UHGV virus genome: UHGV-0213571
Source: a virus
DNA: 39,653 bases
Reading direction: 5' to 3' (one strand)
Shown: piece by piece, positions 1 through 39,653 of the stretch
How the letters are laid out: the number at the start of each line of letters is the position of its first letter
How positions within the stretch are numbered: the stretch's first letter is position 1
The notes under the pieces: model-generated
Databases searched by the model: none
What the model was told of the DNA's origin: nothing
What the model saw: the letters and a program-made list of their open reading frames with translations, nothing else
Translations under genes and position numbers: made by a program

Positions 1-891
1 ATGGGCGTCGTTAAGTTAGCTGATTACAGGCATAACCCTGTACAACATCAGGAGGCATCCAGTATGGGGTATGTCTCTATACACCGCCAGTTTATGGACA
101 GCAGGCTCTATAAGGACTCTCAGGCAGTACATCTTTGGCTTCACTTAATCCTCAAGGCTAATCACGAATCTACTGTCGTCAATACGGATATCGGGCCGAT
201 AACTGTTGATCGCGGTCAGATGATAACTGGACGCCCGTCGCTGGTCAGAGAAACATTCATCCCCGACAACAAAGTTCGGAGCTTATTACGGACTTTTGAG
301 TCGAAAGGGATGCTTAATATTTGCTCGATGGGGAAGAAATTTAGCCTGTTTACAATCGTTAAATATGACGATTTTCAGGCAAAAAATTGTCCAACGGTTG
401 TCCAACGGTTGTCCAACGCAAACACCAGTAATGGCGCGTCTCTCAGCGGAGATTGTCCAACGGTTGTCCAACGGTTGTCCATAAACAATAATATAAATAA
501 TATCTCTAATACTGACGTATTAGAGAGTGCCACAGCAGACAAAAAGTCTGACAAGAAAAAACCTTCCGTCAGCTGTCAGGATGTTGTCGATGCTTACCAC
601 GAAATCCTTCCTGAAGCTCCAAGAATCCGCGCACTGAATGACAAGCGTAAAAACCAGATCCGAACGTTCTGGCGCAAAGCCGGAGTGATAACCCGCCAGC
701 TTGACGGGCATGGGTTCACGATGCAGGACTGGAGAAATTATTTGAGCTACGTTGGCGAAAATTGCCGATGGATGTTCGAAGAGCGCCCAAACCATCAACG
801 CGGAACCGTCTGGCACAAAAAGGGATTTGATTTCCTGCTTAACGATAATACCTACCTGAAAGTTCGTGAGGGTGAACACGATGACCGATAA
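1..891 (+). CDS. Replication initiator protein (lambda O-like), probably 5'-truncated by window edge
   Basis: 296-aa ORF immediately upstream of and overlapping a DnaB-like helicase gene; contains tandem iterons (encoding repeated CPTVVQRLS peptide) followed by an AT-rich stretch, as in lambda O/ori. Confidence 0.7.
   Translation: MGVVKLADYRHNPVQHQEASSMGYVSIHRQFMDSRLYKDSQAVHLWLHLILKANHESTVVNTDIGPITVDRGQMITGRPSLVRETFIPDNKVRSLLRTFESKGMLNICSMGKKFSLFTIVKYDDFQAKNCPTVVQRLSNANTSNGASLSGDCPTVVQRLSINNNINNISNTDVLESATADKKSDKKKPSVSCQDVVDAYHEILPEAPRIRALNDKRKNQIRTFWRKAGVITRQLDGHGFTMQDWRNYLSYVGENCRWMFEERPNHQRGTVWHKKGFDFLLNDNTYLKVREGEHDDR
387..520. repeat. Candidate origin of replication: two clusters of three tandem 11-bp iterons (TTGTCCAACGG) at 387-419 and 453-485, followed by AT-rich putative unwinding element (481-520)
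   Basis: Direct repeats visible in sequence inside the initiator gene; arrangement parallels lambda ori inside gene O. Confidence 0.7.
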
Positions 892-2317
892 TTTTTATGC
901 GCCGCCCCATAGCATCGAGGCAGAGCAGGCGGTGATTGGTGGATTGCTTCTGGATGATGACAGCAGTGAGCGCGTCCAGAAAGTTCTGGCGATGCTGAAG
1001 CCCGATTCATTTTACAGCCGACCACACAAAATCCTTTTCGAAGAAATAACCAGAATGCACCGGGAGCAAAAGCCAGTAGATGGCCTGACGCTTTTCGATG
1101 AACTGGAGCGTAAATCGTTAACGGCGTCTGTTGGCGGTTTTGCTTATATCGCTGAGATCGCAAAGAACACGCCGAGCGCCGCAAACATCGTTGCCTATGC
1201 AATGCAGGTTCGCGAAACCGCAATGGAACGCTACGCCATAAACCGCATGACTGAAGCGACGGAATTGCTCTATTCCCGCAACGGAATGACTGCAACGCAG
1301 AAGTACGAAGCTATTCAGGCGATTTTCACGCAACTGACAGACCATGCAAAAACCGGATCGCGTCGCGGCCTTCGCTCATTTGGTGAGGTCATGGAAGACT
1401 GGGTTAGCGACCTTGAGAAGCGATTTGACCCGTCAGGCGAACAACGAGGAATGAGCACAGGGATCCCATCGCTGGACAGGATGCTGTCACCGAAAGGTCT
1501 GGTGAAAGGCTCTCTGTTTGTCATTGGCGCTCGCCCTAAGATGGGGAAAACGACGCTATACAGCCAGATGGCAATCAACTGCGCAGTGCATGAGAAAAAG
1601 CCCGCTCTGATGTTCAGCCTTGAAATGCCAGGTGACCAGATACTGGAAAAACTGGTAGGGCAGAAGTCTGGTGTTAACCCGAATATTTTTTACCTTCCGG
1701 CGACAAATGACGCTGATGACGGCTATCAGGGTGATTACGATGGTGACTTCAACAGGGCGATCGAAACAGCCAATCGCTTGAGTGAAATCGACCTGCTTTA
1801 CATCGACGACACGCCGGGATTATCTCTGGCTCAAATCGTCAGCGAAAGTCGTCGAATCAAGCGAGAAAAAGGATGTGTTGGCATGATTCTGGTCGATTAC
1901 CTGACACTAATGACCGCTGAGAAGGCCGATCGCAACGACCTTGCTTACGGCATGATCACCAAAGGACTGAAGAACCTTGCCAAAGAGCTTGATTGCGTTG
2001 TTGTGCTTCTGACGCAGCTTAACCGCGCACTGGAAAGCAGAACCAATAAACGCCCATTACCAAGTGACTCACGAGATACAGGGCAGATTGAACAGGATTG
2101 CGATTATTGGGTCGGGATCCATCGTGAAGGCGCTTTTGATGACAGTGTTCCACCTGGTGAAACTGAACTAATCCTTCGTCTCAATCGTCATGGCAATACC
2201 GGCACGGTGTATTGCATTCAGGCAAATGGCGCTATTTATGACACAGACCAACAGTCTGCTGAAATGCGCCGACGTGAACGCGAGGAACCGCAGTCCAAGA
2301 AGAAAGGAGGATTCTGA
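881..2317 (+). CDS. Replicative DNA helicase, DnaB family (P22 gene 12-like)
   Basis: 479-aa product with DnaB N-terminal domain (IEAEQAVIGGLL) and RecA-like ATPase core with Walker A (GARPKMGKT); ATG at 881 preceded by GAGGGTG; overlaps initiator stop. Confidence 0.85.
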   Translation: MTDNFYAPPHSIEAEQAVIGGLLLDDDSSERVQKVLAMLKPDSFYSRPHKILFEEITRMHREQKPVDGLTLFDELERKSLTASVGGFAYIAEIAKNTPSAANIVAYAMQVRETAMERYAINRMTEATELLYSRNGMTATQKYEAIQAIFTQLTDHAKTGSRRGLRSFGEVMEDWVSDLEKRFDPSGEQRGMSTGIPSLDRMLSPKGLVKGSLFVIGARPKMGKTTLYSQMAINCAVHEKKPALMFSLEMPGDQILEKLVGQKSGVNPNIFYLPATNDADDGYQGDYDGDFNRAIETANRLSEIDLLYIDDTPGLSLAQIVSESRRIKREKGCVGMILVDYLTLMTAEKADRNDLAYGMITKGLKNLAKELDCVVVLLTQLNRALESRTNKRPLPSDSRDTGQIEQDCDYWVGIHREGAFDDSVPPGETELILRLNRHGNTGTVYCIQANGAIYDTDQQSAEMRRREREEPQSKKKGGF

Positions 2318-2345
2318 TGACCATCTACATCACTAAGCTAATAAC

Positions 2346-2376
2346 AGGCCTGCTGGTAATCGCAGGCCTTTTTATT
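2346..2376 (+). terminator. Rho-independent terminator between helicase and nin genes (tR2-like position)
   Basis: Hairpin AGGCCTGC-TGGTAATC-GCAGGCCT followed by TTTTATT. Confidence 0.5.
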
Positions 2377-2393
2377 TGGGGGAGAGGGAAGTC

Positions 2394-2834
2394 ATGAAAA
2401 AACTAACCTTTGAAATTCGATCTCCAGCACATCAGCAAAACGCTATTCACGCAGTACAGCAAATCCTTCCAGACCCAACCAAACCAATCGTAGTAACCAT
2501 TCAGGAACGCAACCGCAGCTTAGACCAGAATCGAAAGCTTTGGGCTTGCCTTGGTGACGTCTCTCGTCAGGTTGAATGGCATGGTCGCTGGCTGGATGCA
2601 GAAAGCTGGAAGTGTGTGTTTACCGCAGCATTAAAGCAGCAGGACGTTGTTCCTAACCTTGCCGGGAATGGCTTTGTGGTAATAGGCCAGTCAACCAGCA
2701 GGATGCGTGTAAGCGAATTTGCGGAGCTATTAGAGCTTATACAGGCATTCGGTACAGAGCGTGGCGTTAAGTGGTCAGACGAAGCGCGACTGGCTCTGGA
2801 GTGGAAAGCGAGATGGGGAGATCGGGCTGCATGA
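2394..2834 (+). CDS. ninB: NinB recombination protein (Orf family)
   Basis: Product MKKLTFEIRSPAHQQNAI... recognised as lambda NinB-like; first gene of nin block after the terminator. Confidence 0.8.
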   Translation: MKKLTFEIRSPAHQQNAIHAVQQILPDPTKPIVVTIQERNRSLDQNRKLWACLGDVSRQVEWHGRWLDAESWKCVFTAALKQQDVVPNLAGNGFVVIGQSTSRMRVSEFAELLELIQAFGTERGVKWSDEARLALEWKARWGDRAA

Positions 2835-3358
2835 CTATCAAATCAAATACGCCGGCACACGACAAGGACTGCTGGCAAACGCCGCTCTGGCTTTTTGATG
2901 CGCTGGATATTGAGTTTGGATTCTGGCTGGATTCAGCTGCGAGCGACAAAAACGCTCTGTGCGCTCACTGGCTAACTGAGGCTGACGACGCGCTAAATTC
3001 TGAGTGGATAAGCCACGGTGCAATCTGGAATAACCCACCGTACAGCAATATCAGGCCGTGGGTGGAAAAAGCCGCTGAGCAGTGCATACAACAGCGACAG
3101 ACGGTAGTGATGCTTGTGCCAGAGGATATGTCTGTCGGATGGTTCAGCAAGGCTCTGGAGAGTGTTGACGAAGTTCGCATCATCACTGATGGACGGATTA
3201 ATTTTATCGAACCATCGACAGGGCTGGAGAAGAAGGGAAACAGCAAAGGCTCAATGTTGCTGATTTGGCGACCGTTCATCAGTCCTCGACGGATGTTTAC
3301 TACCGTATCCAAAGCGGCATTGATGGCGATCGGGCTGGGCGTCAGGAGGGCTGCATGA
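2831..3358 (+). CDS. Phage-type DNA N6-adenine methyltransferase (Dam-like)
   Basis: Product contains NPPY catalytic motif ([11 protein letters not shown]) typical of N6-adenine MTases; ATGA overlap with ninB stop. Confidence 0.75.
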
Positions 3359-3531
3359 GGCGACAGCGACGAAGTATCACCGACATAATCTGTGAAAACT
3401 GCAAATACCTTCCAACGAAACGCTCCAGAAATAAACGCAAGCCAATCCCAAAAGAATCTGACGTAAAAACCTTCAACTACACGGCTCACCTGTGGGATAT
3501 CCGGTGGCTAAGACATCGTGCGAGGAAATGA
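3355..3531 (+). CDS. ninE: NinE-like small protein
   Basis: 58-aa product [40 protein letters not shown]... recognised as lambda NinE-like; AGGAGG RBS upstream; ATGA overlap with upstream stop. Confidence 0.55.
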
Positions 3532-3533
3532 CG

Positions 3534-4538
3534 ATGACTGCGTATTACAACGAAATAGATCCGTATGCAGCGCAATGGCTGCGTAACTTAATTGACGCTG
3601 GAGAAATTGCCCCCGGTTATGTAGATGAAAGGAGTATTGAAGATGTCACACCAGGTGATTTGCGAGGATTTACCCAGCACCACTTTTTTGCAGGAATCGG
3701 AGTTTGGAGCTATGCACTTAGAAAAGCAGGATGGCCAGACAACAAGAGTATCTGGACAGGAAGTTGCCCATGCCAACCTTTCAGCTCGGCAGGCAAAGGA
3801 AAAGGGGTTGATGACGAGCGGCACTTATGGCCGGCATTCTTCTGGCTTATTGAAAAATGCAATCCTGGCATCGTTATTGGCGAACAGGTTGCAAGCGCAG
3901 ACGGCCTCGCTTGGCTCGACCTTGTACAAACTGACTTGGAAGGTGCGAACTACACCTCTGCAGGTACCGATATTTGCGCTGCGGGCTTCGGTTCTCCGCA
4001 CATCAGGCAGCGATTGTATTGGGTGGCCTACTCCAACGACAAATATCAACTTTCAGCCAGAGACGCGCAGGGGAATTCAGAACCTATCTGGATGCGTGAG
4101 ACTAGCGGGATGGCAAACTCCTTTAGCGAACGATGCAACAGGTTCAACGCATTGCTACAGCGGAAAAGACAAGAGCGGAACCCCAAGAATCTGCTTGAAA
4201 CTTCCCGGGACGGTGAAGCTATGTACCCATTACCGGTTAACGGCTTCTGGAGAGATGCAGACTGGCTTTACTGTAGAGATGAAAAATATCGTCCAGTTAG
4301 ACCCGGCTCATTCCCGATGGTTAATGGCATTGCCAAAAGCTTGGGACGAGGCAAGTCCACACTGGGAAGAATGGCAAAGCGCAATCAAGATCAGCGAATT
4401 ATTGGATATGGAAACGCAATCAATGCAGAAGTAGCAACGGCATTCGTGAAAGTTTGTATGGAGGTTGTTAATGCTTATCCCATCCCAATCCCTTCAATAC
4501 CAGAAAGAAAGCGTCGAGCGGGCTTTAACGTGCGCTAA
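3534..4538 (+). CDS. DNA cytosine-5 methyltransferase (Dcm-like, orphan)
   Basis: Motif I-like FAGIGVWS and motif IV PCQPFSSAGKGKG (catalytic Cys in PCQ); no adjacent restriction endonuclease gene visible; start could also be 3528. Confidence 0.7.
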   Translation: MTAYYNEIDPYAAQWLRNLIDAGEIAPGYVDERSIEDVTPGDLRGFTQHHFFAGIGVWSYALRKAGWPDNKSIWTGSCPCQPFSSAGKGKGVDDERHLWPAFFWLIEKCNPGIVIGEQVASADGLAWLDLVQTDLEGANYTSAGTDICAAGFGSPHIRQRLYWVAYSNDKYQLSARDAQGNSEPIWMRETSGMANSFSERCNRFNALLQRKRQERNPKNLLETSRDGEAMYPLPVNGFWRDADWLYCRDEKYRPVRPGSFPMVNGIAKSLGRGKSTLGRMAKRNQDQRIIGYGNAINAEVATAFVKVCMEVVNAYPIPIPSIPERKRRAGFNVR

Positions 4539-4647
4539 CTGCGGTCAGAAGCTGCATGTGCTGGAAGTTCACGTGTGTGAGCACTGCTGCGCAGAACTGA
4601 TGAGCGATCCGAATAGCTCAATGTACGAGGAAGAAGACGATGGCTAA
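4471..4647 (+). CDS. ninF: NinF-like small zinc-binding protein
   Basis: Product ...[46 protein letters not shown]... recognised as lambda NinF-like; GGAGG RBS 6 nt upstream of ATG 4471; overlaps 3' end of the C5-MTase ORF in another frame. Confidence 0.6.
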
Positions 4648-5251
4648 ACCAGCGCGAAGACGATGTAAAAACGATGAATGTCGGGAATGGTTTCACCCTG
4701 CATTCGCTAATCAGTGGTGGTGCTCTCCAGAGTGTGGAACCAAGATAGCACTCGAACGACGAAGTAAAGAACGCGAAAAAGCGGAAAAAGCAGCAGAGAA
4801 GAAACGACGACGAGAGGATCAGAAACAGAAAGATAAACTTAAGATTCGAAAACTCGCCTTAAAGCCCCGCAGTTACTGGATTAAACAAGCCCAACAAGCC
4901 GTAAACGCCTTCATCAGAGAAAGAGACCGCGACTTACCATGTATCTCGTGCGGAACGCTCACGTCTGCTCAGTGGGATGCCGGCCATTACCGGACAACTG
5001 CTGCGGCACCTCAACTCCGATTTGATGAACGCAATATTCACAAGCAATGCGTGGTGTGCAACCAGCACAAAAGCGGAAATCTCGTTCCGTATCGCGTCGA
5101 ACTGATTAGCCGCATCGGGCAGGAAGCAGTAGACGAAATCGAATCAAACCATAACCGCCATCGCTGGACTATCGAAGAGTGCAAGGCGATCAAGGCAGAG
5201 TACCAACAGAAACTCAAAGACCTGCGAAATAGCAGAAGTGAGGCCGCATGA
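4640..5251 (+). CDS. ninG: NinG (Rap) recombination-associated endonuclease
   Basis: 203-aa Cys-rich product recognised as lambda NinG/Rap-like. Confidence 0.8.
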
Positions 5252-5454
5252 CGTTCTCAGTAAAAACCATTCCAGACATGCTCGTTGAAGCATACGGAAA
5301 CCAGACAGAAGTAGCACGCAGACTGAAATGTAGTCGCGGTACGGTCAGAAAATACGTTGATGATAAAGACGGGAAAATGCACGCCATCGTCAACGACGTT
5401 CTCATGGTTCATCGCGGATGGAGTGAAAGAGATGCGCTATTACGAAAGAATTGA
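5248..5454 (+). CDS. ninH: NinH-like protein
   Basis: 68-aa product with HTH-like segment ([18 protein letters not shown]); position between ninG and phosphatase as in lambda. Confidence 0.65.
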
Positions 5455-6097
5455 TGGCAGCAAATACCGAAATATTTGGGTAGTTGGCGATCTGCACGGA
5501 TGCTACACGAACCTGATGAAAAAACTGGAGACGATAGGATTCGACACCAAAAAAGACCTGCTTATCTCGGTTGGCGATTTGGTTGATCGCGGTACAGAGA
5601 ACGTCGAATGCCTGGAATTAATCACATTCCCCTGGTTCAGAGCTGTACGTGGAAACCATGAGCAAATGATGATTGATGGCTTGTCAGAGCGTGGAAACGT
5701 CAATCACTGGCTGCTTAATGGCGGTGGCTGGTTCTTTAATCTCGATTACGACAAAGAAATTCTGGCTAAAGCTCTTGCCCATAAAGCAGGTGAACTTCCG
5801 TTAATCATCGAACTGGTGAGCAAAGGTAAAAAATATGTCATCTGCCACGCCGATTATCCTTGTGATAAATACGAGTTTGGAAAGCCAGTTGATCATCAGC
5901 AGGTAATCTGGAACCGCGAACGAATCAGCAACTCACAAGACGGGATCGTGAAAGAAATCAAAGGCGCGGACACGTTCATCTTTGGTCATACGCCAGCAGT
6001 GAAACCACTCAAGTTTTCCAACCAGATGTATATCGATACCGGCGCAGTGTTCTGCGGAAATCTCACATTGATTCAGGTACAGGGAGAAGGCGCATGA
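5432..6097 (+). CDS. ninI: Ser/Thr protein phosphatase (lambda NinI / PP-lambda family)
   Basis: Metallophosphatase motifs GDLHG, GDLVDRG, GNHE present; start ATG 5432 chosen by RBS and homology. Confidence 0.85.
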
Positions 6098-6717
6098 GAC
6101 TCGAAAGCGTAGCTAAATTTCATTCGCCAAAAAGCCCGATGATGAGCGACTCACCACGGGCTACGGCTTCTGACTCTCTTTCCGGTACTGATGTGATGGC
6201 TGCTATGGGGATGGCGCAATCACAAGCCGGATTCGGTATGGCTGCATTCTGCGGTAAGCACGAACTCAGCCAGAACGACAAACAAAAGGCTATCAACTAT
6301 CTGATGCAATTTGCACACAAGGTATCGGGGAAATACCGTGGTGTGGCAAAGCTTGAAGGAAATACTAAGGCAAAGGTACTGCAAGTGCTCGCAACATTCG
6401 CTTATGCGGATTATTGCCGTAGTGCCGCGACGCCGGGGGCAAGATGCAGAGATTGCCACGGTACAGGTCGTGCGGTTGATATAGCCAAAACAGAGCAGTG
6501 GGGGAGAGTTGTTGAGAAAGAGTGCGGAAGATGCAAAGGCGTCGGCTATTCCAGGATGCCAGCAAGCGCCGCATATCGCGCTGTAACGATGCTAATCCCA
6601 AACCTTACCCAACCCACCTGGTCACGCACTGTTAAGCCGCTGTATGACGCTCTGGTGGTGCAATGCCACAAAGAAGAGTCAATCGCAGACAACATTTTGA
6701 ATGAGGTCACACGTTAG
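6094..6717 (+). CDS. Q: Late-gene antiterminator Q (lambda-type)
   Basis: 207-aa product [21 protein letters not shown]... appears near-identical to lambda Q from memory; followed by pR'/qut-like region. Confidence 0.85.
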
Positions 6718-6759
6718 CAGCATGATTGCCACGGATGGCAACATATTAACAGCATAATA

Positions 6760-6789
6760 TTGACTTTTTGAATAAAGTTGGGTAAATTT
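6760..6789 (+). promoter_or_regulatory. Late promoter pR' (-35 TTGACT 6760-6765, -10 TAAATT 6784-6789) with overlapping qut region
   Basis: Sequence TTGACTTTTTGAATAAAGTTGGGTAAATTTGACTC matches remembered lambda pR' region; consensus-like hexamers with 18-bp spacer. Confidence 0.6.
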
Positions 6790-6796
6790 GACTCAA

Positions 6797-6988
6797 CGAT
6801 GGGTTAATTCGCTCGTTGTGGTAGTGAGATGAAAAGAGGCGGCGCTTACTACCGATTCCGCCTAGTTGGTCACTTCGACGTATCGTCTGGAACTCCAACC
6901 ATCGCAGGCTGAGAGGTCTGCAAAATGCAATCCCGAAACAGTTCGCAGGTAATAGTTAGAGCCTGCATAACGGTTTCGGGATTTTTTA
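6797..6988 (+). ncRNA. Short constitutive late leader transcript (lambda 6S RNA equivalent) ending at tR'
   Basis: Region between pR' and strong terminator; matches lambda arrangement; boundaries approximate. Confidence 0.45.
6932..6988 (+). terminator. tR' rho-independent terminator
   Basis: CCCGAAAC ... GTTTCGGG hairpin (with nested GCAGG..CCTGC) followed by TTTTTTAT. Confidence 0.65.
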
Positions 6989-7385
6989 TATCTGTGCAAC
7001 AGGTAAGAGCATTCTCCCTTATGGGGCTTGGCTTAAATGCACCGAGTGCTCTTTCCGTTGTGCTGAATTAAGCGAATACCGGAAGCAGAACCGGATCAAC
7101 AAATGCGTACAGGCGTCATCGCCGCCCAGCAACAGCACAACCCAAACTGAGCCGTAGCCACTGGCTATCCTGAATTCATCAGTGATAGTTACGCTGCGGC
7201 CTTCTACACATGATCTTCGTGAAAGCGGGCGGCATGAGGTTGCGCTAACAACCTCCTGCCGTTTTGCCCGTGCATATCGGTCACGAACAAATCTGATTAC
7301 TAAACACAGTAGCCTGGATTTGTTCTATCAGTAATCGACCTTATTCCTAATTAAATAGAGCAAATCCCCTTATTGGGGGTAAGAC

Positions 7386-7709
7386 ATGAAGATGCCAGAA
7401 AAACATGACCTGTTAGCCGCCATTCTCGCGGCAAAGGAACAAGGCATCGGGGCAATCCTTGCGTTTGCAATGGCGTACCTTCGCGGCAGATATAATGGCG
7501 GTGCGTTTACAAAAACAGTAATCGACGCAACGATGTGCGCCATTATCGCCTGGTTCATTCGTGACCTTCTCGACTTCGCCGGACTAAGTAGCAATCTCGC
7601 TTATATAACGAGCGTGTTCATCGGCTACATCGGTACTGACTCGATTGGTTCGCTTATCAAACGCTTCGCTGCTAAAAAAGCCGGAGTAGAAGATGGTGGA
7701 AATCAATAA
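7386..7709 (+). CDS. S: Holin S (class I, dual-start S107/S105)
   Basis: Product [22 protein letters not shown]... recognised as lambda S; Met1-Lys-Met3 dual start motif present. Confidence 0.9.
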
Positions 7710-8169
7710 TCAACGTAAGGCGTTCCTCGATATGCTGGCGTGGTCAGAGGGGACTGATAACGGACGTCAGAAAACCAGAAATCATGGTTATGACGTCATT
7801 GTTGGCGGAGAGCTATTCACTGATTACTCCGATCACCCTCGCAAACTTGTCACGCTAAACCCCAAACTCAAATCAACAGCAGCCGGACGTTACCAGCTTC
7901 TTTCCCGTTGGTGGGATGCCTATCGTAAGCAGCTTGGCCTGAAAGACTTCTCTCCGAAAAGCCAGGACGCTGTGGCACTGCAACAGATTAAAGAGCGTGG
8001 CGCTTTACCGATGATTGACCGCGGTGATATTCGTCAGGCTATCGACCGTTGCAGCAATATCTGGGCTTCACTGCCGGGCGCTGGTTATGGTCAGTTCGAG
8101 CATAAGGCTGACAGCCTGATTGCAAAATTCAAAGAAGCTGGCGGAACGGTCAGAGAGATTGAGGTATGA
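7693..8169 (+). CDS. R: Endolysin R (lytic transglycosylase)
   Basis: 158-aa product [24 protein letters not shown]... recognised as lambda R. Confidence 0.9.
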
Positions 8170-8633
8170 GCAGAGTAACCGCGATTATCTCCGCTCTGGT
8201 TATCTGCATCATCGTCTGCCTGTTATGGGCTGTTAATCATTACCGTGATAACGCCATCGCCTACAAAGAACAGCGCGATAACAAGGCCAGTGAACTGGAG
8301 AAGGCGAACGCCACCATTACTGACATGCAGCAGCGCCAGCGTGATGCTGATGCACTCGATGATAAATACACGAAGGAGTTAGCTGATGCGAAAGCTGAAA
8401 ATGATGCTCTTCGGCGCAAGCTTGATAATGGTGGTCGGGTGCTCGTCAAAGGAAAATGCCCTGTGCCATCCTCAACCGAAACCTCCAGCGCCTCCGGCAT
8501 GGGCAATGATGCCACCGTCGAACTCTCTCCAGTTGCTGGACGAAACGTTCTCGGTGTCCGGGACGGAATTATCCGCGACCAAACAGCACTGAGAACGCTT
8601 CAGGAATATATCAGGACGCAATGCCTTCGATGA
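8166..8633 (+). CDS. Rz: Spanin inner-membrane subunit Rz
   Basis: N-terminal TM segment plus coiled-coil; lambda Rz-like N-terminus with divergent C-terminus. Confidence 0.8.
8386..8592 (+). CDS. Rz1: Spanin outer-membrane lipoprotein Rz1, embedded in +1 frame within Rz
   Basis: Signal peptide with lipobox (LIMVVGC) and proline-rich mature region; fully nested in Rz as in lambda. Confidence 0.65.
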
Positions 8634-8974
8634 TAGCGATAATTTTACTCATCATCCTTCACATCTGGCTCTGTAGACAGGGTGGTGCTCACTTCTGGAG
8701 TGAATCCAGATTAAACATCTCATTGCTGATGCTTGATATTGAGCATTTTGCGCGCGGTAAGGGGCTGCGTTGAGATAAGAGCCAGTCATTACAAATACCA
8801 GGATTTAGCCTCGCATTCGCGGGGCTTTTTATATCTGAATTTCACAGCGCATCTCACGCGCATATTAACGAGAGCCTTTCAGTAAGCGAGCCTGAGAAAT
8901 GCCGTTATAGGTGGCGACCTCTCTCGGGCGGCTTTTCTGTGAGACAGGCTCACTTTCTAAAAGGTAAAGACGCT

Positions 8975-9493
8975 ATGAATCATCAATTGGCTAATCTCGA
9001 TTTCCGGGACATGGTGGTTGTTTCTGGTGATCGCGTGATCACAACCTCCCGCAAGGTAGCAGCTTACTTCGACAAGCAGCATCACCACATCATTCAGAAA
9101 ATCGAAAAGCTAGACTGTTCGGATGAATTTCTAACCAGCAACTTTTCGCGGGTTACCTATGAACACAAGGGTAATCAGTATGTTGAATATGAAATTTCCA
9201 AAGACGGCGCGATGTACATCATCATGTCGTTTACCGGCAAAAAAGCTGCCGCCATCAAAGAGGCGTTTATCAAAGCATTTAATTGGATGCGTGACAGGCT
9301 GATGGAGATGGCTCACTCATACCAAAGAGAGCACAACGAGTTAATGCTGGAGTTCATGAAGGAAAAGGATGTTGCCAGTATGTCAGGACGCTTGCTGAAC
9401 CGCTGGGGCAGGATCAAAAAACCGCAACTCATAGCAAGAATCGAAAGGCTTGAGCAGCAGGCGCAAATATCGATCCCCGGACTGCCAAAGTGA
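8975..9493 (+). CDS. rha: Rha-family phage regulatory protein
   Basis: N-terminal region (VVVSGDRVITTSRKVAAYFDKQHHHIIQKI) resembles Phage_pRha domain; position after lysis genes as in P22. Confidence 0.6.
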   Translation: MNHQLANLDFRDMVVVSGDRVITTSRKVAAYFDKQHHHIIQKIEKLDCSDEFLTSNFSRVTYEHKGNQYVEYEISKDGAMYIIMSFTGKKAAAIKEAFIKAFNWMRDRLMEMAHSYQREHNELMLEFMKEKDVASMSGRLLNRWGRIKKPQLIARIERLEQQAQISIPGLPK

Positions 9494-9846
9494 CCATTCC
9501 AAAGCCCATCTACGGGTGGGCTTGATAATGAAACCGTGATTTACATCCCCACAATCCGGGTATGTAAAAGCTGGATCATGCGAGAACGGATTTAACTCAA
9601 TCTGTGCGCCACCAGTTAACGGCAGTACCGCGAAACAACCCAAGCCAGTAAGTGGGGAAATAACACTGGCAGCCACTGAAAGATGAACCTCCAGCCTTAT
9701 GGCAAAAAAGATTCTTTGTGGTGGCGGACTGATGGAAAGACATCGGTTATTGCAGAGGCCATTCAATGAGTGGTCTCGACAATGGCTTATACCCTACACG
9801 GGATAACTTAACTGATATCCCTTTTAACGGATAAACGGAGCCAACA

Positions 9847-10089
9847 ATGGCAGAGATTATTCCCATGACTGAAGAACAGAAATTCCAGTTAGAGATTTAC
9901 AAGCTGGTCATGAACCAGAACGCAGCCGCAGAGGAAGCATTTCAATTTATTGGCACTGACGAGCTGAAGCTTGAGCTATTCAAAATTCACTTCCAGTCAG
10001 GCGGCGCTAATTCAGATATCACGACCCGCACAATCGAAGCGGTACGTAAATCGAAGGAAGCGTTAGACCTGTTCACCACAGGAGCATAA
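9847..10089 (+). CDS. Hypothetical small protein upstream of terminase
   Basis: 80-aa ORF with RBS (ACGGAG), immediately precedes TerS. Confidence 0.4.
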   Translation: MAEIIPMTEEQKFQLEIYKLVMNQNAAAEEAFQFIGTDELKLELFKIHFQSGGANSDITTRTIEAVRKSKEALDLFTTGA

Positions 10090-10091
10090 AC

Positions 10092-10532
10092 ATGGCGCGC
10101 CCAACAAAGTATCAAGAGGCGTATGCCGAACAGGCACGCAAACTGTGCTTGCTGGGCTACACCGATGCAGAGCTTGCTGATTTCTTCGAAGTCAGTGAGT
10201 CAACTATTAACAAGTGGAAGCTTGATTATCCTGAGTTTTCGGAGTCCATAAAAAAGGGTAAGGCCGTCGCTGATGCAGAAGTTAGTGATCGTCTTTATCA
10301 ACGAGCTATGGGCTTCGTGGCTCCAGACATCGATATTCGTGTTATTGAAAACAGAATTGTCGAAACTCCGCTTGAGAAGTATTACCCGCCTGATACAACC
10401 GCTGCCATCTTCTGGCTTAAGAACCGACAGAAGGATAAATGGCGCGACAAGGTTGATCACGAGCTAACAGGCAAAGACGGCGGCGCAATCCAGATTGAAA
10501 CATCACCGATGAGCACTCTATTCGGAAAATGA
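10092..10532 (+). CDS. Terminase small subunit
   Basis: 146-aa product with N-terminal HTH-like region, directly upstream of and overlapping TerL. Confidence 0.65.
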   Translation: MARPTKYQEAYAEQARKLCLLGYTDAELADFFEVSESTINKWKLDYPEFSESIKKGKAVADAEVSDRLYQRAMGFVAPDIDIRVIENRIVETPLEKYYPPDTTAAIFWLKNRQKDKWRDKVDHELTGKDGGAIQIETSPMSTLFGK

Positions 10533-11944
10533 CCTCGATTAATCCTATCTTTGAACCGTTCATTGAGGCGCATCGCTACAAAGTCGCCAAAGGCGGTCGA
10601 GGTAGCGGTAAATCATGGGCAATTGCGAGACTGCTTGTTGAAGCGGCGCGTCGGCAGCCGGTGCGTATTCTCTGCGCTCGTGAACTGCAAAACAGTATCA
10701 GCGATTCGGTAATCCGGTTGCTTGAAGACACCATAGAGCGGGAAGGGTATTCGGCTGAGTTTGAAATTCAGCGTTCAATGATTCGTCATCTCGGAACGAA
10801 TGCTGAATTCATGTTCTACGGCATCAAAAACAACCCGACGAAGATTAAATCGCTCGAAGGCATTGATATCTGCTGGGTGGAGGAAGCGGAAGCGGTAACG
10901 AAGGAATCATGGGATATCCTGATACCAACCATCCGCAAGCCATTTTCCGAAATATGGGTGAGCTTCAACCCGAAAAACATCCTCGACGATACCTATCAGC
11001 GATTCGTAGTAAACCCTCCCGATGATATTTGTCTGCTGACGGTGAACTACACCGACAACCCGCACTTTCCTGAAGTTCTCCGTCTGGAGATGGAAGAGTG
11101 TAAACGCAGAAACCCGACACTGTATCGTCACATCTGGCTTGGTGAGCCGGTAAGCGCAAGTGATATGGCAATCATCAAACGTGAATGGCTTGAAGCTGCA
11201 ACCGATGCGCACAAGAAACTCGGATGGAAAGCGAAAGGCGCTGTTGTTTCTGCACATGACCCGTCAGATACAGGGCCAGATGCTAAAGGTTACGCATCGC
11301 GCCACGGTTCGGTAGTTAAGCGCATTGCCGAAGGTCTGCTGATGGACATCAACGAGGGTGCTGACTGGGCTACTTCGCTGGCGATTGAAGACGGCGCTGA
11401 CCACTACCTGTGGGATGGTGATGGTGTTGGTGCTGGGCTACGCAGACAGACAACGGAAGCGTTCTCCGGCAAGAAAATCACCGCCACGATGTTCAAGGGC
11501 AGCGAATCGCCATTCGATGAAGATGCGCCGTATCAGGCCGGAGCATGGGCTGATGAAGTCGTACAGGGTGACAACGTTCGCACTATTGGCGATGTGTTCC
11601 GCAATAAGCGAGCGCAATTCTATTACGCACTGGCTGACAGGCTGTATCTGACATATCGGGCGGTTGTTCACGGTGAGTATGCAGACCCCGACGACATGCT
11701 GAGCTTCGATAAAGAAGCAATAGGCGAGAAGATGCTGGAGAAGCTGTTTGCAGAACTTACGCAGATTCAGCGCAAATTCAATAACAACGGGAAGCTGGAG
11801 CTAATGACTAAGGTCGAAATGAAGCAGAAGCTCGGTATTCCATCTCCTAACCTGGCTGATGCGTTGATGATGTGTATGCATTGCCCGGAGTCGGCTGCGC
11901 AACCCGACTATTCCAGTTACTCAATTCCTTGTGGTGTAGGTTGA
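10529..11944 (+). CDS. Terminase large subunit
   Basis: Walker A-like motif (KGGRGSGKSW) near N-terminus, 471 aa, nuclease-domain-sized C-terminus. Confidence 0.9.
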   Translation: MTSINPIFEPFIEAHRYKVAKGGRGSGKSWAIARLLVEAARRQPVRILCARELQNSISDSVIRLLEDTIEREGYSAEFEIQRSMIRHLGTNAEFMFYGIKNNPTKIKSLEGIDICWVEEAEAVTKESWDILIPTIRKPFSEIWVSFNPKNILDDTYQRFVVNPPDDICLLTVNYTDNPHFPEVLRLEMEECKRRNPTLYRHIWLGEPVSASDMAIIKREWLEAATDAHKKLGWKAKGAVVSAHDPSDTGPDAKGYASRHGSVVKRIAEGLLMDINEGADWATSLAIEDGADHYLWDGDGVGAGLRRQTTEAFSGKKITATMFKGSESPFDEDAPYQAGAWADEVVQGDNVRTIGDVFRNKRAQFYYALADRLYLTYRAVVHGEYADPDDMLSFDKEAIGEKMLEKLFAELTQIQRKFNNNGKLELMTKVEMKQKLGIPSPNLADALMMCMHCPESAAQPDYSSYSIPCGVG

Positions 11945-11945
11945 T

Positions 11946-14144
11946 ATGGCAGAAAAAAAGATGACTGACTGGCATCGCAAGGTGCTGTGCAACTTTGATA
12001 ATGCCTGGTCAGCAACGCAGGATATGCGTGAGCAGATTATTGAGGCTCAACGTTTCGTCAGGGTGTCCGGCGCACAGTGGGAAGGCAGCACAAACGCTGG
12101 TTACTCATTTGATGAAGGCAGGTTTGAGCATTATCCGCGTTTTGAACTGAATAAGATTGCCCGTGAATGTGATCGCATCATTGGCGAGTATCGACAGAAT
12201 CGCATCAGCGTTAAATTCAGGCCGAAGGACGATAAGGCATCGGAAGCGTTAGCCGAAAAGATGAACGGCAAATTCCGCGCTGACTATCAGGAAACATCCG
12301 GTGGCGAAGCGTGTGATAACGCATTTGATGATGCTGTAACGGGCGGATTCGGTTGTTTCCGCATGTGTGCCGATTACGAAGATGAAATGGATCCGAGTAA
12401 CGAGCAGCGCCGCATCAGCCTTCTTCCTGTTTACGACCCAGCGACATGCGTCTTCTTCGATCAGGACAGCAAGCAATATGACCGCTCTGATGCTATGTGG
12501 GCTATGGAAATGTTCTCCATGACGCCTAAAGCGTTCGAGGCTGAATACCCTGATTCCATAGCGGCAAGCCTTTCTCGTGATGACACTGGCACTCAATATG
12601 ACTGGTCAACGCCTGATGCCATCTATGTTGGACGCTACTACGAAGTTCGCATAGAGAAGGTGAAGCTCACAGCATGGCGTAACCCTGTTAGCGGAGAAAC
12701 GGCAATCTATGATGAAGAGCAAATCAAAGATATTGTTGACGAGCTAACCGATGGTGCATTCGAGCTGATCGGTGAGAGGACAGTGAAGAAACGCAGAGTT
12801 TATTGCGGTCTTCTGTCTGGCGCTGAATGGCTGGAAGAACCGAAGCGTATTCCGGGTGAACATATTCCTCTCATCCCGGTATATGGGCGTCGCTCATTTG
12901 TTGATAATCAGGAGCGAATCGAAGGCCACGCAGCAAAAGCGATGGATGCACAGCGTCTTGAGAACCTGATGGTTTCCATGATTGCAGATAACGCTACTCA
13001 GGCTGGCGGTGATGGCATTCCTATCGTGGATGTTGATTTCATTCCCGGCCCATTAATGAATCACTGGGCAGAGAGGAATAAGAAAAGACCTGCAGTTCTT
13101 CCCATGACCAGCAAGAAGGACAAAAACGGAACGGTCATTTCAGAGGCTCAGGTTGCTGGCTGGACACCTCCGACACAAATGCCTCCTGCTCTTGCCGGGC
13201 TATTGCAGTACACCGGAACGGCTATTCAGCAAATTACAGGTGCGTCGCAGCTTGAGAACATGCCGAGCAACGTCGCTACCGATACCGTTGATAGCATCTT
13301 TAACCGGATGGACACGCAGTCCTATATCTACATGGACAACATGGCTAAATCCATGCGCCGTGCTGGCGTCGTGTGGCTTTCTATGGCTCGTGAAGTCTAT
13401 GGCAGTGATACGCCGATGCGTATCGTTAATGAGGACGGCAGCGATGACGTGGCGCTGATGACTGGTGAAGTGGTTGACCGTCAGACAGGGCAGGTTATCG
13501 CGCTTAATGACCTTTCGCAGGGTAACTATGAAGTGACTGTCGATGTTGGCCAGTCGTTCGCTACTCGCCGTGATGCAACGGTTAAGTCGTTACTTTCCAT
13601 GCTGGCACTTATCCCACCAGGAACTCCGAAGCACGACCTTGTATCGTCGATGATTCTCGACAATATGGACGGCGAAGGGATGGACGACCTGAAAGAATAC
13701 AACCGCAATCAGTTGCTTCTGTCTGGCGTTATCAAGCCGAGAACACCTGAAGAACAGCAAATGGTTGAGCAGGCGAAACAACAACAGGCCAGTCAGCCAG
13801 ATCCGGCTATGGTTGCTGCGCAAGGTCAGCTTCTTGCTGGTCAGGCTGAATTGCAGAAAGCGCAGAACGAGCAGGCAGCCATTCAGGTTAAAGCATTCCA
13901 GGCACAGACTGATGCTCAGGTTGCAGCGGCAAACGTTGTGAAAATCCTCGCATCTGCTGATAGCCAGCAGAAATCTGATATCCGCGAGGCTCTGAAACTG
14001 CTCGGACAGTTCCAGCAACAGCAAGGAGACAATGCCCGTGCTGATGCAGAGCTTGTCCTGAAAAGTCAGGCACAGGGCCATGCGCAGCGCATGGACATCA
14101 GCAGCATCCTGCAAAAATCAACTCAGCAACAACCACAGCAGTAA
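11946..14144 (+). CDS. Portal protein (P22 gp1-like)
   Basis: 732 aa, follows TerL; Gln/Ala-rich C-terminal helical barrel region typical of P22-type portals. Confidence 0.85.
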   Translation: MAEKKMTDWHRKVLCNFDNAWSATQDMREQIIEAQRFVRVSGAQWEGSTNAGYSFDEGRFEHYPRFELNKIARECDRIIGEYRQNRISVKFRPKDDKASEALAEKMNGKFRADYQETSGGEACDNAFDDAVTGGFGCFRMCADYEDEMDPSNEQRRISLLPVYDPATCVFFDQDSKQYDRSDAMWAMEMFSMTPKAFEAEYPDSIAASLSRDDTGTQYDWSTPDAIYVGRYYEVRIEKVKLTAWRNPVSGETAIYDEEQIKDIVDELTDGAFELIGERTVKKRRVYCGLLSGAEWLEEPKRIPGEHIPLIPVYGRRSFVDNQERIEGHAAKAMDAQRLENLMVSMIADNATQAGGDGIPIVDVDFIPGPLMNHWAERNKKRPAVLPMTSKKDKNGTVISEAQVAGWTPPTQMPPALAGLLQYTGTAIQQITGASQLENMPSNVATDTVDSIFNRMDTQSYIYMDNMAKSMRRAGVVWLSMAREVYGSDTPMRIVNEDGSDDVALMTGEVVDRQTGQVIALNDLSQGNYEVTVDVGQSFATRRDATVKSLLSMLALIPPGTPKHDLVSSMILDNMDGEGMDDLKEYNRNQLLLSGVIKPRTPEEQQMVEQAKQQQASQPDPAMVAAQGQLLAGQAELQKAQNEQAAIQVKAFQAQTDAQVAAANVVKILASADSQQKSDIREALKLLGQFQQQQGDNARADAELVLKSQAQGHAQRMDISSILQKSTQQQPQQ

Positions 14145-14234
14145 TTAACCCATAACGTGCAATGGCTGTCTTTATTAGGCCTGGCACCCTATTGCCTTCC
14201 GATGGGCTGAACATCGAGTAAACAGGGGTAACAA

Positions 14235-15128
14235 ATGGACCAGATGGCAGAAAACACACCAGAAGTTGAAATCGAAACCGACGCGTCAGAGCAGATTCCT
14301 GATGATGTCGAACTGGCTGAAGAAGTCGAAACAGAAGATGGCAGTGAGTCCTCCGGCAATGATGCAGAGGAAGCTACTGAAACTGATGACGACGAATCAG
14401 AACAGGAATTCTACTTTGGTGACGAAAAGCTGGATTCGCCAACCAGCGAAGATGGCGCAGAGCATGGACTGGTAAAACACCTGCGCAAGACGATTAAAGA
14501 GAAAGACCGTGAGCTGAAAGAGCTGATGCGTCAGTCTCAGAAACCCGTCGAGCAGCAGCCGGTAATCACTCAACCACCGCGAATGCCAAAACTGGATGAT
14601 GAGGACATCGGTTTCGATGAAGAAATCTACCAGCAACGCATGGCTAAGTGGGCAGAGGATAACGGCAAGTACCAGCAACAGGAGATGGCTCGCAAGCAGA
14701 AGGAGCAGGAGCTTCAGGCTGCCTATCAAGAGCGATTATCCAAATATCAGCAACGTGTTAAGGCTCTCAAGGTTCCTGGCTATCAGGAAGCAGAACAGGC
14801 CGTACTCGAGGAAATCCCCATCGAGACACAAAACGCGATCCTGTTTGAGTCAGAGAAGCCGGAAATCGTTGTTCTGGCACTCGGTCGCAACGCTGAACTG
14901 CGCAAGCAACTGGCAGAAGCTACCAACCCCGTAGCAATTGGTCGTCTGCTGGAACGTATCGAATCGAAGGCCAGAATCATGCCAAAAGCAAAAACCACGG
15001 CAGCCACAACCCCGACAGTTAAGGGGAGCAACGGCGCAGTAATCAACAACCTCGACAAACTGAAAGCCAAGGCGCTGGAAACTGGTGACTGGACGCCGTA
15101 TTTCGCCGCTAAAAAGGCAAAAAAATAA
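14235..15128 (+). CDS. Scaffolding protein (P22 gp8-like)
   Basis: 297-aa highly acidic N-terminus, helical, Lys-rich C-terminus; between portal and coat. Confidence 0.75.
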   Translation: MDQMAENTPEVEIETDASEQIPDDVELAEEVETEDGSESSGNDAEEATETDDDESEQEFYFGDEKLDSPTSEDGAEHGLVKHLRKTIKEKDRELKELMRQSQKPVEQQPVITQPPRMPKLDDEDIGFDEEIYQQRMAKWAEDNGKYQQQEMARKQKEQELQAAYQERLSKYQQRVKALKVPGYQEAEQAVLEEIPIETQNAILFESEKPEIVVLALGRNAELRKQLAEATNPVAIGRLLERIESKARIMPKAKTTAATTPTVKGSNGAVINNLDKLKAKALETGDWTPYFAAKKAKK

Positions 15129-15146
15129 CCTATCGGAGCATTAAGC

Positions 15147-16400
15147 ATGGCTAACCAATTAGCAAAAGACCTTGAAATCATGTTCGAAAACTACGTTGAA
15201 GGCTTTGAGGCCGCCTGCGTAGTTTCCCGTAACGCTAAAAAATTCCGTCCCGGTGATACAGCAATGCAGCGAGCAGGTGATGTTCTGTATCGTCCGCAGC
15301 ATTACCACATGAACATTGAGGAAGGCCTAGACCTCAGCAGCAAAACGCCAACAGCACTGGTTCAGCGTCTTGTTCCTTCAGTGTTCAAGGAGCCGAAAAA
15401 CATTCTGTACACTCTGGATGCGCGTGAAATGCGTGACCCTGAGCATAAAACTGAAGCTGGTCGCGCCGCAGGTATGCGCCTTGCTGCACAGATTGACTCT
15501 GACCTGATTTCCATGGTCACGCAGCGTGCTACTAACGTGATCACTATGGCTGACTCAACCACAGGTACACAGGGCCGTGATTTGTGGAACTGTGCGGCAG
15601 GTATTGATGCCACCATGACGGCGATTGGTGTACCTCAGGGTATCAACCGTCGCTCTTTCTGGAACCCCTTCAACTACAAAGACCTTGCTGGCGAGCTTGG
15701 TCACCGTGCCTATGCTCAGGGCGCAACCCTGACGGCATACGAAAAAGCGCAGATCCCTCCGGTTGCGTCCTTCGATAGCTACAAGACCGATATTTCTGGT
15801 CGTGTTCCGAAAGGGACAGCAACTTCCATTACGCTGGCAGCAGCACCTGCGCACAAAGTTGAAGCGAAAGATGCTAACGATATGCCAGTGGATAACCGAC
15901 AGGGGACCATTACGGTATCTGCTGAAGGTTTGCAGGTTGGCGATGCGTTTACCATCGCAGGGGTGAATTCCGTACACCAGATCACCAAAGATACCACCGG
16001 GCAGCCGCAGGTATTCCGCGTTCTGGCAGTTAGCGGAACGACAGTAACTATCTCCCCGAAAATTCTGCCGCCTGACAACGCGGATGTCGCCAGCCGTCCA
16101 TATGCAAACGTTGATGCTAATGCGGCAAGTAGCGCAGCAATCACCATTCTCAACAAAAATGCCGCACCGGCTAACCTGTTCTGGGCTGATGGTTCTGTTG
16201 AACTGATGTACGGCAAACTGGCGTTCCCGACTGGTCAGGGTCCACAGGTAATGACAGCAACCACCGAGCAGGGCGCTACGCTGATCATGTCTTATGCCTT
16301 CGACCACATCAAAGGCGTAACCACTGCTCGTTTCACCACTCTGTACGGTTGCTCTGTACTTGTTCCTGAATATACGGGCATCGTTATTGCCGGGCAGTAA
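15147..16400 (+). CDS. Major coat protein (P22 gp5-like)
   Basis: 417 aa; C-terminal region (RPYANVDANAASSAAITILNKNAAPANLFWADGSV) resembles remembered P22 coat; followed by terminator. Confidence 0.85.
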   Translation: MANQLAKDLEIMFENYVEGFEAACVVSRNAKKFRPGDTAMQRAGDVLYRPQHYHMNIEEGLDLSSKTPTALVQRLVPSVFKEPKNILYTLDAREMRDPEHKTEAGRAAGMRLAAQIDSDLISMVTQRATNVITMADSTTGTQGRDLWNCAAGIDATMTAIGVPQGINRRSFWNPFNYKDLAGELGHRAYAQGATLTAYEKAQIPPVASFDSYKTDISGRVPKGTATSITLAAAPAHKVEAKDANDMPVDNRQGTITVSAEGLQVGDAFTIAGVNSVHQITKDTTGQPQVFRVLAVSGTTVTISPKILPPDNADVASRPYANVDANAASSAAITILNKNAAPANLFWADGSVELMYGKLAFPTGQGPQVMTATTEQGATLIMSYAFDHIKGVTTARFTTLYGCSVLVPEYTGIVIAGQ

Positions 16401-16407
16401 TTTTGGT

Positions 16408-16432
16408 GGGGCTTCGGCCCCATTTTTATTGG
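16408..16432 (+). terminator. Rho-independent terminator after coat gene
   Basis: GGGGC-TTCG-GCCCC hairpin followed by ATTTTTATT. Confidence 0.5.
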
Positions 16433-16441
16433 GAGAAGACA

Positions 16442-16630
16442 ATGGCACGAACAATGCTCTATAAGCCTGGCAACATGATCACCTGTGGTCAGTTTGCTGT
16501 CGATTACATCATTGTTGATGACGAAGAAGTTAAATCTCACCTGAAAAAAGGTTGGGTAAAAACTCCTGAAGAAACCGCAACGAAGCAAAAAGTGGCTAAG
16601 GCGGAAGAAGATGGCGAAAACGAAGGGTGA
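16442..16630 (+). CDS. Hypothetical small protein
   Basis: 62-aa ORF with GGGAGAAG RBS; overlaps start of next gene. Confidence 0.4.
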   Translation: MARTMLYKPGNMITCGQFAVDYIIVDDEEVKSHLKKGWVKTPEETATKQKVAKAEEDGENEG

Positions 16631-17072
16631 TCTCGTTCTAAAGGCTTTACGAAAAGCCGGGCTGTATTCCAATGCCACGTTGACAGATGCTGACCCTCAG
16701 GCAATTGAAGATGCTATTAATGACCTCGAAGACATGATGGCAGCATGGCAGGCGAAAGGTATCGAGCTTGGGTATCAGTTTGCTGATACAGAAAACGGCA
16801 TCATGCCGTTACCTGACGATGATTCAGGTATCCCTGCATGGGCAAATGATGGCGTCGCTTTGAAACTCGCTGTGCAAGTGTGCATGGATAACGTCATTCA
16901 GCCGTCAGACGCTCTCCTTACCGCTGCTGACAGTGCATATCAGACAATCTGCATCGCTTTAACCAAAATACCACCACTTGAGCGGCGAAATGACATGCCT
17001 CGCGGTAGTGGTAACAAAAGCGCGTTTACGTGGAATCGGTTTTACATCGAGAAAGATGATCCGAGTACGTGA
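16611..17072 (+). CDS. Head completion / tail adaptor protein (P22 gp4-like)
   Basis: Size (153 aa) and position in conserved P22 order 5-4-10-26. Confidence 0.65.
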   Translation: MAKTKGDLVLKALRKAGLYSNATLTDADPQAIEDAINDLEDMMAAWQAKGIELGYQFADTENGIMPLPDDDSGIPAWANDGVALKLAVQVCMDNVIQPSDALLTAADSAYQTICIALTKIPPLERRNDMPRGSGNKSAFTWNRFYIEKDDPST

Positions 17073-17081
17073 GGTGAATAA

Positions 17082-18500
17082 ATGCCGATTCAGCAACTTC
17101 CGCTTATGAAAGGTGTCGGCAAAGATTTCAGAAACGCCGACTATATCGACTATCTGCCAGCGAATATGTTGGCTACACCCAAAGAAATCCTCAACAGCAG
17201 TGGATATCTTCGCTCATTCCCTGGCATTGCCAAACGCTCTGATGTGAACGGTGTATCTCGCGGCGTCGAGTACAACATGGCGCAGAGTGCTGTTTATCGC
17301 GTGTGTGGTGGGAAGCTTTACAAAGGCGAAAGCGAAGTCGGTGACGTCTCCGGAAGTGGTCGCGTATCAATGGCGCATGGTCGAACATCTCAGGCTGTAG
17401 GCGTTAATGGTCAACTGGTCGAGTATCGTTATGATGGCACGGTTAAAACCGTCTCAAACTGGCCTACAGACAGCGGATTCACGCAGTATGAGTTAGGTTC
17501 AGTCCGCGACATTACACGCTTACGTGGGCGTTATGCGTGGTCAAAAGACGGTACTGATTCATGGTTTATCACTGACCTTGAAGACGAATCGCATCCTGAC
17601 CGCTACAGTGCACAATATCGCGCAGAATCGCAGCCGGACGGCATCATCGGTATCGGAACATGGCGAGACTTCATCGTCTGCTTTGGTTCATCGACGATTG
17701 AATATTTTTCCCTGACTGGGGCAACCACCGTTGGTGCTGCTTTGTATGTCGCCCAGCCATCGTTAATGGTGCAGAAAGGCATTGCCGGGACTTACTGCAA
17801 AACGCCGTTTGCTGATTCGTATGCGTTCATCAGCAATCCGGCAACGGGTGCGCCGTCTGTATACATCATCGGCTCCGGTCAGGTGTCACCAATCGCCAGC
17901 GCGAGCATTGAGAAAATCCTCCGCTCCTACACTGCTGATGAACTGGCTGATGGCGTGATGGAATCGTTGCGGTTTGATGCTCATGAGTTGCTGATTATTC
18001 ACCTGCCGCGCCATGTTCTTGTTTACGACGCATCTTCAAGCGCCAATGGTCCGCAATGGTGTGTGTTGAAAACAGGCCTGTATGACGATGTGTACCGCGC
18101 TATCGACTTCATTTACGAAGGCAATCAGATAACGTGCGGCGATAAGCTGGAGTCCGTGACCGGGAAATTGCAGTTCGATATCAGCAGCCAGTACGACAAG
18201 CAGCAGGAACACCTGCTGTTTACTCCGTTGTTCAAAGCGGATAACGCCAGAGTGTTTGACCTTGAAGTTGAATCTTCAACTGGCGTTGCGCAGTACGCTG
18301 ACCGCCTGTTCCTCTCTGCAACCACTGACGGCATCAATTACGGTCGTGAGCAGATGATTGAGCAGAATGAACCGTTCGTTTACGACAAACGCGTTTTGTG
18401 GAAGCGTGTCGGGCGAATCAGGAAAAATGTTGGCTTCAAATTGCGCGTTATCACGAAGTCACCTGTCACTCTGTCTGGCTGTCAGATAAGGATTGAGTAA
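17082..18500 (+). CDS. Tail hub / packaged DNA stabilisation protein (P22 gp10-like)
   Basis: 472 aa (same size as P22 gp10), position. Confidence 0.7.
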
Positions 18501-19348
18501 TGGCGGATTCGAATCTCAATGTGCCGGTAATCATCCAAGCTACGCGGCTCGATACATCAGTTCTTCCACGCAATATCTTCTCGCAGTCATATCTGCTGTA
18601 CGTTATCGCACAGGGTACTGATGTTGGTAACGTGGCGAACAAGGCCAACGAGGCCGGACAGGGCGCTTATGATGCACAAGTCAGGAACGATGAGCAGGAT
18701 GTGATTCTGGTCGATCACGAAATTCGACTGGCATCGGCTGAAGCGAAGATTCAGGACCACGAAACAAGGATCACTAACGCAGAAGCGGCGATAGTCGGCC
18801 TTGATTCACGATTAACGACAGCAGAAAACGATATTGATTACCTGACTGATGAAGTTGTCGCCATTCAAAACACGCTTTCCGACCATGAAACGCGCATCGA
18901 TGCTCTGGAGTATGCCACTACTCGCAAGAAGTCAGAAGTTGTTTACTCTGGTGTATCTGTAACCATCCCGACAACGCCGACCAACCTTGTTAGCCTGCTG
19001 AAAACGCTCACGCCGTCATCCGGCTCGTTGACACCATTCTTCGACACCGTTAACAACAAGATGGTTGTGTTCAACGAGAACAAAACCTTGTTCTTCAAGC
19101 TGTCGATCGTCGGGACGTGGCCCAGCGGAACCGCCAACAGGTCAATGCAACTAAGCTTTTCCGGCTCTGTTCCTGACACACTGGTAAGCAGTCGCAACTC
19201 GGCGACAACAACCGATAACATCCTGTTAGCTACGTTCTTCAGCGTGGATAAAGACGGCTTTCTTGCCACAAATGGCAGTACGTTAACCATTCAGTCAAAT
19301 GGTGCGGCGTTTACTGCCACAACCATCAAGATAATCGCGGAGCAGTAA
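18500..19348 (+). CDS. Tail needle protein (P22 gp26-like) with extended C-terminal knob
   Basis: N-terminus [43 protein letters not shown] matches remembered P22 gp26 N-terminus; longer (282 aa) than P22 gp26. Confidence 0.8.
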
Positions 19349-19803
19349 TGATTCAGTTCAAACCAACGCGAAATATCGACCTGATCGAAGCAGTCGGAAA
19401 TCACCCTGACATTATTGCCGGAAGCAACAACGGTGATGGATACGAATACAAGCCTGAATGCCGTTACTTTGAGGTGAACGTGCACGGTCAGTTTGGCGGC
19501 ATTGTTTACTATCAGGAGATTCAGCCGCTGACATTCGATTGCCACGCCATGTACCTGCCAGAGGTTCGTGGATTCAGCAAGGAAATCGGGCTGGCGTTCT
19601 GGCGATACATTCTTACTAACACCACCGTTCAGTGCGTCACATCGTTCGCTGCGCGCAAATTCCGCCACGGTCAGATGTACTGCGCAATGATTGGCCTTAA
19701 GCGTGTAGGAACCATCAAGAAATACTTTAAAGGCGTGGATGACGTGACATTTTACAGCGCCACACGCGAAGAACTAATCGACTTCCTGAATCACGGGAGA
19801 TAG
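19348..19803 (+). CDS. Putative head assembly protein (gp14 position)
   Basis: Position only. Confidence 0.45.
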   Translation: MIQFKPTRNIDLIEAVGNHPDIIAGSNNGDGYEYKPECRYFEVNVHGQFGGIVYYQEIQPLTFDCHAMYLPEVRGFSKEIGLAFWRYILTNTTVQCVTSFAARKFRHGQMYCAMIGLKRVGTIKKYFKGVDDVTFYSATREELIDFLNHGR

Positions 19804-19805
19804 CC

Positions 19806-20498
19806 ATGTTATATGCATTTAAACTGGGCAGAAAACTGCGCGGCGAGGAACCTTATTGCCCTGAAAAAGGCGGGAAAGGTGGCAGTTCTGATAAAAGTGC
19901 AAAGTATGCCGCAGAAGCTCAGAAGTATGCCGCAGACCTGCAAAATCAGCAGTGGCAGACGATCATGAAAAACCTTGCTCCGTTCACGCCGCTTGCGGAG
20001 CAGTATGTTAACCAGCTTCAGAACCTTTCCAGTTTAGAAGGTCAGGGACAGGCACTTAATCAGTATTACAATTCTCAGCAGTATAAAGACCTCGCAGGTC
20101 AGGCGCGTTACCAGAGTCTTGCTGCTGCGGAGGCTACGGGAGGACTTGGTTCGACAGCCACAAGCAATCAACTGGCTACGATCGCGCCGACTCTCGGTCA
20201 GTCTTGGTTATCAAACCAGATGAGCAATTACAACAATCTGGCAAACGTTGGGCTTGGTGCTCTGCAAGGTCAGGCAAACGCCGGTCAGACGTACGCCAAC
20301 AACATGAGCAGCATTGCACAGCAAAGCGCAGCTCTTGCCGCTGCTAATGCCAACAAACCATCAAGTCTTCAGACAGCAATTAGCGGCGGAACGTCCGGTG
20401 CGATTGCCGGTGCAGGTCTTGCCAGCCTTTTGGGAACATCAACACCTTGGGGCGCTGGCATTGGTGCTGGTATCGGATTGCTTGGCTCGTTGTTTTAA
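19806..20498 (+). CDS. Ejection (E) protein, P22 gp7-like
   Basis: 230 aa, Gln/Ala/Gly-rich low-complexity, position after gp14. Confidence 0.6.
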   Translation: MLYAFKLGRKLRGEEPYCPEKGGKGGSSDKSAKYAAEAQKYAADLQNQQWQTIMKNLAPFTPLAEQYVNQLQNLSSLEGQGQALNQYYNSQQYKDLAGQARYQSLAAAEATGGLGSTATSNQLATIAPTLGQSWLSNQMSNYNNLANVGLGALQGQANAGQTYANNMSSIAQQSAALAAANANKPSSLQTAISGGTSGAIAGAGLASLLGTSTPWGAGIGAGIGLLGSLF

Positions 20499-20507
20499 GG
20501 GGTAATC

Positions 20508-21896
20508 ATGGCTACTTGGCAAGGATCAAATGGCGGATTGTTGGCTGGTATCGGCGGCGTCAACTCGAACGCTCCGAGCGTAAATGACATCGGCAACACG
20601 CTTCAGCTTATCAGGCAGAACAATGATATTGAGCGTTCAGGCGCTAACAATGTTGGGCTGACTGCTTTGCAAGGTCTTTCAGGTATTGCGGGTGTTTTTC
20701 AGCAGGAAAAGCAGGCTCAGCGGCAGAAAGAATTTCAGCAGGCATACGCTAATGCTTATGCGTCTGGTGATCGCGGTGCTTTGCGTCAGTTGGCTACTCA
20801 ATATCCAGACCAGATTGAATCCGTTCGTAAAGGCATGGGATTCATTGATGAAGACCAGCGCAATTCTATAGGCACCTTAGCGGCTGGCGCACGCCTTGCG
20901 TCATCGTCTCCAGAAGCAATGCAATCATGGCTGCAAAACAACGCCAAGGAACTGACTCGCGTCGGTGTTGACCCTAATAACGTTGCTCAGATGTATCAGC
21001 AGAATCCTTCAGGATTTGGTGAGTTTGTTGATCACCTTGGGATGGCTGCTCTTGGTCCGATTGATTACTTCAATGTTCAGGACAAGATGGCAGGTCGTGA
21101 GATTGACCGAGGCAGGCTGGCAGAGACAATCCGCAGCAATCAGGCTGGCGAGGCGCTAACAGCACGAGGCCAGAACATCACGATGCGCGGTCAGGACTTA
21201 TCTGCTTCTACTGCGAGACGCGGGCAGGATTTGGCAATGCAGCGAGCGTCAACAAGAGGAACCGCTGGGAATGATGAGCGTACAGTTCAGTTATCAGATG
21301 GCAGAACTGTAACGGTAGGAGGGAAACTTCACGGCGCTGGGGCTAATGCGTTCTACGAAGGCATCGACAACGAGGGGAATATGGTTCGCGTTCCTGCCAG
21401 TTCAATCGCAGCGCCTGCAACATCGTCTGCATCAGCACAAAACTATGCCATGAAGAAGGATATCGACGCGATCGCAAATGCAGACGCTTCTGCTCTCGAT
21501 TTCATGACAGGAATGACAGGCGGTGCAGGTAATCCAGCAATTGGTGCTGATGTTCGCAGCCGATTAACAGGAAAAGAGCAGCGCCAGTTATATAACTCAG
21601 CACAACGTATTCAGGGCAGAATGCAGAATCAGGGGGTGGCGGCAGCAAGGGACATGGGTGCCAGTGGTATTAACACCGTTGCAGAAGCGAAGATGTATTT
21701 TCAGGGGATGCCGCAGGTTGACTATTCAAGCCCGGAGGCTATGCAGCAGTCGATTCGTGAGATTCAGGAATACACCAACAATTACAACCAACAATATAAC
21801 GTTAATGTTGGTAAATCTCAGCGGCAGCAATCTCAACCTGCACAGGTATCACGGCCAGCAGCCAGCAGTAACTTTTCTTCACTATGGGGTGATTAA
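20508..21896 (+). CDS. Ejection protein, P22 gp20-like
   Basis: 462 aa, low-complexity Gln/Ala-rich, position. Confidence 0.6.
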
Positions 21897-24175
21897 TGGC
21901 TAAAGCATGGAAAGATGTTATCGCCTCTCCACAGTATCAGGCGTTAGCACCAGAACAAAAAGCGCAGGCTCAGGAGCAATACTTCAATGAAGTCGTGGCC
22001 CCGCAAGCCGGAGAAAATGCAGAGCAGGCAAAACAAGCGTTTTACTCTGCTTACCCTAGAGGTCTGCTAGAGAAGGGTAATATTGACATTCACAATCGGC
22101 CTGTTGTTAAAAACTCTGATGGCAGCATTAGCACTGTGCGGAGCATGTCTACCAATATAGATGGTAGAGAGGTGCTGATTCCTACCGTTAGTGATGATGG
22201 TCGCATTATGTCTGATGATGAAGCTATTGATAACTTCATGAGGACGGGAAAGCATCTTGGTATGTTCGACAATCCTGACGATGCCACTGCATATGCGGAG
22301 AGTCTGCACAACCAGCAAGCTGATGAATACCTCCCTGGGAAGAATCAAGCTACACAACAGCCTGCACAGCAAAGTACACAGGCAGCGCCACAGCAGCAAG
22401 GAGGTTTCATTTCCAACCTTGGCAATGCCGCGGCTGAAACTGGTCGCGGACTGGTGCAGGCTGGCGTGAACGTGGCAAACATACCTGCATCAGTTGCAGA
22501 TGCTGTAACAAGCGCGGCGGCTTGGGCTGGCGGTAAACTCGGCATTGGCGATGGTACATATCAACCAGCGCCACGAGTAACAACGCAGGGATTAGAGCAG
22601 GACTTTGGCCTTCAGCAAGGCGCGCTGACTCCACAAACGACAGAGGGAAGGGTGTTTGCTGAAGCATTGCCTTACCTCACTCCTGCTGGCGTTGAGAGAG
22701 CGGCGGTACAGGCGCCAACACTTGCTGGTCGAATTGCTCAGGGTGCAACTCGCCTTCTAGCAGAAAACGCAGTTGGATCACTTGCTGCAAACAGTGCGAA
22801 AGATGATGCGGAAGCACTCGCCACCGATTTAGGCGTTGGTGTGCTGGCTGGCGGTGCTATTAACGCTGCCGGACGTGGATTAGGTGCTGCTTATCGTGGT
22901 GTTCGTGGTTCGATAGCACCAGAAGCTCAACAGGCTATCAGGTTTGCAGAGCGTGAAGGAGTTCCTCTGCACACCACAGACCTGTTACAGCCTACTTCCC
23001 GCGTCGGGAAAATAGCGCAGACTACAGCAGAAAATATCCCCCTGGCTGGCACAAGCGGAATGAGAGCAACGCAACAGGAAGCGAGAAGCCAGTTGGTGCA
23101 GAGATTTGCCGATAAATTCGGTGAGTATGATCCAGCGGTTGTTATTGACAGCCTTAAGGCGAAAACATCAGGAATTCGTCGTGCCGCCGGTAATCGACTG
23201 GAGCAGGTTCAGAATGCTATGGCTGGAGTAAACATTCAGCCTGCGCGAGCAATTCAGCAGATTGATACAGAAATATCTAATCTGCAGAAGCTTGGTAAGG
23301 TCGCAGATAACGAGACTATTTCAAAACTTCAGTCCTATCGTGATGAGCTTGTTCGCAATGCTGGTCCTGATGGTCCGGTAAATCTGGATTTGAAGCAATT
23401 AAGCGATCTGCGCAGCCAGTTCAGAATGGACGTGAAGGGGGAACGACCAGTGTTGCCAAACCGTTCCGATGCTGCCATTCAGCGCGTTTACAAGGCGATG
23501 ACAGACGATATCAATGGTGCCATTGGTCAGAATCTTGGCAACGATACTCTCCGTAAATATCAGCAGGCCAATGCCGTCTACGCTGACGAAGCGGCGAAAC
23601 TAAAGAATACCAGGCTGAAGAATGTTCTCATGAAAGGCGACCTGACGCCGGAAGTTGTCAACAACATGCTATTCAGCAAGAACAAATCGGAAATTAAGAC
23701 GCTGTATAACTCAGTTGGTCGTGTTGGCAGGGCGCAAATGCGCAATGGCATCATTGGAAAGGCGATGGAGAAATCAGGTGGTTCCCCTGACCAGTTCCTT
23801 CGACAGCTTAACACCCTGCAAAACCAGACTGGCATCACATTTAAGGGGCAGGACGCTGCTTATCTGAAAGGATTGAAAAATTACCTTCAGTCCACTCAGC
23901 AGGCAGCAAAAGCGGCAGTAACAACACCAACAGGGCAGCAAACCATCCCGTTCATTATCGGGTATGGGACGGCAATGAACCCGGCGACAACTGGCGCAGC
24001 AGTAAGCTACGGACTTCTTACTCGCGCCTATGAGAGCGAACCATTCAGAAATGCAATGCTCCGAATGGCAAACACCCCACGCGGATCAACAGCCTTTGAG
24101 AAAGCAATGCAGCAGGCACAAAAGGCAATTAACGCTCTGACGCAGGGGGCTAAGTCTGATGCGTTGTCAGAATAG
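21896..24175 (+). CDS. Ejection / DNA-transfer protein, P22 gp16-like (larger than P22 gp16)
   Basis: 759 aa, position before tailspike, Ala/Gln-rich. Confidence 0.6.
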   Translation: MAKAWKDVIASPQYQALAPEQKAQAQEQYFNEVVAPQAGENAEQAKQAFYSAYPRGLLEKGNIDIHNRPVVKNSDGSISTVRSMSTNIDGREVLIPTVSDDGRIMSDDEAIDNFMRTGKHLGMFDNPDDATAYAESLHNQQADEYLPGKNQATQQPAQQSTQAAPQQQGGFISNLGNAAAETGRGLVQAGVNVANIPASVADAVTSAAAWAGGKLGIGDGTYQPAPRVTTQGLEQDFGLQQGALTPQTTEGRVFAEALPYLTPAGVERAAVQAPTLAGRIAQGATRLLAENAVGSLAANSAKDDAEALATDLGVGVLAGGAINAAGRGLGAAYRGVRGSIAPEAQQAIRFAEREGVPLHTTDLLQPTSRVGKIAQTTAENIPLAGTSGMRATQQEARSQLVQRFADKFGEYDPAVVIDSLKAKTSGIRRAAGNRLEQVQNAMAGVNIQPARAIQQIDTEISNLQKLGKVADNETISKLQSYRDELVRNAGPDGPVNLDLKQLSDLRSQFRMDVKGERPVLPNRSDAAIQRVYKAMTDDINGAIGQNLGNDTLRKYQQANAVYADEAAKLKNTRLKNVLMKGDLTPEVVNNMLFSKNKSEIKTLYNSVGRVGRAQMRNGIIGKAMEKSGGSPDQFLRQLNTLQNQTGITFKGQDAAYLKGLKNYLQSTQQAAKAAVTTPTGQQTIPFIIGYGTAMNPATTGAAVSYGLLTRAYESEPFRNAMLRMANTPRGSTAFEKAMQQAQKAINALTQGAKSDALSE

Positions 24176-24339
24176 CTGTGCAAACACTAGGAAAGTGCAA
24201 AAACCAAATATGTAGAACGCAATATTCAGCATATCTCTTTGCATAGACTCATCTCATAATTAACAAACCATAACTGACATTAGTGCAATGCTTGGCAAGT
24301 TGCATCTTGTCCGGTATTGCTACGTCCGGAGCAAATTAA

Positions 24340-26316
24340 ATGACAGACATTACAGCCAATGTTGTAGTAAGTATGCCATCGCAACTCTTCACTATGGCTC
24401 GTTCTTTTAAAGCAGTTGCCAATGGCAAAATTTATATCGGTAAAATTGACACTGACCCGGTAAATCCTGAAAACCAGATTCAGGTTTATGTAGAAAACGA
24501 AGATGGTTCTCATGTTCCTGTTTCGCAACCAATAATCATTAACGCTGCTGGTTACCCTGTATATAACGGACAGATTGCCAAATTCGTAACTGTGCAAGGC
24601 CATTCTATGGCTGTATATGATGCATATGGCGTACAGCAATTTTACTATCCAAACGTATTGAAGTATGACCCTGATCAGTTAAGGCAGGAGCTTGAAGGAG
24701 ATAAAGGTTTTTTAATCCCTGGTGGTCAGCAGGAAAGATTTTATGACCTACGCGCATTTGTTGAGCCAGGAGACCCAGCAGCTCCAGACTACACGCAGGC
24801 TTTCAAACGCGCCATCGCCTCTGGTAACGGACGAGTTTTTGTCAACGTTCCAGTGGAATTTACAGAAGATCTGACTATCCCGGCTAAGTTCCGCGTAGAT
24901 ATTGGTGAATGTGGTTATCTGTACACTAACTCAGCAAAAGTACGCATTGAAGGATTTATCAATACTATCGGGGGTAATGATCCGTATCGCGGTTACATCC
25001 ATCCATTTGGCGTTGACTCGTCAACAGTGGCGGGTATTTACACGATGCCTGTAACACTCATGGTTCCGGAAGATTACCGGACCATTCAGGAAGCAATTGA
25101 CGATATCCCAAATAATTATTGGCAGAGAATTATTATCTCAATTGCACCAGGAACTTATGATGAAGACATTGTAATCAGAAGCAAGAGGGGGTGCACACCT
25201 CTATTCCCACCTAGCGCATCGCAACAAGCAAACATAAAAGTAACAAGCAGAACAGGAATATATAGTGATGTGAATGTAAGATCTGCTCAGGTTTTTAATT
25301 GCGGTGGTACACCTTATTCCCCATCTTTTGAACAAATAAACTTCACAAATAGGACCCATTCTGATGAGAATGCATCCGTTGAATTCTATGGCTGCCCTAG
25401 CGGGGCTGTATATGGCTGTGGATTTAAAGGTGTCGGAGTTGAAAAATGTATCGAAGCATACAATAGCATTATTTCATCTGAATCCTGTCACTTCGGAGAT
25501 GAAATAAATGATTATGCTTATGTCGTAAAACATGGCGGGATAATACAAGCAAATAGCACGCAACTTGGTAATCTTCCTGTAACCAGCGGAATACTTAAGA
25601 AGTATATAGCATGGGGTATTGGAGGGCAAATAATTGCCAGCGACTTTAGCCCGCTAATTGGGCTTATGGGGGTATCTATATCTGACGGTGTTAATGCAGG
25701 TTTGATTTATGAAATATCTTCTAAGACTATAACCGGGGTAAACTGGTTTTCAAGAATGGACAACACAAGGTATCACACATTCTTTGAATCATATGATAAG
25801 TTTACTAATTTAACATCACAACCCGCAGACCAGATAACATATTTCCCGGAAAATGGGTTGTATATGCAGGCATCGAGTTCGGGAGTTGTTGAGCATAAAA
25901 TCACAAGGGGACACAGGCTAAGATATAAATTTGAAAACTCAAATTATAGAGCATTCTCTATCGCTCTATCGATAAACTCTGCTGCTACTGGTTTAATAGT
26001 TTCAGGCTCTGTTGATTCAGGTGATTATTTTGGGTTTAGAGTGTTATCTGGAGTTTTGAAAGGGGTTGTGTCTGTCTCAGGAAATGAGACAGTAATAGAT
26101 CTTTCACCCCCTGGGACACGAGCAGCGTACACTGCGAAGTATAGCGGAAGGGGTAATATACAAGGATCTGGAATGATTCAATTTTACAAGGATGATTTGT
26201 TGATAGGGTATATTTCAGGGAAGAAAGTAAATTCTTTCGATTCAACTATATTTGACGCAAGAATAACATCTGGGTCAATAACAATGCATGAATTAGAATT
26301 TGTAAGCAGCAATTAG
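24340..26316 (+). CDS. Tailspike protein: conserved N-terminal head-binding domain plus divergent receptor-binding domain
   Basis: N-terminus [11 protein letters not shown]...[27 protein letters not shown]...[12 protein letters not shown]...VLKYDPDQ matches remembered P22 tailspike head-binding domain; remainder unrelated and visibly AT-rich. Confidence 0.85.
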
Positions 26317-26367
26317 GTTAAGTTTAACATTCAGGGTGAGTAATATTATTACCCACCCTGAAATAAA

Positions 26368-27528
26368 TCAGTACACCTCTTTCCACGAATGCTGGAATAT
26401 TGTCTCGTATGGATAGAATAAATCAGGGTGATTATTAAATCCATATATCAGTCTTGAAATTAAATACAAAACAATAACGCTGTAAATTATAAATATTCCA
26501 GCATTCTTCCTAAACCTATAAAGAACAGATGAAACAAGAAATATCTCTGATGCAGAGTAATACATTGCTAATCTGCTAAAAACAGGATGAACAGAATCAA
26601 GCAACATAAACATTATTGAACTAAACGCAAACAGATTAAACATACCTCTTATGGTACGACCTTCATCATCGTTACGCATTCCATAAGTCGCCCATGCAAA
26701 AACAACAACGAATAATATTCTCTTAGCGTATCCTATTGCTCTTCTTACCTCGCTAGGAATCTCACTAAATGCGTTTAAATCTTGAAGAGCTAGATATCTA
26801 GTTATTTTCATGCTAATAAAAGACGGAAGATAACTTGTCATCAAGCCAAGTATATTGGCAGCGCCAAAAAGCATTGATATTATAGCGGCAATGCAAGTTA
26901 TTAATATTATCCTACTAATACTTGATTTCATTTTGAAAATCAAGTAAGCAGGGATAAACACTAACGCTGTTATATGAAAACCGGATGCAACAATAACGCA
27001 AAAGATAAACTTTGCTTTTGATTGTTCATTTTGTGTTATATATCTAAGTGAAAATATCGTTATCGCTATAGCTATTCCTTGCCTGACTGTAAACATATCC
27101 ATTGAATAAAAGGCCATTGATGCCAATATACATATAAGAGGATACCTTGAAATTTTAAAAAATGTTGAATACTTTAACACAACAACTATTGTTGCTATTA
27201 TAAATAGATAAATTGTGTAAGAGTCATATATATATTTTGATATGAAATTAACAAGAAGAAATAATGTCTCATATCCTTGAGACATGAAAATTTCAAAATT
27301 ATCACTATATGAGAATATATTAAGGTATGGCTCCCAGTCAGTACCTGTTCTCCATCTTATTCCGGCAAATATTATTGTTAATATTCCTATAAATGTAGCG
27401 ATTATTTTTTTATACACAATAGGAGTTTTTAATAAATCGCATGTTGCAACAAAAGAAGCAAATAAGAAGAATAAATAGTATATCATATTTATCACGGTTG
27501 TTATTAAGTTGGGTCCGGATTGTACCAC
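26368..27528 (-). CDS. Polytopic membrane protein, putative O-antigen polymerase (Wzy/EpsG family) — candidate serotype-conversion gene
   Basis: 386 aa, about 10 hydrophobic segments, AT-rich; N-terminal R-x-x-TGTDW-x-x-Y motif (IRWRTGTDWEPYLNIF) resembles EpsG/Wzy signature; sits in the tailspike-int conversion slot; alternative start at 27486. Confidence 0.55.
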   Translation of the reverse strand: MVQSGPNLITTVINMIYYLFFLFASFVATCDLLKTPIVYKKIIATFIGILTIIFAGIRWRTGTDWEPYLNIFSYSDNFEIFMSQGYETLFLLVNFISKYIYDSYTIYLFIIATIVVVLKYSTFFKISRYPLICILASMAFYSMDMFTVRQGIAIAITIFSLRYITQNEQSKAKFIFCVIVASGFHITALVFIPAYLIFKMKSSISRIILITCIAAIISMLFGAANILGLMTSYLPSFISMKITRYLALQDLNAFSEIPSEVRRAIGYAKRILFVVVFAWATYGMRNDDEGRTIRGMFNLFAFSSIMFMLLDSVHPVFSRLAMYYSASEIFLVSSVLYRFRKNAGIFIIYSVIVLYLISRLIYGFNNHPDLFYPYETIFQHSWKEVY

Positions 27529-27658
27529 TATGGCTACTCACGATCGATATCTATAGCATTGAATGCGATAAAAATTCTACATGATGCCAATTATATGCAT
27601 AAAATTTTTAATTGTACCTTTTGTTACTATTCGCAACAAAAGTATTATTGTGTGTTAT

Positions 27659-28819
27659 TTATTCTTCGCGTTTTTCATCAAGCCAGTCCGCCCACCACTG
27701 CATCATTTCTCTGCGCTTATCTAGATACTGAGCATGGTTGTAAATTCCACGCACAGATCCGCCGTTGGCATGTGCCAGTTGCACTTCAATAGCGTCAGCA
27801 GGCCATTCGTGCTCGTTCATAATCGTGCTGAATTCATGCCTGAATCCGTGACCGCTTTCCAGACCTTCATAGCCGATTTGTTTGATCACAAGTAGCACCG
27901 CGTTCTCGCAGATTGGCTTCTTCTTATCGTTGCGCCCGGCAAAAACAAACTCTGATACTGGTTTAGTGATGGAGCTTAGCGTAGTGAGAAGTTCAACCAC
28001 CTGGTCCGACATCGGAACCACATGAATCTTGCGTCCCTTCATCACACTGGCGTCGATGGTGATAATCCTGTTTTCAAAATCGACGTTCTTCCATAGCATG
28101 GAACGAAGCTCTTTTGTTCTGAGGGCTGTGTAGCGTAAAACTTTGGTCGCAATGAGCGATACGATACTTCCTGAAAATGTTGCCAGTGCTTTGTTGAATG
28201 CCGGGATCTGGTCTGCAGGAAGAAACGGGAAGTTTTTCTTGCGGTATCCCTTCATGGCGTCAGCAAGGTCAGGTGCCGGGTTATATTTAGCCCTACCAGT
28301 GACAATAGCGTAACGGAAAACCTCGCCGCATCTTCTGCGGGCTTTGTTGGCTCGCTCCATTGCCCCGCGATCTTCAAATCTGCGGATTACTTCCAGCAGT
28401 TGCATCGGCTCAATATCTTGAATTTCAATGCCGCCGATGATAGGTAAAATGTCGTCATCAAACATTTTTGCAAGTTCAGTCGCATACCCTACTGACCATA
28501 CTTGCTTCTTGTGCTCGTACCATTCTTTGTAAATCGCAATAAAGGAATTGTTGTTAGACGAAGCCTTTTTCGCCTTTACCGGATCGATGCCAACCGAGAT
28601 GTCTTTCCTCGCAGTCCATGCTTTATCCCTTGCCTCCTGCAAAGTCATAAGCGGATATTTTCCGACAGTCAGGATTTTCTCCTTACCGTCAATCTTGTAG
28701 CGAAGCTGCCATACCTTTTTCCCGGATACAGGGACATAAAGGTACAGGCCATTACCATCGAGAAGGCGGTATGGTTTTTCTTTCGGCTTAGCTGCTTCAA
28801 TCTGCTTAACGGTGAGCAT
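27659..28819 (-). CDS. int: Tyrosine integrase (P4-type, with N-terminal arm-binding domain)
   Basis: N-terminus MLTVKQIEAAKPKEKPYRLLDGNGLYLYV and C-terminal catalytic region (HGFRHEF...GIYNHAQY); ORF track extends to GTG at 28855 but ATG 28819 matches typical N-terminus. Confidence 0.85.
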   Translation of the reverse strand: MLTVKQIEAAKPKEKPYRLLDGNGLYLYVPVSGKKVWQLRYKIDGKEKILTVGKYPLMTLQEARDKAWTARKDISVGIDPVKAKKASSNNNSFIAIYKEWYEHKKQVWSVGYATELAKMFDDDILPIIGGIEIQDIEPMQLLEVIRRFEDRGAMERANKARRRCGEVFRYAIVTGRAKYNPAPDLADAMKGYRKKNFPFLPADQIPAFNKALATFSGSIVSLIATKVLRYTALRTKELRSMLWKNVDFENRIITIDASVMKGRKIHVVPMSDQVVELLTTLSSITKPVSEFVFAGRNDKKKPICENAVLLVIKQIGYEGLESGHGFRHEFSTIMNEHEWPADAIEVQLAHANGGSVRGIYNHAQYLDKRREMMQWWADWLDEKREE

Positions 28820-29074
28820 GGGTAAAAATCCGGTGGGTAAAATTATTTTATCCACTTTTTACCCGTCATGGAGTGCGGCTGTCAACGATCTGACGCGAAC
28901 CATTACGAACTGTGCATCTACAGAAGGCTTGATATTCAGGGGATTTTGCGGACTGGTACGGATGGGAGCGAACTGATAAATGGTGTCCCCTGCAGACATC
29001 TACTTGGCGCGGCAGGGGATTGATTGGAATGATGTTTTTTAGATGTGAAAAATATTTTACCCGCTATTTTACCC
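28820..29074. repeat. Cluster of five 8-mer repeats (GGGTAAAA / TTTTACCC) flanking the candidate att core; candidate Int arm-type binding sites
   Basis: Copies at 28820-28827, 28835-28842 (GGGTAAAA) and 28857-28864, 29055-29062, 29067-29074 (TTTTACCC). Confidence 0.4.
28981..28995 (-). other. Candidate attP core: 15-nt identity to the 3' end of tRNA-Arg(CCU) argW (CTGCAGGGGACACCA incl. CCA) on minus strand
   Basis: Plus-strand TGGTGTCCCCTGCAG is the reverse complement of the remembered argW 3' terminus; located between int and xis with flanking arm-like repeats. Confidence 0.5.
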
Positions 29075-29269
29075 ATTGGCGCGGCTTAAGAGCTTATTTT
29101 TGAATTCACAATGGTCACGATATAACCATCTTGCTCGTCCGTGGATAACTTTGGCTTTTGGCAGGTCGCCGGACTTAATCCGGTCGTAGATGAAGGTTTT
29201 ACCGAAGCCAGTATCGGCCATGATGAATTTCAAATCAACCAGTGAATCAGGCTGTAGTTCGTGTTGCAT
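29069..29269 (-). CDS. xis: Excisionase / AlpA-family DNA-binding protein
   Basis: 66 aa with HTH (MADTGFGKTFIYDRIKSGDLP) resembling AlpA/Xis family; directly upstream of int. Confidence 0.65.
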   Translation of the reverse strand: MQHELQPDSLVDLKFIMADTGFGKTFIYDRIKSGDLPKAKVIHGRARWLYRDHCEFKNKLLSRANG

Positions 29270-29288
29270 GAGTGCTATCTCCGAATAG

Positions 29289-29304
29289 GGAATCGAACCT
29301 GCAA
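29289..29304 (-). other. tRNA T-arm-like fragment (TTGCAGGTTCGATTCC on minus strand) matching tRNA-Arg argW positions about 46-62
   Basis: Contains canonical GGTTCGATTCC T-loop motif; not part of an intact tRNA (no acceptor pairing). Confidence 0.45.
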
Positions 29305-29310
29305 ATCAGG

Positions 29311-29336
29311 CAATAAAAAACCGCATTGATGCGGCG
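29311..29336 (-). terminator. Rho-independent terminator (minus strand) downstream of early-left gene
   Basis: Minus-strand CCGCA-TCAA-TGCGG hairpin followed by TTTTTT. Confidence 0.45.
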
Positions 29337-29391
29337 ATGGTAGGTCTGGATATCTTGATAAATGAAAATGCCTCATCGAGTGTGAGGCGGG

Positions 29392-29763
29392 TTAGTCCTT
29401 GCGTAGCTCGCTGATTCTTCTGTAAGTCTCTGGTGCTTTGTTCCCGTACGTCTTCATTTCAGACTTCAACAGAGCAACGAGTGAATCCCATTCGTTGAGG
29501 ATTCCTTTGAATGCCGGAACGCGCTTTGCAACCTTGTCGAATGAATCTCTGATTTCTGGAATCTGCTCAACAAGTGCAACGCATCGTCGGAAATCTGCTG
29601 CGTCATGTGGAGCGCCGAAGTGATGACCATAGATATTCTTTTTCAGTCCACATGCGATTGAGGCAAGAGTTGCGCTACTGATGCCGACATCGCCAGTCGA
29701 TTGCCATTTCAAAACCTTCATAGCCAAATCTGACATTTCTTGTCTCCAATAAAAAACCGCCAT
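29392..29763 (-). CDS. Hypothetical early protein
   Basis: 123-aa ORF in early-left operon; no recognisable domain; start may be internal (MSDLAM...). Confidence 0.5.
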   Translation of the reverse strand: MAVFYWRQEMSDLAMKVLKWQSTGDVGISSATLASIACGLKKNIYGHHFGAPHDAADFRRCVALVEQIPEIRDSFDKVAKRVPAFKGILNEWDSLVALLKSEMKTYGNKAPETYRRISELRKD

Positions 29764-29836
29764 CAGGCGGCTTGGTGTTCTTTCAGTTCTTCAATTCGAA
29801 TATTGGTTACATTGTTTTCATATATGAATAAATAAA

Positions 29837-30049
29837 TTAGCTTTTTTCGTTGCCTTCGCTTTCTTTATTAATTTTGACAAACTCGTTTTTACCACGCTCT
29901 CCAAATGCGTCTTTAGAGTCGTTGTATCCGCAATCGCAGCACACATAATCATCAGACCATCCACGCATTGTTTTTTCTTTTGCAATATTTCCAGAACCGC
30001 ATTTTGGACAAGACATATCACTACCTCCAAAGCATGAGTGAGATGACAA
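29837..30049 (-). CDS. Small zinc-ribbon protein
   Basis: CPKC...CCDC motif pair; start may be internal (MSCPKCG). Confidence 0.45.
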   Translation of the reverse strand: MSSHSCFGGSDMSCPKCGSGNIAKEKTMRGWSDDYVCCDCGYNDSKDAFGERGKNEFVKINKESEGNEKS

Positions 30050-30112
30050 CGTAACATTGATTGGAGATTAACAATAGATTGCTGATGTAAAAGATATGTA
30101 TAAGCTTCGCTT

Positions 30113-30766
30113 TCAAAGTGGAGGCTCTGGTAGCGGCATCCAGTGTGACGGCTCACATACCCCCTCAACACCATTCATGTAAAAGAATTGAAATAACCCT
30201 TTACCTTTGTGAAACCCTACCATCTGCTCTTTAGTGTCTGAGCAATAAACCAAAACATCTTCTTCGTTTGGCATTCGATCACTACAGCTTATCCAACCAT
30301 CAGGAGTTACCGGAGAGTTGCCACCGGGAATATTTTCCGGAATATTTTGTTGTGCGTTTTGTGGTTGTTCGGATTTACCCTGAAGCATGGCGGCGCGGCA
30401 GGCGTTCCAGCCAGCTGTTCGCCCAAGCGCGTAAACTTCAGATGGCTCAAGATAATCAATGTCATGCCCATCCTCATCGTCGTTCTCAGGTAATGCAGCA
30501 GGTACTACCGGTACTGGCGGAGCGGCGTAGACTTCAATAATCCCATTATCAATAGGCCATTCCCCATCCTTGATGTAGTCACTTGTGCCGTCAACTTGCT
30601 GTTCTGCAATGTGGAATGCACCTATTGGTTTTGCTTCCAGCGATGCCAGAGCAATTCGTGCCAGTTCTTCCGCTTCTTCTGCTGGCAGTACAACGTTGCT
30701 ACCAGGTCCGTATGTTTCGCGCCACTGCTTGATTGTCAGCAGTCGCTCTTTGGTTATAGTGGTCAT
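30113..30766 (-). CDS. DUF551-like phage protein
   Basis: C-terminal region (GWISCSDRMP...W.PLPEPP) resembles DUF551 common in lambdoid ea regions. Confidence 0.55.
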   Translation of the reverse strand: MTTITKERLLTIKQWRETYGPGSNVVLPAEEAEELARIALASLEAKPIGAFHIAEQQVDGTSDYIKDGEWPIDNGIIEVYAAPPVPVVPAALPENDDEDGHDIDYLEPSEVYALGRTAGWNACRAAMLQGKSEQPQNAQQNIPENIPGGNSPVTPDGWISCSDRMPNEEDVLVYCSDTKEQMVGFHKGKGLFQFFYMNGVEGVCEPSHWMPLPEPPL

Positions 30767-30972
30767 TTGTTAATCCTCAAAACTTTATGCCCGGGCGCAA
30801 AAGCACGCGTTTTGTCTTTGCTTATTCGCCAGCCATCCTTGCGCGCCTCTTTTGCACAGCCAGCCCATGACGTACCTATATACTCACCGAAGTCTGGCGA
30901 CTTATATTTGCCATCTGTACACTGGAGGCAATCACAATAGAGATGCATGGTGTAACTTGCAGCGATAGCCAT
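30763..30972 (-). CDS. Hypothetical small Cys-rich protein
   Basis: ORF with ATGA coupling to downstream gene; start chosen at MAIAASY... Confidence 0.4.
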   Translation of the reverse strand: MAIAASYTMHLYCDCLQCTDGKYKSPDFGEYIGTSWAGCAKEARKDGWRISKDKTRAFAPGHKVLRINK

Positions 30973-31337
30973 ATCAGGCTCCTTTAGTGCGCAAGTGGTT
31001 TTTCCAGCGGTTTTGCGCCGCGCTGCGCTTATCTTTGATTCCCTCTCTGGCAATTCCAGAATATAAGTACAACACCACACGGCGATTGCTAACTCTCAAC
31101 CACTGGCTGGGATAGCAACGTCTGTATACACGGGAGATAAGCATCTTTGCCTTACGGTTTTTCATCGCTTTGCTCTCCTGCGTCTCTTTGCTGCTCGTCG
31201 TGCCGCTGCAATACCGGTATGGCGGCGCTTTGGTGCCGGGATGATGTTGTCAGCCATCAGGACATGTGGCTTTGCAATTAGCGCAGGAGCCCAAAAACGA
31301 GTCGGGTACGGTAACAAGCCGATACATGCCACACGCA

Positions 31338-31769
31338 CTACTCACCTCCGTTGATGCGAATGCCAGCGGCACGGGAATCATTCCATCGCTTTACTTCTTC
31401 ACGAATTACGTCAATGCATTCTTTCGAATCCATTAGGTAATCTTCATCAAAAAGCCTTTCCTGTTCGTTTTCTATCGCAACAATGATTGCTTCAACTAAC
31501 TTTTGTGCCTGAGAACCACTTTCTAACTCTGCAATGCGCTTCTCTGCGGCTTCCAGCGCATTTACCAGATCATCAACGGTTCCAGCCGCTTGGCGTGCGT
31601 AATCTGTAATTGCCAGCTCGCATTCAATTTCAGTTCCGTTTTCGTTGGTGTGGCAAATAGCAAAGTAATCGGAGTCGATTTCGTTATCAGCCAAACTCCT
31701 AAGCGTGTCGGCAACCAGCACTCCGTTTTCAATCAGCATCTCTGTTGCGCGTTTGTCGATGTTGCTCAT
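31338..31769 (-). CDS. Hypothetical acidic protein (Ead/Ea22-like module)
   Basis: 143 aa; shares LEAAEKRIAELE coiled-coil motif and a 20-bp identical stretch with the next gene. Confidence 0.55.
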   Translation of the reverse strand: MSNIDKRATEMLIENGVLVADTLRSLADNEIDSDYFAICHTNENGTEIECELAITDYARQAAGTVDDLVNALEAAEKRIAELESGSQAQKLVEAIIVAIENEQERLFDEDYLMDSKECIDVIREEVKRWNDSRAAGIRINGGE

Positions 31770-32629
31770 TGCGCGGCCTCCTGGCGGTCTATGCGTTCAA
31801 TTTCGGCCAGAATAAGTGCGCCAGCTTTCACAAGGTCACGACGCGGCCCAGATTGCTTCCACCAATCAGGAGCCCACGGCCAATGCGCTGGCGTTGAGAA
31901 GCCTTGATTGTGTGCGCTAATCGCATAGCAAGCTGCAGCATCTGCCAGCTCACCGTTTTGATAGGCGTCGTCATGCTCCGATGTCCAACCCTCAACAGCC
32001 CTCTGCCGCTGACGTTCTGATATCACATCCAGAAGTGCAGGATTGAACGCCAGCACCTCCAGTTCAGCAATCCGCTTCTCTGCGGCTTCCAGCTTCTCGC
32101 GCATATCGTCAACGTACTCGACCAGAGATCCGCCAGCAGGAATTTCGCATTCCTCGACCAGTTGGAAGTAGATATCAGCTGCGGCCCGTGTGTTGCTATG
32201 CCTAGCGTCGCCCATCTCACCTTCACGAAGAGCATCGCGTTCGGCGGTAAGATTGGCTATTTTGCTGTCTTTGCCTTCCAGCTCAACGCGCAGCCTCCCA
32301 ACCGTAAGCGCAATATCCTCGTTCTCCTGATCGCGGCGTTTGATGTATTGCTGGTTTCTTTCCCGTTCATCCAGCAGTGCCAGCACGGTAGCTGGACTGG
32401 CTGCGGCGATGAATTCAGCATTGGCCTGCTGTTCCATTTGGAAATCTTCATCGAAACCGCTTTCTGGATGCGCTCCTTCAATTCTGCAAATGGGAATATA
32501 TCCAGCAGCCTCGCGATGAATTAGTGCATCATCACCATCAAATCGGCCCTCTCCATATTCGAGCGACCACACACCACTCGTTGCTTTCTCTGCCTTTTCA
32601 CGCAGTGCCTGATAGTCAATCTTGCTCAC
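31766..32629 (-). CDS. Ead/Ea22-like protein
   Basis: 287 aa acidic coiled-coil protein in the int-proximal early region, as for lambda ea22. Confidence 0.55.
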   Translation of the reverse strand: MSKIDYQALREKAEKATSGVWSLEYGEGRFDGDDALIHREAAGYIPICRIEGAHPESGFDEDFQMEQQANAEFIAAASPATVLALLDERERNQQYIKRRDQENEDIALTVGRLRVELEGKDSKIANLTAERDALREGEMGDARHSNTRAAADIYFQLVEECEIPAGGSLVEYVDDMREKLEAAEKRIAELEVLAFNPALLDVISERQRQRAVEGWTSEHDDAYQNGELADAAACYAISAHNQGFSTPAHWPWAPDWWKQSGPRRDLVKAGALILAEIERIDRQEAAQ

Positions 32630-33273
32630 TGGTTACCTCCTTTGCGAAGCTCTGCGGCGAACTCGTTAAGTGATATGTAGCAATCTCCAAATGTTAACGA
32701 ACCGCTCGACTGCATATGCTCCATAGCCATCTCCACACCCTGCGCACGTACTTCAGCCAGAAAAGTGTCGGTGGCTGGGGTTTCGATATTAGGTAGAAGC
32801 GCATAATCGCAAATCGTATCGATCGCAGGATCACAACAGTCATCCTCGTTGCGTGGTCGTTCGCCAACCTTCGTTGACGATTGCATGATGATTCCCCAGC
32901 AAATACTATCGACCTCTTCGCTCCATCCATCGCAAGCATCACCGCGATAGTCGTCGATTGCAGCCTCAGCCGATTCGATAGCTTCCTCAGCAGTTTTGTG
33001 CCATTCGAAATTATGCTCAGAGCCATATGAGAAATATGAATGTCCCGCCTTCAGCCCAGCATTCTCCGCTGCCAGCGCCACGCACTTGGCCTCAAGGTTA
33101 TCAATCGTGATTCCAGCAGAACGACACTCCCGCAACGCCGTTTCCAGTTTTGATTCAAGTTCACCGAACTTACGGACAAGATATTCAGCGTTTGTTTCGT
33201 TAACCTTTAAATCACTTGGGATGCATTTACCTTTCAGAAATCCATCCATCTCAATTAGTGTCATTTGTTTCAT
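32626..33273 (-). CDS. Hypothetical protein (Ea-region)
   Basis: ORF track 32626..33291; start [11 protein letters not shown] at 33273 preferred because it is translationally coupled (ATGA) to an upstream small ORF. Confidence 0.5.
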
Positions 33274-33434
33274 TTTTTTCCACTCCGCCACATCGCATTC
33301 AGATATTTGTTTTGATTCACTGATGGAAAAGAATTTCTCTTAAGCAATTCCTCTCTCGATGGCATTGGCTTTACGCGTTGGCGAATAATCATTTCTGCCG
33401 GAAGAATGCCGGGATTGTATGCAAGTCCTCTCAT
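33270..33434 (-). CDS. Small hypothetical protein (about 53 aa), translationally coupled on both sides
   Basis: ATG at 33434 overlaps stop of upstream gene (ATGA); its stop overlaps ATG of downstream gene; below ORF-track size cutoff. Confidence 0.3.
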
Positions 33435-33712
33435 GATTTACTCTCCATGAACTGGTCAATAGCCATGCTAAGTGACATACCTAAAGTTTCGATATGCTGC
33501 TGAATATCCTGTAGCGTCTGCGCCTGAGATAACAGGATTTCACGGTTGCATAACTCTTTAACCAGATGCTCAAACTTGCTGTAATAACCGATACGACTTA
33601 GTGTTTCTTTCCCTGCATTCTCACCTTCTTTGATAATTCCTCTTTCACTAAGAATCAGGTCGTGTTTGGTTCCGGTAATAACGTATTTTCCGAGGTCGAT
33701 GTTTAGCTTCAT
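33431..33712 (-). CDS. Hypothetical protein
   Basis: 93-aa ORF in operon context. Confidence 0.45.
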
Positions 33713-33728
33713 TGTTAATTATTCCATG

Positions 33729-34043
33729 TTAATTTATTCGTATGCCTGCTCTTTCTTCATCGAGTTTTTTTAGCTTGTATCGCATAGCTCTTACTGAATA
33801 AATTGAGCGGCAGGTTGCAATTGCTATTTCTTCTACGGAGAACTTACCGAAAAGTGATACTTCTGCTCTTGTCCAGCGTCTTCCACGAAGTCGGCTAACA
33901 ATGTCAGCGCCAATCCTTGTTGCTTTCGCCATTACTGCTTTTTCAGTCCTTTCCAGTTTTTCAGCAATAACTTCAACTGGCATTGTCGCCGATACTTCGC
34001 GCAAGAAATCGACTTCCCATTTCTCCCATGGAGTCTTTTTCAT
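33729..34043 (-). CDS. Hypothetical basic protein, possible DNA-binding
   Basis: 104 aa, Arg/Lys-rich, helical. Confidence 0.45.
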   Translation of the reverse strand: MKKTPWEKWEVDFLREVSATMPVEVIAEKLERTEKAVMAKATRIGADIVSRLRGRRWTRAEVSLFGKFSVEEIAIATCRSIYSVRAMRYKLKKLDEERAGIRIN

Positions 34044-34054
34044 AGGCGATACCG

Positions 34055-34543
34055 TTATTTGATAAGAAGTGAAGGTTTCCCAACTTTGAGTTGAGCGCCG
34101 GGGATATTTATTCCTGCTTTTAGTTGGTGTTTGATTGCCAGTTTGTCGGCTTTAATTGTCGTTTCAAACTCAACGTATTCAGGAGGAAGGGCGCTTGAGT
34201 CGATGATTTCTACAGTTTCTGACGGTTTGCGGATTGTTACCTGGTGAATACCTGCTCGAATCTTTTTCTTGCCAACCATTTCAAGCGATGACGCTATATA
34301 CGCCATAATGCTGTCAATCTTATTTTGAATTACTGCGGCTCGCTCATTCAGTGACTTTGCCTCTTCCTTGAGGCGTTCGGCATAACCAGATTCATTTTTA
34401 ATGACGGAAAGAAGTTGCTCTATTTTATCGGTAAATTCTCCTTCCATGCCTTCTATTGTGTCAGCAATCATCTCTGGTTCTAAATCTGAATCCATCAATT
34501 TTGCGTACTCATTGGCAATTTCATACAGTTTGCTCACTGGCAA
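34055..34543 (-). CDS. Putative recombination-associated protein (Gp157-like)
   Basis: 162 aa, immediately downstream of and overlapping recT; family assignment from memory only. Confidence 0.4.
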   Translation of the reverse strand: MPVSKLYEIANEYAKLMDSDLEPEMIADTIEGMEGEFTDKIEQLLSVIKNESGYAERLKEEAKSLNERAAVIQNKIDSIMAYIASSLEMVGKKKIRAGIHQVTIRKPSETVEIIDSSALPPEYVEFETTIKADKLAIKHQLKAGINIPGAQLKVGKPSLLIK

Positions 34544-35432
34544 CCTCCAGTTTCGCTTTGCATTCTGCGTAAATGGCTTGTACGTTCTGCTGCAATTTCA
34601 TTCCAGATGTCAGGCGATATGCTTCTGCAAAATATCGCTTCAAATCATCCATGTTTTCTGCCTGAGCCATTTCATCGCAAAGAAGTTGTGCTTTATCCAT
34701 TATTTCCTGCTGGCGTTTCCGTTCATCTTCGCGGATATCTTCCTCTGATTTGTGCGGCATAACTGGTTCAGTCCACACACCTTCTTCTTCGTTTAGTACG
34801 TGAATAGCACTATCAAGACGTGATGCCTTAGGCCAATACTTGCTTGCACGCTTTACGACCGTCTTTCGCGCCATCTCATTCCAGTGATTTACCCATGGTC
34901 CTTTATCGCTGAATGCTGCCTTGCTTGTTTTCCTTACAGCCTCAATTTCAGCCAGACTCATCTCTTCCGTTAGATAATCACCTGCTGGCGTCTTAACTGT
35001 GCAGTAAACGCCAACGATATCACCACGATCACCGAAGGCGTTGTATTTATGGGTTGGTGCTTTATCAAGCCCGTTTGACTCATAGGTATCGTTAGCATGA
35101 ACAAGTTTTGCCTGACCCCATGAGATAACACCAGACTCCATTGCAATATGGAGCAATCCCATATAGCTGATATCAAGGCAAACCATGCCGTCGCGCGGAA
35201 CCAGATAAGCCAGTTTGCTGGCCGGGTTTAAGGTGATGCCGATCGCCGCAACATTGATGATGGCGTTCTGTGCGCTGGTTGGATTTGCCAGTGCCGTTTT
35301 AGCCAGGTAATCGTTTTTCTGGAAATACTGAATTGCAAACTGGCTTTCCTTAGCCCATGTCACCGTCTGTTCAGTCAATGCTCCGCAGAATAACTGCTCT
35401 TGCTGTTTAACGAATTCAACGATATTGCTCAT
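34521..35432 (-). CDS. recT: RecT-family single-strand annealing recombinase
   Basis: Motif GPWVNHWNEMARKTVVKRASKYWP resembles Rac RecT GPWVTHWEEMAKKTAIRRLFKYLP. Confidence 0.8.
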   Translation of the reverse strand: MSNIVEFVKQQEQLFCGALTEQTVTWAKESQFAIQYFQKNDYLAKTALANPTSAQNAIINVAAIGITLNPASKLAYLVPRDGMVCLDISYMGLLHIAMESGVISWGQAKLVHANDTYESNGLDKAPTHKYNAFGDRGDIVGVYCTVKTPAGDYLTEEMSLAEIEAVRKTSKAAFSDKGPWVNHWNEMARKTVVKRASKYWPKASRLDSAIHVLNEEEGVWTEPVMPHKSEEDIREDERKRQQEIMDKAQLLCDEMAQAENMDDLKRYFAEAYRLTSGMKLQQNVQAIYAECKAKLEVASEQTV

Positions 35433-35740
35433 GCAGCTTCTCCATAAATATGTCTGCGTTTGAATATTGCGAAGGCATATTCAGCCTTAACTCTTTCGGT
35501 TATTGCATCCCAGAACCATTCAGCGGCTTTTTCCTGATAGTTACAGTCATCATCTTCCAGCCAGTCGATAGCGTCCTTAGTGTGTTCATCTGGTTTATAT
35601 GAGCGAAGCATTTCGCTTATTGGGTCGCAACGTTTGCAGAGGCGATCAACTTCACTGTTGATTCGTTCGTAATCTTCATCAGTAAAACTTGCGATGATTT
35701 GCGATATTTCACGCTTATCATTCAGAGTCAGAATCATCAT
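35429..35740 (-). CDS. Hypothetical acidic protein upstream of recT
   Basis: 103 aa, acidic; occupies the slot where an exonuclease or anti-RecBCD gene is usually found. Confidence 0.45.
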   Translation of the reverse strand: MMILTLNDKREISQIIASFTDEDYERINSEVDRLCKRCDPISEMLRSYKPDEHTKDAIDWLEDDDCNYQEKAAEWFWDAITERVKAEYAFAIFKRRHIYGEAA

Positions 35741-35827
35741 CTTTCTCCTGTTCTTTGTGCTGATTGAGCATTTTGTTCATCTGACGAATGAATTCTTCGT
35801 CTGACCAGTTATCTGTAAAACTCATGG

Positions 35828-35992
35828 GCGGCCTTGTTGTTTCAAAATATCCCAAAGCTTTTCGAGCAAGCTTTTCATTCTTGGTTGTTTAAAGTCTGCT
35901 CCGGTTAAAATATTTTTTCGTGAATGCTGTACCGATAAAATCGGGTTGAAAGGGCGAACCGATGCCGCCCCTGCAATAGCGAACTGTTGCAT
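35828..35992 (-). CDS. cIII: cIII-like protein (FtsH/HflB inhibitor)
   Basis: 54-aa product MQQFAIAGAASV...LLEKLWDILKQQGRP resembles lambda CIII (MQYAIAG...LIDILNQPG); GGAGCA RBS; below ORF-track cutoff. Confidence 0.5.
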
Positions 35993-36067
35993 AGGATGCT
36001 CCTTCTGTTTGATTGCATAACGAAAACGCCTCGAGTGAAGCGTTATTGGTATGCGGTAAAGCCGCGC

Positions 36068-36379
36068 TTAGGCGGCTGATGTTTCTTCTTTCAGGCTTTC
36101 GAGATATTTACGTGGGTCGTCGTAACATTGGCATTCGCTGTACCAATCCACCCAGCGATCAGTAAGCCCCATCTCTGATAAATCTTCATCGGTAAGGCTC
36201 TCATCCCACATTTCAAGGCCGTTAGCATTGCAGTAATCAGGCTTGATGTTGTTGTCATACTGAAAGGCGTCATAATCAGCCAGTGCGTCCATCAGGCGAA
36301 CACCCTCTTCAACACTTGCCACTTCTACAATGAACGGCTTCATAGGTACTTGCGGGATATGCCAGACACGTAATTTCAT
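36068..36379 (-). CDS. Hypothetical acidic small protein (early-left operon)
   Basis: 103 aa, strongly acidic, RBS CCTCC complement upstream; no recognised domain. Confidence 0.5.
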   Translation of the reverse strand: MKLRVWHIPQVPMKPFIVEVASVEEGVRLMDALADYDAFQYDNNIKPDYCNANGLEMWDESLTDEDLSEMGLTDRWVDWYSECQCYDDPRKYLESLKEETSAA

Positions 36380-36390
36380 ATTTCCTCCGT

Positions 36391-36419
36391 CAAAAAATTG
36401 CCCTCACACTGGAGGGCAA
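36391..36419 (-). terminator. Rho-independent terminator (minus strand), tL-like
   Basis: Minus-strand TTGCCCTC-CAGTGT-GAGGGCAA hairpin followed by TTTTTTG. Confidence 0.55.
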
Positions 36420-36521
36420 AGAAGATTTCCAATAATCAGAACAAGTCGGCTCCTGTTTAGTTACGAGCGACATTGCTCCGTGTATTCACTCGTTGGAATG
36501 AATACACAGTGCTTATTCGTA

Positions 36522-36992
36522 CTAATAAAACACCCAGTTTTCTGTTTCTTGGTTGTGTCCAAAGTTATATTCAATATCTGGTGTTGATGTATCAATATTC
36601 TTCATCCCATCAACAAGAGTTGATACAACAGCCAAATCTTGTTTGATTCTCATTAAATGGTATTTCTTCCGGCGCAATAAACTTTCAATGGCAAGTTTCT
36701 TCGTTGGGAATGCAAAAGATCTTTCTGCATTTTTTGCTACTTTCTTAATTGCATATCTATTTCTCTTTTGTTTCCATTCCTGTAACCACTGATTTGGTGC
36801 TGGTTTAAAATTAACAATCCAATGCGCAGGAACCAACCATGCATAATGCTCTGTCTGATGAAAAGCTATATATTGAAGTGCGAATATTTTGATTCCATCT
36901 TCTTCAACTGTCGCCTGGAATCTCCAGAAAACAGGCATTCCATCATGTTCAGTTTCTGATTCAGGAAAAGGTACGCTCCATGATTTTGTCAT
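36522..36992 (-). CDS. Hypothetical protein, AT-rich moron between N and cIII
   Basis: 156-aa ORF, visibly lower GC than neighbours, followed by 9-bp-stem hairpin (36480-36507) and the terminator. Confidence 0.5.
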   Translation of the reverse strand: MTKSWSVPFPESETEHDGMPVFWRFQATVEEDGIKIFALQYIAFHQTEHYAWLVPAHWIVNFKPAPNQWLQEWKQKRNRYAIKKVAKNAERSFAFPTKKLAIESLLRRKKYHLMRIKQDLAVVSTLVDGMKNIDTSTPDIEYNFGHNQETENWVFY

Positions 36993-37000
36993 ATCTCACC

Positions 37001-37300
37001 TCAAATAAGTGGTTTGCTGCCTAATTTCATTTTCTGGCGACCAACACAAGTCACACCCATTTCACTGCGTGGCTTGCGGTAGTAAATACGGTTCTGTTTA
37101 CACTCGACTTCTTCTGCCTTCTTGCAGCGAAGGCTTCCGAGTGACGCTGCTTTGTCTGCTCTGACGCAACCAGAGAGCTTTAGCGCAATCTTTCGCGCCA
37201 GTCTCTGTTCTTTCATTGCCTGTTCACGTTGAGCCTGTCTTCGTGCTCTGCGGCGATTTCTGGCGTTATCGTCAGCCAGATATGTAATGACTACTGTCAT
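37001..37300 (-). CDS. N: Antitermination protein N (arginine-rich motif type)
   Basis: N-terminal arginine-rich motif (NARNRRRARRQAQREQ) directly downstream of nutL boxA/boxB; first gene of pL operon. Confidence 0.65.
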   Translation of the reverse strand: MTVVITYLADDNARNRRRARRQAQREQAMKEQRLARKIALKLSGCVRADKAASLGSLRCKKAEEVECKQNRIYYRKPRSEMGVTCVGRQKMKLGSKPLI

Positions 37301-37406
37301 GTTGACCTCCGATGATTGACTTTGGCGGTGACGCGCCGGGTGCTTATCTTCCGGTTGCCGTCGTGCAGCTGCACTTCACGTCACCCCAAAGCCAACTACT
37401 CTTTGG

Positions 37407-37448
37407 TTCCCGCATTTCGGCTGGACAATCCCATCAATGTTAAAGAGC
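37407..37448 (-). promoter_or_regulatory. nutL site: boxA (GCTCTTTAACA) and boxB hairpin (CCGAAATGCGGG core)
   Basis: Minus-strand sequence nearly identical to nutR copy at 39078-39122. Confidence 0.55.
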
Positions 37449-37496
37449 CTGCCAATCTGTTCCGTTTGGCTACCAGCGTCCTGCTGATGGCTAAAG

Positions 37497-37581
37497 AATA
37501 CTGTAGGTATTTTATTGTGTAAATACCCAAGGTATTTATTTTTGATGAAATAATGATAAACAAATGAATACAAAGGATATT
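37497..37581. promoter_or_regulatory. OL operator cluster with overlapping pL: three 15-bp sites of form AATAC-N5-GTATT (37497-37511, 37522-37536, 37567-37581, the last with ATATT half-site)
   Basis: Inverted-repeat half-sites seen directly; same motif recurs in OR. Confidence 0.55.
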
Positions 37582-37667
37582 TATTTTTTCGGTGTCTGCT
37601 TGTTCAGTGCTTTTTATGCGGGATATGTGAAGTGGATCCCGATAGCTATTGCTGCCGGGATTATGGG

Positions 37668-38057
37668 TTAGTCAGCGAAGGTTAAGACGAGAATTACCTT
37701 AATGATGTCTGCTACAACAGACACGGCCATAGATAAACCAAAGACGATCCAAGCCATAGAGATGTCTTCACTACCATCGTATAGAGTTCCGTAATCACTG
37801 GTGTAAGGCGTAAATGTCGCGCCTTGATACAATAGGTATAAGCTTGAACCATAGAGGATAAATGCAGATATCCCTTGTATTGCTATGATCACTAGAATCA
37901 TGAAACGAGCTGATCTATGCGCCCAAGCCTGGCTTATTTTTTCTGATAGAGATTTCGCAATAAAAGCATGCGCTAAGCCGTAAATTGTCGAGATTGCCAA
38001 CATCCCAAAAAAGCTTGCTATAGCGGTTCCAACCATAATCGCCCCTTGCGTGATCAA
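37668..38057 (-). CDS. Small polytopic membrane protein co-transcribed with cI (rex-position); candidate superinfection-exclusion / abortive-infection factor
   Basis: 129 aa with about 4 hydrophobic segments; ATGA start-stop overlap with cI. Confidence 0.55.
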   Translation of the reverse strand: MITQGAIMVGTAIASFFGMLAISTIYGLAHAFIAKSLSEKISQAWAHRSARFMILVIIAIQGISAFILYGSSLYLLYQGATFTPYTSDYGTLYDGSEDISMAWIVFGLSMAVSVVADIIKVILVLTFAD

Positions 38058-38770
38058 ACCAGCCTTAGTTTTGTCTCAATTGCAACGCCTATAATCTTGC
38101 AGTTTCCATTGATTGGCACGAGAGGCCATGCAGGATTAAGTCCCTTGAGGTATTTATTTCCGCCGTCGATTATCAGCTTCTTGAATGTTGCTTCGTTAGA
38201 GTCAGAAAGTTTTGCTATGACCAAGCTGCCGTTGATCGCCTCCCTTCCGGTATCGAAAAGAACGAATGTTCCCTCTGGAATGCTTAACCCAACCGGTGCC
38301 GTCATTGAATCACCTTCCACTTTAAGCCAAAACGCATTACCTTGAATATGCGCGTCAGACTCAAGCCAAACATCTATGTCTTTAATGGTGTATGGTTCGC
38401 ATGCTTCACACCACGAGCCAGCCTGGATACTGCTTAACACCGGATACCTCTTTCCTGCTCTGTATTCCCCTGCATACCTTACGTTGGCATCGCTCTTAAG
38501 GCTTTCTGCCTGTTCTGCAACCTTGGCAGCAATTGACTGGCTAAAATCAGCAATTGAGACTTGCAACAATCGTGCAAAACCAGATGCAACCTCAACGTTT
38601 AGCGCGTTTCTGCCATTAAGATAATGCCCTACCGCTCCTTGGGTGATACCCAGTTCATCAGCGATTGAGTATTGGGTTATTCCCAATTCTTTCTTTTTTG
38701 ACTCATACAAAGCCTTAAGCCGCTTAGCGTCTTCGAGCTGTTCTGTCGTCAGTGATTTTTTATTTTCCAT
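38054..38770 (-). CDS. cI: CI repressor (HTH + LexA-like S24 autopeptidase domain)
   Basis: 238 aa; N-terminus LTTEQLEDAKRLKALYESKKKELG and C-terminal FWLKVEGDSMTAP...TFKKLI closely parallel lambda CI; different recognition-helix region. Confidence 0.9.
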   Translation of the reverse strand: MENKKSLTTEQLEDAKRLKALYESKKKELGITQYSIADELGITQGAVGHYLNGRNALNVEVASGFARLLQVSIADFSQSIAAKVAEQAESLKSDANVRYAGEYRAGKRYPVLSSIQAGSWCEACEPYTIKDIDVWLESDAHIQGNAFWLKVEGDSMTAPVGLSIPEGTFVLFDTGREAINGSLVIAKLSDSNEATFKKLIIDGGNKYLKGLNPAWPLVPINGNCKIIGVAIETKLRLV

Positions 38771-38805
38771 AGCTTAATTCTAATAGCTAAGGTACTTAAA
38801 CTAAA

Positions 38806-38847
38806 AATACCCTGAGTATTGATTGCTTTGAATACCTGTAGTATTCT
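38806..38847. promoter_or_regulatory. OR operators (AATACCCTGAGTATT 38806-38820; AATACCTGTAGTATT 38831-38845) with candidate pR (-35 TTGATT 38819-38824, -10 TATTCT 38842-38847)
   Basis: Same AATAC-N5-GTATT motif as OL; located between divergent cI and cro. Confidence 0.55.
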
Positions 38848-38876
38848 TTGTTCATGGTTAATAACGGAGAGTGCAT

Positions 38877-39071
38877 ATGATTCGAATGACACTTGCCGAT
38901 TACGCCAAAATCCATGGACAGGCTAAAGCAGCCAGTGACTTTGGTGTAATCCAGTGCGCTATCAGCAAGGCCATTCTGGCAGGCCGTAACATCATGGTTA
39001 CGGTAAAGCCTGATGGCAGTGTGATTGGAGAGGAAGTTCGTCCTTTCCCAAGCAACAAGAAAAACAAATAG
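38877..39071 (+). CDS. cro: Cro repressor
   Basis: Product ...[58 protein letters not shown] parallels lambda Cro; GGAGA RBS. Confidence 0.8.
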
Positions 39072-39077
39072 TAACAC

Positions 39078-39122
39078 CGCTCTTTAACAGTCATGGTCCT
39101 CATTCCCGCCGAAATGCGGGAA
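39078..39122 (+). promoter_or_regulatory. nutR site: boxA CGCTCTTTAACA (39078-39089) and boxB hairpin TTCCCGC-CGAAAT-GCGGGAA (39103-39122)
   Basis: Perfect 7-bp stem boxB downstream of boxA-like sequence, immediately after cro. Confidence 0.6.
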
Positions 39123-39179
39123 TACAACGCGCATAAGTAGATGCGCATAACTTCTTATTTGTTAAGGAAATACTTACAT

Positions 39180-39473
39180 ATGGTTCGTGCAAACAAACGC
39201 AACGAGGCTCTAAGAATCGAGAGTGCGTTGCTTAACAAAATCGCAATGCTTGGAACTGAGAAGACAGCGGAAGCTGTGGGAGTTGATAAGTCGCAGATCA
39301 GCAGGTGGAAGAGGGATTGGATTCCAAAGTTCTCAATGCTGCTTGCTGTTCTTGAATGGGGCGTCGTCGACGACGATATGGCTCGATTGGCACGACAAGT
39401 TGCTTCGATTCTCACCAATAAAAAACGCCCGGAGGCAACCGAGCGTTCTGAACAAATCCAGATGGAATTCTGA
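39180..39473 (+). CDS. cII: CII transcriptional activator
   Basis: Product MVRANKRNEALRIESALLNKIAMLGTEKTAEAVGVDKSQISRWKRDWIPKF... near-identical to remembered lambda CII; AAGGA RBS. Confidence 0.85.
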   Translation: MVRANKRNEALRIESALLNKIAMLGTEKTAEAVGVDKSQISRWKRDWIPKFSMLLAVLEWGVVDDDMARLARQVASILTNKKRPEATERSEQIQMEF

Positions 39474-39505
39474 GGTCATTACTGGATCAATCCACAGGAG
39501 TAATT

Positions 39506-39653
39506 ATGACAAAACGTCGTAAGAAATACCAGGAAAAAGAAGAGATTCGACACCCTGATTCACCTGAGGGATTAGTGGTAGCCGCAGCAAATAACAGGGC
39601 GTTCGCAGAGCGCCTTGTTGGTGTTTACAGACTAGCCAAAGCAGGAGTGAAAC
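39506..39653 (+). CDS. 5' end of an O-like replication initiator gene, truncated by window end
   Basis: ORF begins about 33 bp after cII with GGAG RBS, the lambda cII-O spacing; only 49 codons visible. Confidence 0.4.
   Translation, partial: MTKRRKKYQEKEEIRHPDSPEGLVVAAANNRAFAERLVGVYRLAKAGVK

Follow-up and report, generated by a model that had tools for sequence, protein, structure and literature searches.

Among the closest described systems are two C5-cytosine methylases made of two chains. M.EcoHK31I, a heterodimeric C5 methylase reportedly described by Lee, Kam and Shaw in 1995, has as its beta a small chain of about 176 aa, while M.AquI, whose natural split is said to have been reported by Karreman and de Waard in 1990, is encoded by two genes one after another, with motifs IX and X on the second chain. 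According to one report, the beta gene of M.EcoHK31I lies wholly within the alpha gene in a different frame, alpha holds motifs I–VIII and X, beta holds motif IX, and methylation needs both chains (PMC2836561). For M.AquI, a second source places the break between motif VIII and the recognition domain, and states that such splits complement efficiently (PMC5944983). Dam-like adenine methylases, for their part, are known from phages VT-2 and HP1, as cited in a third source (PMC7556043).

The window analysed here is a stretch of 39,653 nucleotides of a virus genome (UHGV-0213571). Its segment from ninB to ninF is best explained as the nin region of a P22-like lambdoid phage with two orphan phage DNA methyltransferase genes, in the order ninB, Dam-family N6-adenine methylase, ninE, C5-cytosine methylase ORF and ninF, and a further ORF lies nested within the C5 ORF:

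2394–2834, plus strand: ninB (PF05772 NinB, E 1.1e-54); its stop overlaps the Dam start as ATGA
2831–3358, plus strand: phage Dam-family N6-adenine DNA methyltransferase, 175 aa (PF05869, TIGR01712, phrog_111)
3355–3531, plus strand: ninE (PF05322, E 7e-44)
3528–4538, plus strand: C5-cytosine methyltransferase ORF, "alpha", 336 aa here and 316 aa in relatives (PF00145, phrog_363); its ATG overlaps the ninE stop as ATGA
3643–4434, plus strand: nested ORF, "beta", 263 aa, read in the +1 frame relative to alpha; uninterrupted in 80 of 82 relatives and unannotated by PGAP
4471–4647, plus strand: ninF (PF05810), in another frame than the C5 ORF

Likened by description, this layout resembles M.EcoHK31I in that beta sits inside alpha on the same strand in the +1 frame, and in that the nested ORF is a real coding frame, as judged from stop avoidance, selection pattern and a conserved ATG with GGAG. 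The alpha of M.EcoHK31I is reported to include a recognition domain, whereas the window alpha has none and repeat modules are found in beta. The window beta is also much larger, at 263 aa (to about 340 in relatives), and covers about 78% of alpha including motifs IV–VIII, and M.EcoHK31I is part of a Type II restriction-modification system, whereas the window gene, located in the nin region of a phage, is an orphan. With M.AquI, alpha and beta would share the proposed organization as a two-polypeptide C5 methylase, but here the second ORF lies inside the first, and alpha retains motif X. M.HhaI, M.HaeIII and E. coli Dcm (PF00145) resemble alpha in PCQ, the motif VI Glu, the motif VIII Arg, FxGxG, a GN-type motif X and the large-domain fold; alpha differs from them in lacking an in-frame recognition domain and motif IX and in having motif I after motifs II–III, and dcm differs in turn in having no long +1 ORF. 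The main finding here is a nested, conserved beta frame that standard annotation misses; the principle of a nested C5 subunit is the one known from M.EcoHK31I.

Two orphan methyltransferase genes in the nin region

The adenine methylase is a routine, already known phage gene, with N6-methylation of adenine in GATC as its predicted activity:

3032–3043, plus strand: NPPY, the Dam-family catalytic motif (aac cca ccg tac), read in the frame of the ATG at 2831

It matches Pfam PF05869 over model positions 1–166 of 169 (E 2.6e-64, 216.4 bits, cutoff 28.1) and the NCBIfam phage N-6-adenine-methyltransferase equivalog TIGR01712 over positions 1–165 of 165 (264.2 bits, cutoff 97.05), and is thus a full-length, high-scoring member of the phage Dam family that includes the HP1 and VT-2 enzymes, with no notable difference from it. 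A Dam gene between ninB and ninE is also found in VT1-Sakai, Sf101, HK544, phage 434, SfI and hundreds more records; orphan methylases in the nin region, the Dam gene included, are routine.

A first-pass annotation had proposed an N6-adenine and a C5-cytosine methyltransferase gene here, with no restriction endonuclease partner in sight. Profile matches bear out both genes, at 2831–3358 (PF05869/TIGR01712) and 3528–4538 (PF00145), and the catalytic motifs that it named (NPPY, PCQ and FxGxG) are present and intact on alignment. The missing partner was upheld as well: no restriction endonuclease was detected among the neighbours NinB, NinE, NinF and NinG, in a Pfam scan of ten other large ORFs of the window, or among the genes that PGAP annotates in a related prophage with a 98% identical nin region, and three small or medium minus-strand ORFs, at 31338–31769, 32626–33291 and 36522–36992, had no Pfam match. 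Of 5426 complete E. coli genomes, 11 share the ninE–C5–ninF arrangement, a recurrence which argues against a chance pattern, and 2–3 of these 11 have the Dam and C5 pair.

Alpha carries a C5 methylase core

The following features were located in the alpha frame:

3684–3701, plus strand: motif I FFAGIG (FAGIG at 3687–3701, residues 54–58), after a motif II-like YYNEID and a motif III-like IEDV, and not N-terminal
3768–3776, plus strand: motif IV PCQ (in SCPCQPFS) with the catalytic Cys82, invariant in alignments A1 and A4 and aligned to the M.HhaI PCQ
3879–3890, plus strand: motif VI GEQV, a family-wide ENV variant; Glu119 invariant (A1, A4)
3996–4013, plus strand: motif VIII PHIRQR; Arg160 and Arg162 invariant (A1, A4)
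4041–4238, plus strand: "linker", residues 172–237, low-complexity, poorly conserved (A1) and predicted disordered (AF2 pLDDT about 25)
4242–4316, plus strand: conserved element GFWRDADWLYCRDEKYRPVRPGSFP, with invariant columns in A1 and A4
4407–4421, plus strand: motif X YGNAI (in YGNAINAEVA), GN-type; Y294, G295, N296 and A297 invariant (A1, A4)

Alpha is best explained as the cofactor-binding and catalytic core of a C5-cytosine methylase. It matches phrog_363 (E 6.5e-92) and, over model positions 64–198 only, corresponding to the motif IV–VIII core, PF00145 (E 7.7e-14, 52.3 bits, cutoff 22); with NCBIfam TIGR00675 it scores 42 bits, under the cutoff of 100.65, in an alignment that begins at model position 25. 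More than 8000 homologs were found, and those named by their source are mostly DNA cytosine methyltransferases. The AF2 model is of moderate quality (mean pLDDT 51, with residues 172–296 below 50), and its core aligns with M.HhaI and M.HaeIII across about 170 columns (E 2e-8). Residues 41–66 were aligned by HMM to M.HhaI 7–32, a sub-alignment that is not significant alone.

The motifs of alpha follow each other in the order II, III, I, IV, VI, VIII and then X. Between motifs VIII and X, both the recognition domain and motif IX are absent from this frame, and the interval holds only the unconserved, disordered linker and one short conserved element. The earlier identification of this gene as a C5-cytosine methylase with PCQ and FxGxG stands, but it missed that the gene is more than a simple single ORF and holds another conserved ORF in the +1 frame.

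A nested open frame with conserved start signals

The beta ORF is preceded by a candidate ribosome-binding site:

3629–3634, plus strand: AAGGAG, resembling a Shine-Dalgarno sequence, 8 nt ahead of the beta ATG, within the alpha codons GAA-AGG-AGT (Glu-Arg-Ser)

Among representative homologs, GGAG is kept in 51 of 57 through the choice of AGG or CGG followed by AGY codons, and the beta ATG, which is built from alpha Asp-Val codons, is conserved in 56 of 57, with GAT used in 56 of 57. A further in-frame ATG at 3625, upstream of the beta start, is not conserved.

The open stretch in the +1 frame spans 269 codons here, against 52–122 in 12 other genes of the window and E. coli dcm. In the divergent IMG/VR relatives, the beta frame is open for 235–348 codons in 80 of 82, with a nonsense codon in the other 2, while the +2 frame has 10–27 stops; it is also open in epsilon15, BcepC6B, Erwinia phage 59, K1ind2, a Xanthomonas phage and Rhodobacter phage RcPutin. 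Synonymous-codon shuffles of alpha led to an expectation of 5.3 stops in the +1 frame per gene, with a chance of about 0.001 per gene of having none, and no stop was seen in any of 60 representatives. On the strength of these shuffles and the control genes, a +1 ORF held open by chance or composition was rejected. A sequencing frameshift or a pseudogene was also rejected, since 80 of 82 independent relatives have the two frames intact.

Purifying selection on both frames

Both frames are kept open and under purifying selection across diverse phages, in a mosaic that changes region by region. Diversity at alpha 4-fold sites is 0.57 upstream of the beta ATG, 0.46 over the beta N-terminal tail, 0.23 over motifs IV–VIII, 0.20 in the C-terminal overlap and 0.55 after the beta stop; from about residue 76, synonymous variation in alpha is halved for the length of the overlap, and it recovers directly after the end of beta. 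Over its first ~45 residues, beta shows no independent amino-acid constraint. In the middle region, the most variable site is the third codon position of beta (0.62–0.63) and not that of alpha, and in the alpha linker it is codon position 1, equivalent to beta position 3. This distribution of variability in mid-gene indicates that beta is the frame under selection there. The alpha frame of the linker is open in 47 of 47 genes, against 2.65 stops expected. Further downstream, alpha is the dominant frame in the WRDADW stretch of its conserved element, and its third-position diversity is back to 0.5–0.56 at motif X.

Content and distribution of beta

Recognizable features of beta consist of repeat modules and one conserved block:

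4021–4035, plus strand: GWPTP, module 1, with G127–P131 invariant or nearly so (A2, A3)
4108–4122, plus strand: GWQTP, module 2 of the GWxTP repeat
4297–4344, plus strand: LDPAHSRWLMALPKAW, motif IX-like (LTPxExxRLQGFPxxF) by pattern and spacing only

The number of GWxTP modules per beta is 3–6 in relatives. LDPAHSRWLMALPKAW is the most conserved block of beta, and diversity across its codon positions 1, 2 and 3 (0.14, 0.13 and 0.30) indicates that beta is the constrained frame there; neither HMMER nor hhalign linked this block significantly to motif IX. For beta as a whole, HMMER gave no match to PDB sequences and no significant or relevant match to Pfam, and the hhalign comparison with E. 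coli Dcm was not significant, with no link to any known recognition domain. An AF2 model of beta alone was poor (mean pLDDT 42), too poor for a fold search.

Beta has at least 4998 database homologs and 3195 representative clusters, matches phrog_1008 and phrog_31772, and carries a Pfam domain in 0 of the 120 homologs listed. It was found in 243 phage records, nearly always beneath an annotated C5 methylase or methyltransferase gene. When the ten longest of the best 150 representative matches were scanned for beta fused in frame to a C5 core, only P0371 had PF00145 in frame, in an atypical arrangement, and no canonical single-chain ancestor was found in that scan. The nested ORF of K1ind2 is labelled "Mte8-like protein", a label that gave no functional information, and in the literature that was searched no nested ORF was found described for phage C5 methylases.

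A proposed two-subunit C5 methylase and competing explanations

We propose, with a probability of roughly 0.6, that the region combines an ordinary Dam-family gene with a dual-coding, two-subunit orphan C5 methylase akin to M.EcoHK31I, in which beta probably encodes the DNA-recognition subunit, as its repeat modules and motif IX-like spacing suggest. Alpha and beta would be translated from one late-early transcript, beta from its own ATG and GGAG, and beta would then associate with alpha, supplying the DNA-recognition part and motif IX and completing an active C5 methylase. The translation of beta, the alpha–beta complex and the division of labour between the chains are what we infer within this model. 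The complete enzyme would modify phage DNA, and shielding of that DNA from host restriction is a plausible outcome of such methylation.

Beta could instead be real, translated and selected and yet be no methylase subunit, namely an overprinted accessory gene involved in anti-defence, regulation or DNA binding. Such a gene would fit the lack of detectable similarity between beta and Pfam families or solved structures, C5 methylases included, as well as the extra domains inserted or appended in some members of the beta family (P0337, P0379), and overprinted viral genes often have unrelated functions (PMC8227390). We consider it unlikely, however, given that beta in phage records so consistently underlies a C5 methylase or methyltransferase gene, that alpha has no conserved folded segment where a recognition domain and motif IX would be expected, that beta combines repeat modules of variable copy number with a block at motif IX spacing, and that M.EcoHK31I offers a precedent. 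Far less credible is a plain single-polypeptide orphan C5 methylase whose +1 ORF is a non-functional by-product of composition or codon usage. While this would agree with all catalytic invariants being kept in alpha and with only alpha being called by PGAP and most phage annotations, it is strongly disfavoured by the evolutionary tests: not one +1 stop in any of 60 representatives where 5.3 per gene are expected, specific synonymous codon choices that maintain the beta ATG and GGAG, control-gene +1 open stretches of at most 122 codons, a mid-region whose most variable site is the beta third position, and alpha synonymous diversity that falls slightly over the beta N-terminal tail, is halved from about residue 76 and recovers past the beta stop.

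A single chimeric polypeptide made through two programmed ribosomal frameshifts, from frame 0 to +1 after motif VIII and back to 0 after the motif IX-like block, has the appeal that the joined frames would restore the canonical order of motifs I–VIII, recognition domain, IX and X. We give it very little credence, as the beta frame is open, with a conserved ATG and ribosome-binding site, from about 130 codons upstream of the shift that would be needed, the alpha linker is kept open even though a frameshifting ribosome would not need it, there is no 0-frame stop to drive the +1 shift, and a canonical -1 slippery heptamer follows the motif IX-like block in only 1 of 58 representatives.

The two-subunit reading of this locus may extend to the whole large proteobacterial phage and prophage "DNA cytosine methyltransferase" family, whose members would then be obligate two-subunit enzymes from one almost fully nested dual-coding gene, with beta as a new, repeat-built DNA-recognition subunit. 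We advance this generalization tentatively, leaning slightly against it at present. The family has thousands of database members and includes, among others, phages of enterobacteria, Pseudomonas, Xanthomonas, Burkholderia and Rhodobacter, with same-strand overlaps of 260–340 codons that run across the catalytic motifs themselves.

Consequences for annotation and expression

Because PGAP and most phage records list alpha only, annotation either omits beta, a conserved protein that has thousands of homologs, or calls it "hypothetical". Expressing or codon-optimizing alpha alone would destroy beta, and the methylase could then be wrongly judged inactive or non-specific. Some 790 nt are under constraint in both frames, among them about 90 codons that also encode catalytic motifs IV–VIII, an overlap that is unusually long and old for a double-stranded DNA phage and provides a clean natural case of two proteins sharing sequence. 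If beta carries specificity, differences in the number of its GWxTP modules could serve to predict which targets many phages methylate, and from this how they evade restriction, therapeutic Kagunavirus and Klebsiella phages among them. If the two-subunit reading holds family-wide, few known conserved same-strand gene overlaps of double-stranded DNA phages would be longer, the specificity subunit would be absent from present annotation, and codon-optimized alpha genes would be inactive.

A lost stop codon at the ninF boundary

At its 3' end, the C5 ORF runs into ninF past the position at which alpha usually stops:

4476–4478, plus strand: TAT codon at the usual alpha stop, which is TAG in relatives (DNA alignment A5)

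The stop is TAG in close relatives (L004, L011 and L012) and in P0121, which is the commonest protein cluster (316 aa, 218 member sequences), and the usual alpha–ninF overlap in relatives is 8 nt. The single-base change from TAG to TAT thus accounts for both the 20-aa extension of alpha and the 68-nt overlap with ninF. The first-pass annotation had correctly noted this overlap of 68 nt in another frame, but had taken it as a mark of recent insertion; an insertion scar is not supported, and the point change in the stop codon is the favoured explanation. With its stop lost, the window copy of alpha could be slightly impaired; a sequencing error at this base is the other possibility. The cassette itself, at about 3532–4468, occupies the exact position of ninX in most relatives, with its right-hand junction at about 4469 and bases 4469–4538 common to ninX–ninF phages. 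The presence of a C5 cassette at the place of ninX is ordinary lambdoid module exchange, and C5–ninF adjacency is also seen in Erwinia phage 59.

Two orphan methylase genes in a nin region

The window belongs to a P22-like lambdoid phage or prophage, and its gene set comprises an iteron-containing replication gene, a DnaB-like helicase gene, a nin region, the Q antiterminator, lysis genes and an integrase, along with P22-type terminase, portal, coat and tailspike genes. The genes from ninB to ninG (2394-5251) are tightly coupled:

2394-2834, ninB
2831-3358, Dam-family gene, ATGA overlap with ninB
3355-3531, ninE, ATGA overlap with the Dam-family gene
3528-4538, C5-methylase ORF (frame alpha), ATGA overlap with ninE
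4471-4647, ninF
4640-5251, ninG

An 11-bp unit, TTGTCCAACGG, occurs about eight times in two clusters at 375-492, inside the O-like replication gene (1-891); these repeats are presumably the origin iterons. Between the tailspike and integrase genes, a gene for an EpsG-family membrane protein (26368-27528, minus strand, E 1e-45) likely serves in lysogenic conversion of the O-antigen or surface polysaccharide. No tRNA gene occurs in the window, whereas an E. coli K56-43-un prophage (L084) has a tRNA-Thr gene after Q.

The first-pass annotation had described a Dam-like methylase with an NPPY motif and, after ninE, a C5-cytosine methylase with PCQ and FxGxG motifs, with no restriction partner in sight, and all three points held. 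Along its entire length the Dam-family protein fits PF05869 and TIGR01712, with scores far beyond their curated cutoffs, and it has NPPY at 3032-3043. Its gene is an already known, ordinary one: hundreds of records of lambdoid phages, VT1-Sakai, Sf101, HK544, phage 434 and SfI among them, have it in the same place between ninB and ninE. Dam-like methylases of phages VT-2 and HP1 are cited in PMC7556043. The C5 ORF exceeds the Pfam PF00145 gathering score and carries FAGIG, PCQ, GEQV, PHIRQR and YGNAI. No restriction enzyme was found nearby or among ten other large ORFs of the window, and none is annotated in a related prophage with 98% identity across the nin region. Three ORFs of the early-left region, 143-221 aa long (31338-31769, 32626-33291 and 36522-36992, all minus strand), lack a Pfam match, and one of them could conceivably encode a cryptic nuclease.

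A conserved ORF nested in the C5 gene

Within the C5 gene, a 269-codon ORF (3625-4434) runs in the +1 frame. Its translation matches two PHROG families labelled DNA methyltransferase (E 3e-23 and 2e-18), and alpha matches a third, phrog_363. The nested frame is called beta; from a conserved ATG at 3643 it has 263 codons. Three phages at ~70-75% nucleotide identity, epsilon15, Burkholderia phage BcepC6B and Erwinia phage 59, read through 321-348 codons of the +1 frame without a stop, against 13-22 stops in the +2 frame. Across IMG/VR, 80 of 82 loci keep the +1 frame open for 235-348 codons, while in control genes (12 others from the window and E. coli dcm) open stretches reach only 52-122 codons. 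When synonymous codons were shuffled with each alpha protein and its codon usage held fixed, 5.3 +1-frame stops per gene were expected; none was observed in 60 representatives sharing <90% identity, the chance of zero being ~0.001 per gene. In each of the two remaining IMG/VR loci (L031 and L073), alpha is intact and beta has one nonsense codon, such as TGA in place of Cys TGY in GSTHCYSGK, which may reflect inactivation of the copy or an error in metagenome sequencing.

The start signals of beta are built from alpha codons. Its ATG is made by alpha Asp39-Val40 (GAT-GTx), with Asp39 encoded by GAT rather than GAC in 56 of 57 representatives. An AAGGAG lies 8 nt upstream, from Glu-Arg-Ser codons GAA-AGG-AGT, and GGAG is kept in 51 of 57 through choice of AGG or CGG plus AGY. 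The in-frame ATG farther upstream (3625) is not conserved.

Architecture of the two products

Motifs were placed in alpha by HMM alignments to TIGR00675 and M.HhaI, in the order YYNEID...WLRN (II), IEDV (III), HFFAGIG...ALRKAG (I and its helix), PCQ (IV), GEQV (VI) and PHIRQR (VIII), followed by a linker, a conserved GFWRDADW...FP element and YGNAI (X). Segments resembling II and III (window 3540-3740, alpha residues 5-70) thus precede motif I, which directly precedes IV. By sequence, this order appears unlike the circular permutation known from enzymes of the M.BssHII type. The AF2 model of alpha has a moderately confident core matching M.HhaI, M.HaeIII and DNMT-family structures over ~170 columns (E 2e-8), and no folded recognition domain at the expected place.

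Beta begins with an unconstrained tail of ~45 residues, then a dual-constrained segment, ANLSARQAKE...GSTLYKLTWK...LRASVxRTS, overlapping the alpha catalytic motifs. Two GW(P/Q)TP modules follow (three to six in relatives, gained and lost as whole units), and the C-terminal end reads RLTASGEM...QLNPAHSRWLMGLPxxW, a block sharing spacing with C5 motif IX, a likeness without statistical support. Beta on its own gives a poor structure model. Among beta-like proteins, P0337 has a cysteine-rich insertion of ~200 residues and P0379 a long unrelated C-terminal extension. P0371 joins in frame an alpha-like N-terminus (through GEQV) and a beta-like C-terminus, with ~175 unrelated residues between.

Selection on both frames

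Third-position diversity in alpha is 0.4-0.5 on either side of the overlap and ~0.25-0.3 over motifs IV-VIII. At conserved 4-fold sites of alpha, diversity is 0.57 upstream of the beta ATG, 0.46 over the beta N-terminal tail, 0.23 over motifs IV-VIII, 0.20 in the C-terminal overlap and 0.55 past the beta stop. In mid-gene alignments by beta, the beta third position is the most variable (0.62-0.63) and the alpha third position, which is beta's second, among the least, so in this part of the gene selection acts on the beta frame. The block LDPAHSRWLMALPKAW is beta-dominated too (0.14/0.13/0.30), and GFWRDADW just ahead of it alpha-dominated. The middle segment of alpha is low-complexity, weakly conserved and predicted to be disordered; it is stop-free in 47 of 47 genes, against 2.65 stops expected when beta synonymous codons are resampled. 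Taken together, the codon-position, 4-fold-site and stop-avoidance patterns indicate that both frames are maintained along the whole length. The dual coding is under selection, and the gene is a patchwork of stretches that are alpha-only, dual or beta-dominant.

A proposed two-subunit methylase and its alternatives

The best-supported reading is that the C5 gene encodes a two-subunit orphan C5 methylase. Beta would be translated independently off the same mRNA and form a complex with alpha, with alpha providing cofactor binding and catalysis and beta probably supplying DNA recognition and motif IX. As the chief alternative, beta would be a genuine protein with an unrelated function. A non-functional +1 ORF is disfavoured by the shuffle stop test, the kept ATG and GGAG, and the drop in diversity at alpha 4-fold sites. 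Similarly, a single chimeric chain made through a double ribosomal frameshift is disfavoured, as it fits poorly with a conserved beta ATG and GGAG and with the stop-free alpha middle segment.

A two-subunit enzyme would have precedents. C5 methylases such as M.AquI, in which the split falls between motif VIII and the recognition domain, show good complementation (PMC5944983), and M.EcoHK31I is described as having a beta chain encoded wholly inside the alpha gene in another frame, containing motif IX and needed for activity (PMC2836561). By that published description the principle is the same, a second chain nested in alpha. Unlike in M.EcoHK31I, however, beta here is much larger and covers ~78% of alpha, with the catalytic motifs included; beta rather than alpha holds the recognition-like modules; alpha has motif I out of its usual place; no restriction partner was found; and the arrangement is conserved over a very large phage family. 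We found no description of such a nested ORF in phage C5 methylases in the literature searched, which did not extend to REBASE, and the interest of the gene hinges on experimental confirmation.

Distribution and annotation of beta

Beta has at least 4998 database homologs, and its C-terminal half matches 3195 representative clusters. Pfam domains are absent from all 120 homologs listed, and those few that carry a name are called "hypothetical". By tblastn, beta occurs in 243 phage records, nearly always beneath an annotated C5 methylase or methyltransferase gene, with hosts including Escherichia, Klebsiella, Salmonella, Rhodobacter, Burkholderia, Xanthomonas, Pseudomonas, Erwinia, Edwardsiella and Vibrio. 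Both frames are annotated only sporadically, and PGAP gives alpha alone. In phage K1ind2, ORF29 and ORF28 (1065-1994 and 1153-1950 of locus L085) are called 'C-specific methylase' and 'Mte8-like protein', a name whose origin we looked for and could not trace; Xanthomonas phage PhiXhv-28 has two 'DNA methyltransferase' CDS (1089-2081 and 1171-2076 of locus L086).

The ninF overlap and cassette mobility

The 68-nt overlap of the C5 ORF with ninF, previously taken as a sign of recent insertion, is real in the window but has a trivial cause, the loss of a stop codon. TAT stands at 4476-4478, where close relatives (L004, L011 and L012) have TAG, as does P0121, the most frequent protein cluster (316 aa; 218 member sequences), and the usual overlap is 8 nt. 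The change, either a genuine mutation or a sequencing error, adds 20 residues to alpha and turns NinF residue 3 from Ser to Ile. Nor does a recent insertion fit the surroundings: the cassette (~3532-4468) takes the place of ninX, the occupant of the slot in most relatives, the final 70 nt of the C5 ORF are common to ninX-ninF phages, and C5 adjoins ninF in Erwinia phage 59 as well. The cassette arose by ordinary mosaic module exchange, not as a fresh insertion scar. It is rare in E. coli, present in 11 of 5426 complete genomes and together with Dam in 2-3 of them. The K56-43-un prophage carries it without the Dam gene, ninE directly following ninB, so each methylase gene is a module of its own.

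Follow-up and report, generated by a model that had tools for sequence, protein, structure and literature searches.

A candidate EpsG-family repeat-unit polymerase gene carried as putative conversion cargo by a P22-like phage of Escherichia coli

The gene that lies between the tailspike and integrase genes of a P22-like phage genome probably encodes a functional Wzy-type repeat-unit polymerase of the EpsG family, carried as lysogenic-conversion cargo that would change the serotype of the host and exclude superinfecting phages. Judging from its sequence and genomic setting, we put the probability of this reading at roughly 0.6; the best reading is single-gene serotype conversion, which would shield lysogens from phages that use the native polymer. 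The 39,653-nucleotide viral genome UHGV-0213571, analysed over its whole length and referred to below as the window, is a complete lambdoid genome with a Lederbergvirus (P22-like) backbone, in which the gene is convergent with the tailspike gene and lies upstream of int-attP-xis (Table 1). In public records it is labelled just "EpsG family protein".

Table 1. Positions of the features discussed, numbered along the 39,653-nucleotide window
Feature	Position	Strand	Remarks
Tailspike	24340..26316	+	P22 head-binding domain (~residues 1-120), PF09008 E 8.6e-67
15-bp stem-loop between convergent tailspike and EpsG stops	26330..26362	.	Terminator-like, without U tract
Candidate EpsG-family Wzy-type repeat-unit polymerase gene	26368..27486	-	372 aa; stop codon 26368-26370; PF14897, conserved start
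Family signature R44-W-R-T-G-T-D50-W51-E-P-Y54, N-terminal loop	27325..27357	-	Alignment of 73 members
In-frame GTG extension, 14 codons, probably untranslated	27487..27528	-	Unconserved; GTG overlaps putative -10
Putative extended -10, TGgTACAAT, ~30 nt upstream of ATG	27519..27527	-	Inferred from Citrobacter alignment
Conserved block TATCGATC with GATC (Dam) site, at -35 position of putative promoter	27542..27549	-	
IntS-type tyrosine integrase, argW-specific	27659..28855	-	Pfam Phage_integrase, Phage_int_M, Arm-DNA-bind_3
attP core	28980..28995	.	Identical to tRNA-Arg argW 3' end
Excisionase, TorI/Xis-like, across attP from int	29069..29269	-	ORF; L002 far-end counterpart annotated torI

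The mechanically called open reading frame at 26368..27528 on the minus strand is real, and yields 386 residues when begun at a GTG. The original prediction had described it in that form; the presence of the gene on this strand stood, its length did not. Translation almost certainly starts at the ATG at 27486, giving 372 residues: MIYY are the first residues in all homologs, the 372-residue form is the PGAP annotation in two genomes, and the ATG is kept in Citrobacter. The GTG start was dropped, the extension being missing from Citrobacter, from all homologs and from the PGAP calls. The gene is very AT-rich, as first noted, with a GC content of 0.307 (GC3 0.255); the window as a whole has 0.475, and its structural genes have about 0.51. 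Rare codons account for 62 of its 372 codons (17%), compared with 6 of 417 in the coat gene; a heavy rare-codon content is usual for wzy genes.

A Pfam search, which had been suggested as a check, gave a strong end-to-end match to EpsG (PF14897; profile positions 2-325 of 326), far above chance with an E value of 1.2e-45 and a score of 156.5 bits (cut-off 30.1). At E values up to 1, it gave no match to Acyl_transf_3 (PF01757), Wzy_C, GtrA, GtrB or GtrC. An identity as an acyltransferase, Gtr protein, Wzy_C-type polymerase or transporter was ruled out, since Pfam matched the protein to none of these; what the search returned was EpsG, and neither the acyltransferase-3 nor the transporter match that would have pointed elsewhere. 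This bears out the claim of a polymerase rather than a glucosyl- or acetyl-transferase. Searches of NCBIfam and PHROGs with the protein returned nothing.

The N-terminal R-x-x-TGTDW-x-x-Y motif on which the original prediction was based is present, running from R44 to Y54, and no other block is as conserved across 73 diverse members of the family. In the alignment of these members D50, W51, Y54, R135, H171 and R305 are invariant, while R44, W45 and G48 are at least 90% conserved. Clan GT-C3 has been described as comprising inverting enzymes with a long N-terminal loop, two arginines, one aspartate and one histidine (PMC10920833). Compared by means of that description of the clan, the conserved residues and N-terminal loop of the phage protein fit the pattern, and the phage polymerase is predicted to be inverting.

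Kyte-Doolittle analysis revealed eight strongly hydrophobic segments, and an AF2 model of the protein (pLDDT 95.1, pTM 0.93) was all-helical, with further helices beyond those segments. These results are consistent with a polytopic membrane protein of about ten transmembrane helices, the topology originally proposed. A Foldseek comparison of the model with the PDB gave no match, RodA and WaaL included, and viral predicted structures gave none either, so that the fold provides no independent functional support. The closest chromosomal relatives (41-42% identity) are found in canonical polysaccharide clusters, at the place where wzy belongs. Among 50,697 phage records there was a single weak tblastn match, IMG/VR contained no relatives detectable with two types of query, and species-representative genomes contained relatives at 22-34% identity in ordinary polysaccharide loci, with no additional prophage copies.

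Beyond its head-binding domain, the tailspike has a beta-helix receptor-binding/depolymerase domain (RBD) and a C-terminal beta-sandwich (model pLDDT 81.8). The RBD model resembles CBA120 TSP2 and depolymerase tailspikes of Klebsiella and Acinetobacter phages, with E values of 5e-9 to 4e-6 and TM-scores below 0.4. An esterase function was considered and rejected: the match to Pectinesterase was weak, below cut-off and limited to the N-terminal cap, and the model is depolymerase-like. The stem-loop that separates the tailspike gene from the EpsG gene folds as RNA with a dG of -21.9 kcal/mol (z = -4.5), and none of 200 shuffled sequences was equally stable. On the other flank, the int gene is 96-97% identical at the DNA level to those of Sf6, HK620 and CUS-3, and the junctions of one prophage (L002) map to positions 25529-28995 and 28980-29810 of the window. 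The slot between tailspike and int is one for conversion cargo, as had been claimed: in P22-like prophages with related tailspikes it holds gtrABC (L112) or an O-acetyltransferase of the Acyl_transf_3-SGNH type (L114), or is empty (L113), and the tailspikes of prophages holding gtrABC or oac in the slot are 69-85% identical to that of the window.

The exact EpsG protein was found in at least 48 assembly blocks. According to called-gene tables, the 658-residue tailspike adjoins it in seven of the nine places that have downstream flank; in the two exceptions (L097 and L100) no gene is called in a gap of equal size. The tailspike also adjoins EpsG in three further cases (L001, L003 and L004), and three chromosomal sites harbour the pair, which may or may not be accompanied by IntS. 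The Citrobacter versions of EpsG and of the tailspike RBD are 67% and 71% identical, respectively, to their counterparts, and gp7, gp16 and gp20 are unrelated. EpsG and the tailspike RBD are co-inherited while the phage backbone changes, and the tailspike is the putative functional partner of EpsG.

Every carrier with a readable O-locus has the same rare galF-gnd O-unit cluster, which is present in 14 of 5,426 E. coli genomes and as a syntenic ortholog in Citrobacter Cb018; both complete E. coli carrier genomes share it (P about 6e-6). The cluster contains wzx, three glycosyltransferase genes and wzy, and its Wzx/Wzy-dependent O-unit is the probable target of the phage polymerase. Similarity between the host Wzy and the phage protein was undetectable, and an origin of EpsG from the host's own cluster was ruled out because the two are unrelated. 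Outside E. coli, the Wzy of Cb018 was the only protein found to be related to the host Wzy. Next to the galF-gnd cluster, the examined E. coli carriers have an O8 locus (ABC transporter, with wzm/wzt annotated), so that either polymer may dominate their surface. This dual-locus layout presumably resembles O8:K40; a literature search on O8:K40 and group 4 capsule produced nothing usable. When the host O/K type was sought by strain name, only "O8:H2" and "unclassifiable" were recovered, strains with this galF-gnd O-locus having been typed as "O8" or unclassifiable in one study found.

The association with a single cluster also bears on whether the enzyme might act on a different glycan, e.g., colanic acid, ECA or capsule, or add branches in the manner of a ligase-like GT-C enzyme. 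The EpsG family does include exopolysaccharide polymerases, more than one Und-PP-linked polymer is made by the examined E. coli carriers (colanic acid, O8 and galF-gnd), and ECA is universal in E. coli. However, polymers as near-universal as colanic acid and ECA cannot account for a restriction to 14 of 5,426 genomes plus an orthologous Citrobacter cluster. The O8 pathway is ABC-transporter dependent and does not need a Wzy, and the window encodes no further glycan gene. We regard this as the least probable of the readings weighed here.

In the int-EpsG intergenic region, aligned between E. coli and Citrobacter, TATCGATC is among the few invariant blocks, and TGgTACAAT aligns with TGtTATCAT in a region elsewhere diverged. 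A generic promoter scan did not report this putative extended -10, and neither a strong promoter nor a Shine-Dalgarno sequence could be recognised upstream of the gene. The latter result, like the load of rare codons, would suit silent or decaying cargo, i.e., a piece of a polysaccharide cluster which the phage picked up and which is unexpressed or lacks a substrate and causes no phenotype; open reading frames in this slot may indeed show no detectable effect on LPS (Kapi1 study, PMC8787464). The pattern of divergence argues otherwise. Between the phage gene and its Citrobacter ortholog pN/pS was 0.26 over 372 codons, with zero indels between the genera, which indicates that the gene is under purifying selection. 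Every E. coli allele is intact, as seen in dozens of assemblies, one of them a prophage stripped of most other genes; all residues of the catalytic signature are retained, and the association with one O-unit cluster is strict. That the gene is mere silent cargo thus seems to us very unlikely.

No open reading frame for an inhibitor of the Iap or gp22 type occurs in the EpsG slot, and tblastn of known inhibitors against the whole window gave no match with an E value below 0.39. A 25-residue hydrophobic open reading frame at 24167-24244 on the minus strand was considered as an inhibitor and rejected, being unconserved in Citrobacter and missing from a variant (L092). The host wzy is intact in strain VTB96777v, and such strains may make a mixed polymer or show no visible change. 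In strain 1297KP, a single case, the host wzy contains two nonsense mutations, and EpsG is intact in a decayed prophage.

A dead chromosomal wzy in a strain with an intact EpsG gene, and the lack of an inhibitor of the host enzyme in the window, would also be compatible with a back-up polymerase, one that forms the same or an equivalent linkage as the host Wzy and keeps the O-antigen long without any change of serotype. It might protect the cell from other phages, from serum or in the gut, or rescue wzy-defective phage-escape mutants; bacteria commonly become phage-resistant by losing wzy (Kapi1, PMC8787464; Salmonella wzy excision, PMC12074656). We nevertheless consider such a role unlikely. 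EpsG and the host Wzy lack detectable similarity, and in a CAZy analysis the stereochemistry of the linkage followed the family (PMC10920833). Moreover, the other cargo of the slot (gtrABC, oac) alters the receptor rather than preserving it, and retention of the native receptor would leave lysogens open to wasteful adsorption of sibling phages.

The 1297KP genome can also be read as the outcome of a takeover without an inhibitor, in which the phage polymerase would override the resident Wzy, the chromosomal wzy would become dispensable and decay, and the prophage would erode around the polymerase. This is a tentative idea that we think somewhat doubtful. If true, it would provide a live example of how wzy genes end up outside O-antigen clusters, and there would be new surface antigens of E. 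coli and Citrobacter invisible to cluster-based in-silico serotyping.

Returning to the preferred reading, serotype conversion by a functional polymerase, EpsG would be made in the lysogen from its own weak promoter and inserted in the inner membrane, where it would polymerize the host's Und-PP-linked O-units of the galF-gnd cluster, flipped by the host Wzx. Because EpsG and the host Wzy are unrelated, and because the conserved residues of EpsG fit the inverting GT-C3 clan, a linkage different from that of the host is predicted; the new inter-unit linkage would be equatorial (beta for D-sugars). Once re-linked in this way, the polymer would be recognised or cleaved poorly by the depolymerase-type tailspike of the phage itself, and would likewise serve poorly for other phages with related receptor-binding domains, so that superinfection would be excluded and the serotype changed. 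We infer each of these steps, i.e., that the gene is expressed in the lysogen, which substrate the enzyme uses, that the linkage is a new one, that EpsG prevails over the host Wzy with no inhibitor to help it, and that superinfecting phages are excluded.

Phage-borne Wzy polymerases have been characterized in few systems, i.e., epsilon15, D3 and, recently, Acinetobacter prophages, and a review of the O antigens of E. coli from 2019 treats an additional wzy, located away from the gene cluster, as no more than a hypothesis. If functional, the gene described here would offer a genetically tractable system, made up of E. coli and a P22-like phage, in which to learn how an additional polymerase can prevail over the resident one without an inhibitor, a question also raised by the Acinetobacter work. 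For studies of the linkage specificity of polymerases, it would then also offer a tailspike, a resident Wzy and a phage Wzy that match one another. It would also call for caution in genome-based serotyping and in predicting host range for phage therapy, as strains with the same O-locus could display different polymers depending on their prophage content.

Among the known systems, an EpsG-family Wzy encoded by an Acinetobacter prophage near a tailspike depolymerase re-links K-units, as established by NMR and knockout (PMC9241936, PMC13228068). Like Wzy1Ph of Acinetobacter baumannii, the window gene encodes a PF14897 Wzy, belongs to a temperate prophage near a tailspike depolymerase gene, and is tied to one polysaccharide locus (KL127 and KL58 for Wzy1Ph, the galF-gnd cluster here). 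As with Wzy1Ph and Wzy2Ph, a dedicated inhibitor has not been identified and the proposed benefit is protection from phages that use the native linkage. However, the host genus differs, the Acinetobacter phage is not P22-like, and the substrates there are capsule K-units rather than LPS O-units; the change of linkage is proven for the Acinetobacter polymerases, whereas it is predicted for the window gene.

The arrangement also resembles that of epsilon15, a temperate podovirus of Enterobacteriaceae whose polymerase gene directly follows the tailspike gene in convergent orientation; its beta-polymerase, gp21, alters how the O-units are linked and prevents re-adsorption (summarised in PMC3715488). 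The epsilon15 enzyme is of the Wzy_C type (PF04932), with no similarity to the window gene, and epsilon15 is a Uetakevirus rather than P22-like. It also encodes gp22, a 66-residue inhibitor of the alpha-polymerase with two transmembrane segments, and an acetylation repressor, neither of which was found in the window. In Pseudomonas phage D3 a phage-borne second O-antigen polymerase (Wzy-beta) replaces the host linkage (PMC4815439). D3, a siphovirus, needs a 31-residue inhibitor (Iap) and carries an O-acetylase (Oac), and its Wzy-beta has a weak match to Wzy_C, whereas the window protein has none.

With P22 gtrABC and Sf6 Oac the window gene shares the position between tailspike and int and the phage lineage, although those enzymes add glucose or acetyl groups to completed O-units, whereas the window enzyme would alter how the units are joined, and there is no Pfam similarity. 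Family, length and the Asp/Arg/His/Arg set are shared with chromosomal EpsG-type Wzy proteins such as that of Moellerella wisconsensis (41% identity). The chromosomal genes sit between glycosyltransferase genes of Wzx/Wzy clusters, whereas the window copy is on a phage, away from any biosynthetic cluster, and its nearest such relative is about 42% identical. Phages of other bacteria are already known to carry linkage-changing polymerases, but a literature search found no report of phage-borne Wzy conversion for P22-like phages of E. coli.

An ORF on the minus strand between tailspike and int had been predicted to encode a very AT-rich, multi-spanning membrane protein of 386 residues. The ORF is present, within the lowest-GC stretch of the window (0.31, compared with about 0.50 in the structural genes; GC 0.307 and GC3 0.255 for the gene itself). 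However, the length did not stand: the GTG start was rejected, and translation almost certainly begins with the ATG at 27486, yielding 372 residues, because all homologs begin MIYY, PGAP gives 372 aa in two genomes, and the Citrobacter version keeps this ATG but not the upstream extension. Hydropathy and a very confident AlphaFold model (pLDDT 95.1, pTM 0.93) show the protein, as modelled, to be all-helical and polytopic, as anticipated.

The protein matched Pfam EpsG (PF14897) with 156.5 bits (cut-off 30.1 bits; E = 1.2e-45) across nearly the entire profile (positions 2-325 of 326). With E values up to 1, EpsG was the sole Pfam family found, i.e., there was no Wzy_C or Gtr, nor either of the assignments against which the prediction had been set, acyltransferase-3 (Acyl_transf_3) and an unrelated transporter; NCBIfam and PHROGs contained no model for it. 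The R-x-x-TGTDW-x-x-Y motif that first suggested the family is its top-conserved block, and D50, W51, Y54, R135, H171 and R305 were invariant in an alignment of 73 diverse members. This set (an Asp in the long N-terminal loop, two Arg and one His) agrees with the description of CAZy clan GT-C3 (GT122-124), inverting polymerases whose architecture is unlike the SEDS/O-antigen ligase type (PMC10920833). Our assignment to GT-C3 is a pattern match to that description, and the inverting mechanism is predicted on this basis. Foldseek found no match to the model in PDB or BFVD, which fits GT-C3, because its architecture differs from the SEDS/ligase type. Scanning 1.84 billion representatives exhaustively with HMMER returned 2,454 relatives, with identities of 43% or less save for a Citrobacter ortholog (67%) and a 100-aa fragment (94%), and no close relative occurred among 50,697 phage records or in IMG/VR. 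The nearest relatives outside the phage clade came from Moellerella, Aeromonas, Vibrio and metagenomes; in readable contexts they occupied the wzy position, between glycosyltransferase genes of standard Wzx/Wzy clusters.

Coordinates of features in the window and in compared records (RBD, tailspike receptor-binding domain; slot, space between tailspike and int)
Feature	Record	Coordinates	Strand	Remarks
EpsG gene, mechanical ORF	window	26368..27528	-	386 aa from GTG
N-terminal motif R44-W-R-T-G-T-D50-W51-E-P-Y54	window	27325-27357	-	most conserved block of family
Putative extended -10, TGgTACAAT	window	27519-27527	-	aligns with TGtTATCAT of the otherwise diverged Citrobacter spacer
TATCGATC block with Dam GATC site	window	27542-27549	-	int-EpsG spacer; conserved between E. 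coli and Citrobacter
attP core, 16 bp	window	28980-28995		identical to 3' end of tRNA-Arg argW; intact
RBD	window	24700-26316
Sub-threshold Pectinesterase PF01095 match	window	25072-25188		tailspike residues 245-283
Hydrophobic ORF	window	24167-24244	-	25 aa
Hydrophobic ORF	window	2317-2397	+	26 aa
Hydrophobic ORF	window	8621-8773	+	50 aa
DNA methyltransferase genes, nin region	window	2771-3358, 3492-4538		PHROG 111, PHROG 363
gtrA-gtrB-gtrC in slot	C. cronae prophage L112	7000-9750		RBD 85% identical
630-aa Acyl_transf_3-SGNH O-acetyltransferase in slot	prophage L114	6992-8884		RBD 69% identical
Empty slot, int abuts tailspike	E. coli prophage L113	5001-8189		RBD 64% identical
Identical tailspike-EpsG pair	L092, L093, L098	7001-10147 in each
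Identical tailspike-EpsG pair	VTB96777v prophage L001	18041-21446
HNH endonuclease gene	VTB96777v prophage L001	10539-11264		inserted at start of gp10-like gene; 93-bp fragment left
Decayed argW prophage, tailspike cut by IS1A, EpsG intact	1297KP prophage L002	18517-21187
wzy pseudogene	1297KP O-locus L006	23605-24765		nonsense E25*, W153*
Dual loci	1297KP L006	19048-46056
Dual loci	VTB96777v L007	10773-29593
Tailspike sharing the RBD	Kuttervirus CBA6 (KM389302) L005	5819-7435		66.5% identity
Beta-polymerase gene	epsilon15 L008	23271-24662

At least 48 indexed assembly blocks, all from E. coli, contain the identical 372-aa protein. In called-gene tables for 10 places, a 658-aa tailspike adjoined the gene in 7 of the 9 with a downstream flank; at L097 and L100 no gene was called beside it, and a gap of the same size was present. 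The tailspike also adjoins it in the VTB96777v prophage and at two further places (L003, L004). Three chromosomal sites are occupied: argW, where IntS is present; ybhB/bioA, where only an 87-bp remnant of int is left alongside; and a third, which adjoins a PBP5-type peptidase gene. In the L092 variant, an ant/arc insertion resembling P22 immI lies upstream of the tailspike. Citrobacter sp. Cb018 repeats the tailspike-EpsG arrangement, with identities to the window of 67% for EpsG, 71% for the RBD, 82% for int and 83% for gp10; its gp7, gp16 and gp20 are essentially unrelated to the window's, so that the pair stays joined on different mosaic backbones.

Of 5,426 complete genomes of E. coli, only the two that bear EpsG contain the RBD. 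Modelled at pLDDT 81.8, with a lectin-like sandwich at the C-terminus, the domain is similar to depolymerase tailspikes; Foldseek matched it to CBA120 TSP2, Klebsiella K2-2 and an Acinetobacter phage (E = 5e-9 to 4e-6, TM-scores below 0.4). A faint Pectinesterase match, which includes a G-T-Y-D-E motif where the beta-helix begins, recurs in homologous tailspikes; an esterase was rejected, the match being sub-threshold and Foldseek grouping the domain with depolymerase tailspikes instead. The RBD is also 53-72% identical to tailspikes with a PF18668 (TSP1/gp66-type) N-terminus in place of the P22 head-binding domain, including that of the lytic Kuttervirus CBA6. The glycan recognised is probably also a target of unrelated virulent phages.

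The two carriers with complete E. coli genomes have in common a galF-gnd cluster of wzx, a 311-aa protein, a glycosyltransferase, wzy, a GT4 enzyme and galE. It occurs in 14 of the 5,426 genomes, so the chance of both carriers falling there is about 6e-6. The host Wzy is not similar to EpsG and has no match in Pfam; in 5.8 billion protein clusters its relatives outside E. coli were found in Citrobacter only (61% identity), and Cb018 itself encodes one, on a contig equal in length to that of its prophage. The Citrobacter cluster is syntenic with that of E. coli, with nearly equal product sizes; the O-unit genes are 50-64% identical, compared with 91-97% for the flanking galF, gnd and ugd. Together with the EpsG and RBD identities, this means that the phage module and the cluster co-occur, similarly diverged, across two genera. 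In both carriers an O8 wzm/wzt locus adjoins the cluster. Since O8 synthesis needs no Wzy, the substrate of the phage EpsG should be the galF-gnd unit, which may form an O-antigen or, against an O8 background, a polymer resembling a K-antigen. The dual loci comprise a Wzx/Wzy cluster at galF-gnd and an O8-type man/wzm/wzt ABC-transporter cluster at wzzB-his, a layout presumably akin to O8:K40, i.e., the group 4 K-antigen arrangement. One strain with the galF-gnd cluster has been typed O8:H2, and another was unclassifiable (PMC8209727).

Several observations bear on function. Between the E. coli and Citrobacter EpsG genes, pN/pS was 0.26 over 372 aligned codons with no indels, at saturated synonymous sites, and all E. 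coli alleles examined were intact. The argW prophage of 1297KP is badly eroded, with IS1 (IS1A) cutting the tailspike and structural genes lost; EpsG and int survive. The chromosomal wzy of this strain is a pseudogene, differing from the intact VTB96777v allele by 11 substitutions and no indels. An intact EpsG together with a dead host wzy, seen in this one strain, would be expected had the phage enzyme taken over polymerisation.

The slot had been described as one used for conversion cargo, and comparison of P22-like prophages with related RBDs bears this out: gtrABC and an O-acetyltransferase occupy the same position, as does oac in Sf6. It is a conversion slot, in which one tailspike lineage is found with three alternative strategies (gtrABC, O-acetyltransferase, none). 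The layout recurs in epsilon15, where a polymerase gene lies after the tailspike and convergent to it.

The genome in the window is complete, lambdoid and temperate, of the P22-like type, and runs from O/DnaB replication genes through the nin region, Q, lysis genes, Rha, terminase, portal, scaffold and coat to ejection proteins, tailspike, EpsG, int, attP, xis, RecT/Gam and CI/CII. Around int and the head-binding domain of the tailspike, its backbone is 94-97% identical to Sf6, HK620, CUS-3 and Kapi1. Because attP is intact, this is the excised form, and the order in lysogens is argW-int-EpsG-tailspike. Two DNA methyltransferase genes lie in the nin region, and the HNH insertion of the VTB96777v prophage is lacking. 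Tailspike and EpsG converge on a strong hairpin (dG -21.9 kcal/mol, z -4.5). The sole promoter candidate for EpsG is TGgTACAAT, a putative extended -10 element. The TATCGATC block, among the few conserved spacer elements, lies at the -35 position of this putative extended -10. Phase variation of gtr operons is Dam-dependent, and the GATC site of this block may hint at a similar control. Glycosyltransferase genes and other glycan genes are absent from the window, EpsG excepted.

Homologs of the polymerase inhibitors of epsilon15 (66 aa) and D3 (31 aa) were absent from the window, and none of the small ORFs in the slot was plausible as a membrane protein. Outside the larger genes lie three short ORFs that are strongly hydrophobic. 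The 25-aa ORF, between gp16 and tailspike, is roughly at the position of D3 iap; it was rejected as an inhibitor, being unconserved in Citrobacter and the L092 variant.

The observation was confirmed and its interpretation as a phage O-antigen polymerase supported, with four refinements: a different start codon, one specific glycan as the target, a missing inhibitor and a mechanism predicted to be inverting. Phages that bear polymerases for O-antigen or capsule are already known. The beta-polymerase gene of epsilon15 is confined to epsilon15-type records among the 50,697, so polymerase cargo is rare in sequenced phage isolates. A review of E. coli O-antigens treats a second wzy outside the cluster as a possibility only (PMC7685785), the P22-like coliphage Kapi1 lacks such a polymerase (PMC8787464), and our literature search found no P22-like phage with one. 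What is apparently new is an EpsG-type, seemingly inhibitor-free, predicted conversion polymerase in P22-like phages of E. coli and Citrobacter, associated with one rare O-unit cluster. Whereas the epsilon15 and D3 polymerases are of the Wzy_C type and accompanied by inhibitors, this enzyme is of the EpsG type and apparently has none. In both family and mechanism, it comes closest to the Acinetobacter Wzy1Ph-plus-depolymerase module: there the inhibitor is likewise missing, and NMR and knockout data show that the phage EpsG-type Wzy overrides the resident Wzy (PMC9241936, PMC13228068).

Follow-up and report, generated by a model that had tools for sequence, protein, structure and literature searches.

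The attP of a known IntS/TorI module in a mosaic P22-like phage genome, and a putative argW-derived motif in the xis leader outside it

The window, by which we mean the whole analysed stretch of 39,653 nucleotides, represents a mosaic, P22-like (Lederbergvirus) genome, for the right half of which the best matching phage record gives a coverage of at most 46%. The region considered here encompasses int and xis, both located where the earlier note on this DNA had placed them (Table 1), with the attP core sitting between the two genes. The integrase is of the type for which RefSeq uses the name 'prointegrase IntS' in HK620 and Sf6, and the position of its ATG was taken from the HK620 annotation; the xis product, a protein of 66 amino acids, is 98-100% identical to proteins named TorI, and torI is also the annotation in E. 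coli genomes. Read along the minus strand, the locus consists of a terminator hairpin at 29335-29320, TTGCCTGATTTGC, a 16-mer resembling the T-arm of a tRNA, the Shine-Dalgarno sequence GGAG, xis, two copies of GGGTAAAA, the core, the P' arm and three copies of GGGTAAAA / TTTTACCC, followed by int; ARAGORN detects no tRNA gene in the window. A region of 751 bp is about 97% identical to HK620, Sf6, IME10, HF4s, HK633 and others. The likeness to HK620 and Sf6 stops at 29324, upstream of which this phage carries HK022/HK97-like sequence in place of that of HK620 and Sf6, window 29301-29447 sharing 88-94% identity with the sequence that precedes xis in HK022, HK97 and other lambdoid phages, and elsewhere the genome has a different mosaic composition.

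Table 1. Features of the int-attP-xis region, in window coordinates
Feature	Position	Strand	Basis or correspondence
int, IntS-type tyrosine integrase	27659..28819	-	Pfam Arm-DNA-bind_3, Phage_int_M, Phage_integrase; ~97% DNA identity to HK620 and Sf6 int
Functional attP equivalent (P' arm, core, P arm)	28796..29092	-	mapped KplE1 primers
P' arm-type Int repeats GGGTAAAA	28820-28827, 28835-28842, 28857-28864	+, +, -	HK620 'attP' repeat_regions 1207-1232, 1232-1253
PintS promoter (-35 TTGACA 28885-28880, -10 TAAAAA 28861-28856)	28856..28885	-	read from sequence
Five phased YRGWYCGY repeats (28885, 28895, 28905, 28948, 28968), putative TorI/Xis sites	28885..28975	-	sequence
attP core CTGCAGGGGACACCATT, 17 bp (argW 3' end + 2 nt)	28979..28995	-	prophage junctions; HK620/Sf6 annotation
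GCAGGGGA, inverted copy of core segment 28986-28993 (8 bp, 18-bp spacer)	29012..29019		repeat search
P arm-type Int repeats GGGTAAAA x2	29055-29062, 29067-29074	-	within HK620 attP repeat_region 1441-1463
xis, recombination directionality factor (TorI / HkaC / Sf6 gp18, identical or nearly so)	29069..29269	-	protein homology
Shine-Dalgarno GGAG of xis	29279..29282	-	kept in 23 leaders, mean majority frequency 0.94
T-arm-like piece TTGCAGGTTCGATTCC (argW nt 46-61); conserved block GTTCGATTCC at 29289-29298	29289..29304	-	16-nt exact match
TTGC-N5-TTGC, cII site of 'pI' promoter as annotated in HK620 (1689-1701)	29301..29313	-	annotation
Intrinsic terminator hairpin + T-run, upstream of xis leader	29314..29335	-	also mosaic junction

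As the argW reference, we used the annotated, ARAGORN-confirmed tRNA-Arg(CCT) gene that adjoins an IntS-type int in record HQ424691, GTCCTCTTAGTTAAATGGATATAACGAGCCCCTCCTAAGGGCTAATTGCAGGTTCGATTCCTGCAGGGGACACCA, with which the argW sequence used in the earlier note agrees. Exhaustive comparison of the window with this gene reveals exactly two long exact matches, of 16 nt and 15 nt, the next best ones being 10-11 nt long; in 300 Markov-simulated windows, the longest argW match was 9-13 nt, with one case of 15 nt and none of 16 nt. The two matches adjoin in the tRNA, with an overlap of 1 nt. The shorter one, between argW 61-75 and the minus strand of window 28981-28995, had been taken for the last 15 nt of argW, and this is exact on alignment to the annotated gene, the identity to attB reaching 17 bp: as established from prophage junctions, the sequence shared by attP and attB is exactly CTGCAGGGGACACCA(TT). 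At the attL junction, argW is contiguous into the P' arm, and at the attR junctions in phiv205-1 and in KplE1 of E. coli K-12 the identity to attP ends after CCAT(T). The annotated attP core of HK620 (AF335538; 1368-1383) corresponds to window 28980-28995, and the same core is annotated in Sf6. Because annotation, prophage junctions and the literature together fix the core at 28979-28995, there is no need for the alternative core that the earlier note had envisaged in the gap downstream of int (27529-27658). The sequence suggests a putative overlap region, TGCAGGG, of 7 bp, flanked by inverted half-sites TGTC/GACA; at the position of the inverted copy of a core segment (Table 1), CCCCTGC is kept in most relatives.

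Thus, the proposal of a candidate attP directed at argW agrees with the annotation of HK620 and Sf6 as well as with the experimentally studied KplE1 module (PMC2951348, PMC3509656, PMC8787464). In KplE1, a duplicated 16-nt core, CTGCAGGGGACACCAT, has been described along with arm-type and core-type sites for IntS, TorI sites, and a PintS promoter that overlaps site P'1 (PMC2951348); in Kapi1, the att site is 17 bp long, and deletion of attB abolishes integration at that locus (PMC8787464). The search for prophages at argW that had been suggested as a check yielded attL and attR junctions with this core and modules near-identical to that of the window integrated at argW, and the stretch from the core through xis to the leader was found in 1,407 of the 5,426 complete E. 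coli genomes.

The 8-mer GGGTAAAA is present in six copies in the window, compared to an expectation of 0.93 and a maximum of four in 100 shuffles, and five of these are clustered around the core, at 28820 and 28835 on the plus strand and at 28857, 29055 and 29067 on the minus strand. These five copies had been likened to arm sites of Int, and they indeed coincide with the annotated attP repeats of HK620. The GGGTAAAA repeats are kept in relatives with 70-85% Xis identity, and in a sister family of argW-targeting modules their positions are occupied by GCGGGCAT, a replacement that is expected of sites co-evolving with the arm-binding domain of the integrase. The PintS hexamers are those reported in PMC2951348, and the GGGTAAAA copy at 28857-28864 overlaps the -10 box, in the same way as described for site P'1 in KplE1 (PMC2951348). 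Five cooperative TorI sites have been reported in attL (PMC3509656), a count that agrees with the five phased repeats of the P' arm; that these repeats bind TorI/Xis is something we infer, given that the YRGWYCGY motif was defined after seeing the sequence. As for the limits of the functional site, the published KplE1 primers attL-SpeI and attR-IHF2 (PMC3509656) map to window 28796-28819 and 29073-29092, respectively. Substrates bounded by these primers recombine in vitro, with yields of up to ~80% (PMC2951348), and an attR of 135 bp, the phage end of which maps to window 29092, is sufficient for excision in vitro (PMC3509656, PMC2951348).

In a module of this type, the N-terminal domain of IntS binds the arm-type GGGTAAAA repeats, and strand exchange by IntS takes place inside the 17-bp core that is identical to the argW 3' end; because the core is the 3' end of argW, integration rebuilds the tRNA at attL, beside int, and leaves xis at attR. 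Excision would then be driven by TorI/Xis bound to the P' arm at its phased repeats of the GTTCG type. The identification of attP, of the argW target and of the arm sites is correct but already known, being textbook for this phage group.

The module of the window combines an IntS-type integrase, TorI encoded across attP, an argW core, arm repeats on both sides and the overlap of P'1 with the -10 box, and it shares with the modules of KplE1 (CPS-53), HK620, Sf6, CUS-3 and Kapi1 the order int-attP-xis, a core of 16-17 bp, arm-type repeats, PintS overlapping P'1, and TorI. The xis leader, including the T-arm-like piece, and the terminator are shared with them as well, at a DNA identity of ~97%, and within the IntS/TorI module there is no substantive difference. 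In the K-12 genome, the argW pseudo-tRNA pawZ at the KplE1 attR is the argW 3' end that was duplicated by integration and corresponds to window 28981-28995; pawZ is thus a copy of the core, and the T-arm-like piece upstream of torI is separate from it and unannotated in the K-12 record. The sister family, characterized by a Xis that starts with MRELRDDSL, has the same core, TGCAGGGGACaCCA, and the same layout, often with a leader motif of the form CAGGTTCGATTCC-N6-GGAGAT, and differs in the Xis protein (~35-45% identical), in the arm repeats and in the P'-arm repeats. The similarities to phage lambda include a hetero-bivalent integrase with arm and core sites, a recombination directionality factor acting on phased direct repeats, a TTGC box close to where xis begins and, according to the literature, dependence on IHF. 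In contrast to lambda, attP separates xis from int here, and each of the two genes has its own transcription; the directionality factor has its sites in the P' arm (attL), integration is targeted to the 3' end of a tRNA, and the TTGC box is N5-spaced and polymorphic.

This leaves the longer of the two argW matches, which had been noticed as a second piece of the same tRNA and which matches the argW T-arm at all 16 positions on alignment to the annotated gene. The piece is located in the xis leader, downstream of the intrinsic terminator and upstream of the Shine-Dalgarno sequence. It is separated from the core by ~295 bp, which include all of xis, and lies ~200 bp beyond 29092, the end of the attR substrate, so that it is excluded from the working attR and is dispensable for excision in vitro. 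Does it then mean anything at all? To address its conservation, homologs of xis were gathered by protein similarity from many Enterobacterales genomes and viral contigs. A block of the form (TTnCAGG)GTTCGATT(C/T)C turns out to precede the xis ATG by ~20 nt in many argW-targeting modules, including those of Escherichia, Enterobacter, Citrobacter, two species of Pantoea, Edwardsiella, Hafnia, Serratia and Cedecea-type elements, and it is shared by a second Xis subfamily with a protein identity of only ~35-45% to the first. The 16-mer found here is the Escherichia version of the motif (TTnCAGG)GTTCGATTCC, the TTnCAGG part of which is usual. In 23 leaders identified by protein homology, the majority frequency is 0.96 (1.84 bits) for the GTTCGATTCC block and 0.94 for the Shine-Dalgarno sequence, as against 0.72 for the spacer, 0.64 for the upstream flank and 0.63 for the start of the xis coding sequence; across about 12 leader types with differing flanks, the conservation of the block equals that of the Shine-Dalgarno sequence. 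These leaders lack phylogenetic independence: one and the same leader type is joined to both Xis subfamilies, which points to recent mosaic exchange at the ATG and inflates the apparent depth of conservation.

Most of the leader types match argW at 14-16 of the 16 positions, and those of Serratia and Pantoea extend into CCTG. The GTTCGATTCC block occurs in combination with three types of P'-arm repeats and two types of arm-type repeats, all with the argW core, and in an exact-pattern scan of viral contigs the motif followed by a Shine-Dalgarno sequence and ATG was confined to real tRNA genes and to the sequences preceding xis homologs. The motif is not essential, as shown by its absence from about half of the sampled lineages, and in one lineage (L262) the block has decayed. 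Judging by these patterns, the piece is an argW-derived or argW-mimicking sequence that goes together with argW-targeting modules and shows the behaviour of an element under selection. We consider it probable that 28796-29092 is the attP of the known IntS/TorI module and that the 16-mer, lying outside att, is a motif of the xis leader that was derived from argW and has been kept as a protein site. A description of the leader motif was not found in the accessible literature, where searching for its sequence alongside integrases returned nothing relevant.

What role could such a motif play? The most likely one, as far as can be read from sequence comparison, is that of an argW-derived protein-binding site that would control xis. 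Given that no conserved RNA fold is detected, a site of DNA-protein contact is the likelier function, and the persistence of the block while the arm repeats and the P' repeats change (the latter vary among sublineages between GTTCG, RTTACC and ACCAGAAC) fits recognition by a factor that is common to all lineages. More specifically, the motif would descend from a captured piece of argW, namely the 'B' side of attB, ending at the boundary of the overlap region. The block ends exactly where the B half-site of attB meets the putative overlap TGCAGGG, and this accounts for the apparent adjoining of the two pieces in the tRNA. A tentative suggestion, which we regard as possible rather than likely, is that GTTCGATTCC, as the 'B' half of attB, serves as an operator at which the core-binding domain of Int or the directionality factor binds and throttles xis, so that Int would be produced in the absence of Xis as lysogeny is established. 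Our first guess for the binding protein is IntS, the core-binding domain of which would act as a brake on read-through expression of xis; IntS is favoured because the core-binding domain of the integrase must recognise the same sequence in attB in every module. The C half-sites of attP in all relatives have the form ...GATGTn whereas the leader is always tRNA-like, ...GATTCC, a difference that would not be expected if binding of Int alone were under selection and that counts against this guess. The second guess is autoregulation by TorI at the leader motif, considered on the grounds that GTTCG, the core of the P' repeats, is part of the block.

Several further candidates were set aside. An operator specific to Xis, assessed by covariation, is mildly disfavoured by the varying P' repeats, and the mosaic exchange at the ATG confounds this comparison. 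Long-range pairing between GCAGG of the leader and CUGC of the core, across xis, would comprise 4-5 bp over 290 nt and was judged too weak. A direct repeat of 16 nt (81% identity), shared by the leader and codons 6-10 of xis, was dismissed, given that ~0.6 such pairs are expected by chance in this region. Inside the block, no acceptable hexamers of a sigma-54 or sigma-70 promoter were recognized by eye, and none by a scan.

The main rival of the protein-site interpretation takes the piece for a neutral relic, left by an illegitimate event in the past and without any function today; we consider this unlikely. The piece is located exactly at a mosaic junction, with microhomology at TTGC between the lambdoid TTGC box and TTGCAGG of argW, and around half of the lineages lack the motif; furthermore, the leader sequence that follows the piece weakly resembles the tRNA 3' end and P', with 10 of 15 positions matching between GGAGATAGCACTCAT and GGGGACACCATTTAT after an offset of 2 nt in a manual count. 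Aberrant excision of the kind that gives rise to lambda gal and bio transducing phages would explain at least 16 nt of the attB 'B' side at a module junction with TTGC microhomology. A single event of this kind leaves no xis and P arm between the piece and the core, so that a second event or a tandem array would be needed; one candidate is a tandem or degraded array of prophages at argW, from which aberrant excision would have brought tRNA-O-xis-P-O-P'-int together on one molecule. Against the absence of function, a neutral 10-mer should drift like its flanks, whereas the block is as conserved as the Shine-Dalgarno sequence across ~12 leader types. Moreover, the intermediate that this history calls for, an intact tRNA 3' end directly upstream of a Shine-Dalgarno sequence and ATG, was not found in viral contigs, where the search returned five matches, all of them genuine phage tRNA genes.

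Alternatively, the leader could contain a lambda-type pI promoter with a site for cII/C1, the likeness to the tRNA being incidental. In HK620, a promoter (1664-1702) and the cII-binding site are annotated at this place, pI is annotated in Sf6 as well, and HK022 and HK97 carry the canonical TTGCGTGTAATTGC at the equivalent position. We nevertheless regard this possibility as improbable. The class of cII-activated promoters is characterized by TTGC-N6-TTGC around -35, the spacing seen in HK022 and HK97, whereas the spacing here is N5, and the first tetrad is polymorphic: it is TTAC in K-12, and TTAC or TTTC replaces TTGC in about a quarter of 75 sampled loci, all with 100%-identical xis proteins. 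Other leader types have no second TTGC, and a consensus scan detects no sigma-70-like promoter at the position of the leader. In functional terms, transcription starting upstream of xis would yield Xis along with Int, whereas int has its own mapped promoter, PintS (PMC2951348). Finally, a cII box leaves the conservation of GTTCGATTCC unexplained.

The motif could also act at the level of RNA, as a mimic of the T-arm or as a hairpin sequestering the Shine-Dalgarno sequence in the 5' UTR of xis, and so control translation or mRNA processing. The leaders of Edwardsiella and P. stewartii can form a full hairpin (ACAGGTTCGATTCCCTGT), that of Serratia reads CAGG-TTCGATT-CCTG, and UUCC could pair with GGAG. 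Yet RNAalifold, applied to 24 leaders, yields only -0.21 kcal/mol with five weak pairs and no compensatory change, and the 3' half of the T-stem is not conserved, reading CCTAT in E. coli but CCAAA in leaders of the Citrobacter type, which makes an RNA element a very doubtful explanation. A tRNA gene or a tRNA-like RNA was likewise considered and rejected, with ARAGORN negative and the leader alignment showing neither conserved structure nor covariation.

The earlier note took the separation of the two pieces as a possible sign of a bipartite att or of an ancestral rearrangement of att. In the former case, the T-arm-like piece and the core would be two functional halves of a split site, or the piece would take part in the intasome, as might be suggested by the exact adjoining of the two pieces in argW and by the conservation of the piece. 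For excision, this reading is largely refuted by the yields of up to ~80% in vitro with a 135-bp attR that ends at 29092. In addition, ~295 bp and a whole gene separate the piece from the core, and several homologous modules have the same core and arm layout without the piece, namely those of Klebsiella phage Chronis, Tatumella, Arsenophonus, Cronobacter, Proteus, Rahnella, Mixta and another Klebsiella element. Furthermore, the core of the relatives has a T-loop-like C site directly beside the overlap region: the sequence immediately to the left of the core is TTCGATGTnTGCAGGGG, compared to TTCGATTCCTGCAGGGG in argW, and this diverged T-loop is presumably the C core-type half-site. The attP core therefore has a T-loop of its own, and the leader fragment is a second T-arm-like copy rather than a missing half. 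A split att is accordingly highly improbable, whereas the other part of the original idea survives in that ancestral capture of argW sequence is a plausible origin of the piece. Chance resemblance to argW is effectively refuted: T-loop sequences are common and 11-nt matches to argW occur elsewhere in the window, but an exact match of 16 nt lies 300 bp from an argW-derived core, none of the 300 simulated windows reaches this length, and many argW-targeting modules that were sampled independently carry this motif in front of xis.

Nothing new is added by the att site as such, which is one more copy of a biochemically dissected module that is present in about a quarter of the complete E. coli genomes; the useful by-product of its analysis is a presumably tRNA-derived 10-16-mer located between the terminator and xis in many argW-targeting elements. 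If IntS or TorI does bind the leader motif, this would explain how the phages hold down Xis at integration despite the separate transcription of int and xis, and a mimic of the target site, of a kind undescribed for the IntS/TorI module in the accessible literature, would play the role that pI/cII and sib have in lambda. The leader of xis would then be a clean example of an attB half-site that has been reused as a regulatory operator.

A segment of the attP core (TCCCCTGC) has a perfect inverted copy in the P arm, 18 bp apart, which could provide Int with an additional core-type site or form a hairpin; the CCCCTGC found at the P-arm position is kept in most relatives, and a further motif, CAGGGGATT, is present on both arms. 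The core itself lies inside a 46-aa ORF that is homologous to hkaB of HK620 and gene 17 of Sf6, so that integration would split this ORF. It yielded no Pfam match and probably does not represent a genuine gene.

Features in and around the recombination module
Feature	Position	Strand	Remarks
Core segment TCCCCTGC	28986-28993		
Inverted copy of core segment	29012-29019		P arm
CAGGGGATT, first copy	28937-28945		
CAGGGGATT, second copy	29013-29021		
46-aa ORF	28936-29076	-	spans attP core
Mosaic junction	29301-29447		two terminator-like hairpins
EpsG-family membrane protein gene, 386 aa	26368-27528	-	Pfam E = 1e-45

Upstream of xis, the window contains a mosaic junction that shows 88-94% identity to the stretch that HK022, HK97, 434, mEp235 and Stx1a phages carry upstream of xis, whereas the similarity to HK620 and Sf6 stops at 29324. 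Two variants of the terminator exist in the population, their stems differing by compensatory changes. On the other side of the module, the EpsG-family gene, which is AT-rich, is flanked by the tailspike gene and int. In Sf6, the equivalent position is held by the O-antigen acetylase gene oac, and the EpsG-family gene is thus a candidate for O-antigen modification and lysogenic conversion.

In Klebsiella phage Chronis (MN013086, locus ~1770-1790), the homologous core is ATGCAGGGGACACTTG, in which the match to the tRNA ends at ...GACAC and does not include CCA, so that after integration the tRNA gene would lack an encoded CCA. In VT2phi_272 (HQ424691, 1320-2534), integrase genes flank argW on both sides: an IntS-type int is located at the tRNA gene's 3' end and a second integrase beyond its 5' end, with an annotated attL that covers the tRNA's first 25 nt, so that two sublocations are targeted within one small tRNA gene. 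At the attR junctions of Escherichia sp. E1V33 and of several IMG/VR loci, the sequence directly after the core varies (CCAGATACCC..., CCATGAACAC..., GGACAATCCTACC...), so that the same module resides in different downstream contexts or beside other elements at argW.

A sister family of argW-targeting modules, found in viral contigs (L239-L318, e.g. L259, L267, L305 and L308), carries the arm repeats GCGGGCAT. Within this family, there are at least three types of P'-arm repeats (GTTCG, RTTACC and ACCAGAAC) around an unchanged core, and these modules could represent a natural series for the co-evolution of Int-arm and RDF specificities.

Follow-up and report, generated by a model that had tools for sequence, protein, structure and literature searches.

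The recombination block of the virus genome UHGV-0213571 is probably a homologous-recombination ("Rec") module of the HK140 type, in which RecT is combined with a Sipho_Gp157 protein (the "MuGam-type"), and neither a nuclease nor an SSB is encoded by the phage. RecT-Gp157 modules lacking a nuclease have already been catalogued, and are ordinary. The minor new point is that two further small genes, here named a103 and b104, bracket Rec modules of varied composition. The block and its neighbours occupy the following positions in the window, meaning the whole 39,653-nucleotide stretch that was analysed:

37001..37300, minus strand: N-like antiterminator, at the head of the PL operon carrying the block (phrog_271, 3e-36).
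35822..35992, minus strand: cIII-like protein, 56 aa (phrog_550, 1e-22).
35718..35825, minus strand: small acidic ORF of 35 aa, between cIII and a103 (phrog_17766, 1e-15; phrog_2123, 4e-10).
35429..35740, minus strand: acidic 103-aa protein a103 (phrog_3486; pI 4.65, net charge about -9), which opens the block.
34521..35432, minus strand: recT, encoding a RecT-family single-strand annealing protein (predicted) of 303 aa (Pfam RecT, phrog_148, TIGR00616).
34055..34537, minus strand: Sipho_Gp157 family protein, 160 aa from a GTG start (Pfam Sipho_Gp157, phrog_253).
33729..34043, minus strand: basic 104-aa tandem helix-turn-helix protein b104 (phrog_11492/phrog_323, "D5-like regulator"), which closes the block.
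33431..33712, minus strand: DUF5405 protein, 93 aa, a variable flank gene (Pfam DUF5405, 1.5e-05).

The block lies within the N-antiterminated PL operon of a P22/HK620-like temperate E. coli phage. The arginine-rich N-terminus of the antiterminator is visible in its translation, and matches to P22-like portal, terminase and DNA-transfer genes across the whole window support its assignment to a headful-packaging podovirus. The ORF positions agree with the original prediction that recT is preceded by an acidic 103-aa protein and followed by a Gp157-like gene, all three on the minus strand. The stop of a103 and the start of recT have a 4-nt ATGA in common, while the 3' end of recT overlaps the start of the Gp157 gene by 17 nt, suggesting that translation is coupled across these genes. 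The Gp157 ORF is open from 34543, but the GTG at 34537 is the likelier start, as it gives the 160 aa seen in homologues. Of the flanking genes, the 35-aa ORF had tblastn matches in 84 phage records, and is widespread between kil/cIII and lambdoid Rec modules. The DUF5405 gene is 65% identical to SPN9CC_0009, and roughly half of the related loci lack it; P22-like phages also have it, downstream of abc2.

The block is strongly conserved. It shares ~98% nucleotide identity with HK140, mEpX1, Gally and Kapi1, and a 3-kb query matched HK140, mEpX1, Gally and vB_EcoP-611R6 at 98% identity over 79-89%. The RecT-Gp157 block was present in all 80 of the close IMG/VR loci examined (97-100% protein identity), despite variation in the flanks, and the block recurred in Serratia and Enterobacter prophages with a Gp157 identity of 59-70%, the same gene order being kept at 63-69%. 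Such recurrence marks the ORFs as genuine genes and not products of chance, and the retention of gene order across genera at such divergence implies purifying selection. Hence it is hardly credible that the block is a decayed remnant, which lost its exonuclease gene and in which recT no longer functions in double-strand recombination. Firstly, the ORFs are intact, and their overlaps conserved. Secondly, the block was kept in 80/80 close loci while its surroundings changed. Thirdly, it occurs in phages whose genomes were deposited as complete, among them HK140, mEpX1, Kapi1 and Gally.

The assignment of the 34521..35432 product to the RecT family is solid. It matched Pfam RecT (PF03837) at 3.7e-32 (111.9 bits, against a cutoff of 24), TIGR00616 at 82.4 bits (cutoff 52.65) and phrog_148 at 2.9e-92, and the closest solved structure by sequence was Listeria RecT (7UB2, E=0.0044). 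However, it scored only 101.8 bits against the Rac RecT equivalog model NF007351, for which the cutoff is 296, and is therefore not an orthologue of Rac RecT. The claim that this recT has no partner exonuclease in its operon was borne out, as Pfam and PHROG scans of the early-region ORFs detected no lambda-Exo/YqaJ, RecE/DUF3799, DnaQ or HNH nuclease, and no nuclease domain was detected in the ORFs neighbouring recT. These scans covered the ORFs of the PL operon, those of at least 88 aa in the replication and nin regions, and those of at least 70 aa on the int side, with the late region assessed through the annotations of matching phages; the same searches did pick up DUF3799 and YqaJ in comparison loci. 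The module therefore differs from Rac RecET and lambda Red (Exo/Bet/Gam), in which a dedicated 5'-3' exonuclease (RecE or Exo) loads the annealing protein, although these systems also combine a RecT-family (Rad52-like) annealing protein with a position in the PL or early-left operon and recombination-dependent growth.

Such an arrangement has precedents among lambdoid phages. Zheng et al. 2025 (PMC12315714) found the nuclease to be missing from 84 of 246 lambdoid Rec modules, with 46 phages assigned to the type having only an anti-RecBCD function and an annealing protein, of which P22 is the prototype. The same study found a Rec module in nearly all headful packagers, and described HK140 as having an annealing protein of sequence type 4, a "MuGam" anti-RecBCD, no phage SSB and no phage nuclease. 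The window has the genes that define this HK140 type, with RecT-type and MuGam-type genes contiguous in the early-left operon and no nuclease or SSB gene. The modules of HK140, mEpX1, Gally and Kapi1 share its order of a103, RecT, Gp157 and b104, as well as the absence of a nuclease and SSB; the block is essentially identical in these relatives, and only the flanks differ (gp17, a 156-aa ORF and Ea22-like genes). The published scheme for HK140, however, counts RecT and MuGam alone, without any discussion of the bracket genes. Zheng et al. 2025 (PMC12315714) also reported that phages encoding an anti-RecBCD are mostly without Chi. The window contains no Chi sites, which fits the anti-RecBCD class, but says little, since about one would be expected by chance.

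The P22 module (arf, erf, abc1, abc2) resembles that of the window in its operon position, its functional type, the virion and packaging type of the phage, and the presence of small accessory genes near the recombinase. Both comprise an annealing protein and an anti-RecBCD candidate, with no phage exonuclease. The components nevertheless differ: P22 has Erf where the window has RecT, and the target of Abc2 in P22 is RecC, while that proposed for Gp157 is the DNA end. Neither a103 nor b104 is a homologue of Abc2, Abc1 or the arf-position ORF.

The Gam-like candidate in the block appears to be the downstream Gp157, rather than a103, although any link to Mu Gam is remote. The gene had originally been treated as a bystander, which is contradicted by its PHROGs label and by the "MuGam" class of Zheng et al. 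2025. Gp157 matched Pfam Sipho_Gp157 (PF05565) at 9e-37 (127 bits, cutoff 28.6), with protein residues 3-160 aligned to model positions 1-162, and matched phrog_253, "Mu Gam-like end protection", at 7e-54; the Sipho_Gp157 model matched 20/20 of the family members tested. By contrast, its match to Phage_Mu_Gam (PF07352) was below the gathering cutoff (E=0.007, 16.8 bits against 28.3), and only six of the 20 family members matched this model at E<=0.1, about as frequently as they matched spurious coiled-coil families. Comparisons of Gp157 with Mu Gam by hhalign/HMM, using our own shallow alignments (Neff about 2), gave scores not above the shuffled background. Mu Gam and Gp157 also belong to different Pfam and PHROG families (phrog 491 in the case of Mu Gam, phrog 253 in that of Gp157), and in a wider protein search for relatives of Mu Gam, the 120 matches listed were all 72-100% identical to it.

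There are nonetheless several likenesses between the two proteins. They are similar in length (160 aa for Gp157, 174 aa for the Ku-like, end-binding Mu Gam), and the sub-threshold Pfam match covers most of both. In our own reading of the alignment, invariant residues coincide at R103/R105, P105/P107, D113/D115, A134-I135/A140-I141, G147/G153, K151/K157 and G153/G159. Furthermore, Mu gam and the Gp157 gene each adjoin a helix-turn-helix gene of the phrog_323 type. No functional study of any Gp157-family protein turned up in the literature searched. We consider the chances to be roughly even that Gp157 acts like Mu Gam, binding double-strand ends and keeping RecBCD off them.

Alternatively, Gp157 could itself make single-stranded DNA for RecT, either as a cryptic nuclease or as a loader recruiting a host nuclease or helicase, in which case the module would not be nuclease-less. 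This is very improbable, despite some suggestive features of the predicted structure. In the AF2 model (pLDDT 79.5), a long helix (21-88) is followed by a C-terminal beta-rich domain with a beta-beta-beta-alpha-beta-beta order, and Foldseek weakly matched the model to phage nucleases of the PD-(D/E)XK and COG5377 groups (E=0.015-1.2, TM 0.2-0.47). D113, E123 and K129 are invariant in the family, and in Firmicutes phages, Gp157/orf157-like and Mu-gam-like genes adjoin erf and sak4 (PMC8093625). Yet the structural matches are not significant, Gp157 matched no nuclease family in Pfam, PHROGs or NCBIfam, and its invariant D113, E123 and K129 do not fall into a D...(D/E)XK arrangement, the segment being partly modelled at a pLDDT below 50. 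Additionally, Gp157 stands beside a RecE-like exonuclease in one comparison locus (L093), which argues against it being redundant with a nuclease.

The protein encoded by the first gene of the block, a103, matched phrog_3486 at 1.7e-59, but had no match in Pfam, NCBIfam or PADLOC, and a PADLOC scan of the block and its neighbours found nothing relevant. Its AF2 model consists of five helices, with no other secondary structure (pLDDT 75). The family had 54 matches at E<=0.001 among representatives of clusters at 50% identity; single-protein scans with its members recovered few distant loci only. The original interpretation coupled the missing partner exonuclease, which stands, with a role for a103 as an Abc/Gam-like modulator, which found no support. 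No similarity to Gam, GamL, Abc1 or Abc2 was found in sequence or fold: BLASTP against P22-type Abc2 gave E=3.2, the NCBIfam GamL model did not match, and a profile comparison with GamL returned a probability of 0.3%. Nor was there any similarity to the arf-position ORF, or any relative among PDB sequences. The distribution of the family points the same way. In Salmonella phage SEN22, a 96%-identical copy of a103 precedes a DUF3799 (RecE-like) nuclease gene, rather than recT, and more distant family members are followed by ERF plus YqaJ, or by a RecE-like exonuclease. Hence a103 also heads modules with their own nuclease, and cannot be regarded as a substitute for the missing exonuclease.

It is nevertheless conceivable, though improbable, that a103 modulates a host nuclease in the manner of Gam, GamL or Abc proteins, inhibiting or redirecting RecBCD such that RecT works without an exonuclease. 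The protein is small, helical and acidic (pI 4.65), and the overlap of its gene with the next gene of the Rec module suggests translational coupling. Its relatives also head modules without a recognised anti-RecBCD gene, in SEN22 and in two further loci, L094 and L096 (including in Table 1 of PMC12315714). The same slot directly upstream of RecT-Gp157 is filled in the related prophage L091 by a genuine GamL (NF033500, 2.9e-42), giving the order GamL, RecT, Gp157, which leaves room for a RecBCD-related role for a103. This parallels the phi80/HK639-type modules, in which GamL is combinable with a RecT of the same sequence type. However, the GamL of L091 and the phrog_3486 protein that holds its position in the window are not detectably related.

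The last gene of the block, b104, encodes a protein with a pI of 10.0 that matched its two PHROGs at 2e-22 and 9e-20 (phrog_11492/phrog_323), and has an 89% identical counterpart in SEN22. It shows weak similarity (E=7e-5) to gp9 of Mu, the gene for which adjoins Mu gam. In the Gally record, the 104-aa gene is called "Anti-RecBCD protein 1, similar to P22 Abc1", but BLASTP against P22-type Abc1 gave no alignment. Across the loci compared, the a103-family gene was always first in its module, with a stop that overlaps or abuts the next start (as ATGA or GTGA in most cases), and the gene following it encoded RecT, ERF or a RecE-like nuclease. Many of these a103-headed modules are closed by a helix-turn-helix gene of the phrog_323/11492 type, the same PHROG as that containing Mu gp9. 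It is possible, if somewhat doubtful, that a103 and b104 are accessory components, so far unrecognised, of the Rec modules of enterobacterial phages.

Combining these observations, we infer that RecT would anneal complementary single strands, and in a terminally redundant headful phage, such annealing would circularise the injected genome and generate recombination-dependent concatemers. The host, and not a phage exonuclease, may provide the single-stranded DNA (through a helicase and 5'-3' nuclease activities, or through gaps at replication forks), as in nuclease-less modules like that of P22. As for a103 and b104, these are conserved bracket genes, and not stand-ins for an exonuclease.

Since lambdoid phages commonly carry a RecT unaccompanied by an exonuclease, the finding adds little in the form in which it was originally stated. 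The practical value is modest, with the RecT-Gp157 pair offering itself as a small recombineering candidate for E. coli that naturally comes without a nuclease. The block is also a convenient system for asking whether proteins of the Gp157 family protect DNA ends from RecBCD, on which no report was found in the literature searched. The scheme now in use recognises four functions (SSB, nuclease, annealing protein and anti-RecBCD), among which the two bracket genes have no place, and they may deserve attention. Were they functional, a103 could be a new modulator of host nucleases or host defence, or a cofactor common to unrelated recombinases, while b104 could regulate the end-binding protein or act as its DNA-binding partner.

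The window represents a temperate E. coli phage, mosaic and P22/HK620-like (Lederbergvirus-type). It has terminase, portal, coat and DNA-transfer genes like those of P22, a DnaB-type helicase, an integrase, an immunity region at 38-39.5 kb, and a nin region encoding NinB, Dam, NinE, a C5-methylase, NinG, a NinI-type phosphatase and Q. The four-gene recombination block lies on the minus strand, within the early-left (PL) operon, which reads in transcription order:

37001-37300, minus strand, N
after N, minus strand, 156-aa ORF
36068-36379, minus strand, gp17 superinfection exclusion
35822-35992, minus strand, cIII
35718-35825, minus strand, 35-aa acidic ORF between cIII and the block (phrog_17766/phrog_2123, auto-labelled 'recombinase'), found by tblastn in 84 phage records, mostly adjoining kil or cIII
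35429-35740, minus strand, 103-aa acidic ORF (phrog_3486)
34521-35432, minus strand, recT, 303 aa
34055-34537, minus strand, Gp157 gene
33729-34043, minus strand, 104-aa basic helix-turn-helix (HTH) protein (phrog_11492/323), fourth gene of the block
33431-33712, minus strand, DUF5405, followed by Ea22-like genes

Three features lie elsewhere in the genome. Firstly, a low-GC moron, in a stretch of 35% GC (about 25-28 kb), lies between tailspike and integrase and encodes a 386-aa EpsG-family membrane protein (26368-27528, minus strand; Pfam 1.2e-45); it is likely a serotype-conversion gene of the O-antigen or exopolysaccharide polymerase type. Secondly, the two nin-region DNA methyltransferase genes (2771-3358 and 3492-4538, plus strand), one Dam-type N6-adenine and one C5-cytosine, are probably anti-restriction functions. 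Thirdly, a 129-aa predicted membrane protein (37668-38057, minus strand; phrog_6534), with no Pfam or PADLOC match, is encoded directly downstream of cI. This is the position of rexAB in lambda, and by that analogy the gene may act in exclusion and be expressed from the prophage.

The three ORFs of the original prediction are real and correctly placed. The 303-aa product clearly belongs to the RecT family (Pfam 3.7e-32; TIGR00616 above cutoff), and the next ORF clearly encodes a Sipho_Gp157 member (9e-37), whose homologues are 160 aa long, thereby indicating the GTG at 34537 as its start. The 103-aa protein has a pI of 4.65 and a net charge of about -9, and several of its neighbours are even more acidic. 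Its gene overlaps recT by ATGA, and recT overlaps the Gp157 gene by 17 nt, suggesting translational coupling; an 11-nt gap separates the Gp157 and 104-aa genes.

The proposal that this recT lacks a partner exonuclease was borne out. Pfam and PHROG scans of the PL-operon ORFs, including the neighbours of recT, the replication and nin ORFs of at least 88 aa and the integrase-side ORFs of at least 70 aa found no lambda-Exo/YqaJ, RecE/DUF3799, DnaQ or HNH domain. This negative is meaningful, as in comparison loci the same searches readily detected DUF3799 and YqaJ. DNA-cutting functions were seen only in the terminase and in NinG/Rap (4640-5251, plus strand), a branched-DNA endonuclease. These, and the recombination mediator NinB/Orf (2376-2834, plus strand), are generic lambdoid functions rather than RecT partners, although NinB/Orf and NinG/Rap mean that further recombination accessories are present outside the PL module.

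Such a RecT-Gp157 module without a nuclease is not at all unusual. HK140, mEpX1, Gally, Kapi1, Louie and vB_EcoP-611R6 carry versions of the block with about 98% identity, and relatives in IMG/VR number 401 for the Gp157 gene and 203 for the acidic gene. Among the best 80 of the 401, every locus had RecT-Gp157, 77 had the acidic gene and 79 the 104-aa gene, with variable outer flanks; the full block was present in 79 of the closest 80 of the 203. In a survey covering 325 lambdoid phages and their Rec modules (Zheng, Casjens, Davidson, Amundsen, Smith, Genome Res 2025; PMC12315714), nuclease was absent from 84 of 246 modules, 46 belonged to the P22-prototype functional type of anti-RecBCD plus annealing protein only, and HK140 was described as having an annealing protein of sequence type 4 that works with a 'MuGam' anti-RecBCD protein, without phage SSB or nuclease. 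Chi sites (GCTGGTGG) are absent from both strands of the 39.6 kb, where about one is expected by chance, which is consistent with, yet no evidence for, the pattern that anti-RecBCD phages lack Chi (PMC12315714).

The original prediction also suggested that the acidic protein could be an Abc/Gam-like modulator of RecBCD. This role is improbable. In its favour, a genuine GamL occupies the same slot, directly upstream of RecT-Gp157, in a related prophage (L091), but the acidic protein is not detectably related to P22-type Abc2, the arf-position ORF or GamL. The protein matched nothing in Pfam, NCBIfam or PADLOC, and has no sequence relative in the PDB. Its family, phrog_3486, is small (27 clusters by word-indexed search; 54 matches at E<=0.001 among 50%-identity representatives by exhaustive HMM search), with members mostly about 100 aa long, most ending in E-(A/V)-A. 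Family members head diverse modules:

Salmonella phage SEN22: 96%-identical acidic gene, DUF3799 nuclease, phrog_11517 protein, the same 104-aa HTH protein (89% identical)
L096: acidic-family gene, then as in SEN22
L094: acidic-family gene, ERF, YqaJ, phrog_11492/323 HTH protein
L093: acidic-family gene, RecE-like exonuclease, Gp157
Serratia and Enterobacter prophages: acidic-family gene, RecT, Gp157

In the majority of these loci, going by coordinates, the acidic-family stop codon overlaps, or lies directly against, the start of the following gene. Hence a gene heading modules both with and without a nuclease is not explicable as compensation for a missing exonuclease. The observation behind the original prediction is confirmed and its interpretation supported in part: the absence of an exonuclease stands, but the Gam-like role was assigned to the wrong gene. 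Separately, in several chimeric database proteins (P0129, P0142, P0144 and P0145), one half of the 103-aa protein, either N- or C-terminal, is joined to unrelated sequence; DUF551, a protein annotated with PF02447 and the upstream 35-aa ORF are among the partners. This suggests that mosaic recombination junctions fall within the acidic gene.

The better candidate is Gp157, for which end protection with anti-RecBCD activity is the best available reading, and one we consider evenly balanced. Its family, phrog_253, bears the PHROGs label 'Mu Gam-like end protection', the HK140 protein counts as MuGam-type in the survey of Zheng et al. (PMC12315714), and in Firmicutes phages both Mu-gam-like and orf157-like genes adjoin erf and sak4 (PMC8093625); our literature search found no functional study of any Gp157-family protein. 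Residues 38-159 match positions 28-147 of the 149-position Pfam Phage_Mu_Gam model below its cutoff (E=0.007; 16.8 against 28.3 bits), and only six of 20 family members match at E<=0.1, a rate like that of spurious coiled-coil families. Mu Gam itself is phrog_491, and hhalign/HMM comparisons with it, from shallow alignments, did not score above shuffled controls. In the AF2 model (pLDDT 79.5), a helix of 68 residues precedes a beta-rich domain. In the single local alignment of Gp157 to Mu Gam, several positions invariant within each family line up on our reading (R103/R105, P105/P107, D113/D115, A134-I135/A140-I141, G147/G153, K151/K157 and G153/G159), which is suggestive.

The 104-aa protein (pI 10) carries two copies of an HTH-like W-x-x-x-E/D motif and is weakly similar (E=7e-5) to Mu gp9, a phrog_323 'D5-like regulator' encoded immediately upstream of gam (phage Mu locus, 1483-2326). 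The Gp157 and HTH genes of the window adjoin likewise, in the opposite order, a hint that end-binding and HTH proteins are conserved as a pair. A homologue in phage Gally (3052-3366) is annotated 'Anti-RecBCD protein 1, similar to P22 Abc1'; BLASTP found no similarity to P22-type Abc1, and this annotation looks positional and misleading.

On the reading with most support, N-antiterminated PL transcription would express the four genes. RecT would then anneal complementary single strands, both circularising the terminally redundant, headful-packaged genome and promoting recombination-dependent concatemer formation. The single-stranded DNA would come from host activities, presumed to act in resection, or from replication forks, with Gp157 probably shielding double-strand ends from RecBCD; the two bracketing proteins might have accessory parts.

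Being already known and common, the module is of low interest as such. Phrog_323/11492 proteins close modules in SEN22, L094, L096 and Serratia (L087), and between the phrog_3486 head and this HTH close lie RecT and Gp157, DUF3799 and phrog_11517, ERF and YqaJ, or RecE-like and Gp157 (the window, L005, L087, L093, L094 and L096). The published four-function Rec-module scheme includes neither gene (PMC12315714). Only one point is mildly new: Rec modules that differ greatly in composition share phrog_3486 and phrog_323/11492 HTH genes as brackets.

Follow-up and report, generated by a model that had tools for sequence, protein, structure and literature searches.

In phage lambda, the region between ral and ea10 encodes LPR1, renamed PreS (10.1101/2024.10.31.621285). 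According to this 2024 bioRxiv preprint, PreS is an Hfq-bound RNA of ~88 nt, with a processed form of ~68 nt, whose 3' end is the terminator tL2a. Produced during the lytic cycle, it stimulates translation of dnaN and represses alaS, and phage yield fell two- to four-fold when it was deleted (10.1101/2024.10.31.621285). The intergenic block between the two genes comprises lambda positions 33925-34045. The same block lies 3' of ral in phi21, where a terminator is annotated, and 3' of gene 34 in Sf6 (AF547987), where it is annotated as 'terminator, homology to phage lambda; tL2A' and as 'bsq4; boundary sequence'. In the Sf6 annotation the block, common to mosaic lambdoid genomes with unrelated flanks, figures as a recombination boundary; it has since been found to encode a functional sRNA, which could by itself account for its conservation.

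The interval between N and this block differs between phages, and is where lambdoid phages keep host-interaction genes. It holds an annotated sieB ORF, orf28 and ral in lambda, and ral in phi21. In Sf6, ral is found there together with other unrelated genes, and therefore the position of a gene in this slot does not predict its function. The genes ral and sieB/esc of lambda, and ral, sieB and gene 17 of P22, are non-essential accessory genes of the variable N-cIII interval of the pL operon. Another class of accessory gene, the moron, is an extra gene with its own promoter and terminator that is expressed from the prophage, as described in the comparative genomics of HK97 and HK022.

The window analysed here is a stretch of 39,653 nt (UHGV virus genome UHGV-0213571). 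Its right end carries, on the minus strand, the immunity and early-left genes of a P22-like lambdoid phage (Table 1). A 156-aa open reading frame, ORF156, has N as its upstream neighbour and is separated by a 142-nt intergenic region from a homologue of P22 gene 17. A sequence-only reading of this region had described ORF156 as an AT-rich moron with its own hairpins, placed between N and cIII in the slot that holds sieB and ral in other phages. The placement agrees with the gene coordinates, and the slot is indeed the one occupied by sieB and ral in lambda and by ral in phi21. An exclusion or anti-restriction role, which that reading called plausible, is neither backed nor contradicted by the results; no match to Ral, SieB or a PADLOC defence model was obtained. 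ORF156 resembles those lambda and P22 genes as a non-essential type of accessory gene in a variable interval, but it has no sequence or fold similarity to Ral, SieB or Esc, and their functions are not implied.

Table 1. Coordinates of genes and RNA elements in the early-left region of the window.
Feature	Positions	Strand	Evidence or remark
cI	38054-38770	minus	
129-aa membrane protein	37668-38057	minus	phrog_6534
N antiterminator, phi21-type C-terminus	37001-37300	minus	phrog_271 (E 3e-36); weak match to PF25694
Shine-Dalgarno sequence of ORF156, GAGGTGAG	36995-37002	minus	read from sequence
ORF156, 156 aa, pI 9.05	36522-36992	minus	ORF call, ATG start; phrog_1636
Hairpin, 14 bp, CAAC loop	36478-36511	minus	RNA fold; begins 10 nt past the ORF156 stop
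PreS (LPR1), Hfq-dependent sRNA, 87 nt	36392-36478 (36478->36392)	minus	86/87 identity to lambda 34011->33925
tL2a intrinsic terminator	36392-36419	minus	terminator scan; 8-bp stem 36398-36419, U-run 36392-36397 (TTTTTT)
P22 gene 17 homologue	36068-36379	minus	PF17420 (E 7e-56); phrog_1510; first gene downstream of tL2a
cIII-like ORF	35822-35992	minus	
RecT	34521-35432	minus	

By sequence identity, the RNA structures 3' of ORF156 are the conserved lambda tL2a terminator and PreS, both already published. The 121-bp block that spans hairpin and terminator is identical to lambda 33925-34045 at all but one position (120/121, 99.2%), and the intergenic segment alone, used as a query, matched 327 phage records. 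The 151-nt stretch from 36380 to 36530, which is the 142-nt intergenic region with a few flanking bases, folds at -52.1 kcal/mol, compared with -32.3 +/- 3.8 kcal/mol for its shuffles (z = -5.2; 0 of 200 fold as well). The 9-bp-stem hairpin reported earlier at 36480-36507 was recovered as the core of a longer stem of 14 pairs, two of which are G-U, and a rho-independent terminator near 36391-36419 was recovered as well. The assignment of these hairpins to ORF156 as its own was not borne out, given that they belong to the lambdoid block, which has ral on its 5' side in lambda and phi21, and gene 34 in Sf6.

The start of the PreS cloning primer, GAGCAATGTCGCTCGTAACT, and the northern probes P843 and P922 are all exact matches to the window, which places PreS at the coordinates given in Table 1. 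The PreS seed, TGTTCTGATTATTGG, is intact at about 36427-36443, and the sole mismatch to lambda is an A for G at position 80, with extra pairs at the base of the terminator stem. PreS lies ~520 nt downstream of the N stop on the same strand, with no terminator-like site between them. PreS is recognized here by sequence identity that includes the seed, by a GC-rich stem with a poly-U end, and by its position in the pL operon on the strand of N. The Rfam scan (E <= 1) of 35500-38200 did not return the PreS family, and gave just two chance matches to eukaryotic snoRNA/scaRNA families. In an alignment of six phages, the sequence is essentially unchanged over a block of ~115 bp that runs from GCACTGTGTATTC to the U-run, and is unrelated on either side of it. 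The tL2a/PreS block is nearly invariant in lambda, phi21, Sf6, HK97 and 933W, whatever the neighbouring genes; the hairpin is invariant in lambda, Sf6, HK97 and 933W, and has one loop change in phi21.

The locus therefore shares with lambda an identical seed, the same strand, the operon position downstream of N and the same upstream 14-bp hairpin, whereas ORF156 replaces ral on the upstream side and the gene 17 homologue replaces ea10 on the downstream side. The RNA part is one more copy of a published sRNA and terminator, and nothing new. The last paired base of the hairpin is the 5' nucleotide of the cloned LPR1/PreS, and the homology arm of the lambda deletion primer P969 ends at the 14-bp hairpin. 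The hairpin probably marks the PreS processing boundary and would protect the 3' end of the upstream N-ORF156 message; given a stem of 14 bp, it is unlikely to be an RNase III site. PreS is here effectively the 3' UTR of the N-ORF156 message, and should need no N to be made.

The arrangement of ORF156 in the operon was analysed with a scan of the minus strand, 35700-38200, for promoter and terminator consensus sequences, which a weak or unusual promoter inside N could escape. The scan gave promoter-like sites only at 37523 and 35819, and terminator-like sites only at 36419 and 36044. No sigma-70-like site was found in 36993-37494 by this consensus scan, which could miss weak promoters, and by the same scan there is no promoter-like site between pL and ORF156 and no terminator-like site between pL and tL2a. 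The junction of the two genes reads CCA CTT ATT TGA GGTGAGAT ATG on the minus strand, such that the Shine-Dalgarno GAGG shares bases with the N stop codon, TGA (37001-37003), and is separated from the ATG by 6 nt. Phage Huey has this same junction, and in an unrelated metagenomic contig, with a junction of similar type, a GAGG overlaps the TGA stop of an N-like gene just 2 nt before the ATG. Because the Shine-Dalgarno sequence overlaps the N stop and no promoter of its own was detected, ORF156 is most likely co-transcribed with N from pL. Together with the lack of a terminator-like site before tL2a in the scan, this suggests that ORF156 would be made along with N, with no need for antitermination, and would be silent in the lysogen. 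A further terminator-like hairpin lies just 3' of the gene 17 homologue (36025-36044, minus strand), and a convergent one is found on the opposite strand (36060-36077, plus strand).

The AT-richness of ORF156 relative to the flanking early genes, noted by eye, is confirmed by quantitative comparison. ORF156 has a GC content of 36.1% and a GC3 of 28.7%, compared with 48.7% and 44.0% for N, 46.8% and 49.0% for the gene 17 homologue, and a GC content of 47.5% for the whole window. This places it at the 3.7th percentile of all 471-nt windows, and at the 1.3rd percentile (z = -2.5) within the early region, 33000-39653. The only comparably AT-rich 471-nt stretch elsewhere in the window is in a membrane-protein gene near 26.0-27.8 kb. 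The GC minimum of the window (26-28%) is at 26368-27528 on the minus strand and encodes a polytopic membrane protein of 386 aa, located between a tailspike-like gene (24340-26316) and the integrase gene (27659-28855). The tailspike-integrase interval is the usual site of O-antigen modification morons in P22-like phages.

The term moron thus applies to ORF156 in part. Like the classical lambdoid morons, such as HK97 gp15 and lambda bor and lom, ORF156 is of foreign composition and is patchily present in otherwise similar phages, and composition and presence/absence pattern do mark it as an acquired accessory gene. In contrast to them, it sits within the repressed early-left operon, with neither a promoter nor a terminator that is its own. 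The consensus scan gave no promoter-like site between pL and the gene, the Shine-Dalgarno sequence overlaps the N stop, and tL2a, the shared operon terminator, is also found in phages that lack ORF156; the strict sense of the term is therefore not supported.

On the evidence of codon positions, ORF156 is a real gene under purifying selection. Comparisons with homologues of 58-72% amino acid identity give 31/27/84, 48/28/94 and 40/29/80 differing sites at codon positions 1/2/3. The ORF156 protein matches phrog_1636 over residues 1-156 of the 156-position profile (E 5.4e-112). By tblastn, it is 100% identical to an unannotated ORF of H-19B, 99.4% identical to L0079 of 933W-type Stx phages and 98.7% identical to HK97 gp45, and in H-19B, 933W and HK97 the gene directly follows N, as it does here. 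ORF156 DNA is present in 598 of 5426 complete E. coli genomes (~11%), always annotated as 'hypothetical protein'. No study of the protein was found in a literature search for L0079, HK97 gp45, phrog_1636 and the protein accessions. Sf6 gene 34, which is of similar size and occupies the same slot, was considered as a homologue and rejected (hhalign probability 0.1%).

ORF156 is found behind several different N alleles. In 933W and HK97, and not in the window, ~55-58 nt between their own H-19B-type N stop and the ATG of the ORF are the 3' end of the phi21-type N of this window; these relics, at ~4602-4660 of 933W (L001) and ~3443-3500 of HK97 (L007), are identical to 36993-37050. The relic looks like a recombination scar where the ORF156 cassette joined, which bounds the cassette by N 3' sequence on one side and the PreS block on the other. 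Among 75 viral contigs with a near-identical copy of ORF156 and enough downstream sequence, the hairpin and PreS follow the gene at a constant distance in ~61. Another ~11 (L019, L046, L053, L075, L077 and others) have no PreS block, and ORF156 is followed by the terminator GCCGCATAGTCGGCC with a T-run and then by an unrelated small gene; three keep the hairpin and the 5' part of PreS but have a different terminator. In two IMG/VR contigs, L041 and L042, that retain the hairpin and the start of PreS, the tL2a stem within ~150 nt past the ORF156 stop is replaced by GCCGCTCTATATGGGCGGC with a T-run, and in L041 the PreS seed region is also changed. These PreS variants may be sRNA alleles with altered targets.

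Homologues of 55-85% identity occur in Pectobacterium, Brenneria, Cronobacter, Rosenbergiella and Salmonella phages. A 63%-identical homologue in a Pectobacterium odoriferum prophage (L003 3955-4545) lies between two terminator-like hairpins just upstream of xis/int and away from N, an arrangement that looks more moron-like. One distant homologue adjoins an N-like gene and is directly followed by a different terminator; another, also moron-like, is a lone opposite-strand gene among structural genes; and on one contig the homologue is at the end of a replication/recombination module. Distant homologues often open an early operon or stand second in it, or they belong to arrays of small early genes, and no recurrent partner gene was found in their neighbourhoods. 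In Pseudomonas phage Medea1 (L097 1-4420), a distant homologue ends an early operon that opens with genes for adenine- and cytosine-specific DNA methyltransferases, near the integrase gene.

A profile search of 1.84 billion representative proteins yielded 87 relatives of ORF156, mostly of 130-170 aa, which also match phrog_13631 and phrog_25384, both PHROGs of unassigned function. An AF2 model built on a diverse alignment (pLDDT 95, pTM 0.81) has a three-stranded beta-sheet (strands 19-30, 33-46 and 50-55), two short helices, a short strand at 83-86, and a 33-residue helix (98-130) followed by a conserved tail, FGHNxETExW, that is modelled at high confidence and probably packs on the domain. 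Residues 74-118 include 16 Lys/Arg but only 2 Asp/Glu. The positions conserved throughout the superfamily are G33, T47, K87, A101 and a basic helix of the type RKxxQxxHLKR, with no catalytic-looking constellation among them.

The earlier statement that the protein has no recognizable domain stands. Searches of Pfam, NCBIfam and PADLOC gave no match beyond a chance Cas1_II in PADLOC (E 0.01), and no family of Ral or SieB type, or other named family, was matched in Pfam (E <= 0.1), PHROGs, NCBIfam or PADLOC. No family recurred when 33 diverse members of the family were run against Pfam (E <= 1), and searches of PDB sequences yielded chance matches only, whether the query was the protein alone or a profile. 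Foldseek against BFVD found 14 proteins at E <= 1e-3, all uncharacterized phage proteins, from phages of Erwinia, Achromobacter, Delftia, Rhizobium, Sinorhizobium, Tenacibaculum and Cellulophaga; several of these phages we take to be virulent (N4-like or Vi1-like). The modelled fold is novel, without a solved relative.

The reading that we favour, with moderate confidence, combines the conserved tL2a/PreS block with an independent foreign accessory gene, ORF156, for a small nucleic-acid-binding protein of early lytic growth. Leftward transcription from pL would pass N and then ORF156, and would end at tL2a or, once N is made, read on into the gene 17 homologue, cIII and recT. The last 87 nt of the terminated transcript, with the U-run as its end, would be PreS, and the 14-bp hairpin at the PreS 5' end would, after processing, cap and stabilize the 3' end of the N-ORF156 mRNA. 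ORF156 would fill the N-PreS interval that is filled elsewhere by ral, sieB or unrelated genes, and its product would bind nucleic acid early in lytic growth, to act on a host or phage nucleic-acid process in counter-defence or host takeover. That the product is a basic, nucleic-acid-binding early accessory protein is a best guess of low confidence, as the basic patch could serve in protein binding or plain folding instead. A bolder version of this reading is possible, and is put forward tentatively: ORF156 would be the founder of a phage-wide family with a new fold, an immediate-early effector made with N before antitermination, that binds host nucleic acid or a nucleic-acid enzyme to disarm defence or redirect the host.

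Narrower roles can be weighed against the same evidence. ORF156 takes the place of ral in the exact N-to-tL2a interval, its expression is predicted to be N-independent, and it recurs as a single accessory gene in unrelated phages, often first in an early operon, and downstream of two DNA methyltransferase genes in Medea1. These points would suit an anti-restriction or counter-defence protein that is made before the N-dependent genes, as T7 Ocr is the first gene expressed, and that replaces Ral functionally. This role is nonetheless rather unlikely, in that the protein is not similar to Ral, Ocr, ArdA or other families modelled in Pfam, a basic protein of pI 9.05 is unlikely to be a DNA mimic, and, as the Sf6 slot with ral and unrelated genes demonstrates, position is no guide to function. 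The family-wide basic core (K87, the R-F/Y-A-F strand and the RKxxQxxHLKR helix), the proximity to N and PreS, and the one homologue at the end of a replication/recombination module would instead be expected of a protein that binds DNA or RNA to regulate the development of the phage itself, for example transcription, recombination or PreS/Hfq function. However, ORF156 is absent, with no evident compensation, from lambda, phi21, Sf6 and many more lambdoid phages, ~15% of near-identical copies are away from PreS, and the gene pairs with several N types and so is not tied to one antitermination specificity, making such a regulator very improbable.

The remaining alternative is that ORF156 is a true moron or defence gene, expressed from the prophage to exclude superinfecting phages in the manner of lambda SieB and Rex or HK97 gp15. 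We do not think that this is the case, and regard it as unlikely. The foreign composition speaks for it, as do the presence of sieB in the same slot of lambda and the distant homologues that stand free between terminator-like hairpins or on the strand opposite to their neighbours. In the window, however, the absence of an upstream promoter-like site, the overlap of the Shine-Dalgarno sequence with the N stop and the shared terminator all speak against expression from the prophage. Apart from the spurious Cas1 match, PADLOC gives no support for a defence function, and, unlike SieB, the protein shows no evident transmembrane segment, in either sequence or model. In addition, the presence of structural relatives in phages that are presumably virulent makes a role confined to the prophage state less likely.

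The preferred reading, an early lytic accessory protein, makes ORF156 a clean experimental target, as a single small gene present in about a ninth of complete E. coli genomes and found in HK97 as well as in 933W and H-19B, which are clinically important Stx phages. To know what it does would close one of the last gaps in the early-left operon of lambdoid phages, and, should the immediate-early effector reading be true, ORF156 would represent an unexamined function carried by most Stx phages. A candidate for a prophage-expressed gene is found nearby: the start of the gene for the 129-aa membrane protein (phrog_6534) overlaps the cI stop, at the place where lambda has rexAB and 933W has stk.

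Follow-up and report, generated by a model that had tools for sequence, protein, structure and literature searches.

The region between N and cII in the virus genome UHGV-0213571 (39,653 bp; the window, meaning the whole stretch analysed) is very probably an immunity switch of the HK620 type, made up of CI, Cro and their operators, that governs lysis and lysogeny in a P22-like E. coli prophage or phage with a mosaic genome. The module is already known as the immunity region of phage HK620. What is added here is the conservation of its operators and of the CI helix across genera, a proposed correction to the position of the third left operator (OL3) and a variant base in the boxB of nutL. For the element itself, which the region marks as a mosaic P22-like prophage whose immunity is of the HK620 type, the result has little significance beyond correct annotation, the module being an ordinary one; the OL3 correction and the apparently private nutL change are small but testable points.

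Gene content and relation to phage HK620

The genes lie in the order N, nutL/OL, hkaS, cI, a 106 bp intergenic region, cro, nutR and cII. The N antiterminator (99 residues; 37001-37300, minus strand) is an open reading frame that matches the N-like family phrog_271 (E = 3e-36) and carries an arginine-rich NARNRRRARRQAQRE. When compared with the N proteins of HK620, HF4s and lambda, its N-terminal arginine-rich motif matches HK620 N, with a C-terminal third of the type seen in lambda N. The open reading frame hkaS (122 residues; 37668-38036, minus strand; phrog_6534) has a ribosome-binding site and, from its hydropathy, three hydrophobic segments; a gap of 17 nt separates it from cI upstream, and it takes the place that rexAB has in lambda. 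Pfam and PADLOC searches with hkaS and with a 156-residue open reading frame gave nothing meaningful, and an Rfam scan of the whole window found nothing. Just past hkaS, within 37600-37670, there is a stable hairpin (-14.1 kcal/mol, z = -3.0) without a U-tract.

The cI repressor (238 residues; 38054-38770, minus strand) combines an N-terminal helix-turn-helix (HTH) domain (Pfam HTH_3, E = 8e-10) with a C-terminal S24 autocleavage domain (Peptidase_S24, E = 5e-24), and its best match among solved structures is lambda CI (E = 3e-52). An alignment with lambda CI brings three features into register, the cleavage site in QAG, the serine of GDSMTAP and the lysine of TFKKLI; the motifs QAG, DSMTAP and FKKL align with A111-G112, S149 and K192 of lambda. 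This combination of domains, Ala-Gly site and Ser/Lys dyad is that of a lambdoid repressor, and the site and dyad would be expected to support RecA-stimulated self-cleavage. On the plus strand, cro (64 residues; 38877-39071) belongs to the lambda-Cro fold family (PF09048, E = 4e-26, 91.3 bits, above the gathering score of 32.7; best structure matches to lambda Cro, E = 5e-19), and cII (97 residues; 39180-39473) matches Phage_CII in Pfam. A pRE CII site, TTGC-N6-TTGC, is present at the 5' end of cII on the opposite strand. With cI and cro diverging around OR3, OR2 and OR1, and with OL1, OL2 and OL3 between hkaS and nutL/N, the layout is that of a lambdoid CI/Cro switch.

A megablast search showed 37300-39182 to be 99.3% identical at the DNA level to phage HK620 (AF335538), with 237 of 238 residues of CI and all of Cro identical, as expected for a sequence of the HK620 immunity type. 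The AF335538 record already annotates OL1-3, OR1-3, pL, pR, nutL, nutR, hkaS, cI and cro, and inspection appears to have been the basis for its operator assignments. The two sequences agree in the six annotated operator positions, in the two promoters and in the two nut sites. The differences lie in cII, which is P22 c1-like in HK620 and of the lambda/434 type here; in the C-terminal third of N; in the nutL boxB, with G in HK620 and T here at 37422; and in OL3, placed here at 37566-37582 as opposed to the annotated 37543-37559. Since the HK620-like DNA ends at 39182 and the lambda/434-like cII DNA starts at 39163 (megablast query coordinates), there is a recombination joint at 39163-39182, in the cII ribosome-binding region. 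The remaining window is P22-like (Lederbergvirus-type) and mosaic, and no single database phage covers 80% of it. HK620 was published in 2001 (Clark, Inwood, Cloutier and Dhillon, J Mol Biol 311:657).

The operator consensus, which is unlike the textbook operators of lambda, 434 and P22, might be taken to signal an immunity specificity not described before. There is practically no chance of this, given the 99.3% identity to HK620, dating from 2001, and the operators already annotated in GenBank. HK630, HK140, mEpX2, HZ41, phi296/phi367 and two Stx2c phages match about as well as HK620, the match to HF4s extends through cII (98.8%), and 16 phage records contain the module, as do 146 of 5426 complete E. 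coli genomes. The mEpX2 immunity group is, moreover, already in experimental use: mEpX2, which carries the module at 99.3% identity and whose published cI qPCR primers find exact matches in the window (38213-38235 and 38288-38308), is reported to belong to an immunity group of its own, distinct from those of lambda, HK022, phi80 and others, and both double and triple lysogens of lambda and mEpX2 have been constructed (PMC3442831). The distinct immunity group on a lambda-type scaffold proposed in the first-pass annotation is supported by this separate grouping, as well as by the CI, Cro and CII families and the lambda geometry. HK620-type immunity predicts that a lysogen would resist HK620, HK630, HK140, mEpX2 and some Stx2c phages. 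A search of the literature found no binding, footprinting or genetic data on the HK620-type CI/operator pair, and no biochemical work on its CI or Cro.

Operators and promoters of the switch

The exact motif AATAC-N5-GTATT occurs four times in the window when both strands are searched: twice at OL (37497-37511 and 37522-37536) and twice at OR (38806-38820 and 38831-38845). Dinucleotide-preserving shuffles contained 0.03 exact sites on average, and none of 100 shuffles reached four. The motif might have proved frequent throughout the genome; instead, every exact copy in the window falls in OL or OR. Allowing up to two mismatches gave 22 matches against about 16 expected in the window, which is no enrichment, and this loose pattern was dropped as uninformative in favour of a scan with a half-site position matrix trained on the four exact sites only, in which every 17-mer (39,637 positions) was scored. 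The top held-out match, at rank 5 of 39,637 (score 11.0), was 37566-37582 (GAATACAAAGGATATTT, one core mismatch), followed at rank 6 (score 7.3) by 38781-38797 (TAATAGCTAAGGTACTT, two mismatches), the former in OL and the latter, OR3, in OR. The best background site, at 31426, scored 6.55 and OR3 is barely higher, so that support for OR3 comes mainly from its position and from its conservation in relatives. A repeat finder run without a prior pattern recovered the same operator family and showed that the 45 nt spanning OL1 and OL2 (37493-37537) recur in inverted orientation over OR2 and OR1 (38805-38849). The initial count of three sites in OL and at least two in OR is upheld, with two exact and one near-exact site in OL and two exact and one weak site in OR.

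The full operators are 17 bp long, with half-sites of the form (A/G)AATAC(C/T)N on either side of a central base pair. OL1 (GAATACTGTAGGTATTT; 37496-37512; matrix score 21.8) and OL2 (AAATACCCAAGGTATTT; 37521-37537) both have exact cores, as do OR2 (AAATACCCTGAGTATTG; 38805-38821) and OR1 (GAATACCTGTAGTATTC; 38830-38846), and all four are annotated in AF335538 and found by the matrix. The weak OR3 (38781-38797) is annotated there as well, and all three OR sites are kept in an alignment of four phages (see below). The centres of OL1 and OL2 are 25 bp apart, as are those of OR1 and OR2; from OR2 to OR3 the distance is 24 bp.

The promoter assignments are predictions at the level of homology and consensus. 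pL (37495-37523, minus strand; promoter scan and HK620 annotation) would consist of a -35 hexamer TTTACA (37523-37518), a 17-nt spacer and a -10 hexamer TATTCT (37500-37495), which overlap OL2 and OL1. pR (38819-38847, plus strand; HK620 annotation and sequence check) would have the hexamers TTGATT and TATTCT, again separated by 17 nt, the -35 overlapping OR2 and the -10 OR1; it agrees with the consensus at 8 of 12 positions, too few for the threshold of the promoter scan. pRM was not called by the promoter scan of the region either, and was read from the sequence by comparison with lambda pRM; it is predicted at 38777-38805 on the minus strand, with a weak -35 TTTAGT, a 17-nt spacer that encloses OR3 and a -10 TAGAAT. 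The cI strand reads TTTAGT-17-TAGAAT-TAAGCT-ATG, compared with TAGATA-17-TAGATT-TAACGT-ATG in lambda, and the 6 nt from the -10 to the cI ATG are identical in spacing. Such a sequence predicts a weak, activator-dependent pRM and, as in lambda, a leaderless cI mRNA. Operators that overlap both hexamers (-10 and -35) of pL and of pR, with OR2 next to the pRM -35, make up the arrangement of a lambdoid switch.

A tblastn search with Cro led to relatives in Hafnia phage Pocitis76 (86% identity), Serratia phage vB_SspS_OS31 (81%) and Erwinia phage vB_EhrS_49 (54%), whose records carry no annotated operators. At each of these loci, the top matrix matches are three sites between cI and cro and three upstream of N or nutL. 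In an alignment of OR from the four phages (E. coli, Hafnia, Serratia and Erwinia), 25 of the 30 core half-site columns are invariant, compared with 7 of 30 central and spacer columns (Fisher p = 6e-6).

It is very improbable that the palindromes are chance features of the intergenic regions or hairpin-forming transcription signals to which no protein binds. Intergenic regions are AT-rich, and the unenriched two-mismatch motif would fit a chance origin, but the four exact copies all lie over the -10 and -35 hexamers of the divergent early promoters, the half-site cores, unlike the variable centres and spacers, are conserved in all four genera, and the arrangement is homologous to the experimentally defined operators of lambda. 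The site statistics and the cross-genus conservation in effect refute a chance or hairpin origin.

Beyond the observed sites, their statistics and geometry, their homology and their conservation, we infer CI and Cro binding, cooperativity, activation of pRM, an order of site occupancy and a bistable switch. CI dimers would bind the 17 bp two-fold symmetric operators, for which the consensus is AAATACC-N3-GGTATTT with AATAC-N5-GTATT as its core. CI on OL1/OL2 and OR1/OR2, at 25 bp centre to centre, would occlude pL and pR, and CI bound at OR2 against the weak pRM -35 would be expected to activate the leaderless cI-hkaS transcript. The weak OR3 inside pRM may then let Cro, or high levels of CI, shut pRM off.

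The third left operator and the nut sites

We consider it likely that OL3 is mis-annotated in the HK620 family and that the real OL3 is the site at 37566-37582, centred 45 bp from OL2, a dyad that has been taken for the terminator tIMM (37556-37586 as annotated in AF335538). The annotated OL3 maps to 37543-37559 (TGATGAAATAATGATAA), is unlike the motif and ranks 16,467 of 39,637 by the operator matrix, on which ground it was ruled out as an operator; the best held-out match is 37566-37582. It is unlikely that the GenBank set for HK620 is correct as it stands, with OL3 at 37543-37559 and the palindrome at 37566-37582 acting as the tIMM terminator of the cI-hkaS transcript. That arrangement has the AF335538 annotation behind it, puts OL3 at 22 bp from OL2, near the lambda value of 20 bp, and gives the dyad a place at which a terminator is expected, downstream of hkaS. 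Against it stand the low matrix rank of the annotated OL3 and the fold of the annotated tIMM, which at -1.6 kcal/mol (z = +0.75) is less stable than the mean of shuffled sequences and is not credible as a terminator; a terminator scan found none at this position. In addition, the relatives have a good third OL site at a variable distance from OL2: +45 bp in Serratia, +29 bp in Hafnia and +21 bp in Erwinia. The spacer around OL3 is itself about 75% identical (by eye) between Serratia and the window, so that the Serratia comparison is not fully independent.

Since 45 bp does not correspond to an integral number of helical turns, the cooperativity between adjacent sites known from lambda cannot simply be assumed at OL3. 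If the proposed position is right, CI at 37566-37582 would occupy the 3' end of the cI-hkaS transcription unit that encodes it, where it might act as a roadblock, or OL3 might take part in long-range looping between OL and OR, with repression of pRM as the result. The geometry of such a loop (1.3 kb, with OL2-OL3 at 21-45 bp among the relatives) would be unlike that of lambda.

Both early promoters are followed by a boxA resembling CGCTCTTA and by a boxB, as expected for N/nut antitermination. The two sites are supported by HK620 annotation, alignment and folding. nutR (39078-39122, plus strand) has boxA CGCTCTTTAAC (39078-39088) and boxB TTCCCGC-CGAAAT-GCGGGAA (39103-39122), with a perfect 7 bp stem, and its 51-nt stretch folds at -12.6 kcal/mol. 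nutL (37407-37449, minus strand) has boxA GCTCTTTAAC (37439-37448) and boxB GTCCAGC-CGAAAT-GCGGGAA (37407-37426). The two sites had been described as sharing the same boxA and boxB; this is right for the boxA GCTCTTTAAC, present in both, and for the loop and 3' arm of boxB, but the 5' arm of the nutL boxB is GTCCAGC where that of nutR is TTCCCGC. The nutL stem contains one internal A.G mismatch, which stems from T at 37422; HK620 and HF4s have C at the mismatched boxB position (T versus G on the plus strand). In the closest prophage, that of E. coli NT1F10, this base (T versus G) is the sole difference across 37122-39316, and among 488 E. coli records with this nutL none is 100% identical to the copy in the window. 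Judging from these alignments, the base at 37422 is private to this copy and would weaken the boxB stem.

Operator specificity in relation to lambda and other genera

The module shares with lambda the order N-nutL-OL-(accessory gene)-cI-OR-cro-nutR-cII, operators of 17 bp centred on one base pair, overlap of O1 and O2 with the hexamers of pR and pL, an OR2 that adjoins the pRM -35 and a leaderless cI start. It differs in the half-site (AAATACC, compared with TATCACC in lambda), in the spacings of OR (25/24 bp; 24/23 bp in lambda) and of OL1-OL2 (25 bp; 24 bp in lambda), in the distance from OL2 to OL3 (45 bp; 20 bp in lambda) and in the small membrane-protein gene hkaS that replaces rexA-rexB, as a result of which OL and OR are 1.33 kb apart compared with 2.4 kb in lambda. 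Lambda and the HK620-type module are reported to be heteroimmune (PMC3442831).

Identity to lambda amounts to 102 of 231 residues (44%) for CI, 39 of 64 (61%) for Cro and 95 of 97 for CII. Within CI, the N-terminal domain is 52% and the C-terminal domain 39% identical; the HTH, with 13 of 26 residues, is the most diverged part of the N-terminal domain, the stretch of helix 1 that precedes it having 19 of 26 identical residues (our own count). The operator half-site differs from the lambda half-site TATCACCG at positions 1, 3, 4 and 8, with A2, A5, C6 and C7 in common. The first-pass annotation had described the operators as departing from the lambda consensus, CII as nearly identical to that of lambda, and CI and Cro as lambda-related proteins diverged in the HTH, and these figures agree on each point. 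Half-sites of the TATCACCGC type and the helix QSGVGALFN, which mark imm-lambda, are replaced here by AAATACC and QGAVGHYLN.

The changes in the operators may be related to those in the proteins. The CI recognition helix is QGAVGHY, compared with QSGVGAL in lambda, and that of Cro is QCAISK, compared with QSAINK. In the lambda repressor-operator complex, Gln44 reads A2, Ser45 reads the G opposite C4, and Asn55 together with Lys4 reads the G opposite C6. When CI is aligned with lambda CI, Gln33, Gln44, Asn55 and Lys3/4 are kept, while Ser45 is replaced by Gly, Gly46 by Ala and Ala49 by His, so the residues retained and changed in CI seem to match the base pairs retained and changed in the operator. 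The shift in specificity at positions 1, 3, 4 and 8 goes together with changes in the recognition helices of both CI and Cro, and A2, A5 and C6 are retained along with the residues paired with them. For Cro, an 'evolutionary code' pairs Gln-H1 with A2, Ala-H3 with A5 and Lys-H6 with C6 (PMC6649833), and all three of these Cordes pairings are present in the 17 bp frame.

The Erwinia, Hafnia and Serratia phages share with the window the core (T/A)AATAC-N5-GTATT(A/T), three OR and three OL sites and the same CI helix, together with a Cro that is 54-86% identical and has the recognition helix Q(C/T)AISK. They differ in their hosts, in their genome backbones, in the accessory gene between cI and OL and in the spacing of OL3 (+21, +29 and +45 bp). 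The CI helix TQGAVGHYLNGRNALN is found in all four phages (as SQGAV... in Hafnia), its general form being (T/S)QGAVGHYLNGRNALN. Hafnia CI combines an N-terminal domain that is 78% identical to that of the window with a lambda-like C-terminal domain that is 37% identical, and has the same operators; operator type hence follows the DNA-binding N-terminal domain. The cross-genus set provides a clean natural case in which operator specificity travels with the N-terminal domain of CI independently of the C-terminal domain, and the comparison agrees with the published Cro recognition code. Among more distant phages with a lambda-fold Cro, compared by eye, Fostie has a related operator type, TA(A/G)TAC, and TL-2011c and HK97 have lambda-like TATCACC operators.

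Mosaic joints flanking the immunity region

The immunity module of the window is nearly identical to that of phage HK620 (AF335538), and a mosaic joint lies at the cII ribosome-binding site (39163-39182). To the left of this joint the immunity region is of the HK620 type, while to its right cII is of the lambda/434 type (DNA identity 96.5-98.5%). This combination, which HK620 itself lacks, is shared with phage HF4s and with the closest prophage, that of E. coli NT1F10.

The N gene (37001-37300, minus strand) is also a hybrid. Residues 1-64 differ from HK620 N by two substitutions only and include the arginine-rich motif, which goes with the boxB of the window. In its C-terminal third (KQNRIYYRKPRSEMGVTCVGRQKMKLGSKPLI) the protein follows the lambda N type and is unlike HK620 N, placing a recombination joint within the gene. 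Just downstream in the pL operon, a 156-residue open reading frame (36522-36992, minus strand) matches phrog_1636, a family with no assigned function (E = 5e-112), and gave no Pfam domain; at this position HK620 carries hkaQ and hkaP instead, the latter encoding a putative superinfection-exclusion protein.

A base change in nutL

In the boxB of nutL, the N-utilization site on the pL transcript (37407-37426), plus-strand base 37422 is T, compared with G in HK620, HF4s and E. coli NT1F10, and introduces an A·G mismatch into the stem. This base is the sole difference between the window and the NT1F10 prophage over 2.2 kb (37122-39316), and among the 488 E. coli records carrying this nutL, no copy is 100% identical to that of the window. 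The T could represent a genuine mutation that weakens nutL or could be a sequencing error.

The hkaS slot

The position occupied by rexAB in lambda is held here by hkaS (37668-38036, minus strand), which starts 17 nt past the cI stop codon with its own ribosome-binding site (AAGGGG) and encodes 122 residues with three hydrophobic segments. Its only match was phrog_6534, again with no assigned function; no hit was found in Pfam or PADLOC. The corresponding genes of the Erwinia and Hafnia relatives (phages vB_EhrS_49 and Pocitis76) are unrelated to hkaS, so that the slot looks like an accessory (moron) position expressed in the lysogen. Directly 3' of the hkaS stop codon is a stable hairpin (37600-37670, minus strand; -14.1 kcal/mol, z = -3.0). 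Since it lacks a U-tract, it does not qualify as a canonical intrinsic terminator and might instead serve as a 3'-end stabilizer or processing site.

Proposed re-annotations in related phages

Two HK620 GenBank features that map to the leftward operator region (37543-37586) look wrong. The annotated 'OL3' (37543-37559) bears no resemblance to the operators, and the hairpin energy of 'tIMM' (37556-37586) is not meaningful; the true dyad in this interval is an operator-like site at 37566-37582. In Serratia phage OS31 (2392-2440), the annotation starts cI 16 codons too far upstream and takes the frame across OR3 and OR2; judging from the alignment to the three other phages, the real start is at MESKKSL.

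Follow-up and report, generated by a model that had tools for sequence, protein, structure and literature searches.

Directly 3′ of a cI-type repressor gene, the virus genome UHGV-0213571 carries a 129-codon open reading frame on the minus strand (38057 to 37668); all positions refer to the window, that is, the whole stretch of 39,653 nucleotides analysed here, which represents a mosaic P22-like phage genome. On sequence grounds the gene is hkaS of coliphage HK620, already annotated since 2001 and thus not a new discovery. In the HK620 record (AF335538, 2001) it was named hkaS, with the product given as 'unknown' (protein AAK28867), and was placed between cI and the terminator tIMM, OL3–OL1, pL, nutL and N. 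The protein encoded in the window is 97.5–99% identical to HkaS of HK620 and HK630, and the gene is about 99% identical in HK620, HK630, HK140, mEpX2 and some Stx phages. Over the 1.5 kb that extend from N to cI, the sequence shares 99.1–99.4% identity with HK620, HK630, mEpX2, HZ41, HF4s and the Stx-type phages phi296 and phi367, and 98.9% with HK140 and two Stx2c phages. With the same gene, position and 122-aa frame, the HK620 locus presents no difference of substance. All annotations label the product 'unknown' or 'hypothetical protein', and the literature that was searched by gene name, accession and PHROG number yielded no paper on it.

Reading frame and start codon of hkaS

The initial annotation had described a 129-aa protein that begins with an ATGA overlap on the cI stop codon. 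The 129-codon frame is real, but its product, as judged from the annotations, PHROG 6534 and the homologues, is a protein of 122 aa that starts at the ATG at 38036, and the overlap proved to be a misreading: the sequence reads TTGA, is not conserved, and the ATG follows 17 nt past the cI stop. On the minus strand the junction runs ...CTG GTT TGA TCA CGC AAG GGG CGA TT ATG GTT..., the earliest possible start of the frame being a TTG at 38057–38055 that overlaps the TGA of cI. The coding sequence accordingly spans 37668..38036 on the minus strand (122 aa plus a TAA stop), and the upstream extension (38037..38057) is most likely untranslated. A Shine-Dalgarno sequence, AAGGGG (38042..38047, minus strand), lies 5 nt upstream of the ATG.

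For comparison, five lineages of the family were considered: that of the window; P0006 (L008–L010), named by NCBI in Hafnia paralvei and read here from metagenome contigs; P0010 (L003–L006), the Salmonella and Enterobacter lineage; P0011 (L011); and P0012 (L007). The homologues, at about 50–83% identity (83, 61, 55 and 52%), open with M-[VI]-G at the equivalent ATG, preceded in all other lineages by AAGGA, AAAGGA or CAGGGA at a distance of 6–9 nt, and the gap between the cI stop and the hkaS ATG amounts to 17–20 nt throughout. Positions 1–122 of 122 of PHROG 6534, a family of unknown function, align to residues 8–129 of the long frame (E 3.6e-79), and the 122-aa form is the one annotated in HK620, HK630 and RefSeq WP_000233125. 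In the Salmonella lineage (L003–L005) an in-frame TAA immediately precedes the ATG. Because the PHROG alignment, the starts of the homologues and this TAA agree, the seven-codon TTG extension falls outside the protein; an ATGA or TTG start on the cI stop is ruled out, since the extension is not conserved and annotations and PHROG profile alike begin at the ATG at 38036. By sequence, this ATG is the translation start and the product has 122 aa. Translation would be directed by the Shine-Dalgarno site of hkaS itself. The translational coupling to cI proposed earlier loses the ATGA overlap as its basis, although the short gap would still permit re-initiation.

The predicted cI–hkaS operon and its operators

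The first cistron of the operon is cI (38054..38770, minus strand), which encodes a 238-aa repressor with HTH_3 and Peptidase_S24 domains (Pfam, PHROG, HK620 annotation). Operators were sought with the consensus AATAC-N5-GTATT. Upstream of cI are OR1 (38831..38845) and OR2 (38806..38820), both perfect copies of the consensus, and the weak OR3 (38782..38796; two mismatches; annotated in HK620), which overlaps the −10 element of a putative pRM. This promoter (38777..38805, minus strand) comprises a weak −35 element, TTTAGT (38805–38800), abutting OR2, a 17-nt spacer and the −10 element TAGAAT (38782–38777), which ends 6 nt before the cI ATG. A similar −10 element (TAGAAT; TACAAT in one lineage) occurs 6–8 nt before the cI ATG in L003, L007 and L009. 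By analogy with lambda, the site may be assigned as pRM, giving rise to a leaderless or near-leaderless cI mRNA.

On the other side of hkaS, a GC-rich hairpin predicted by folding, AUCCCGGCAGCAAUAGCUAUCGGGAU (37636..37661, minus strand), begins 7 nt past the stop codon; it has no U-tract and is a candidate for the 3′ end, or a stabiliser, of the cI–hkaS transcript. In every lineage a hairpin follows the hkaS stop, with unrelated sequences and none with a clear U-tract, and the recurrence of unrelated hairpins at one place argues for a maintained function at the RNA 3′ end or as a terminator. The tIMM of the HK620 authors sits slightly beyond the hairpin, over the AT-rich palindrome of OL3. This operator, AATACAAAGGATATT (37567..37581), has one mismatch to the consensus, while OL2, AATACCCAAGGTATT (37522..37536), and OL1, AATACTGTAGGTATT (37497..37511, inside pL), are perfect copies and are annotated in HK620. 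A promoter consensus scan returned a pL-like site at 37523–37495 on the minus strand as its sole match in the region, with no promoter-like site between cI and hkaS. The antiterminator gene N (37001..37300, minus strand; PHROG 271, E 3e-36; HK620 annotation) is the first gene of the pL operon and bounds the cI–N interval on its far side.

The operator consensus and the 25/45-bp spacing (45 bp between OL3 and OL2) are the same in all other lineages, and all lineages have three operators upstream of cI and three more 68–100 nt downstream of hkaS. The order OR, cI, 17–20 nt gap, hkaS, hairpin, OL, N is retained in the five lineages down to ~50% identity, and is common to Salmonella, Hafnia and metagenomic lineages. 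From this anatomy, and by analogy with lambda and 434, the assignment of hkaS to the second and final position on the cI transcript of HK620-type lambdoid and P22-like phages is well supported. Since the arrangement is kept in five synonymously saturated lineages, co-expression of the two genes is the natural reading, whereby transcription of both would start at pRM in lysogens and at pRE while lysogeny is being established. The pRM expression in lysogens expected at the outset would follow from operon membership, not from the ATGA from which it had been deduced. For the cI–hex pair of phage 434, co-transcription was shown directly by RT-PCR (PMC3564112).

Several further features close to hkaS were set aside. 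A 35-aa hydrophobic frame on the opposite strand (37564–37671), considered as a toxin-like peptide, is present in no other lineage and, being unconserved, is regarded as a chance frame. Two operator-like sites inside hkaS (37826–37840 and 37867–37881), considered as additional binding sites for cI, have cores that are not conserved in the homologues, and thus are by-products of the codons for YLLY and AIQGIS. The svsR-type sRNA at the 3′ end of cI (PMC12803456) comes from another prophage and has no bearing on this locus. Scans of the whole window with Rfam and for tRNAs were negative.

HkaS: topology, selection and distribution

Three hydrophobic stretches (residues 1–27, 43–70 and 92–122) are apparent from Kyte–Doolittle analysis of HkaS. 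An AlphaFold2 model, built on a seven-sequence alignment (pLDDT 92.3, pTM 0.79), contains helices 2–29, 31–38 (short and amphipathic), 41–73 and 89–121, together with a small hairpin at 78–86. HkaS is therefore predicted to possess three transmembrane helices plus a short amphipathic helix, in place of the four or so hydrophobic segments counted initially. Loop 1 (28–44, 17 aa) carries a net charge of +3 to +5 in every lineage, and the acidic loop 2 (71–91, 21 aa) one of −1 to −4; combined with the positive-inside rule, these charges place the N-terminus outside, loop 1 inside, loop 2 outside and the C-terminus inside.

Conservation is distributed unevenly along the chain. In the C-terminal tail (113–122, K-x-ILVLTFAD) 9/10 positions are invariant, and in the cytoplasmic loop (LSxKI[ST]QAWxHRxARF) 9/17. 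The periplasmic loop, with 4/21 invariant positions, is among the least conserved parts, and the third helix (92–112) likewise retains 4/21. A glycine zipper in the first helix, G3-x3-[AG]7-x3-G11, is conserved, and Q54, S65, S106, D110 and K113 are invariant polar or charged residues within the helices. Zipper and polar residues suggest tight helix packing or oligomerisation, which would not by itself prove a channel. HkaS probably inserts in the inner membrane and may oligomerise through the zipper of its first helix.

The length of HkaS is exactly 122 aa in all lineages, with zero indels, while synonymous differences between lineages are saturated (pS 0.66–0.88, against pN 0.09–0.33, with pN far below pS in every pair). 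In the only pair with unsaturated dS, dN/dS is 0.137 for hkaS and 0.030 for cI; dN reaches 0.33–0.44 for hkaS as compared with 0.07–0.09 for cI, such that hkaS evolves 4–5 times faster. We conclude that hkaS is genuine and that purifying selection acts on it. It could be argued that the frame has no function and is conserved merely through its overlap with RNA and DNA signals of the immunity region, given that no known domain was found, that a hairpin and operators are nearby, and that rare frameshifted alleles exist (P0005, P0007 and P0009), in which the first transmembrane helix is destroyed. Against this speak the low dN/dS (0.14 when rounded), the exact length over saturated synonymous divergence, the conserved Shine-Dalgarno sequence and ATG, the confident model and the lack of conservation of the internal operator-like motif, so that this explanation is regarded as extremely improbable. 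The GC content is 41.7% for hkaS and 45.3% for cI, a gap too small to argue for a base composition of the moron type.

The exact protein of the window occurs on at least 1000 contigs. Among 5426 complete E. coli genomes, hkaS was found in 146 (about 2.7%), which stem from the gut and from animals and include Stx-phage lysogens; it is always chromosomal and always beside a LexA-family repressor. Among phage records, all 16 of the 16 with a cI of at least 99% identity carry hkaS, comprising podoviruses (HK620), a Lambdavirus (HK630) and Stx phages. As podovirus, siphovirus and Stx-phage backbones all bear the gene, it appears to travel with the immunity module and not with the virion type. It is found only beside one type of cI, a pair that is kept in all lineages to ~50% identity.

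The profile and structure checks proposed in the initial annotation gave a confident three-helix model and no homology beyond the HkaS family. A word-indexed search of 5.8 billion sequences returned 12 clusters, every one of them from this family; among 1.84 billion representatives, a HMMER profile matched two, a full-length member and a 44-aa fragment; and the 50,697 phage records, queried with HkaS by tblastn, yielded only the 16 that bear HkaS. A Pfam scan at E ≤ 1 yielded just TssN (E 0.044; 13.6 bits, with the cut-off at 30.3), that is, sub-threshold noise, an NCBIfam scan at E ≤ 10 yielded nothing, and no family of the PADLOC-DB 2.0 defence models matched at E ≤ 10. Although Pfam has models for SieB, T4 Imm, GtrA, class I holins and colicin immunity proteins, HkaS matched none of these families in Pfam or NCBIfam. 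HHalign gave probabilities of 0.7% with lambda RexB, 0.3% with P22 SieA and 0.1% with 434 Hex, and fold searches with the model retrieved generic helical bundles only. The early remark that neither RexB nor SieB is recognisable in the sequence is correct by HHalign and Pfam. By these comparisons HkaS is an orphan family whose members all lie in the cI slot of lambdoid prophages of enterobacteria.

The slot between cI and N and a possible role in exclusion

Flanked by cI on one side and by the OL operators, pL and N on the other, hkaS occupies the position of lambda rexAB, as had been recognised from the outset. The cI–N interval is a mosaic hotspot whose occupants include rexAB, bstA (PMC8585504), stk and hex (PMC3564112). 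The nearest other cI, that of Cronobacter phage ENT39118 (65% identity), is followed by different frames; behind the cI of phage 434 (52%) the slot holds hex, and behind that of lambda (43%) it holds rexAB. In general, the slot behind cI harbours lysogen-expressed genes of lambdoid prophages, namely rexAB, bstA, stk, hex and nun. The occupants described for the cI–N interval are mostly exclusion or abortive-infection genes.

Lambda RexB, which excludes T4 rII and on activation depolarises the membrane, resembles HkaS as a small polytopic inner-membrane protein from the slot between cI and OL/N that is expressed with the cI transcript, which for hkaS would hold as well. It differs by its 144 aa and four transmembrane helices, as compared with 122 aa and three, and by its partner: the interval from cI to OL contains hkaS alone, and nothing like RexA accompanies it. 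HkaS might nonetheless act as a stand-alone effector of abortive infection, that is, RexB-like without the RexA sensor, if closed oligomers opened on superinfection and the membrane potential collapsed, the trigger being either a perturbation of the membrane by the superinfecting phage or a protein made by it. This is rather unlikely in our estimation. In its favour are the slot shared with rexAB, as well as the zipper and the polar or charged helix residues, features common in channel-forming small membrane proteins. Furthermore, bstA and stk, which fill the slot elsewhere, are abortive-infection genes (PMC8585504, PMC3564112). On the other hand, no partner or sensor gene is present, OL being the next feature after hkaS, and there are no PADLOC matches. 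The HHalign comparison with RexB and the different number of helices also count against it, and stand-alone abortive-infection proteins consisting of transmembrane segments only are rare when compared with entry blockers of this build.

BstA of BTP1 and Stk of 933W are likewise accessory genes of the cI–N hotspot that are expressed in lysogens and exclude other phages (PMC8585504, PMC3564112). The two proteins are soluble, act in abortive infection and lack the membrane topology of HkaS, BstA working at phage replication sites and Stk being a tyrosine kinase, and no PADLOC or Pfam match links them to HkaS. They are also larger than HkaS.

The closest analogue of the role proposed here is P22 SieA, a stand-alone, small inner-membrane prophage protein with three transmembrane helices that stops DNA injection (PMC10883804). 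SieA (types A–C) shares with HkaS the stand-alone character, the three predicted helices and a best-conserved segment that is cytoplasmic (PMC10883804). The differences concern its length of 162–164 aa in comparison with 122 aa, its motif FxRYPxEAxxFNK, which is absent from HkaS, and its genomic setting, since sieA lies between genes 16 (ejection) and 9 (tailspike) under its own promoter, and hkaS in the immunity region.

We suggest that hkaS is transcribed with cI in lysogens, which would place oligomers of HkaS in the inner membrane, where the protein might exclude heterologous phages at the cytoplasmic membrane of the lysogen by hindering the passage of incoming phage DNA across it, without killing the cell. 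P22 SieA, T4 Imm and HK97 gp15 are precedents for hindering DNA passage across the inner membrane. Taken as a whole, the explanation of a membrane protein of the repressor operon that serves in exclusion, most likely through hindrance of DNA entry, is put forward tentatively, by analogy, as the best at hand. Judging from position and protein type, the chances that HkaS takes part in exclusion of any kind appear evenly balanced, and a block of DNA entry specifically, argued by analogy, is conceivable and somewhat doubtful. The entry block is favoured within exclusion because stand-alone prophage proteins of known function that consist of transmembrane segments only are mostly entry blockers. 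The accessory character of hkaS, expressed in its fast evolution relative to cI, its variable periplasmic loop, the varied backbones and the other cargo found beside the cI of 65% identity, speaks for exclusion as well.

Other observations weigh against this proposal. Neither in sequence nor in fold does HkaS resemble a known exclusion protein, as judged from PADLOC, Pfam, NCBIfam, HHalign and fold searches. Known entry-blocker genes such as sieA and gene 15 of HK97 show linkage to their targets, which are genes for the virion or for ejection, whereas hkaS travels with cI over different virion types, so that any target of exclusion must be heterologous. The most conserved surfaces of HkaS are cytoplasmic and would also suit an interaction with cI, a host protease or another cytoplasmic partner, and the fact that hkaS has been inherited strictly with one type of cI, while divergence reached saturation, could point to a role in the switch and not in exclusion.

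Along these lines, HkaS could stabilise lysogeny or tune induction or establishment, a role like that of 434 Hex or the switch-biasing one of RexA/RexB, with its conserved cytoplasmic face acting on cI, on RecA-dependent cleavage or on the CII-controlling FtsH/HflKC protease; we consider this unlikely. It would agree with the fact that hkaS is never apart from its one cI type (16/16 records, and all lineages), with the conserved sequence and spacing of the operators, with the basic cytoplasmic loop and C-tail being the best conserved parts, and with expression from pRE during establishment, as expected from the operon. Precedents are Hex, which reduces spontaneous induction 30-fold and lowers RecA-dependent induction (PMC3564112), and RexA/RexB, which are reported to assist the transition from lysogenic to lytic growth (bioRxiv 10.1101/2021.04.19.439022). 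As proposed for hkaS, hex is the second cistron on a pRM transcript, where it immediately follows a related cI (52% identity). Hex is, however, unrelated to HkaS and no multi-pass membrane protein, having a single N-terminal signal-like hydrophobic stretch and a hydrophilic body in contrast to the three transmembrane helices of HkaS, and hex overlaps the cI stop as ATGA, which hkaS does not. Moreover, only about 27 cytoplasmic residues of HkaS lie outside the membrane, a gene that lies within the immunity module at a distance of 17 nt from cI should be tightly linked to it in any case, and evolution 4–5 times faster than that of cI is unexpected in a partner of cI. A more novel reading, in which HkaS, retained with a single cI specificity across very deep divergence, is either an integral-membrane part of the immunity circuit that might couple the state of the envelope or of FtsH/HflKC to repressor maintenance or induction, or else a sensor-less single-gene pore of abortive infection, is distinctly unlikely.

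Finally, HkaS may be a lysogenic-conversion protein unrelated to phages, which confers immunity to a membrane-targeting toxin (a pore-forming colicin, a microcin or a contact-dependent effector) or tolerance of envelope stress in the host, a possibility that we judge improbable. Immunity proteins to pore-forming colicins of the E1 type have about 113 aa and three transmembrane helices, to which the 122 aa and the three-helix inner-membrane topology of HkaS bear some resemblance, and expression in lysogens, as deduced from the operon, together with its carriage by 2.7% of complete E. coli genomes, of gut and animal origin, would be compatible with such a function. It is opposed by the lack of Pfam or NCBIfam matches to colicin or microcin immunity families, by the absence of a linked toxin gene and by the confinement of the family to the cI slot of lambdoid prophages.

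If hkaS excludes phages, as we tentatively prefer, its product would add an orphan family of exclusion proteins that cross the membrane three times, novel in sequence and familiar in kind, with a bearing on phage therapy and prophage competition. If hkaS tunes the switch, the membrane would be linked to repressor control, and were HkaS a component of the immunity circuit or a sensor-less pore, the mechanism would be one undescribed for a lambdoid cI operon. The gene is carried by the model phages HK620, HK630 and mEpX2, whose genetics are easy.

Transcription signals around cI and hkaS

Ahead of the cI repressor gene, a putative pRM-like promoter on the minus strand (38777-38805), with the -10 element TAGAAT and a weak -35 element abutting operator OR2, is conserved in the other lineages. 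The -10 element lies 6 nt from the cI ATG, so that the cI message should, like that of lambda, be leaderless or nearly so. At the other end of the cI-hkaS message, a GC-rich hairpin follows the hkaS stop codon at a distance of about 7-20 nt in each lineage, in the window at 37636-37661 (minus strand), with counterparts in the Salmonella/Enterobacter lineage L003 (6386-6415), in L007 (4387-4406), and in the Hafnia-type contig L009 (1832-1859). The sequences of these hairpins differ without relation from lineage to lineage, and none of them has a clear U-tract; the hairpin looks like a maintained element of the message, serving as its 3' end, as a terminator or as a stabiliser.

Operators and probably spurious features in and near hkaS

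Transfer of the coordinates in the HK620 GenBank record to the window would place OL3 at 37543-37559 and the terminator tIMM at 37556-37586, neither of which matches the actual palindrome AATACAAAGGATATT at 37567-37581. As all lineages keep this palindrome at a distance of 45 bp from OL2, the position of OL3 in the old annotation looks misplaced. Within OL3 starts a strongly hydrophobic ORF of 35 aa (37564-37671, plus strand), convergent on the hkaS stop, which was considered as a small toxin-type peptide and rejected, since stop codons break its frame in all four other lineages; it is therefore a chance ORF.

Two operator-like sequences are found inside hkaS itself (37826-37840 and 37867-37881), one of them with a perfect ATAC-N5-GTAT core; the chance expectation for such sequences is estimated at ~0.15 per 369 bp. 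They are probably not cI sites, because the core is missing in all hkaS homologues compared and the sequences overlie the codons of the conserved YLLY and AIQGIS motifs.

Neighbouring genes and 434 Hex

In the early-left operon, a 103-aa protein (36068-36379, minus strand) belongs to PHROG 1510, labelled 'superinfection exclusion', so that the operon already holds an exclusion-related gene. The protein is probably P22 gene 17-like, judging from a GP17 Pfam match on the 103-aa gene at the corresponding place in L003. Directly downstream of the antiterminator gene N, an ORF of 156 aa (36522-36992, minus strand) matches PHROG 1636, a family of unknown function, and its GC content is unusually low (36%, as against 47.5% for the window); on these two grounds it is a moron-like candidate.

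The 434 hex gene in the lambda imm434 record (OM418626, 2109-2513) is currently annotated as encoding 134 aa, with an ATGA overlap with the cI stop codon. The N-terminal sequence of Hex, MIRIAALLSILLTTSANSEC, resembles a signal peptide, and the rest of the protein is hydrophilic, a layout that suggests an exported protein. Such an export-type N-terminus fits oddly with the published role of Hex in shielding cI from RecA in the cytoplasm (PMC3564112).

Allelic variation and mobility of the immunity module

Rare hkaS alleles from E. coli and metagenomes (P0005, P0007, and P0009) carry a frameshift across TM1, with the frame regained near residue 28-35, and gene callers chose an upstream TTG or ATG as their start; they are probably inactivated copies. 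A prophage of the pig-farm E. coli NT1F10 contains a segment (NZ_CP075462, 1857786-1858286) that is 100% identical to window positions 37560-38060, that is, to hkaS, its 3' flank and the final 7 nt of cI, whereas the early-left and replication genes of the prophage differ from those of the window and its DnaB-type helicase gene is interrupted. This prophage illustrates how the immunity module passes between mosaic backbones.
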